A DNA stretch of 32,000 bases from assembly GCF_900095195.1 (NCBI RefSeq), contig NZ_LT606950.1:1057207-1089206 (forward strand). Reading direction: 5' to 3'. Under the pieces are notes generated by a model. The model ran no database searches and was not told the origin of the DNA. It was given only the letters and a program-made list of their open reading frames with translations. The stretch comes from Polynucleobacter necessarius (GTDB taxonomy: Bacteria > Pseudomonadota > Gammaproteobacteria > Burkholderiales > Burkholderiaceae). Below, piece after piece: positions 1 through 32,000 of this stretch (position 1 is its first letter; each line of letters opens with the position of its first letter). The position numbers were made by a program, and so were the translations under genes.

Positions 1-33
1 CAACATGTCTTTAACGGGGGCTACATATGGCAT
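1..33 (-). CDS. acyl-CoA dehydrogenase, first 11 codons only (gene continues past window start)
   Basis: Minus-strand ATG at 33..31 with AGGAG (complement of 38..42) 4 nt upstream; reads MPYVAPVKDML. The position right after etfBA and the M-x-Y-x-AP-x-x-DM N-terminus match my recollection of the large FadE-type dehydrogenases that follow etfA in Burkholderiales. Only 11 aa are visible. Confidence 0.4.
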   Translation of the reverse strand, partial: MPYVAPVKDML

Positions 34-70
34 ACAACTCCTGAAAATTTAAATCAAAGGAAGAATGAAA

Positions 71-1006
71 TTACGATAATGCTTTAGTTAACTCCGGGAC
101 TGCCGTAAACAAGTCGGCTACTAAACCATAATCCGCTACACCAAAGATCGGTGATTCAGGATCTTTATTAATCGCAACGATTACTTTAGAGTCCTTCATG
201 CCGGCTAAATGCTGAATCGCACCCGAGATACCAACCGCTACATACAGTTGTGGCGCCACAATCTTGCCGGTTTGACCCACTTGATAATCATTTGGTACAT
301 AACCAGCGTCCACTGCAGCACGAGATGCGCCCAAGGCAGCACCCAACTTATCAGCCAATGGAACAACAAGCTCTTGATACTTCTCACCGGATCCTAAGCC
401 ACGACCGCCTGAGACAATAATCTTGGCGCTAGTTAACTCTGGGCGATCCGATTTCGTAAGCTCGCGCCCAACAAAGGAGGATTGCGCTTGACTATCAGCA
501 GCAGTACCTTTCTCAACTGAGGCAGAGCCACCCGTACTAGCGACCGGATCAAATCCTGTCATACGCACGGTAATGACTTTGATGGGATCGCTGGACTGCA
601 CTGTCGCAATGGCATTGCCAGCATAGATGGGACGCTCAAAAGTATCGCTTGATACCACTTTTGTAATATCAGATAACTGGGCAACATCCAACTTGGCAGC
701 AACGCGAGGTAAGACGTTTTTACCGCTCGCAGTTGCAGGAGCAAGGATGTGGCTATAGCCATTGGCAATGGATAAAATCTGCGCTGCCAGAGGCTCTGCT
801 AGTTGATCTGCTAATGCAGGAGCATCAATCTGGATAACTTTACGTACGCCAGCAATTTGAGCGGCGGCCGCTGCAGCAGCATCTGCGCCACCACCTGAGA
901 CTAATACATCCACTTCAGTAGCACATTGCAAAGCGGCAGCAACCGCATTTAAGGTGGCCGCTTTTAAGGATTGGTTATCGTGTTCAGCAATTACTAGAGC
1001 AGCCAT
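71..1006 (-). CDS. etfA: electron transfer flavoprotein subunit alpha
   Basis: 311-aa intact ORF. It has the C-terminal FAD-binding signature (IIVSGGRG...YVAVGISGAIQHLAGMKDSKVIVAINKD). Its start abuts the etfB stop (TAAATG at 1004..1009). Confidence 0.95.
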   Translation of the reverse strand: MAALVIAEHDNQSLKAATLNAVAAALQCATEVDVLVSGGGADAAAAAAAQIAGVRKVIQIDAPALADQLAEPLAAQILSIANGYSHILAPATASGKNVLPRVAAKLDVAQLSDITKVVSSDTFERPIYAGNAIATVQSSDPIKVITVRMTGFDPVASTGGSASVEKGTAADSQAQSSFVGRELTKSDRPELTSAKIIVSGGRGLGSGEKYQELVVPLADKLGAALGASRAAVDAGYVPNDYQVGQTGKIVAPQLYVAVGISGAIQHLAGMKDSKVIVAINKDPESPIFGVADYGLVADLFTAVPELTKALS

Positions 1007-1756
1007 TTAAATCACCTTCGCTTCATTTTTGAGTTTTTCAACAAGAGCAGCTACATCAGCAACCATGACTCCGGCACAGCGCTTCGGCGGCTCTTCTACT
1101 TTGATGGTTTTTAAGCGTGGGGTGATATCAATGCCTAAGCTATCTGGGGTAACTGTGTCGATTGTCTTCTTCTTCGCCTTCATAATATTGGGCAAGGTGA
1201 CATAGCGTGGCTCATTCAAGCGTAAGTCCGTAGTAATGACTGCAGGCAATGAAAGCGCAATGGTTTCTAAACCACCATCAACCTCACGAGTCACGATCGC
1301 GTTACCGTCAGCAACCACTACTTTTGAAGCAAATGTTGCTTGCGGAATATCCATCAAACTCGCGAGCATTTGACCCGTTTGATTGCTGTCGTCATCAATC
1401 GCTTGTTTACCCAAAATAACCATTTGCGCCTGCTCTTCTTCCGAGAGCGCTTTCAGAATCTTTGCCACTGCCAAAGGTTGCAACTCAGCGTCTGTCTCAA
1501 CCAAAATTGCACGATCAGCACCAATTGCTAAAGCGGTACGAAGGGTTTCTTGACACTGGGTTACGCCAACAGAAACAGCAACCACTTCTGTTGCAACTCC
1601 GGCCTCTTTCAGGCGTACCGCCTCTTCAACGGCGATCTCATCAAACGGGTTCATGCTCATTTTGACGTTGGCTATGTCCACGCCAGAGTTGTCTGATTTC
1701 ACTCGAACTTTAACGTTGTAATCAACAACGCGTTTTACAGCTACTAAGATTTTCAT
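1007..1756 (-). CDS. etfB: electron transfer flavoprotein subunit beta
   Basis: Begins [19 protein letters not shown], the typical EtfB N-terminus. The track ORF starts 2 codons earlier at a TTG (1762); the ATG at 1756 is the more plausible start. Confidence 0.93.
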
Positions 1757-1851
1757 GCGCAATTCTCAATAATGATTAAAACGTTACAAAAGGTGAACTT
1801 GCCACCATTAAACAGTGATCCGCCTACTTTATCTGCCCCATCCATTGACTT

Positions 1852-3502
1852 CTAGACGTCTATCGCAGAGGCAGATCCAGCTTGCTTGCGAAGCTCAAAC
1901 TTCTGAATTTTTCCCGTCGAAGTCTTCGGCAGTTCACAACATACAATCGCCTTAGGCACCTTAAATCCTGCCAAGTGTTGCTTGCAATGGGCAATGATGC
2001 GCTGGCGTCACTTCCATACCAGGCTTAATTTCCAGGAAGGCGCAAGGGGTTTCTCCCCACTTTAGATCGGGTTTAGCCACGACCGCAGCCGCAATCACTG
2101 CTGGGTGGCGATAGAGAACATCCTCCACCTCAACCGACGAAATGTTTTCACCACCAGAAATAATGATGTCCTTACTGCGATCCTTCATCTTCACATAGCC
2201 ATCAGGGTTCATCACCGCCAGGTCGCCCGAATGGAACCAGCCACCCTCAAAGGCTTCTTTGGTTGCTTTCTCATTTTTGAGATAGCCCTTCATCGCAATA
2301 TTGCCCTTGAGCATAATCTCGCGCATGGTTTCTTCATCGGCGGGAACGGGTTTCATAGTTTCAGGATCCAATACCGCGATCGCTTGTTGCATGTGATAAC
2401 GAACACCTTGACGCGCATTTAAACGTGCTCGCTCGCTAATATCCACATCATTCCACTCATCTTGCTTCACGCATACCGCGGCAGGTCCATACACTTCAGT
2501 CAAGCCATATACGTGTGTGAGATCAAAGCCTAGCTTCTCCATACTTTCAATAATTGAGGCAGGAGGCGCAGCCCCAGCAATTAAGCCCTTCACGCCAGCA
2601 GGCACACCCACCTTAAGCTCATCTGGGGCATTGACAAGAAGGTTGTGCACAATCGGGGCCGCACAATAGTCTGTAACGCCATGCTCTTTAATGGCCGCAA
2701 AGATATGCTGCGCATCCACACGTCGTAGGCACACATTGATACCAGCGCGAGCTGCAATCGTCCAAGGGAAACACCGGCCATTGCAATGGAACACGGGGAG
2801 TATCCATAGATACACGGGGTGCTTATTGATATCCCAGTCAAGGACATTTGAGACAGCATTAATGGCCGCGCCCCGATGGTGGTACACCACCCCCTTTGGA
2901 TTGCCTGTGGTGCCCGAGATGTAGTTCAAGCAAATTGCTTGCCACTCATCAGCCGGAACCTGCCACGCAAACTGCGAGTCTCCTTCTGCGAGGAATTGCT
3001 CATACGTTACCTTGCCCAGCCTTTCACCAGGAACGTCATACTCTTTTTCTTCGACATCGATGACGAGAAACTCCCTGCCACTCTCTTTTTTCGCAAGCTC
3101 GAGAGCTTTTTTCATGACTGCTGAAAACTCAGGATCGACGATCACGACTTTTGCTTCACCATGATTGAGCATGAATGCAATGGACTCTGCATCCAAGCGA
3201 GTATTCAAGGCATTTAGGACTGCCCCGGCCATCGGAATACCAAAATGCGCCTCTACCATCGGCGGCGTATTTGGCAACATCACCGCAACGGTATCCCCCA
3301 AGCCAACGCCATGCTTTTGCAACGCACTTGCCAACTGACGACAACGATCATAGGTTTGTGACCAAGTTTGACGTAACTTGCCATGAATGACCGCAACTTT
3401 ATTTGGATAGATTTGCGCAGAGCGCTCCAAAAATAATAAGGGGGTTATTGGAGTGAAGTTCGCTGGATTGCGATCTAAACCTTGTTCATAAATATTTGTC
3501 AT
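1852..3502 (-). pseudogene. AMP-dependent acyl-CoA synthetase/ligase, frameshifted near the C-terminus
   Basis: The 513-aa ORF (1961..3502) carries AMP-binding motifs (YISGTTGNPKGV, GLTEVYGP, GWFHSGDLA, DRSKDIIISGGENISS) but ends in nonsense ...EVTPAHHCPLQATLGRI*. Shifting frame at about 1999 gives IIAHCKQHLAGFKVPKAIVCCELPKTSTGKIQKFELRKQAGSASAIDV* (1998..1852). This is the canonical C-terminus, including the catalytic-Lys motif PKTxxGKIxK. Confidence 0.8.
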
Positions 3503-3541
3503 CGTTTACTTTCTCTATCAGTCTAACTTTTACTCTGTGAT

Positions 3542-4458
3542 TTAAATATCGGCCAGCGCTTTCACGTGAGCGACAACGCTACGACCCAATGCCGATAAGT
3601 TGTGACCACCTTCCAAACAGCTCACGATTCGATCATTTGCGTATTCATGCGCGATCTCTTTTAACCGCTTTGTCATCCATACATAATCATCTTCGACAAG
3701 ACCCATTTGACCCAAATCATCTTCACGATGTGCACCATAGCCAGCCGAAATTATGATGAGCTGTGGCTCAAAGTTGCGAAGTGCTGGTAACCACTTCTCT
3801 TCCACTACTGATCGGACGACATCGCCTCGAGTGGCAGCAGGCAGTGGAACATTGACCATATTATTGGCGGGATCAAGGCCGCTATAGGGATAAAACGGAT
3901 GCTGAAAAATGCTGCACACCAAGACACTAGGGTCATTAAAAAATGCTGCTTCAGTACCATTGCCATGGTGCACGTCAAAATCAATAATCGCTACGCGCTC
4001 AATTCCATAGGTTTCCATGGCATAACGTGCTGCGATAGCCACATTGTCAAACAGACAAAATCCCATTGAGCGAGTTGGCTCTGCATGATGGCCTGGCGGC
4101 CTTACAGCACAAAATACGTTCTCCACTCCACCATTCATCACTGCATCTACCCCTGCGATCGTTGCACCAGCCGCTCTCAATGCTGCTTGCCAGATATGCG
4201 GGTTCATAATAGTGTCCCCATCTAACAGTAACCACTTTGGGGTGCCTGCTCCTTAACGAAAGCAATATGATCAGGGCTATGAACCAGCTCCAACTGGTCT
4301 TCACTCGCTAAAGGGGCATCGAGATGATGGAGGAAGCGATCAATTCCACTTCGAATCATTTGATCATTGATCGCCTGAATACGCTCGGGGCACTCAGGAT
4401 GATGACTACCCATCTCATGCTTCAGAAAGTCTGCATGCGTTATGTATCCTGTTGTCAT
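3542..4458 (-). pseudogene. histone deacetylase/acetoin-utilization (HDAC/AcuC/APAH) family protein, frameshifted
   Basis: The N-terminal fragment 4222..4458 (MTTGYITHADFLKHEMGSHHPECPER...APQSGYC*) and the C-terminal fragment 3542..4207 (PPGHHA, DFDVHHGNGT) are one gene. A frame change at about 4225..4235 reads ...LLLDGDTIMNPHIW straight into the second ORF. Confidence 0.8.
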
Positions 4459-4461
4459 TAG

Positions 4462-4498
4462 TTGCTATCCTTAATAGCAAATCGATCTTTTTTATAAT
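4462..4498 (+). promoter_or_regulatory. candidate sigma70 promoter for mltB overlapping a perfect 7-bp inverted repeat
   Basis: Perfect TATAAT at 4493..4498 lies 43 nt upstream of the mltB ATG. A TTAATA -35-like hexamer sits at 4471..4476 (16-nt spacer). The inverted repeat TTGCTAT-ccTTa-ATAGCAA spans 4462..4480, directly upstream of the divergent HDAC-like start, and encloses its AAGGA Shine-Dalgarno on the other strand. Confidence 0.4.
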
Positions 4499-4541
4499 CC
4501 AATGAATTGTGTTTAATACTGATCCATTTCGACCCTTGCGC

Positions 4542-5813
4542 ATGAACATTCGCGTCTCCTACTTATTTCTGCTGATCGCTTTGTGCGCATGTACTACCGC
4601 TCCTATTCAACAAAATACCACTCAACAATCCATCGTAAACCAAGCCGATGATGCGGTTACAGAAGCACGTTATAGCCAAATCTTGAGCGCGTTACTGAAC
4701 CAAGTTTCCCAATCCCAAGAAATCCCTCTCCAAAGCCTTGAAAATGGCTTTTCTGATGCTAAAACGATTCCCTCTATACGCAAATTGGTATTACCCCCAT
4801 CGGGTACATTCAAGAAAAACTGGCTGGCCTACCGTAAGCGCTTCATTGAGCCAGTGCGCCTGAAAGCAGGCAGGGCGTTTTGGGATGAAAACCAGGCCTT
4901 TTTAGCCAAAGTCGAGCAAGACTCAGGGGTGCCCGCAGAGATCATTGTGGCCATTATTGGCATTGAGACGATTTACGGTCGTCAAACAGGCTCATTTCGG
5001 GTAAAGGATGTTTTATCCACCCTTGCCTTTAGCTATCCTGACACCCCAAACAAGACTGCTAGAGAGCAGCTTTTTAAAGACCAACTTCAAGAACTCATTC
5101 TGATGTGCTGGACCGAGGCTGGAGGAAAATTACCTGGGCAAAATAGCGGCCAAGGAGTCAATGCCACCCGCTTCAATAGTTGCCTCAACCAAAACAGCTC
5201 TTATGCAGGCGCAATCGGGTTGCCCCAGTTTATGCCCAGCAGCATTCGTAGTTTTGCAGTCGATGGCGACGGGGATGGGCGCATTGATTTAAAACAAAGT
5301 CCAAAAGATGCTATTACCAGTGTTGCCAACTTTATGAAAAAGCATGGCTGGCAAGCTGGGATGCCGATTTCGTTTCCTGTGCAAGAAAGTGCTATCGCTG
5401 CCGCTAAGCAATTAGCGGATGGTGAGCCTCAACTCAAATATACCGTTATCGAACTCATTGAAAAAGGAATTTTGCTGCCACAACAAGGGGATTTACAACG
5501 GGGTGGCGTAGAACATCAAAGCAAAGCCCTGATTGTGGATCTCCCCTATCCAGATAAAGATGGAAACGATCAAGCGCAGTACTTTGTGGGCTTGAATAAC
5601 TTTCTAACTATTGTGCAATACAACCGGAGCTACTTCTATGCTCAGAGTGTTGCGGAATTTGCTGAAGCGCTTGGATATAAAAATCAAAGCATAGTTCCAA
5701 CCACTTCATCGATAAAAGCGGCAGATCAAAAAATGGTGCCGATAAATCCAACACAAAGTCTACCAAGAAAGCTGGGTCTAAGAAAAAACCCAAGACCACT
5801 TAAGCCAGCTTAG
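4542..5813 (+). CDS. mltB: lytic murein transglycosylase B family, probable lipoprotein
   Basis: MNIRVSYLFLLIALCAC is a signal/lipobox-like N-terminus. Other features are the catalytic-Glu region IIGIETIYGR, AGAIGLPQFMPSS and GDGRIDL. The track start at GTG 4509 is 11 codons upstream; the ATG at 4542 is preferred. The last ~45 aa form a basic, low-complexity tail. Confidence 0.85.
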   Translation: MNIRVSYLFLLIALCACTTAPIQQNTTQQSIVNQADDAVTEARYSQILSALLNQVSQSQEIPLQSLENGFSDAKTIPSIRKLVLPPSGTFKKNWLAYRKRFIEPVRLKAGRAFWDENQAFLAKVEQDSGVPAEIIVAIIGIETIYGRQTGSFRVKDVLSTLAFSYPDTPNKTAREQLFKDQLQELILMCWTEAGGKLPGQNSGQGVNATRFNSCLNQNSSYAGAIGLPQFMPSSIRSFAVDGDGDGRIDLKQSPKDAITSVANFMKKHGWQAGMPISFPVQESAIAAAKQLADGEPQLKYTVIELIEKGILLPQQGDLQRGGVEHQSKALIVDLPYPDKDGNDQAQYFVGLNNFLTIVQYNRSYFYAQSVAEFAEALGYKNQSIVPTTSSIKAADQKMVPINPTQSLPRKLGLRKNPRPLKPA

Positions 5814-6721
5814 GCTGGAAAAACCCCAGTAGAAAGATAGCGATCACCACGATCACAAACAATAAAAACGATCGTAGCATTTTCAACTTGACGGGCAATA
5901 CGCAGAGCGACAACCAGCGCCCCACCTGCAGAAATGCCACAAAAGACGCCTTCTTCTACAGCCAAACGTCTAGCCATATCTTCGGCATCTGCTTGTGTGA
6001 CATATTCAATGCGATCAACACGATCACCCTGATAAATCTTAGGCAAATACTCCGGCGCCCACTTACGAATACCCGGAATTTGAGAGCCCTCTTCAGGTTG
6101 AGCCCCAATAATCTGAATCGCAGGATTCATGGATTTGAGATAGGTTGATACACCAGTAATCGTTCCTGTAGTCCCCATCGCCGAAACAAAATGAGTAACT
6201 TGTCCATTTGTATCACGCCAAATCTCAGGGCCCGTTGTTTCAATATGCGCCCTGGGATTATCGGGATTGGCAAATTGATCTAGCAAGCGGGCACGGCCTT
6301 CACGCTGAAGTTGCAAGGCATAATCTCTTGCAAACTCCATCCCCCCAGAGGCAGCCGTCAGAATGAGTTCTGCACCATAAGCCGCCATACTTTGGCGCCG
6401 CTCAATACTTTGATTTTCTGGCATTACTAAGACCATCTTGTACCCCAACATTGCAGCCGTCATTGCTAATGCAATGCCAGTATTACCACTTGTTGCCTCG
6501 ATGAGGGTATCGCCAGGTTTAATTTCTCCGCGCTCTTGTGCGCGCAGAATCATCGACAGCGCAGGTCGGTCTTTAACCGACCCGGCTGGATTATTACCTT
6601 CTAACTTACCTAGAATTACGTTGTTACGCTTCTCGTTTTCTAAACCAGGAATACGTTGCAATCGCACCAACGGTGTGTTGCCAACAGTCTGCGAGATTGT
6701 TAGGTAAGAGGGTTTGCTCAT
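5810..6721 (-). CDS. cysM: cysteine synthase B (O-acetylserine sulfhydrylase B)
   Basis: 303 aa and near-colinear with E. coli CysM as I recall it (GNTPLVRLQR, KLEGNNPAGSVKDR, IEATSGNTGIALAM, CDRGDRYLSTGVF). Confidence 0.95.
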   Translation of the reverse strand: MSKPSYLTISQTVGNTPLVRLQRIPGLENEKRNNVILGKLEGNNPAGSVKDRPALSMILRAQERGEIKPGDTLIEATSGNTGIALAMTAAMLGYKMVLVMPENQSIERRQSMAAYGAELILTAASGGMEFARDYALQLQREGRARLLDQFANPDNPRAHIETTGPEIWRDTNGQVTHFVSAMGTTGTITGVSTYLKSMNPAIQIIGAQPEEGSQIPGIRKWAPEYLPKIYQGDRVDRIEYVTQADAEDMARRLAVEEGVFCGISAGGALVVALRIARQVENATIVFIVCDRGDRYLSTGVFPA

Positions 6722-6762
6722 AGCCCCATTTTAGCCACAAGCGGACCTAAACTCTGAAGGGC

Positions 6763-7188
6763 TTAATTTCGGCGATGTGGCGTTGAACGCTCTATTTGAT
6801 GGCGATTACCAGTCTGATGACGCGAATTGCTTCTACCAGAAGCCCCGCCGTCCTTTTTGGTCCGACCGTTGGGCTCCCGAAATGAACTTAGTGCCTCAAT
6901 GGTTAATCCGTTGTCTACCATTTTTTCTACGGACCGCATACCAATGCCGCGGACCCGCTTCTGTAAATCATTAGCATCTTGAAAGTGTCCTCCATCCGCA
7001 CGCTCAGCAATAATTGTTCTCGTTTTTGATGGGCCAATACCCTTAATGCTCTCTAACTCTGATTGCGTTGCTGTATTGACATTTACTGGTGATGCACTTG
7101 CTATGCCTAAAGATGAAATTGCCAATATAGCCGAGACCAATGCTGATTTTATAAAACCCAAGTCTTTGAAATGAAAACGATTCGTCAT
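6763..7188 (-). CDS. comEA: ComEA-family helix-hairpin-helix DNA-binding protein, periplasmic
   Basis: Signal peptide followed by VNVNTATQSELESIKGIGPSKTRTIIAER...LQKRVRGIGMRSVEKM (two HhH motifs). GGAGAA lies upstream of the ATG. Carries an unusual ~45-aa basic C-terminal tail. Confidence 0.75.
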   Translation of the reverse strand: MTNRFHFKDLGFIKSALVSAILAISSLGIASASPVNVNTATQSELESIKGIGPSKTRTIIAERADGGHFQDANDLQKRVRGIGMRSVEKMVDNGLTIEALSSFREPNGRTKKDGGASGRSNSRHQTGNRHQIERSTPHRRN

Positions 7189-7312
7189 ATATTCTCCGAA
7201 GTAAATAAAAAATCCAGGACCAAAGATGGACGTGGATCGATTACAACGAGATATAAGCGAAATGGTTGACTAAATTTTTTGCACTACAACTAAAGTAGTA
7301 TTGACTGACGCT

Positions 7313-8065
7313 TCAGTTACTCAGAATAAATTCCGCAGCCCGTTTGATCAGCTCAGGCTCTGTTTGATTGAAGCCATGATAGGCAAAGGAGTCGCAAACA
7401 TTTCCCTCGCTAGCGCCTCCTTCGATGATTTCCAACTTAGAAACGAACTCTTTTGGTCTTCCTTCAAGAATTCGTCGAGTTGCCGATAATGACGTTCCAG
7501 CACAAGCATCTTCCAAATGATGAATACCAGGAACTGGTAAGTTAACTCTCTCATCCAAAGACGCAGGCTGAATGGTTCCAGCGATAATAATTCCCGAAAG
7601 TAGCTTGGATGAGATATTTAGCTGACTAGCAAAATACGTAGCAGTGGAGGTACCCATGCTGTGCCCAAAAATCCAAACAGGTAAATTAGTTTTGTTTTTG
7701 TAGTATTGAACTACTTCACCAACGCGGCTCAAATGATCTTTTCGCTCCCTTAGGTTGCCTCTTCGCAAATCTCCCAAATCGTATGGAGTATCCACCAACA
7801 CTGCATCAATTTGGTATTGCGCCCAGAGGTTCATTGAGCGCACGAAAGTATGGCGATTTTTGGTACCTCCATCCTCTTGAAGGCGGAGAAGTCCACCACC
7901 ACCGGGAAATAACAGAACTAATGCCTTAAGATTTTGCGCAGAAATCAATAGAGTCCGAGTAGGCGGGTCTTGGTGATGTGCAATATCAAAGACTTGACCA
8001 TGAGCATTGAAACTAATCTGACAAAGAAAAACTATCAGATAAATCTTCAAAAGATTAACTGCCAA
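7313..8065 (-). CDS. secreted alpha/beta-fold serine hydrolase, unknown substrate
   Basis: 250-aa ORF with signal-like N-terminus (LKIYLIVFLCQISFNAHG|Q) and the nucleophile elbow GHSMG (VWIFGHSMGTS). It starts at a TTG and overlaps the upstream gene by 11 nt (8055..8065). Confidence 0.65.
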   Translation of the reverse strand: MAVNLLKIYLIVFLCQISFNAHGQVFDIAHHQDPPTRTLLISAQNLKALVLLFPGGGGLLRLQEDGGTKNRHTFVRSMNLWAQYQIDAVLVDTPYDLGDLRRGNLRERKDHLSRVGEVVQYYKNKTNLPVWIFGHSMGTSTATYFASQLNISSKLLSGIIIAGTIQPASLDERVNLPVPGIHHLEDACAGTSLSATRRILEGRPKEFVSKLEIIEGGASEGNVCDSFAYHGFNQTEPELIKRAAEFILSN

Positions 8066-8843
8066 TGATTCCCTTTAATCCAGTATAGATTGATACAGCT
8101 GTAGTGCCTAGCGCTACTACTGTGCCGCCATATTCTTGAAGTGTTTTCATCAAGCCATGAACATTTTTAATGGATGCCCCACCGTCTTTCAGATTCAGCG
8201 AAGCCAGTGTTAAGACTGAATTTACTAGACCTTCTCGTCTAATCCTCTTCTTGCTAGCATATGCAACGCCTCCAAGAAACATGCCCGTCAAAAAACTAAA
8301 AGCAATACTTGCCGAATATTCCAATACCTCTTTCCATTCGAATAAGTTTTGTGGCCATACGGGCGAACGATCAACCATGCTTGTAATCCAGCTCATACCA
8401 ATGACAGATGCAATCGCCAAAAAAGCAACGCCGATAAACCATGGCAGAAGCTTGTGCGAGTGGCTTTTAAACAAGTAATAGGCAAAAGGCAATGGCACAA
8501 CCATCGAAACTAGCCTCAGATAAATCATTTTCGTGTCATATACAACCGTGATTAGCCAGTGCGCTAACAACAACAAACATAAAGGTACGAGGATATAGAG
8601 AGCAATATCACGAGCCCAACTTAGCATTGATCGCTTAGCTAATTTCGAATTTTGCTCTTCGAGGATATGCTCGAGTTCAGCTATACGAAATTCATAAGCC
8701 TCAGTACTTGGAATCGCAGCAAGCTTAGCTTCTAGCTCGGCCACTTTCATCATCATGGGTTTAAAAAGGTATAGATCGCGACTGCACGTTTTACAGACGT
8801 GAGCCTCTTCAGAAACCTCAGAGAGACAGTAAGGACAATTCAT
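8055..8843 (-). CDS. zinc-ribbon / coiled-coil / multi-pass membrane protein, unknown function
   Basis: 262 aa. The N-terminus CPYC-x11-CKTC is a zinc ribbon. A heptad-like stretch follows (KVAELEAKLAA...RIAELEHILEEQNSKLAKR), then at least 4 hydrophobic helices. Its ATG overlaps the upstream stop (TAATG at 8841..8845). Confidence 0.7.
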   Translation of the reverse strand: MNCPYCLSEVSEEAHVCKTCSRDLYLFKPMMMKVAELEAKLAAIPSTEAYEFRIAELEHILEEQNSKLAKRSMLSWARDIALYILVPLCLLLLAHWLITVVYDTKMIYLRLVSMVVPLPFAYYLFKSHSHKLLPWFIGVAFLAIASVIGMSWITSMVDRSPVWPQNLFEWKEVLEYSASIAFSFLTGMFLGGVAYASKKRIRREGLVNSVLTLASLNLKDGGASIKNVHGLMKTLQEYGGTVVALGTTAVSIYTGLKGIIGS

Positions 8844-9280
8844 TACTTATTCACTACCAAATTCAATACTAAATTTGTCTCGCGACCCTCAGAGTCTTTC
8901 ACAGTCACGCGTATCGTATGAGTTCCTGGAGGTACATCTGCTTTAGCGAAATCAATGCCATTTGCAGAAATTGCGTTTTTCAATCTCGGCGTTAGATCCA
9001 CAAAAGGGGATTTCATATAAACCACCTTCACTGAATTCGGATCAATTTTGGCATCCCCACGTGGCTCGAAATTAATCTTGAAATCAAATGGGGCGGTTAC
9101 AGGGGTATCTGCCTCAGGGGATGCGAGTTTAATTGCTGGTCCACGTGAAATACCGCGCGTAGCCAAAGTGCCAGCAGCTGGCGGAAGTGCCGCCTCTTTA
9201 GCGCTAATCAACGGCGCAGAAATAGCCAATTGAGAGGCCGTCAGCACTAGTGAAGCAAGAATTACTTTCGTAAATTTCAT
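8843..9280 (-). CDS. small secreted protein, probable beta-sandwich, unknown function
   Basis: 145 aa with a signal peptide (MKFTKVILASLVLTASQLAISA). The mature part alternates beta-like segments (FDFKINFEP, VKVVYMK, HTIRVTVKDSEGRETNLVLNLVV). It starts 44 nt downstream of the CHAT pseudogene. Confidence 0.65.
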   Translation of the reverse strand: MKFTKVILASLVLTASQLAISAPLISAKEAALPPAAGTLATRGISRGPAIKLASPEADTPVTAPFDFKINFEPRGDAKIDPNSVKVVYMKSPFVDLTPRLKNAISANGIDFAKADVPPGTHTIRVTVKDSEGRETNLVLNLVVNK

Positions 9281-9324
9281 AAAAACTTTTAAATAATTAA
9301 ATGACTCAACGGATAGATCTTAAA

Positions 9325-12005
9325 TCAATCGCCAACCACTACGAACGGAGTCCAAAACAAAGGGTGGGCATAGGCATATTTCATGTTACCGCCCTCTTTC
9401 ATGCCGCCTTGATCAATTTGATTCAGCATAGCCTGACGTAATAGCTCGGCCTTACTAGCGCCCTGTGCCTTTTGTTGATTTTTAAATAAATCTGTCATTA
9501 GGGTTTGGGATGCCACAGAATCAACAGGCCAATTTGATACCAACAAAGCCTTAGCGCCGGCGAAGAAGAAGGCTCTGCCCAATCACAATACCGCCTACGA
9601 TCCCGAGCCTTCACCGGCAGCTGAGCTGTATTGCATGCGGATAAAACTACCCAATCTGCATCAAGCTTTAAGGTAATGACTTTATCAGAAGGTATTTGAG
9701 CAACAACAATATCTCTGGTTAACCAAGGCACAGTTTTGTATCCACTAAATGGTGTTGCTCCACCTTTTACAGGTTGCGCAGTTGGCTTTGTTACCAATAA
9801 AGAAAGAGGCAATTGACCAAGCTCGGCATGCGGCACTGTGAGCATCACCTTTTACCAACGAAGGCACTTTGAACGGGAGCCAGTATTTGTTGATATAACT
9901 GGTTTGCCAAGGCGACATCAAATGGCGGAATCTCATCAATCGTTGCAACTCCAGGATCTAATGATTTACGTAGCTGGGTAACCTCTTTTGATACTTGGTT
10001 ACGCCCTATCGATAATTGCGCAAATTGAACTGGCTTATCCTTTGCGATTGCCCACACATACCAGACGCTATCAGCAAAGTACCAAGACACCAAAACTTCA
10101 TCAGGCTTGAGGGCTTTTTGAGTACGCTCAACAGAAGCTGGTTTTGGCTCGACTAACTCCGCATAATCAGGAAATTTCCGTTCAATTTCTTTCTTAAGAT
10201 CCTCACGCTGTGATTTGAACCCCGCAATATCCGTGCGAATCTTCGCCTGCAGAGCCGGCAACTGTTGATCGGGGGGCGCAGATAACAAGCCAGTCAAAAG
10301 CTCAGAAAGTGTATTAATACGCTGCTGAAGATCTTGCTCACGACGGGCAAGATTTGCTAATTAAGGATCTGTAATATTTGCTCGCGCTGCACTGGCCGTT
10401 AGAGCGCGTTGCACACCACTACCACGAGCTAAATCTGCCATCTGAAATGCCTCAGCCGCTGCAGAACCTCCAGGATCAGATTTAGCTTGCTGCGCTAATG
10501 AAGCCAAATACTCCTCCAAAACAAATGTCATTCGCTGGGTTTGGCGTATTGTTGTTGTTGCATTCTCAGAATCATTTCGAGTCTGATCTACAAGATCAGG
10601 GACTGCCTGCTTGAATTCAACCAATGCTTGGGATCCCTGCCCAGAGGCTTGCAAGGCAGATGCATTGAATGCTCGTATGGTTGCGAGGCTGGTCGAATTC
10701 TTTTCCATTCGTGCACCGCCTTCGTGAGCATTTCAGAAGTCATCGAGACTGCTTGAGGCGCTTTTCCGGTCTTGATTAATGCAATAGCCCAATCTAAATC
10801 ACCTGTTTGATAGCGAGAGGCGATCTCCGGATCAGCTTTAAGGTCTTCAATCATTTCACTGAAAACCTTATCAGCTTGGGCATATTTTCTATCTGCCGTT
10901 AAGGCAGTGCCCAAAGACTTTCTTGCTGCGGCAATTAAATGTGGGGCGGAGTAATTGGTTGATTGTTGTGCAACCTTGAGAGTTGCCTGGGCCAATAATA
11001 CGGCCTCTGCCTGCCTCCCTTGTTCACTAATAATTTTAGATAAGGCTAATAATCCAAAACATGTTGCTGCTGAATTCACCCCTTCTCGATTAATAGCCAA
11101 TACAATTGATTCTCTTGCCCAATATTCAGCATCTATTAAACGACGCTGCCCAAGGTATGCATTTGCTAACTCATTATATAAAGCAGCTCTTTGACTAAAA
11201 GCGTACCTTGGAGTGCTTGCAATATCCTAACTTCATTATCTAGCGCATCTTTACCACTATCTTTAACGTTATCGAGAATGATTTGATTTAAACCGAGTGC
11301 AGTCCGAAAACTTCTCTCCGCCTCAATAAATTTACCCTCTGACATAAAAATTTTGCCACGGGCACGTTCATAGCCTAATTGCCAGTTAGTGCAGTAGATG
11401 TAGTTTGGATTTTTCGCAACACTCAGCAGGTTCGAGTAATCAGATTCAAGTGTATTTAAAGCTTTATTTGCACAATCGAAATCCCCCATACGAAGACATA
11501 TATTCACGATGGTTTGTCCGCTGCTAATTCTCCACCCAGCAAGTTGATTGGGAACCATCGCCTTTGTATCTTCCGCGATTTTTTTTGCAAGAACTAAATT
11601 GCCCCTCAATGCTTCGTGTTGAACATAATGCATTCTCTCGTCAATTTGCATAGCAATATCACTGCTTGGGTAATCTAATGCCGTTTTTTTATAGTTCTCT
11701 AAAGCTTCTTTACTATTTTCTAGAGCATTTTCAGCAACAGCTCTTTGGTAGTAATAGTGATTAAGAATATTAGTATCGTTTGTTGAAGGTTTTGACTTGG
11801 CTAGAACTTTTTTTGCTTTCTCAATAAGCGCCTGGTCTTGTCGAGTTTGGTTCAAAATTTGAAGAATATCTTTTACATCACGCGGAGGTGCTTTTATATT
11901 CTCGACATCTATCACGTCCTTCGTCGGCGCGGCGATTGAAAGATGGCAAACAAAAATTACGCTGAAGCACATCAAGAAAGCACGAATCAGGGGAAGCTTG
12001 CGCAT
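9325..12005 (-). pseudogene. exported TPR-repeat + CHAT (caspase-like peptidase) domain protein, heavily degraded
   Basis: Six track ORFs are consecutive pieces of one ~890-codon gene: 11166..12005, 10588..11100, 10361..10708, 9845..10297, 9498..9848 and 9325..9582. It begins with AGGAG plus ATG at 12005 and signal peptide MRKLPLIRAFLMCFSVIFVCHLSIAAP. TPR-like repeats follow, then CHAT hallmarks (LTVPHAELGQLPLSLLV, WVVLSACNTA, LGRAFFFAGAKALLVSNWPVDS, AHPLFWTPFVVVGD*). Lesions: frameshifts near 11170-11225, 10705-10720, 9845 and 9620-9632; in-frame stops at 10361..10363 (TAA), 9595..9597 (TAG) and 9583..9585 (TGA); and an apparent internal deletion near 9675-9690. Confidence 0.85.
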
Positions 12006-12090
12006 AGGAAACTCCTAGTTATAAGCAACATGGTAGTTCATAACAGCAAGTAGCGACATCTAGGCAGAAGTACCTAGACTTTAGGGGTGC

Positions 12091-13134
12091 TTAAAAAGCG
12101 GTTTTAAGGCTAGGTTGCAAAGGGTTTGCTAAAAAACCAGAATTTGCCTCAAGCCACTCGATGTAACGACCCACGCCTTGCTCCACATTCAGGAAGGGTT
12201 CTGTATACCCTGCGGCGCGGAGCTTAGTCAGGTCTGCTTGAGTGAAGCATTGATACTTGCCTTTGAGAGCATCCGGAAATGGAATGTACTCAATGGCCTT
12301 TTCTTTGACTAACTCTTGTAGTGTTGCTGGTTGTGCTTTATCTAGTTTACGCATAGCGTTTGCCACCGCATACGCTACATCATTAAAGGGCTGTGCACGA
12401 CCAGTACCTAAATTAAAGATGCCGCTGATTTCAGGATGATCCAAAAAGAATAGATTAACCTTTACGACATCCTCTACAGATACAAAATCACGACTCTGCT
12501 CGCCAGGAGCATAACCACTGTACTCACCAAATAATTTGACGTGACCATTAGCTTTGTATTGATGGTATTGGTGAAACGCTACCGACGCCATGCGACCTTT
12601 ATGTGACTCGCGCGGACCGTAAACATTGAAGTAACGGAAACCAACGACTTGTGCAGAATTTGCATTCTCAGCAAAACGCTTACGCATTACTTGATCAAAT
12701 AAAAACTTTGAATAGCCATAGATATTTAGTGGCTTCTCGTGTTCACGATTCTCAACAAATACATCAGAGCCGCCATAGGTGGCAGCAGATGATGCATATA
12801 GGAGCTGTACTTTTTGCGCGGTACAGATATCGAGCAAATCCATGGTATAGCGATAGTTGTTCGCCATCATGAAAATGCCGTCTGATTCCATGGTGTCAGA
12901 ACACGCACCCTCGTGAAACACCGCTTTTACCTTACCGAATCGGCCACTTCTAAACGCTTCTAGAAATTCGTCTTTATCAAGGTAATCAATGATGTCAAGA
13001 TCAGCTAAATTGCGATACTTATCTGCTGGTCGTAAGTCGTCTACAGCGATTACGTTTTTCTCACCGCGAGCATTTAGCGCTTGAACAATATTGGCGCCAA
13101 TAAAACCGGCAGCCCCGGTTACGATAATAGTCAC
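12091..13134 (-). CDS. hldD: ADP-L-glycero-D-manno-heptose 6-epimerase
   Basis: 347 aa with the Rossmann N-terminus [13 protein letters not shown] and motifs YGYSK and ASSAATYG. It has a GTG start overlapping the hldA stop (GTGA at 13131..13134). Confidence 0.9.
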
Positions 13135-14060
13135 TGTAGTTCCTCAGAAGTAACGGTAGCAGTACCCAATTTACCAACCACAATACCACCAGCACGATTG
13201 GCCAATGCCATCGCCTTTTCTAAAGGCCATCCCGATGCTAGCGCAACTGCCAAAGTGGCAATCACAGTATCACCAGCACCTGATACATCAAAGACCTCTC
13301 TAGCTTGCGCTTTCACATGGCTTACACCTGCATCGGTATATAAACTCATACCCTCTTCAGAGCGAGTTAATAACAATGCTTGTAGATTTAGGGACTTTCT
13401 CAGGGCTTGGGCTCTACTAGTGAGATCATTTTCACTTGTCCATTGCCCAATAACCTGGCGAAGCTCGCTACGATTTGGAGTGAGGACCGTTGCCCCACGA
13501 TACTTCTCATAATCTTCGCCTTTAGGATCAACCAAAATCATCTTGTTTTGCGCCTTGGCCTGCTCAATCATATGGGCGACCTGACCCAATGCACCTTTAC
13601 CGTAGTCCGACAGAATCACGACATCGGCAGAGCCTACTAATTTTTCAAAACGCTCTAACTTATGGGCTAGCGCTTTTTCACTAGGGGTCTCTTCAAAATC
13701 CAAGCGAATGAGTTGCTGCTGACGCGCAATCACACGCAATTTCACAATCGTAGGTACGTCTGCATCAATCTCTAATTGGCTATCAACGCCACCGGATTTG
13801 AGCAGATCAATCACTCGTTGGCCCGGCTCATCTTTACCCACAATAGCCAAAATAGTGGTTTGGGCTCCTAGGGCAGCTACGTTACGGGCAACGTTTGCAG
13901 CCGCTCCCAATCGCTCATTAATCTTGCCCACTTGCACCACAGGAACAGGCGCTTCTGGAGAGATGCGATGTGTATCGCCAAACCAATAACGATCGAGCAT
14001 CACATCACCCACTACCAGTAAGCGGGCTTTAGAGAACTGTTCGCGATTGGCTTTTTCCAT
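13131..14060 (-). CDS. hldA: D-beta-D-heptose 7-phosphate kinase (RfaE domain I only)
   Basis: 309-aa ribokinase/PfkB-fold protein ([29 protein letters not shown]). No adenylyltransferase domain is attached. Confidence 0.88.
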
Positions 14061-14100
14061 GTGGATACTTTACGATATTCGTTGGAGTTTACGGAATTAT

Positions 14101-15465
14101 TTAATTATGTCTGCCAATACCGTGATATTCAATACCCAACTCTTCCATAGCTTGTGGCTCATAAAGATTACGGCCATCAAAGATAATCGGGCGAGTGAGT
14201 TTTTGTAATACAGCATCAAAATCTGGACTACGGAAAGCCTTCCATTCAGTCACAATCACCAAAGCATCACAACCGTTCAAAGCATCCATAGGATTATCGA
14301 CCATGGATACATTTTTTAGGCCCGCAGGATTGCCCTTGGAATCGATATCCAAGCAGTGCTTCGCTTCTAGCATCGCTACTGGATCATGGGCAACGACTTG
14401 AGCGCCCCGTTTTACAAGTTCTTGAATGATGACGCGACTCGGCGCTTCACGCATATCATCGGTATTCGGCTTAAATGCTAGGCCCCAAAGAGCAAACTTC
14501 ATGTTTGAGAGATCTTTGCCGAAGCGTTTTTCAATCTTTTCAACCAATACATATTTTTGTATTTCGTTAACCGCCTCTACTGCATCCAAAATTTTGAGAT
14601 CACGGCCATGCTCTTTAGCCGTTTTCGATAAAGCGGAAACATCTTTTGGAAAACATGATCCGCCATATCCTGTACCCGGGTATAAAAAACCAAATCCAAT
14701 GCGCGAATCTGAGCCAATGCCTTGACGAACTGCCTCAATATCTGCGCCAACTAGATCTGCTAGATTAGCTAATTCATTCATAAATGAAATACGGGTTGCC
14801 AACATCGCATTAGCGGCATATTTCGTAAGTTCTGCACTTTTTACATCCATGTAATAAGTGCGCTCATGATGGCGATTAAATGGCGCGTAGAGTTTACGCA
14901 TCTGCTCCTTAGCACGTAGGCCAGCAGGATTATTTTCTGTGCCAATCACAATGCGATCTGGACGCATAAAGTCCTCTACAGCAGCGCCCTCTTTAAGAAA
15001 CTCTGGGTTTGAAACTACAGAACAAAGCTCAGATGAAAGACCACGCTTTTCCAATTCTTCCGCGATCGCTGCTGAAACTTTGTCTGCCGTGCCAACTGGC
15101 ACTGTCGATTTATCCACAATGACCTTAGCTGTTGTCATATGGCGTCCAATATTACGAGCTGCGGCAACAACATACTGTAAGTCCGCAGAACCATCCTCGT
15201 CAGGAGGAGTGCCTACCGCGATAAATTGAATATCGCCATGCGCGACAGAAGCAGCAATATCAGTAGAGAACTGTAAACGTCCAGCTGCGCGATTACGCTC
15301 AATCATTTCTTTGAGGCCTGGCTCATAAATTGGCACGCCACCTGAATTAAGAATCTCAATCTTCTTTGGATCCAAATCCAAACAAAAAACATTGTTACCC
15401 TGCTCAGCCAGGCAGGCGCCTGTCACCAATCCAACATAACCACTTCCGATAATCGTAACTTTCAA
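14101..15465 (-). CDS. ugd: UDP-glucose 6-dehydrogenase
   Basis: 454 aa with [19 protein letters not shown] (NAD-binding) and GGSCFPKD (catalytic Cys). TTG start with AGGAAA 5 nt upstream. Confidence 0.9.
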
Positions 15466-15495
15466 TGGATTTCCTAAATAATCAAATTTCTAAAA

Positions 15496-16707
15496 TTACA
15501 TTGAGGGGCCGCCTGGGGCCAGACCCTCTGATCGTCTTGGGGAGTATGCCTCCCAATTATTACAACCTGGACACTGCCAATAGAATCGGCGGGCGCGGAA
15601 ACCGCAGTTGCCACAGGTATAGCGAGCCAAACTAGTTGTTCGCTGACGCAAAAGGTGCAGAATAGATTGCAGCTCGGCCAATCTCTCAGGGTTGGCGGTA
15701 CCCTCTTCAAGAGCCAAACGCGTCTCCGCTAATTTTGAAAGGGCGCTTAGACTTGGAGAGTATTGCATTACCTCCGACAGCATCACATTAGCAGCTTGAG
15801 GGCCACAAATTTTCATCACTTGCTTGTGTACGATATCTAATAATTCGCCAGAAGCTTGGGTCTTTAATAAATCACAGAGTCGATCAAGACCTTCGCTCTC
15901 TTTACCCAATTCTGAGTGAGCCAACATCCATCGATCCGCGAGTAAATGCATATAGGCGGGATGTGATGTCGCCACCAAGTTCCAGGCTTCAATAGCCTGC
16001 GCTGGACGCTCAACCGCTACCAAATAATCACCCCGCAAGATTAAGGCTCGCACATGATTAGGAACCGCTTGTAATGCACGAGCAATGGATTGCTCTGCAC
16101 TTCCCAGTTCTTTGCGACGCAATGCATCCTGACCCAATTCACAATAAAACTGAGCGATTTCCGTCTGATGTGACTTCCCCTGCAGACCTTCAAGCTCTGT
16201 TGCAGCAATGATGGCCTTTTGCCAGTCACGTTCCACCTGATACATTTCCAGCAAACTCTCTTTTGCTGGAATGGCATATTTGCCATCACCAACCCGATTT
16301 AAGGAAGCTTCCGCACGATCCAATAAACCTGCGCGCAAGAAGTCACGGCCTAATTCATATGCGGCATGATCGCGATCACGCGGTTTTAAATCATCACGAT
16401 TCGCTAAATGCTGATGCACTCTGATTGCACGCTCCGTTTCGCCGCGTCGACGAAATAAATTTCCTAGAGAAAAATGAAGCTCAACCGTTTCTGGATCAAG
16501 TTGAGCAATCCTGACAAGCGTTTCAATCGCTTGATCGGGTTGCTCATTTAACAACAGACTTAAACCTTTGAAAGTAGAGCGTTGCTGACGCATACGCTCG
16601 CGCTCATCCATACGATTTTCAAGACGTAAATCCCAGCGCGCAGCCAACCAACCAATCCCAAACATAACTGGGAGAAGGAGCAACCATGAGGTAGCTATCT
16701 GAATCAT
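15496..16707 (-). CDS. lapB: lipopolysaccharide assembly protein B (TPR + rubredoxin-like C-terminus)
   Basis: 403 aa with an N-terminal TM helix, TPR repeats and the C-terminal motif CGNCGF...WQCPGC. Confidence 0.9.
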   Translation of the reverse strand: MIQIATSWLLLLPVMFGIGWLAARWDLRLENRMDERERMRQQRSTFKGLSLLLNEQPDQAIETLVRIAQLDPETVELHFSLGNLFRRRGETERAIRVHQHLANRDDLKPRDRDHAAYELGRDFLRAGLLDRAEASLNRVGDGKYAIPAKESLLEMYQVERDWQKAIIAATELEGLQGKSHQTEIAQFYCELGQDALRRKELGSAEQSIARALQAVPNHVRALILRGDYLVAVERPAQAIEAWNLVATSHPAYMHLLADRWMLAHSELGKESEGLDRLCDLLKTQASGELLDIVHKQVMKICGPQAANVMLSEVMQYSPSLSALSKLAETRLALEEGTANPERLAELQSILHLLRQRTTSLARYTCGNCGFRARRFYWQCPGCNNWEAYSPRRSEGLAPGGPSM

Positions 16708-16720
16708 TGCGCCCAGACTC

Positions 16721-16748
16721 TAAATAAAAAAATGGTCCGTATGGACCG
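16721..16748 (-). terminator. weak rho-independent terminator after ihfB
   Basis: The minus strand reads GGTCC-ATAC-GGACC followed by ATTTTTTTATTTA. The stem is only 5 bp but the U-tract is long. Confidence 0.4.
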
Positions 16749-16767
16749 CTGAGGATTAGCCAGAGTA

Positions 16768-17112
16768 CTAGGCACCAGAACCCTCTTTGGGGCCCGCCTG
16801 TTTTAATGGCTTGTAATCAACACGCTCACGCAACTCTTTGCCAGGCTTAAAGTGTGGGACGCGCTTTTCTGGAATCAACACTTTCTCACCTGACATTGGA
16901 TTGCGGCCCGTGCGTGCAGGACGATGATGAAGTACAAAACTTCCCACGCCACGCAACTCGATACGCTTTCCCTCAGCCAATGCTTGGGTCATTGCGTCCA
17001 GCAATGTTTTTACTGCCAACTCCACATCCCTAGGTAAAAGCTGCGGAAACTGTTCCGCTAAGCTCTCCACTAGTTCGGAGCGAGTAATTGCTTGTTGCTC
17101 TTGATCTGTCAT
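16768..17112 (-). CDS. ihfB: integration host factor subunit beta
   Basis: 114 aa with an HU/IHF fold ([46 protein letters not shown]). It occupies the conserved position after rpsA. Confidence 0.95.
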
Positions 17113-17120
17113 GATCTATC

Positions 17121-17159
17121 AATAAAAAATCGCCGCCCCCTCAACGAGAAAGCGGCGAT
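17121..17159 (-). terminator. rho-independent terminator/attenuator between rpsA and ihfB
   Basis: The minus strand has an 8-bp stem, ATCGCCGC (17159..17152) pairing with GCGGCGAT (17136..17129). The loop is 15 nt and TTTTTTATT follows. Confidence 0.7.
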
Positions 17160-17165
17160 ATTGAT

Positions 17166-18839
17166 TTAGCCTTGATTATCCAATTTTGCTTTTAGCAAAG
17201 CACCGAGGTTGGTAGTGCCAGACTGTGCATCACCTTGGAGCTTGTTCATTGCATCTTGTTGATCAGAGCTGTCTTTTGCCTTGATAGAAAGATTGATAGC
17301 ACGTGACTTACGATCAATATTGGTGATCATTGCAGTAACGCTATCGCCTTCTTTCAATACATTGCGAGCATCTTCAACGCGATCGGTTGAAATCTCAGAA
17401 GCGCGCAAGTAGGCCTCAACTTCATCAGCCAAGTAAATGGTTGCACCCTTAGCATCAACTGCCTTCACGGTACCAGTTACCAAAGCGCCTTTGTCATTCA
17501 CAGAGGTGTAGTTATTGAATGGGTCACCAGATAATTGCTTGATACCAAGAGAGATGCGCTCTTTCTCAACATCAATCGCCAATACGGTGACTTCAACTTC
17601 ATCACCTTTTTTGTATTTCTTAACAGCTTCTTCGCCTGGCTCATTCCACGAAAGGTCAGAGAGGTGAACTAAGCCATCGATACCGCCAGGCAAGCCAATG
17701 AATACACCAAAGTCGGTAATCGACTTGATTGTGCCAGAAAGCTTGTCGCCTTTTTGTTGTGAACGTGCAAACTTTTCCCAAGGATTTGCTTTGCACTGCT
17801 TGATGCCCAAACTAATACGACGCTTGTCTTCATCGATATCGAGAACCATGACTTCAACTTCAGTACCCAATGCAGTAGCCTTACTTGGCGCAACGTTCTT
17901 ATTCGTCCAATCCATTTCAGAAACGTGAACCAAGCCTTCGATACCGCTCTCGATTTCAACGAATGCGCCGTAATCAGTTAGGTTAGTTACTTTGCCGAAT
18001 AAACGGGTGTTAGGTGGGTAACGACGGGCGATACCAACCCATGGATCATCACCAAGCTGTTTCACGCCGAGTGAAACGCGATTCTTCTCTTGATCAATCT
18101 TCAAGATCTTCGCAGTTACTTCTTGACCAACAGTCAACATCTCGCTTGGGTGACGCACGCGACGCCATGCCAAATCGGTAATGTGCAAGAGGCCATCGAT
18201 GCTGCCGAGGTCAACGAATGCGCCGTAATCCGTAATGTTCTTAACGAGGCCAGTAACCACTGCGCCTTCTTTCAAGTTCGACATCAACTTCGCACGCTCT
18301 TCACCTTGGCTAGCTTCAACAACCGCACGACGTGACAACACAACGTTGTTACGCTTACGATCAAGCTTGATCACTTTAAACTCCATCGTCTTACCTTCGT
18401 AAGGACTGGTGTCTTTAATAGGGCGTGTATCTACGAGTGATCCAGGCAAGAATGCGCGGATACCATTCACCATCACTGTCAAGCCGCCCTTAACCTTACC
18501 AGTAACAGTACCGGTAACGATTTCAGCTTGCTCGAGAGCTTTTTCTAAGTTCAACCAAGAAGCCAAACGCTTCGCTTTATCGCGAGAGAGGATGGTGTCG
18601 CCATAGCCGTTCTCTAGAGCGTCAATAGCAACAGAAACGAAATCGCCAGGAGCTACTTCAATCTCGCCAGCGTCGTTATGGAATTCTTCAACAGGAATAA
18701 ACGCTTCAGACTTTAAGCCAGCGTTAACAACGACGAAGTTATAGTCGATGCGAAGAACTTCAGCCGAAATAACTTGGCCGGTCTTCATATTCGATCGGGT
18801 TAATGATTCTTCAAATAGTTCTGCAAATGATTCAGACAT
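17166..18839 (-). CDS. rpsA: 30S ribosomal protein S1
   Basis: 557 aa with six S1 repeats (recurring GxVxxxxxxGAFVDLG / HxSE motifs). Confidence 0.97.
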
Positions 18840-18974
18840 GTATATTCACTTTGTGCCGCCAGAAGGTCTGACGGGTTAGGTTAAAAAAGCCTTAAAGAAA
18901 CACGCTAATGAAATGATCGCGTTGTGGAGTTTCTCAAGACACCAAATTACTGCGTACAACTTACTTCTTACTGC
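18840..18974 (-). promoter_or_regulatory. rpsA 5' leader / promoter region
   Basis: A 135-nt non-coding gap lies between cmk and rpsA. No GGAG-type Shine-Dalgarno precedes the rpsA ATG (...cacaaagtgaatatacATG). E. coli rpsA is known to be SD-poor and autoregulated through its leader. No specific element is resolved here. Confidence 0.3.
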
Positions 18975-19649
18975 TTACAAAACTGAGTTAAGCAATCCAG
19001 ATTGATACCAATCTAAAACTGTCTTAACTGCTTGATCTATCGATAAATCTGATGTTTCGAGCACTTTTGCACCTTCTGCAACTAGCAAGGGGGCGGCACC
19101 TCGACTACTATCTCTAGCATCACGCTCCTGCAAATCTTGCAGCAAATCCTCGACTTTAGCAGAAATTCCCTTATCTATCAATTGCTTATAGCGTCTCTCA
19201 GCCCTCGCGACGGCAATTGCAGTCAGAAAAACCTTCAAAATCGCATCTGGAAATATCACACTGGCCATATCTCGACCATCGGCCACCAAGCCTGGAGATT
19301 GGCGAAAACTGCGTTGTAGACCCACTAAAGCAGACCTAACCTCAGGATGAACGGCCAAAGTTGATGCTCTTAAGCCAATATTTTCAGTCCGGATGGCGTC
19401 AGTAACATCTTCGCCATTCAAAAGAACTTGATTATTTTTGCATGAAATCAACAACCTAGGAACTAAATGGCCTAACTCTGGGCCATTTTTAACATCGATT
19501 CCCTCTTTTTCACTTGCTAGAGCTACCAACCGATATAAGGCACCGCTGTCCAAATAATGAAAGCCCAACTTTTGAGCCACCAAAGAAGCAACCGTTCCCT
19601 TGCCGGAGGCGGTGGGTCCATCGATTGCAATAACTGGAAATTGGCTCAT
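18975..19649 (-). CDS. cmk: cytidylate kinase
   Basis: [19 protein letters not shown] (P-loop) starts at the ATG at 19649, 5 nt after the aroA stop. The 32-codon N-terminal extension in the track ORF overlaps aroA and is rejected. Confidence 0.9.
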
Positions 19650-19653
19650 CGCT

Positions 19654-20982
19654 TTACGCAACGACTGTCGCGAATTCCGAAAAATACGTCGGGAAAGTTT
19701 TTGCCACGCAGTTCGGATCATTAATTTTGAGAGTATTAGGCCCAAAAGCGGCTAATGAAAAACACATCGCCATACGATGGTCATCGTATGTATCAATACC
19801 TTCACTTGGGGATTTCCAATCACTAAGTGATACTGGCGCTTGAACCACAACATAGTCAGCACCCTCCTCAACGATTGCACCAACTTTTTTCAACTCTTTC
19901 GCCATCGCCGCAATGCGATCGGTTTCCTTCACGCGCCAGCTTGCAATATTATTTAAGCGAGTTGGGCCATCAGCGAATAATGCAGCAACTGCTAATGTCA
20001 TTGCTGCATCTGGAATTTCTGTGCAGTCCAGAGTAATACCATTGAGTTTGCCGTTGGTATTTTTTACACCAGAAACCTCAATCCAATCCTCACCAGCGGA
20101 GATCTTGGCACCCATCTGCGCAAGCGCATCAGCAAATGCCACATCTCCCTGAATACTCTCTTTACCAACACCTAAGACCTTGACTGGGCCACTACCAATG
20201 GCGCCCAGCGCTAAGAAATACGAAGCAGAAGAGGCATCGCCTTCAACAGATAACTGACCAGGACTCTTATAAACCGCATCCGATGTCTTTGCTGGAATGA
20301 CAAATGATTGCTTATCAGGGCAAGCAACTATGACACCAAATCTGGCCATTAATTTCAGGGTGATATCAATGTATGGACGTGAAATTAATTCCCCTACCAC
20401 CTCAATCCGTACTGGTTCAGTTGCTACCAAAGGTAAAGCCATCAACAATGCAGTCAAGAATTGACTCGACACGTCGCCGCGCACTTTCACGACATCTTTG
20501 ATTTGAATCTCTGCCGCTGAAATTTTGATTGGAGGGTAGCCCTCCTGTAATTCATAGTCGACCTTTGCGCCTACCTGACGCAAACCATCAACCAAATCCC
20601 GAATCGGCCGCTCGTGCATACGTGCGACACCTGATAGACGATAGTTGCCACCCTGCATTGCTAGAGCAGCAGTTAATGGTCGAATAGCAGTTCCTGCATT
20701 CCCCATAAAAAGATCTGCATCCCGTACTGGGAACTTCCCGCCACAGCCCTCAACCACGCAAACATGATCACCCCTGTCGGTAACCGTCAGACCCAACTGG
20801 CGTAGAGCGTTACGCATGACCTGCGTGTCCTCGGCATCGAGCAGATTCTTGAGTGTCGTCGTTCCTGAGGAGAGTGCCGCTAGCAGAAACGCGCGATTGG
20901 AGATACTTTTTGAGCCTGGTAAGACGATCGAGCCTTGCGCTCGCTTGAATGGGCCAATACGAATATCAGGTAACCCGCTCAT
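19654..20982 (-). CDS. aroA: 3-phosphoshikimate 1-carboxyvinyltransferase (EPSP synthase)
   Basis: 442 aa with [27 protein letters not shown] and [12 protein letters not shown] overlap with tyrA at 20979..20982. Confidence 0.95.
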
Positions 20983-21863
20983 TCACCAACATCCAACTCT
21001 TGACGCGCTTTACTTGCCTTATTGAATAACTTTTCTAAGCCGGCACCATCATTTTCCGAAATCAATTTACGCATATAATTGACGACCAGTAAATATTGAT
21101 CAAGCTCTTTCAGAATAGCAGCGCGATTACCAAGACAAATATCACGCCACATCTCTGGACTAGAAGCGGCGATTCTGGTGAAATCTTTAAACCCAGCGCC
21201 AACATGACCAAGTTTTTGTTCGGCGTCTTCAGAGTTCACGACGCTAGCCATTAAGGCGTAAGACAGAATATAGGGTAAGTGTGAGACCGCTGCGTAAATA
21301 GCGTCATGCTGCACAACACCGATTTTCTTCACCACTGAGCCAACTGACTCCCAAAATCCAGTGATCAGCGCAGTATCCTCCGGTGAATTTTCTTGTAATG
21401 GGCAAATGATAGTTTGCTTGCCTTGAAATAAATCCGCCTTAGCAGCGCTGGCACCATGTTGCGCACCACCGGCAATTGGATGCGCTGGCACAAATTGGCA
21501 AGCTTTTTTACCCAAAACTTCTTTGGCAGCCAAAATGACATCACCCTTGATGCTGCCAGCATCCGTGATCATGGTGCGCGACTCAAGGCATGGCTCCATC
21601 ACTGCGAAGGATGCGCGCATCTGGGCAACAGGCACACAAAGCACAATGACATCAGACTGCTTTGTGGCTTCCACTAAATCGACCACACTATCAATTGCAC
21701 CTATCTTTAGGGCTTGATCTAAATTTTCTTTACTACGACCAACACCAAGCACCTTGGTGATAACCCCTGCTTTTTTGAGAGCCAAACCCAAAGAGGCGCC
21801 AATCAAACCAACGCCCACTATGGTGACAGTTCCATAATTACTAGAAGGATTAATGATGGTCAT
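20979..21863 (-). CDS. tyrA: prephenate dehydrogenase
   Basis: The true start MTIINPS...[14 protein letters not shown] (NAD-binding) is at 21863, overlapping the hisC stop (ATGA). The 25-codon extension in the track ORF is rejected. Confidence 0.88.
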
Positions 21864-22981
21864 TGAGATAGGATTTCTTTTAAAGCCGTAATGAATGCCG
21901 CATTTTCTTCTGGCAATCCAATAGAGATGCGCAGCCATTGTGGCAAACCATAGCTACCAACCGGGCGAACAATAATGCCTCGCTTCAATAGTGCTAAGTT
22001 AATGCGCCCGCCCGCTTGATCATCGTCGCCTACTTTAACTAAAACAAAGTTTCCTGCCGATGGTAAATAACGCAAACCAAATTGGTCAAATGCTTTCGTT
22101 AATTGCTCGTAACCCGCGCGATTCAACTCAAACCCTTGCTGCAAAAATTCCTTATCTTGAAATGCGGCAATTGCAGCTGCCTGGGCCAAACTATTGACGT
22201 TAAATGGCTGACGGATTCTATTGAGTAAATCCGTTAAGTGCGGTTGCGCAACCCCATAACCAATACGTAGGCCAGCTAAACCATAAGCCTTAGAAAAACT
22301 GCGCGACAAAATCATATTGGGAAAACGCTTTACCCATGCAATGGCGTCATAGCGCTGCTCTGATGCGAGGTATTCGTTGTAGGCCTCATCCAATACCACT
22401 ACTATATGCGATGGCAGCGCCACTAAAAAGTCTTCAATCTCTTTTGCAGTCAGGTAACTACCCGTTGGATTATTGGGATTGGCCACAAAAACTAATTTTG
22501 CTTTGTCACCCGCAGCTTTTACAGCCGCTAGCATTGCCGGAAGATCGTGACCATAGGTGTCAGTTGCAGCAACCTCCACCGCTTTAGCGCCAACCGCTTG
22601 AGTAGCTAACAAATAAACCGCGAAAGCATGCTTTGAGAAGATCACTTCATCGCCAGCTTGAGCAACTGCACGCGCGGCTAATTCCAAAATATCGTTACTG
22701 CCATTGCCCAGCGTGATCCAATCAGCTGGCACACCTAAAGAGTTAGACAAAACATTCTTTAACTCAAAGCCATTGGAATCTGGATAACGCCCCAAATCAA
22801 TTGCTGCTTGAAACATAGCTTCTTGAGCGGACTTTGGCATTCCCAGCGGATTTTCATTGGAAGCCAACTTCACAATCTTGTTTTCATCTAAACCATATTC
22901 GCGCGCCACTTCGCTGATGGGACGACCACCAACATAGGGTGCAATAGCATGGATATGTTTTAAGCCAATTTTAGAGAACAT
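21860..22981 (-). CDS. hisC: histidinol-phosphate/aromatic aminotransferase (HisC family)
   Basis: 373-aa class-II aminotransferase (LASNENPLG, SRSFSKAYGLAGLRIGY with the PLP-binding Lys). Confidence 0.88.
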   Translation of the reverse strand: MFSKIGLKHIHAIAPYVGGRPISEVAREYGLDENKIVKLASNENPLGMPKSAQEAMFQAAIDLGRYPDSNGFELKNVLSNSLGVPADWITLGNGSNDILELAARAVAQAGDEVIFSKHAFAVYLLATQAVGAKAVEVAATDTYGHDLPAMLAAVKAAGDKAKLVFVANPNNPTGSYLTAKEIEDFLVALPSHIVVVLDEAYNEYLASEQRYDAIAWVKRFPNMILSRSFSKAYGLAGLRIGYGVAQPHLTDLLNRIRQPFNVNSLAQAAAIAAFQDKEFLQQGFELNRAGYEQLTKAFDQFGLRYLPSAGNFVLVKVGDDDQAGGRINLALLKRGIIVRPVGSYGLPQWLRISIGLPEENAAFITALKEILSQ

Positions 22982-22999
22982 ACTTACTTTACAAATGAA

Positions 23000-24079
23000 C
23001 TAAGCAGAATGAGGGTGGGAGCCGAGGTTCTTATAGAAGGCAGCAACCTCTCTCAACTCCTTTAATGCTTCTACAACCTTTGTATCGTCAGCATGTCCAG
23101 CAATATCAATGTAAAAGTGATATTCCCATGTCCCCTTGCGGGCAGGGCGAGATTCAAAGCGGTTCATAGACACGCCATGTTTCGCTAAAGGCGCCAATAA
23201 ACGGTGCACAGCACCCGGTTGGTTGTCCACTGAGAGCACCAATGATGTTTGGTCTTTGCCTGTAGGTTGGCAAGCATAGTTACCCACTACAACGAAGCGA
23301 GTGCGATTGTGTGGATCATCCTGAATTTGCGTGGCGACCGCCTGTAAACCATAAGCTTCTTGTGCAGAATCTCCAGCAATAGCAGCTAATGTTGGATCAT
23401 TCGCAGCCAATCGGGCTGCCTCCGAATTACTACTAACAGCTTGGCGCTTTAACTGTGGCGCATGCACGCTCAACCATTGCTGACATTGGGCCAACGCTTG
23501 TGCATGAGCACAAACGGTTGTCACGCCATCCAAATTACCACTCTTGGTTAGCAAATGGTGGTGAATGGGGAGAACCACTTCTCCGCTAATACGCATGGAG
23601 GAATCTAGCAACAAATCAAGTGTGCGCGAGATTGCACCCTCACTCGAATTTTCTACAGGCACAACACCGAATTGCGCCGCGCCTTTCTCGACCGCCTTAA
23701 AAACCTCATCGAGACTTGCGCATGGCAAGCCAGCAATCGAATGGCCAAAATAGGTTTGTGCCGCTTGCTCGGAGAAAGTACCTACTGGCCCCAGATAGGC
23801 GATCGTTTGACGTGTTTCTAGTGCTCTGCAGACTGACATAACCTCACGCCAGATTGCCGCAATACCATCTGGCAGCAATGGCCCCTGATTTATTTCTTGC
23901 AAACGCGCAACCACTTGACGTTCGCGCTCAGGGCGAAACACTGGCAAAGAGAAACCACCTTTGACGTGACCAACTTCTTGCGCCGCTTTGGCGCGCTGCG
24001 TCAATAAATCCAAAATCTGCGCATCGAGCGCATCAATTTTTTCCCTTAAGGAAGCTAAGCGCTGTTCTTCAGTACTCAT
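23000..24079 (-). CDS. pheA: bifunctional chorismate mutase / prephenate dehydratase
   Basis: 359 aa with an N-terminal CM domain (LREKIDALDAQILDLLTQRA), a PDT domain (TRFVVVG) and an ACT domain (ESRPARKGTWEYHFYID). Confidence 0.95.
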   Translation of the reverse strand: MSTEEQRLASLREKIDALDAQILDLLTQRAKAAQEVGHVKGGFSLPVFRPERERQVVARLQEINQGPLLPDGIAAIWREVMSVCRALETRQTIAYLGPVGTFSEQAAQTYFGHSIAGLPCASLDEVFKAVEKGAAQFGVVPVENSSEGAISRTLDLLLDSSMRISGEVVLPIHHHLLTKSGNLDGVTTVCAHAQALAQCQQWLSVHAPQLKRQAVSSNSEAARLAANDPTLAAIAGDSAQEAYGLQAVATQIQDDPHNRTRFVVVGNYACQPTGKDQTSLVLSVDNQPGAVHRLLAPLAKHGVSMNRFESRPARKGTWEYHFYIDIAGHADDTKVVEALKELREVAAFYKNLGSHPHSA

Positions 24080-25176
24080 TAAGCCCGCCTTTCAAAGTCG
24101 TGCATGAATTCCACTAGGGCTTTAACGCCCTCAATTGGCATTGCGTTATAAATGCTGGCGCGCATACCACCTGCGGCTTTGTGGCCACGCAAAGCAACCA
24201 GTCCAGCAGCATTCGACTGCGCCAGAAACTCAGCGTTTAGGCTCTCATCTTTCAGAAAAAAAGTCACGTTCATCCGGGAACGATATTCCTTAGTGACGCG
24301 ATTTTCATACAAACTGCTTTGATCTAAGAAGTTATAGAGCAAGTCTGCCTTTTCTTGATTGCGCTTCTCAATCGCCTGGACGCCACCCTCTTTCAATAGC
24401 CATTTAAAACCTAAGCCAGCCATATAAATTGAGAATGTAGGCGGGGTGTTGATCATGGATTGGGTGTTTGCCTGAATAGACCAATCCCAAATGGTTGGTG
24501 TTATTCCCATGCTATGGCCCAGCAAATCCTTACGCACAATCACAATTGTTACACCAGACGGCCCGATATTTTTTTGCGCACCGCCAAACCAAACAGCGCA
24601 CCTATTGACGTCCATTTCTTTTGAAAGGATATTGCTTGATATATCTGCAACCAAAGGGGTGTTGCCAACATCTGGTACATCAGGAAACCCAACGCCACCA
24701 ATCGTTTCATTTGCACAATAGTGCACATATGCAGCATCAATCGATAGATTCCAAGATGATCTTGGTGGAATCGTATTGAATTTTTCCGCGGCAGATGACG
24801 CTGCTAAATTCGCGGTACCGTATTTTTGCGCCTCTTTAAACGATTTTTCAGACCAAATACCTGTTACTAAAAAATCAGCCTTCGGGCCATTCTTTGCCAA
24901 AGGCATTAAGTTCATAGGAATAGCAGCATTTTGTCCTAGACCACCACCTTGCAATAGCAAAATTTCATACGTATCAGGTATACGCATCAAGGTGCGTAAA
25001 TCTTGCAAAGTCTCTTCATACACTTCCATGAATTCTTTGCTACGATGACTGATCTCCATCACGCTCGTACCAAGACCGCGCCAGTTCAGCATCTCATCTG
25101 CAGCCTGCTTCAACACCTCTTCAGGCAAGGTAGCAGGCCCCGCAGCGAAATTAAAGATGCGGCGGTCAAAAGTCAT
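24079..25176 (-). CDS. serC: phosphoserine aminotransferase
   Basis: 365 aa with FNFAAGPATLPEEVL and GGAQKNIGPSGVTIVIV. Its stop overlaps the pheA ATG by 1 nt. Confidence 0.95.
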   Translation of the reverse strand: MTFDRRIFNFAAGPATLPEEVLKQAADEMLNWRGLGTSVMEISHRSKEFMEVYEETLQDLRTLMRIPDTYEILLLQGGGLGQNAAIPMNLMPLAKNGPKADFLVTGIWSEKSFKEAQKYGTANLAASSAAEKFNTIPPRSSWNLSIDAAYVHYCANETIGGVGFPDVPDVGNTPLVADISSNILSKEMDVNRCAVWFGGAQKNIGPSGVTIVIVRKDLLGHSMGITPTIWDWSIQANTQSMINTPPTFSIYMAGLGFKWLLKEGGVQAIEKRNQEKADLLYNFLDQSSLYENRVTKEYRSRMNVTFFLKDESLNAEFLAQSNAAGLVALRGHKAAGGMRASIYNAMPIEGVKALVEFMHDFERRA

Positions 25177-25192
25177 AATGTGATTAGTCTAG

Positions 25193-25213
25193 GGTGACGC
25201 CTTAAGCGTCACC
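25193..25213 (-). other. perfect 8-bp GC-rich hairpin spanning the gyrA stop codon
   Basis: GGTGACGC (25193..25200), cttaa, GCGTCACC (25206..25213). The gyrA stop (25202..25204) lies in the loop. No U-tract follows on the minus strand. serC starts 17 nt downstream. Confidence 0.5.
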
Positions 25214-27901
25214 AGCTGCATCAGAATTGGTATCGGTTGCTGATTCTTCAGAGGCATCACCATCTTCTGCATCTTCATCTGAATCACTCTCAGCAATACG
25301 TTGCAACCCAGAAAGACGAGTACCTTCATCGACATTAATTAGGGTTACGCCTTGTGTGGCGCGCCCCATCTCACGAATTTCTGAAACGCGAGTGCGAACC
25401 AAGACGCCACCAGTTGTAATCAACATGATTTGATCCTCTGGTGATACTAACGCAGCTGCAACGACTTTACCGTTACGCCCTGTTGTCTGAATCGCGATCA
25501 TACCCTTCGTGCCACGACCGTGACGAGTGTATTCGGCGATTGGCGTGCGTTTACCGTAGCCATTTTCCGTTGCCGTCAACACGCTACTGGGGATCGCAAC
25601 ACCATTCTCATCAACCGCTGCAGTTTGTGCACCTTCCGCAGCTTCTGCAGGAGCAACCAACATAGCGATAACTTGATGTCCCTCACCCAAGTTCATACCA
25701 CGTACGCCACGCGCAGTTCTGCCCATAGGACGAACATCGTTTTCATCGAAACGCACGGCTTTACCGGCGTCAGAGAACAACATCACGTCATGCTGACCAT
25801 CCGTAATCGCCACACCCACCAAGAAATCATCCTCGTTGAGATCTACTGCAATGATTCCAGCCTTGCGCGGGTTGGAGAAATCAGACAAGCGGGTTTTCTT
25901 CACAGTTCCTAAACGGGTTGCCATGAAGACATAGTGGTCGTCTTGATAACCCTTAATTGGAAGAATCACGGTGATTTTTTCACCCTCAATCAGCGGGAAC
26001 ATATTCACAATGGGCTTACCACGGGAAGTGCGACTACCTTGTGGAACTTCCCACACCTTGAGCCAGTACATACGACCCCGATCCGAGAAGCACAGAATCG
26101 TATCGTGCGTATTTGCGACAAACAACGTATCGATCCAGTCTTCATCTTTTGTTGCGGCAGCTTGTTTGCCACGACCGCCACGTTTTTGCGCACGGTACTC
26201 ACTTAATGGCTGACTCTTCATGTAGCCAGTATGCGAAAGCGTCACCACCATATCCTGCGGAGTGATTAAGTCTTCCGTGAAGAGTTCGGTTGCGTTCATT
26301 TCAATGAACGAGCGACGACCGTTATCGCTACCAGCAGCACCAAATTCAGATTTAACTTCTTTAAGCTCGGCCTCAATTACTTGCGTGACACGCTCTGGCT
26401 TAGCCAAGAGATCCAACAAATCTGAAATCTCTGCCATCACCTCTTTGTATTCATTAACGATCTTATCTTGCTCAAGACCCGTCAAGCGTTGCAAACGCAT
26501 CTGCAAAATTTCTTGCGCCTGACTATCTGACAAACGATACAAACCGGTTGATTGCATACCGTACTCAGGCAACAATCCTTCTGGGCGATAAGCATTGCGG
26601 CCGCCTGGTGCGTCACTCTCAGCACGCGCCAACATCTCACGCACCATCGATGAGTCGCAGGCCTTGCCCATCAACTCTTGTTTTGCAATCACTGGATTTG
26701 CAGCTGCTTTGATAATCGCAATGAACTCATCAATGTTTGCTAGAGCAACCGCTAAACCTTCGAGAACATGACCACGCTCACGCGCTTTGCGCAATTCAAA
26801 AATGGTACGGCGTGTTACCACTTCGCGACGATGCTGCAAGAAATATTCCAGCATCTGCTTCAAGTTCAATAAGCGTGGCTGGTTATCGACCAATGCCACC
26901 ATATTCATGCCGAAGTTATCTTGTAACTGCGTACTCTTGTATAAATTATTGAGAACCACTTCAGGCACTTCGCCACGCTTGAGCTCAATCACAACACGCA
27001 TGCCGGATTTATCAGACTCATCGCGAAGATCGGAAATGCCTTCAATCTTTTTCTCATTTACGAGCTCAGCAATGCGCTCGAGCAAATTCTTTTTATTAAC
27101 CTGGTACGGCAACTCATCAACAATGATGGCTTGACGAGCGCCCCTATCCAAATCTTCAAAATGGGTTTTGGCACGCATTACCACGCGACCACGACCAGTG
27201 CGGTAACCCTCACGGACCCCCTGGAGACCATAAATGATGCCGGCGGTAGGGAAATCAGGGGCTGGGATGATCTCAATCAGCTCATCAATTGAGCATTCTG
27301 GGTTCCTCAAAACGTGCAAACAGGCCGAAATGACCTCATCAAGGTTATGAGGAGGGATATTGGTTGCCATACCCACCGCAATGCCAGAACTACCATTTAT
27401 CAGCAAATTCGGCACTTTGGCCGGCAAAATCAGGGGTTCTTTCTCGCTACCGTCGTAATTTGGCCCAAAATCAACGGTTTCCTTGTCCAAATCGGCCAAA
27501 AGCTCATGGGCGATCTTCCGGAGCCGGATCTCGGTATACCGCATTGCAGCAGCGTTATCCCCGTCTACAGAGCCAAAGTTGCCCTGGCCGTCAACCAGCA
27601 TATAGCGTAGCGAGAAGTCCTGGGCCATCCGAACGATGGTATCATACACCGCAGAATCACCGTGCGGATGGTATTTACCGATCACATCGCCAACTATGCG
27701 GGCAGATTTTTTGTAAGCTCGGTTCCAATCGTTGTTTAATTCATACATCGCGTATAAGACCCGGCGGTGAACCGGTTTGAGGCCATCACGCACGCCTGGC
27801 AGGGCTCTGCCGACAATGACGCTCATTGCGTAGTCCAAATAGGACCGCCGCATTTCGTCTTCGAGGGATATTGGTAGTGTTTCTTTAGCGGCTTGTTCCA
27901 T
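25202..27901 (-). CDS. gyrA: DNA gyrase subunit A
   Basis: 899 aa with the catalytic-Tyr region [22 protein letters not shown]-terminal beta-pinwheel repeats and an acidic tail. Confidence 0.98.
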
Positions 27902-28060
27902 CTAGAAATAATATCATTTTGATGACTGAGGGGCGCTATGCTAAGATTCTGTCAGTTTGTACGAAATTGAGATGTGTCGCTTTGCGGTTTTTTGCTTCAA
28001 AGTAGGGCGAATTACATTTAAGTTTGACTTTAATTAAAAAGAGATTTTTGAGGACTAAAA

Positions 28061-28627
28061 ATGAACAAAACCCTAAAACTGTTACTCGCTTCTGTTATTA
28101 CCGTTTCTGTTTCTGCAGCAATGGCTTCTGACAACTGGGAGAACAGCTCTGGCTTGAACTGGAAAAACGGCGATGGCACATTGTGCTGGCGCGACAACAA
28201 CTGGACTCCTGCAACTGCTGCTAAGGGTTGCGACGGTGCATTGACTACAGGTGCTGCTTCTAGCGTTACCCAAAGCAAAATCACTTTGCAAGCTGACACC
28301 CTCTATGACTTCAACAAATCCGATTTGAAACCAGAAGGCAAAGCAACTTTGGACAAAATTGCTGCTGATTTGAAGAAAATCAAGTTGGAAGTGATCATTG
28401 CTGTTGGTAACACCGATAGCGTTGGTACAGATGCATACAACATGGCTCTCGGTCAGCGTCGTGCGCAATCTGTTAAGACCTACCTCGTAAGCAAGGGTGT
28501 TGACGGTAGCCGTATCTACACAGAATCTAAAGGCAAGAGCAATCCAGTTGCATCTAACGCAACTGCTGAAGGTCGCGTTAAGAACCGCCGTACTGACATC
28601 GAAGTTGTTGGTACAGCAGCTAAGTAA
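28061..28627 (+). CDS. OmpA-family peptidoglycan-associated protein
   Basis: 188 aa. GAGGA lies 7 nt upstream. It has a signal peptide (…VSVSAAMA|SD) and an OmpA C-like domain (FNKSDLKPEG..., GNTDSVGTDAYNMALGQRRAQSV, NRRTDIEV). Confidence 0.85.
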   Translation: MNKTLKLLLASVITVSVSAAMASDNWENSSGLNWKNGDGTLCWRDNNWTPATAAKGCDGALTTGAASSVTQSKITLQADTLYDFNKSDLKPEGKATLDKIAADLKKIKLEVIIAVGNTDSVGTDAYNMALGQRRAQSVKTYLVSKGVDGSRIYTESKGKSNPVASNATAEGRVKNRRTDIEVVGTAAK

Positions 28628-28645
28628 TTCACATTACTTGTGAGA

Positions 28646-28671
28646 AAGCCCGCCTCTAGCGGGCTTTTTTA
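28646..28671 (+). terminator. rho-independent terminator after the ompA-family gene
   Basis: AAGCCCGC-ctcta-GCGGGCTT followed by TTTTAT, 19 nt after the stop. Confidence 0.85.
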
Positions 28672-28724
28672 TTTCCGCTATATTCATAACCTCCACCACT
28701 CGCTTCATGTATAAGTAAATCAAA

Positions 28725-29414
28725 ATGAATGTTGATCCATCTGAAATCGCAAAATTTAGCGCTCTCGCCCATCGCTGGTGGGATCCCAATAGCGAATTCA
28801 AGCCTTTGCATGCAATCAATCCTTTACGCCTTGGTTGGATTCAATCGTTCGTCAATCTGGAAGGCAAAAAAGTGGTTGATGTTGGTTGTGGTGGTGGCAT
28901 TCTTGCTGAATCCATTTCACAATCGGGGGCAGAGACCACTGGTATCGATTTGTCTGAGAAAGCATTAAAGGTCGCAGAGTTGCACGCATTGGAGGTTGGA
29001 GCCAACCTCACCTATCGATCGATTTCTGCAGAAGCATTAGCTGAAGAACAACCCGAACAATACGATGTTGTTACTTGCATGGAAATGCTAGAACACGTTC
29101 CAGATCCTGCATCTGTAGTGCGCGCATGCACCAAACTTTGTAAGCCTGGTGGCACGCTCTTTTTTAGCACTTTAAATCGCAATCCAAAGTCCTACTTATT
29201 TGCCATTATTGGCGCTGAGTACATCCTCAAATTACTACCAAAAGGTACTCACGAATATGCCAAATTTATTAAGCCTTCCGAGCTTGTTGCGTTTACGCGT
29301 CAAACAGGATTGCAAATGCTCGGCATAAAAGGTTTGAGCTACAACCCATTAACGCAGATCTATAGCCTGAATGATGATGTAGACGTCAATTACATGATTG
29401 CAGTACGTAAATGA
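28725..29414 (+). CDS. ubiG: bifunctional 3-demethylubiquinol 3-O-methyltransferase / 2-polyprenyl-6-hydroxyphenol methylase
   Basis: 229 aa with [30 protein letters not shown] and the SAM motif [13 protein letters not shown]. Confidence 0.93.
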
Positions 29415-30097
29415 CAAAGCAGCTAAACCAAAGCCCCTACCATGGGGTCTTTTTTGATCTGGATGGCACACTCGCAGATACCGCTCCGGACTTAGTAGCC
29501 GCTACGAACAAATTGCTCGTTGCGCGTAATTTAGCACCTAAGCCTTATGAATTTCTTCGCCCCTATGCGTCTGCTGGCGCAAGAGGATTGCTTGAGGGCG
29601 CATTTGGTATTACCCCAGAACATTCTGACTTTATCGCCTTGAGGGATGAATTTTTCTCCAACTATGAGAAAGCGTTATTGGTCGAAAGCAAGTTATTCGA
29701 TGATATGGCGAATTTACTGGATTGCATGGACCAAGCCAAGCTTCCCTGGGGAATAGTGACGAACAAAAGTCAGCGCTTCACTAAGCCGCTCATTGAGCTG
29801 ATGGGCTTACACACGAGATCCATTTCTACAGTATCTGGCGACACAACCCCTCACTCAAAACCACATCCAGAGCCCATCCTGCACGCCGCTCGCGCTGCCA
29901 ATATTAATCCAACAAAATCACTTTATGTGGGTGATGACATTCGCGACGTCATTGCAGGTAAAACAGCCGGCATGCAAACAGTTGCCGCTGCATATGGCTA
30001 TTGCGGCTGCAAAGAACCTCCAGAGGCCTGGGGCGCTGATTTTGTGATTCATGCACCGCTTGAACTGTTACAAATCATCTTCCCCAATAGGGAATAA
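29411..30097 (+). CDS. gph: HAD-family phosphoglycolate phosphatase
   Basis: 228 aa with the DxD motif [11 protein letters not shown], then VTNK and [12 protein letters not shown] overlap with ubiG; ubiG-gph pairing is common in beta/gamma-proteobacteria. Confidence 0.8.
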
Positions 30098-30161
30098 GCC
30101 AAAGTTATTGCACAATTTAAGGCTACTCGCCTTAAAATAGACCCTCCAATGCATGCACTTC

Positions 30162-30520
30162 GGGGTCGACATGGTTTCGACGTAGATTACAAAGCATCAA
30201 GGGCATACCGAGAACCCGTTATCTCGTAAATCAATGGGAATGTAATAACTGCTAACGACGAACGTTACGCACTAGCCGCTTAATTGCGGTTGCCCCTGAA
30301 CTGATTCTCTCTTGGGTCAGGTAGCGCAAGCTACATCAGGGTCATATACAAGAGATAAGGCTATTTTGCGTCACGAAGAATAGTTCGAAAACCAAGTGAA
30401 TCGTCAGCGAGAAACGTGTCAATCCGTGCCTCATTGATTAAATCAAACGATATGACTAAGTATGTAGAACTTGTTGTAGAGGATTTGCGGACGCGGGTTC
30501 GATTCCCGCCGACTCCACCA
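30162..30520 (+). ncRNA. ssrA: transfer-messenger RNA (tmRNA)
   Basis: The 5' end GGGGTCGACATGGTTTCGACG pairs with the 3' end ...CGACTCCACCA, an acceptor stem with a G3:U pair. The T-arm is GGGTTCGATTCCC. The tag ORF GCT AAC GAC GAA CGT TAC GCA CTA GCC GCT TAA (30251..30283) encodes ANDERYALAA. The RNA is colinear with E. coli SsrA as I recall it. Confidence 0.95.
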
Positions 30521-30527
30521 ATTTAAT

Positions 30528-30560
30528 AAGTCCCTCTGATTCTTAGAGGGGCTTTGTTTT
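30528..30560 (+). terminator. rho-independent terminator after ssrA (possibly bidirectional)
   Basis: AAGTCCCTCT (30528..30537), gattctt, AGAGGGGCTT (30545..30554): 10 bp with one G:U pair, then TGTTTT. It overlaps the stop of the convergent methyltransferase pseudogene. Confidence 0.7.
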
Positions 30561-31731
30561 AATAGCTAAACGCCACAATGTGGTGACCTCTTTAGCTCTA
30601 GCAGAGTAAAGCGCATCGGTTTTATCAAACACTTTTGGATGATGAGGTTTGGTATCCATGCGAGCAACCACCCGTAAACCTGCATCATCAATCCAAGATA
30701 GCAATTCCTCTCTTGTTCGCAATTTTAAATGTTCCGCTAAATCAGGGAGGGTTAACCAACCCTCCCCATGGGATTCCAAATGGTCTTTTAAGCCAATACA
30801 ACATTTGACTATCTTGGTCATAAACAGCTTGCTCCAGTAAAGAACTAGGTCGGGCGGGCAACCAAGGCGGATTGCAAATCACCAGTGCAGCCCTTCCATC
30901 TGGGAATGGATGGGTATTTAGAATCTGGATCCGCGACTCCATTCTCAAACGCTGAATGTTTTCTAGAGCGCAAGCAATCGCCCGCTCATTCAAATCGGTT
31001 CCGATGATCTTTTGAATGCCACGTAATGCCAATACAACTGATAGAACGCCAGTTCCAACACCGATATCGAAAGCAGTCGGCGCCCCTCAAGCGCTGCAGA
31101 CAGCGGCGCCTTGAGGACGAGCTCAATGTATTCGCCGCGAATGGGTGAAAACACGCCATAGTGTGGATGAATCCGAATTTCATCCTCCTCCTCTCACTAA
31201 GATGGGAACACCCTTCTTGCGCCACTCATGAGCACTGATAACGCCGAGCAATTCTCGAAGTGAAACAACATAAGACTCTTGTTGCACCCCATAAGCCTCA
31301 AGACAAGCTTGAGTTACTTCAGGAGTACGACGCAACGAGATGCTGTGATCAGCATTTATCTGAATCAGCAGCATTCCTAGAATGCGTGCACGCTACGATT
31401 GAGAAAGTCGATGCAGATTAAATGTTTCTAAGGGGCTTTTATTCTTATCAAGATCCTTTTTTTGACTGGCGCGCTGTGATTTTTTCGATGACCTATCTAC
31501 CCTCCTTACTAAGGCCTGCAAAAGCTGTCGAGCATTTTGAAAATCTCCACGGTAGAGGATCGCAGTTCCCTCGCATGCCAGGCGATAAGCCGCATCTGCC
31601 GTTAACGTATCGTCGCCAATCTGAATTTTTTTATGTGGCGCAATTCTATTTTCGGAGTGCCATTTTGCTGAACAAGTTTCGGAGTGCCATTTTGCTGAAC
31701 AAGTTTCGGAGTGCTCTTCCCAGGAAATCAT
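30543..31731 (-). pseudogene. class I SAM-dependent methyltransferase (NPPW type) with N-terminal extension, multiply disrupted
   Basis: Four track ORFs join into one ~396-codon gene: 31393..31791 (real ATG at 31731), 31180..31374, 30742..31032 and 30543..30821. SAM motif I AFDIGVGTGVLS and motif IV VICNPPW are readable. Lesions: in-frame TAG at 31393..31395; a frameshift in the (GGA)3 run near 31184-31192; a frameshift at the C4/G4 run 31083..31086; and a frameshift near 30785-30805. Confidence 0.75.
31650..31714. repeat. 27-bp perfect tandem duplication, about 2.4 copies
   Basis: The unit tttcggagtgccattttgctgaacaag occurs at 31650..31676 and again at 31677..31703. Its first 11 nt recur at 31704..31714. 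On the minus strand this encodes HSETCSAKW twice, in frame. Confidence 0.9.
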
Positions 31732-31741
31732 GAGCGCTTTA

Positions 31742-32000
31742 TCAAAAACGATTGTTTTGGTAATCGTCAATCGCCTGTTCAATTTCAGCACGGGTATTCA
31801 TAACAAATGGACCGTATTGAACAATAGGCGCATGTAGAGGAAAGCTGCCAATACAATGAATTGAGCGCCCTCATCGCCTGCCCTCACCTTTAGTAAATCA
31901 CCATCGCCCAAAATAATCGCCGCTTGTTTTGGTGCCGCCCTCATCGGGCCGCCCACTTCTAAATCACCTTCGTAAATATAGATAAATGCATTCAGCTCTT
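31742..32000 (-). pseudogene. pirin-family protein, C-terminal part (runs off window end), frameshifted
   Basis: The minus strand reads ELNAFIYIYEGDLEVGG...ILGDGDLLKVRAGDEGAQFIVLA in one frame. After a shift near 31838-31854 it reads GSFPLHAPIVQYGPFVMNTRAEIEQAIDDYQNNRF* (stop 31742..31744). Together these form the conserved pirin C-terminus (…AGKPLxEPIxxxGPFVMNTxxEIxQA). Confidence 0.7.

Follow-up and report, generated by a model that had tools for sequence, protein, structure and literature searches.

In our study, a 32,000-nucleotide stretch of DNA (the window) from Polynucleobacter necessarius was found to contain a decaying copy of a conserved gene trio; the locus has a dead protease gene and three further genes that are intact. 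The locus is almost certainly a copy of a conserved functional envelope module. A conserved three-gene module together with a regulated-proteolysis mechanism is the best overall explanation (probability about 0.5), and the most likely function, judged from the sequences, is regulated proteolysis in the periplasm by a module that is coupled to the inner membrane. The particular mechanism set out below for the trio is offered more tentatively.

Results

The original prediction had placed four same-strand ORFs in the locus, and all of them were found on the minus strand at the following coordinates:

7313..8065, minus strand: hydrolase gene, 250 aa, intact ORF
8055..8843, minus strand: zinc-ribbon membrane protein gene, 262 aa, intact ORF
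8843..9280, minus strand: small exported protein gene, 145 aa, intact ORF
9325..12005, minus strand: TPR-CHAT protease pseudogene, six ORF fragments

The spacings claimed for these genes were exact, namely a 44-nt gap (9281..9324), a TAATG overlap at 8843 and an 11-nt overlap at 8055..8065, and the flanks were correctly recognised, with cysM and comEA at one end of the cluster and hldD and hldA at the opposite end.

The TPR-CHAT gene (9325..12005) is dead and persists as a pseudogene. When it was aligned at the DNA level with the intact gene of locus L009, the reference for lesion mapping, six lesions were seen, of which four are frameshifting indels, one is a nonsense codon and one is a deletion of 465 bp:

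11215..11225, minus strand: 10-bp frameshifting deletion, reference codon ~263
~10717, minus strand: 1-bp deletion, reference codon 433, upstream of the TAA nonsense codon
10361..10363, minus strand: in-frame TAA nonsense codon (CAA>TAA), reference codon 552
~9853, minus strand: 1-bp deletion within the 9620..9860 lesion region
junction ~9686, minus strand: 465-bp deletion, reference codons 778-932, within 9620..9860
~9628, minus strand: 5-bp insertion within the 9620..9860 lesion region

The reading frame shifts around the 10-bp deletion, between the ORFs 11166..12005 and 10588..11100, and at the nonsense site the DPQLA of the reference reads DP*LA in the window. A tblastn search with the intact 1049-aa orthologue of L001 covered residues 1-781 and 932-1049 in three frames, and residues 782-931 were unmatched. 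The signal peptide MRKLPLIRAFLMCFSVIFVCHLSIA/AP is still present, the N-terminal fragments match TPR in Pfam and the last fragment matches Pfam CHAT (E=5.7e-15). The catalytic His (ATHG motif) was lost with the 465-bp deletion; the Cys motif LSACNTA is still there. Because of this deletion ~893 codons are left, compared with 1049-1057 aa in the intact orthologues, and the earlier figure of about 890 ancestral codons has to be raised to ~1050.

The CHAT gene carried 6 lesions in ~3.15 kb, and the remaining ~1.97 kb of the locus carried none; under neutrality for an equal time, ~3.8 lesions would be expected in 1.97 kb (P(0) ~0.02, a Poisson estimate). The three intact proteins were not more diverged than the products of the flanking housekeeping genes (distance ratios 0.98-1.13 vs 1.02-1.39). 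The small and membrane genes are retained in the window genome after the death of the CHAT gene.

The conservation survey covered 72 genome loci at GTDB species level, together with loci from metagenomes and from divergent branches. Scatter of the small genes without CHAT linkage had been set in advance as the finding that would contradict a module; the genes of the 145-aa protein and the 262-aa zinc-ribbon membrane protein (ZnTM) were instead neighbours in every locus, with the small gene directly before the membrane gene wherever both were readable in the 72 loci, and an exported caspase-fold protease gene adjoined the pair in 65 of the 66-67 loci whose flanks were long enough. Seven of the 72 loci were without the protease; five of these end upstream and L030 has short flanks. 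In L020, which is free-living, the small and membrane genes are kept and the CHAT gene is cleanly absent. Since both L020 and the window genome retain the pair without a working CHAT gene, the pair may work without an adjoining protease, or with one encoded elsewhere. The two genes overlap by 1 nt in 59/75 loci and by 4 nt in 5/75 (together 64/75), and through these overlaps they are coupled in translation almost always.

The same gene set was found in more than 80 loci and in many distinct genomic contexts, so the arrangement is far from chance. At least eight of the trio contexts were unrelated, including hldD/comEA, pntB, serS, a CLC channel and sox genes, and ~29 loci shared the Polynucleobacter hldD/comEA synteny. 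The trio was kept in distant ZnTM branches (25-34% identity), at times with altered gene order, and the linkage extended to ZnTM branches of about 27% identity and to contigs with 35-71% GC. Where gene lists had Pfam annotation, no gene for a transcription factor or a sigma factor adjoined the module. The claim that the partners are envelope proteins is consistent with the export signal or TM helices that every partner has.

The protease of the module was found to be either an exported TPR-CHAT protein (~1050 aa) or a Peptidase_C14 protein of at least three architectures. Every CHAT and C14 variant had a Sec or a twin-arginine signal and kept its His/Cys motifs intact, and the CHAT dyad H898/C949 was invariant in 15/15 intact orthologues. 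Naming the protease as TPR-CHAT specifically was too narrow, since exported Peptidase_C14 proteins stand in for it in several lineages. Among solved CHAT structures there was no sequence match to the module CHAT even by profile, and the TPR part alone was matched. PADLOC gave no match for the module except its generic caspase model. The expectation that no named system maps to this architecture was upheld. Both small families were without a Pfam, NCBIfam or PADLOC family, and the zinc ribbon alone matched Pfam.

The 145-aa protein contained a signal peptide, followed by a conserved mature N-terminal tail and an Ig-like beta-sandwich. The tail contained LI[ST]xxEAxxP and, about 20 residues on, RGIxRGP; for the module as a whole the second element can be written R-x-x-x-RGP. 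Identity was 83-100% among the 120 listed of 934 homologues, mean column identity across the genus was 90%, and dN/dS was about 0.01-0.07 where dS was measurable. The motif [RA]G[ILVM]xRGP was present in 79/79 unique small-protein sequences of the first survey, and its RGP core was also present in five divergent-branch copies; the leading Arg-Gly was not strictly invariant (RA, RS and AG variants exist). The tail motif was unchanged whichever protease type adjoined. The AF2 model (pLDDT 65 overall, sandwich 70-80, tail residues 23-45 below 50) was of moderate confidence, as was that of ZnTM (pLDDT 69 overall, TM part 80-89), and the N-terminal tail is predicted to be disordered. Foldseek returned weak FN3/PKD/CopC-type matches alone for the small protein (E at least 0.02), for which no solved relative was found, and ZnTM was likewise without a solved relative by sequence or by fold (best Foldseek E=0.28).

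In ZnTM, a C4 zinc ribbon on the cytoplasmic side is followed by a coiled coil (~27-69) and four TM helices; the topology is based on hydropathy and the positive-inside pattern. The zinc ribbon was present as predicted; its spacing is CxxC-x10-CxxC (C3, C6, C17, C20) and not x11. Strongly hydrophobic segments at 73-104, 107-125, 130-158 and 178-196 agree with the claim of at least four TM helices, and a fifth, C-terminal helix (SIYTGLKG) is weakly hydrophobic and conserved. The conserved polar residues, with H95, D103, R110, D158 and E172 at the periplasmic face, were concentrated in the loops on the periplasmic side and at the outer ends of the helices. C3, C6, C17, C20, P164 and G187 were invariant in 45 diverse members, and 803 clusters at 50% identity matched the family profile. 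Extra free-standing or tandem zinc-ribbon/coiled-coil units were found in L084, L086, L090 and P0255, which suggests that the cytoplasmic module may oligomerise.

The 250-aa protein is an exported alpha/beta serine hydrolase. Its GHSMG motif was confirmed and accompanied by an invariant Ser136/Asp186/His230 triad; S136, D186, H230, C188 and C224 were invariant in 17 orthologues, and the two Cys are consistent with a periplasmic disulfide. Pfam matches were weak (alpha/beta-hydrolase; LCAT, 21.6 bits vs a cut-off of 21). The hydrolase gene followed the membrane gene in 17/72 genome loci and was missing from L001-L004 and from many free-living Polynucleobacter. It is a lineage-restricted accessory gene of the module, and the four-gene cluster proposed at first is reduced to a core of three genes. 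Two unrelated alpha/beta hydrolases occupy the equivalent position beside the module in different loci, and a second C14-DUF4384 protein, in most cases accompanied by an OmpA-like gene, was another optional add-on.

Discussion

In the mechanism that we tentatively propose, the small and membrane proteins would associate in a stoichiometric complex on the periplasmic side of the inner membrane, and this complex would be the target or the holder of the exported protease. The Arg-containing tail of the small protein would be the most likely recognition site, either as a cleavage site or as a securin-like pseudosubstrate. The proteolytic event would be passed to the membrane protein and on to its cytoplasmic zinc-ribbon/coiled-coil module; a relay of this kind across the inner membrane can reasonably be inferred. 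The trio would be a DdvA- or RseA/RseB/DegS-type regulated-proteolysis device divided among three polypeptides, although no homology to the partners in those systems was detected and no sigma-factor gene adjoins the trio. A four-TM protein is atypical as an intramembrane-proteolysis substrate, which speaks against this mechanism, as do the lack of an adjacent transcription-factor or sigma gene and the retention of the small and membrane genes in L020 and in the window genome without a working CHAT gene.

We consider it unlikely that the trio is an anti-phage or conflict module, in which the exported protease would sense an invader-derived periplasmic signal and the membrane protein would be an alarm relay or an effector, for example of membrane permeabilisation, resembling protease-gasdermin or DdvA-controlled defence. 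Caspase-fold proteases are typical of bacterial conflict systems, and the periplasmic TPR-CHAT of DdvA has been proposed as a phage sensor (PMC11506125). The protease has also been repeatedly swapped (CHAT, three C14 types), duplicated in tandem in L057, L064 and L165 and lost in an obligate intracellular symbiont, the distribution beyond Polynucleobacter is patchy, and a BrnA antitoxin gene is near the module in L165. However, PADLOC recognises a generic caspase and nothing more, the neighbours are housekeeping genes and not defence islands, and the ~29 Polynucleobacter hldD/comEA loci share one core-genome site. Gasdermin, nuclease, TIR and NTPase partners are lacking, and the small protein (90% mean column identity, dN/dS about 0.01-0.07) is very strongly conserved, unlike fast-evolving defence genes.

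A role in envelope housekeeping is similarly improbable. Here the protease would mature or degrade particular periplasmic or outer-membrane proteins, with the small and membrane proteins as adaptor and anchor, and add-ons such as the OmpA-like peptidoglycan binder or the serine hydrolase would act in cell-wall or lipid remodelling. The core-like retention in streamlined Polynucleobacter genomes, beside LPS heptose genes and lapB, fits this role, as do the envelope nature of the accessory partners (the two unrelated hydrolases; OmpA-like domains with C14-DUF4384) and the putative hydrolase disulfide. However, the LPS-gene neighbourhood is limited to Polynucleobacter and the neighbours are unrelated in other lineages, this role leaves unexplained why a zinc ribbon and a coiled coil are conserved in the cytoplasm, and there is no evident substrate candidate besides the small protein of the module.

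That the four genes form no functional unit and are adjacent through local synteny in one genus is hardly credible, since, although ~29 loci share the Polynucleobacter synteny and the hydrolase is in a subset of loci only, the trio also occurs outside that genus, in many unrelated settings and on contigs with 35-71% GC, and its adjacency survives occasional gene-order rearrangement. Mere local synteny of three core genes is contradicted by the same recurrence.

Of the known systems, the Myxococcus anti-sigma DdvA comes closest; it contains a periplasmic TPR-CHAT, a TM helix and a zinc-binding cytoplasmic domain, and for which self-cleavage as a site-1 protease has been proposed (PMC11506125); the statement that known TPR-CHAT proteases are cytoplasmic is therefore outdated. 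DdvA resembles the trio in its conserved His-Cys dyad, in the zinc-binding module across the inner membrane from the TPR-CHAT, and in the proposal that periplasmic proteolysis drives a cytoplasmic response (PMC11506125). However, DdvA is one polypeptide with a helical CHCC zinc-binding anti-sigma domain and a single TM helix, whereas the protease of the trio is separate, soluble and exported and can be a Peptidase_C14, and the membrane partner combines four TM helices with a C4 zinc ribbon and a coiled coil. DdvA has an adjacent ECF sigma gene, which the trio lacks, and a third, Ig-like exported protein is obligatory in the trio.

RseA/RseB/DegS combines a protein of the inner membrane, whose cytoplasmic domain binds an effector, with a beta-rich partner in the periplasm that binds this protein and a periplasmic protease that acts on both. 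These three roles match those of the trio, but no homology was detected, with no NCBIfam or Pfam match; the trio protease is caspase-fold and not of the HtrA serine family, the membrane protein is polytopic and the sigma factor is absent. Craspase (type III-E Cas7-11 with the TPR-CHAT Csx29) and protease-activated gasdermins likewise place a TPR-CHAT/caspase-like enzyme in a multi-gene module; they are cytoplasmic and linked to cas or gasdermin genes, whereas the trio carries export signals, has neither cas nor gasdermin genes beside it and matches no PADLOC system. In earlier surveys, DUF4384 reportedly co-occurs with Peptidase_C14. The C14 variants of the module belong among the bacterial Peptidase_C14 proteins that are exported or associated with the membrane, a population that includes C14-DUF4384 (surveyed in PMC3501461), and caspase homologues with N-terminal helices, probably signal peptides, were recorded already in 2012 (PMC3501461). 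Surveys of that type catalogue domain architectures, and the literature searched gave no account of the linked genes for the 145-aa protein and the zinc-ribbon membrane protein. The trio, made up of a caspase-like protease that is exported, a small exported protein and a membrane protein with a zinc ribbon, is widely conserved yet, in the literature searched, undescribed.

Linkage of the gene set across genomes

In our study, four adjoining genes of the window were found between cysM/comEA (5810..7188) and hldD/hldA (12091..14060), as follows.

9325..12005, minus strand, TPR-CHAT pseudogene (CHAT gene)
8843..9280, minus strand, gene of the 145-aa small protein
8055..8843, minus strand, gene of the 262-aa zinc-ribbon membrane protein (ZnTM)
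7313..8065, minus strand, gene of the 250-aa hydrolase

The original prediction had described these genes as one tightly packed cluster, and the open reading frames of the window confirmed it, including the 44-nt gap, the TAATG overlap at 8843 and the 11-nt overlap at 8055..8065. The further proposal, that of an unnamed and conserved envelope module, held in part: the module was real, conserved and without a name, but its core was found to be a trio of exported caspase-fold protease, small protein and ZnTM with optional add-ons, and not a set of four genes. The trio was intact in 60+ related loci; in the window the three genes adjoined and the protease gene was a pseudogene. In the protein search, the 262-aa and 145-aa proteins were 100% identical to 'hypothetical protein [Polynucleobacter necessarius]'. 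A promoter and terminator scan of the window returned fewer sites than shuffled sequence. The window also contained a tmRNA gene (30162..30520, plus strand) with the tag peptide ANDERYALAA.

One genome per GTDB species was scanned with the small-protein alignment, which gave 72 loci. These came from Polynucleobacter, Curvibacter, Hylemonella, Limnohabitans and Dechloromonas, and from metagenome-assembled genomes (MAGs) labelled Rhodocyclaceae, Alcaligenaceae, Comamonadaceae and Bordetella. Wherever both genes could be read, ZnTM came immediately 3' of the small gene; among 75 loci, the overlap of the two was 1 nt in 59 and 4 nt in 5. The expected linkage to a protease was borne out by this neighbourhood survey, in which a caspase-fold protease gene adjoined in 65/72 species loci. 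Among the seven loci without a protease, five were cut off upstream, one (L030) had short flanks, and one (L020) was a true absence. The synteny of Polynucleobacter was common to only ~29 loci of the 72; the remaining loci adjoined pntAB, serS, tyrS, a CLC channel, ABC transporters and other genes, and a comparison of neighbours across these contexts gave no recurring extra family beyond local synteny. A 564-aa protein without Pfam or PADLOC match recurred downstream of the module (L003 9010..10704, L007 11757..13457, L047 and L049); the MAGs concerned are related Burkholderiales of a single group, and the recurrence is probably local synteny.

The best 120 matches listed in the protein searches were nearly all close Polynucleobacter-like relatives, and the distant members were obtained from a representative-sequence search. 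A divergent ZnTM subgroup from metagenomes (25-34% identity) was again found with CHAT and small genes, in an order that sometimes became ZnTM-small-CHAT or placed CHAT on the opposite strand. Five further divergent ZnTM branches were examined singly; the small gene abutted ZnTM and CHAT or C14 genes were present in 5/5, on contigs spanning 35% to 71% GC. When metagenomes were scanned for the zinc-ribbon motif of the N-terminus, mostly unrelated zinc-ribbon proteins were returned, with full-length relatives in ~16 of 80 loci. Stand-alone ZnTM-like genes were only fringe proteins without the conserved motifs of the family. Two candidate members (L089 and L099), which contained neither the conserved motifs nor the partners, were dropped from the core.

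As judged from the sequences, the small protein and ZnTM are a conserved envelope pair, coupled in translation and tied to an exported caspase-fold protease that, with its His and Cys motifs kept, is predicted to be catalytically competent.

The small protein and the membrane protein

The small protein contained a signal peptide, a mature N-terminus of LI[ST]xxEAxxP, followed after ~20 residues by [RA]G[ILVM]xRGP, and an Ig-like sandwich. The tail was predicted to be disordered, with the predicted sandwich after it. The motif [RA]G[ILVM]xRGP was present in all 79 of the 79 unique sequences first surveyed, its RGP core was conserved as far as the most divergent copies, and the tail motif was unchanged whichever protease type adjoined. 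No Pfam, NCBIfam or PADLOC model and no solved relative matched the small protein; the search for solved relatives returned only generic Ig, FN3 and PKD folds.

ZnTM was found to contain an invariant C4 zinc ribbon, a coiled coil, four hydrophobic helices and a conserved C-terminal helix. The C3, C6, C17 and C20 residues, which make up two CxxC knuckles as in a ribbon of the Pfam Zn_ribbon_3/DZR kind, were invariant in 45 diverse members; Zn_ribbon_3 itself was matched by 15 of these 45 (best E=1.8e-6), and the window protein fell below the cut-off. The positive-inside pattern places the N-terminus in the cytoplasm and the conserved polar residues lie on the periplasmic side. The family comprised 803 clusters at 50% identity (E<=1e-3). 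Beyond the zinc ribbon, no Pfam, NCBIfam or PADLOC model matched ZnTM, and the search for a solved relative gave no significant match. An identity with RseC/MucC ('positive regulator of sigma E activity') or with an anti-sigma factor was rejected, as there was no NCBIfam match and the Pfam matches were to zinc-ribbon models only; the RseC/MucC-type name of one protein (P0046) was the label of a single source.

The zinc-ribbon/coiled-coil unit was also found in other arrangements. It was duplicated in tandem inside one protein (P0255), and free-standing ORFs of 61-68 aa, consisting of this unit, were present between the small gene and the full-length ZnTM gene at three loci.

L084, 2706..2903, free-standing zinc-ribbon/coiled-coil ORF
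L086, 7001..7186, free-standing zinc-ribbon/coiled-coil ORF
L090, 1489..1695, free-standing zinc-ribbon/coiled-coil ORF

Decay of the protease gene and persistence of its partners

The CHAT gene of the window is dead. The region 9325..12005 was broken into six ORF fragments, and the L001 orthologue, an intact protein of 1049 aa from a free-living Polynucleobacter, aligned to it in three frames, with residues 782-931 unmatched. DNA alignment to the closest genome relative (L009) mapped six lesions in total.

Lesions of the CHAT pseudogene (alignment to L009)
~11219, 10-bp deletion
~10717, 1-bp deletion
10361..10363, TAA nonsense codon
~9853, 1-bp deletion
~9686, 465-bp deletion
~9628, 5-bp insertion

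The intact ~1050-aa orthologue and the mapped lesions therefore indicate an ancestral protein of ~1050 aa, with a signal peptide, TPRs and then CHAT, which replaces the ~890 codons estimated earlier. The fragment 9325..9582 matched the CHAT profile (Pfam PF12770, clan CD caspase-fold peptidases) with 56 bits (E=5.7e-15, cut-off 24), and the intact L001 orthologue with 166 bits (E=1.3e-48, domain at 702-1049). The catalytic His and Cys were invariant in 15/15 intact orthologues; in the window the position of the His (reference H898) falls inside the 465-bp deletion, and the Cys motif LSACNTA was kept. In the solved-structure search with CHAT, phmmer gave no match and the profile matched TPR proteins only. 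The 5' part of the pseudogene (10500..12000) had a G+C content of 0.40-0.43, against ~0.46-0.49 in the surrounding window.

The small, ZnTM and hydrolase genes of the window were intact, with zero lesions against the six in CHAT. Synonymous sites were saturated for dN/dS against GTDB relatives and a relative-distance comparison was used in its place, in which the three intact genes were no more diverged than the flanking housekeeping genes. The small and ZnTM pair was present without an intact adjoining CHAT gene in the window and in L020. This persistence, the absence of lesions and the divergence at housekeeping level suggest that the pair keeps some function alone, or that loss of the protease is recent. 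In L020 (7825..9343; Polynucleobacter sp. MWH-Berg-3C6, free-living), CHAT was cleanly missing at hldD|small|ZnTM|comEA, and the small and ZnTM genes were intact. Relative to their free-living L001 orthologues, two other genes of the window were frameshifted, a histone-deacetylase-family gene (3545..4458, minus strand, near 4230) and an AMP-binding acyl-CoA synthetase gene (1855..3502, minus strand, near 1995), in keeping with a symbiont genome whose genes are still decaying.

Variation of the protease and of the hydrolase

The original prediction had named a TPR-CHAT protease as a member, which applied to most loci, where a protein of ~1050 aa adjoined; the class was found to be flexible, as Peptidase_C14 of at least three architectures took its place in others and the window copy was broken. 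The His and Cys motifs were kept in all Peptidase_C14 variants.

C14 architectures
Architecture 1, Sec signal, caspase domain C-terminal
Architecture 2, twin-arginine-signal caspases of 276-612 aa (L048 9343..10173; L050 6123..7883; L075 9275..11113; example signal NRRTVLKTAGAL)
Architecture 3, C14-DUF4384 protein, beside which an OmpA-like gene usually lies

The protease type varies whereas the small/ZnTM pair does not, and therefore the pair is the constant part of the module and the caspase-fold enzyme the variable part. The twin-arginine signals suggest export in the folded state through Tat, whereas the CHAT proteins have signals of Sec type. A ZnTM-C14 read-through was found in one database protein (P0259). 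In the extended module, the C14-DUF4384 gene was followed by that of a small OmpA-like (peptidoglycan-binding) protein (L161 7860..10617; L164 6838..9233; L165 1541..3636). The L161 locus contained a second small-protein paralogue (10156..10617), which was without RGP and matched the family profile at E=1e-21. Tandem full-length CHAT paralogues were present upstream of the small gene in L057 (1611..9954; P. hirudinilacicola) and L064 (1505..7949). The ZnTM of L057 was split in two ORFs (8435..8914 and 8886..9227), by a frameshift or a sequencing error.

The hydrolase is an accessory gene outside the core. The window type was found directly after ZnTM in 17 of 72 loci, and in free-living Polynucleobacter, compared as had been proposed, the hldD|comEA site likewise contained CHAT-145-261 but no hydrolase. 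Its assignment as an alpha/beta hydrolase was upheld by the GxSxG nucleophile elbow (GHSMG) and by the triad S136/D186/H230, invariant in 17 orthologues; two Cys were also invariant, and the Pfam matches were weak (LCAT 21.6 bits against a cut-off of 21, the rest below cut-off). An unrelated alpha/beta hydrolase held the same position in other lineages. A common origin of the two types was rejected, as BLASTP gave no similarity.

Comparison with known systems and proposed function

Bacterial caspase homologues are numerous, and to our knowledge a substrate or partner has been established for hardly any of them; DdvA is the sole characterised periplasmic TPR-CHAT protein that we know of, and its signal is still not known. 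DdvA of Myxococcus xanthus is an anti-sigma factor bearing a TPR-CHAT domain in the periplasm, and its proposed self-cleavage would start intramembrane proteolysis (PMC11506125). The same paper shows that TPR-CHAT is not exclusively cytoplasmic, which contradicts the earlier statement that all such proteases are. DdvA is the closest characterised system. It differs from the module in that a cytoplasmic zinc-binding anti-sigma domain, a single TM helix and the periplasmic TPR-CHAT are joined in one polypeptide, whereas the CHAT protein of the module has a signal peptide only and no TM anchor, and the zinc site is a C4 ribbon, not a helical anti-sigma domain, on a separate polytopic protein with four TM helices. 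No sigma-70 family Pfam match, of the kind that an adjoining cognate ECF sigma gene as in DdvA would give, was found in the genes called at L001-L008 and L161-L165. The module would be of the kind in which a caspase-fold enzyme carries out regulated proteolysis at the envelope.

Type III-E craspase (Csx29) is cytoplasmic and accompanied by Cas7-11 or a CRISPR array, whereas the module has a Sec signal peptide and hldD/comEA or housekeeping neighbours. Protease-gasdermin systems require an adjoining gasdermin or specific partner, and the module had none; for bGSDM and the other defence systems listed by PADLOC, the search gave a generic 'caspase' for the C14 variants and otherwise sub-threshold noise. 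Caspase homologues with N-terminal helices, probably signal peptides, were already present in a 2012 survey (PMC3501461). No description of the trio was found in the literature searched, although absence there is no proof that none exists.

In the mechanism that we propose, the small protein and ZnTM would assemble into a complex on the inner membrane's outer face, the Arg-containing tail of the small protein would be the recognition element of the protease, as substrate or pseudosubstrate, and the zinc-ribbon/coiled-coil end of ZnTM may relay the proteolytic event to the cytoplasm. We give this mechanism as a whole, paired complex, tail recognition and cytoplasmic report, a probability of about 0.35. 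A role of the module in conflict or defence seems improbable, and one in envelope maintenance equally so. Returning to the proposed mechanism, it is a tentative and somewhat doubtful step further that the module represents a new class of trans-envelope proteolytic switch, in which an exported caspase-fold protease would be restrained by, or would cut, the invariant RGP tail of a dedicated Ig-like partner docked on ZnTM. Such a switch, if true, would need no sigma/anti-sigma pair to turn an event in the periplasm, be it phage, predator or damage to the envelope, into a response of the cytoplasm or the membrane. As a counterpart, in the bacterial periplasm, of the logic of separase and securin or of a caspase and its substrate, it would draw on two families without a solved structure or, beyond the zinc ribbon, a Pfam, NCBIfam or PADLOC model.

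The module is compact, widespread and genetically simple, and CHAT and C14 proteases are exchanged on one unchanging partner pair. Two uncharacterised protein families are defined, of which ZnTM alone comprises ~800 clusters at 50% identity. Specificity and regulation are directly testable, as the gene beside that of the protease encodes its likely partner or substrate, a protein with an invariant linear motif. For the biology of Polynucleobacter, the locus is a clean case of partial decay in an obligate symbiont, where the protease was lost and the partners are intact.
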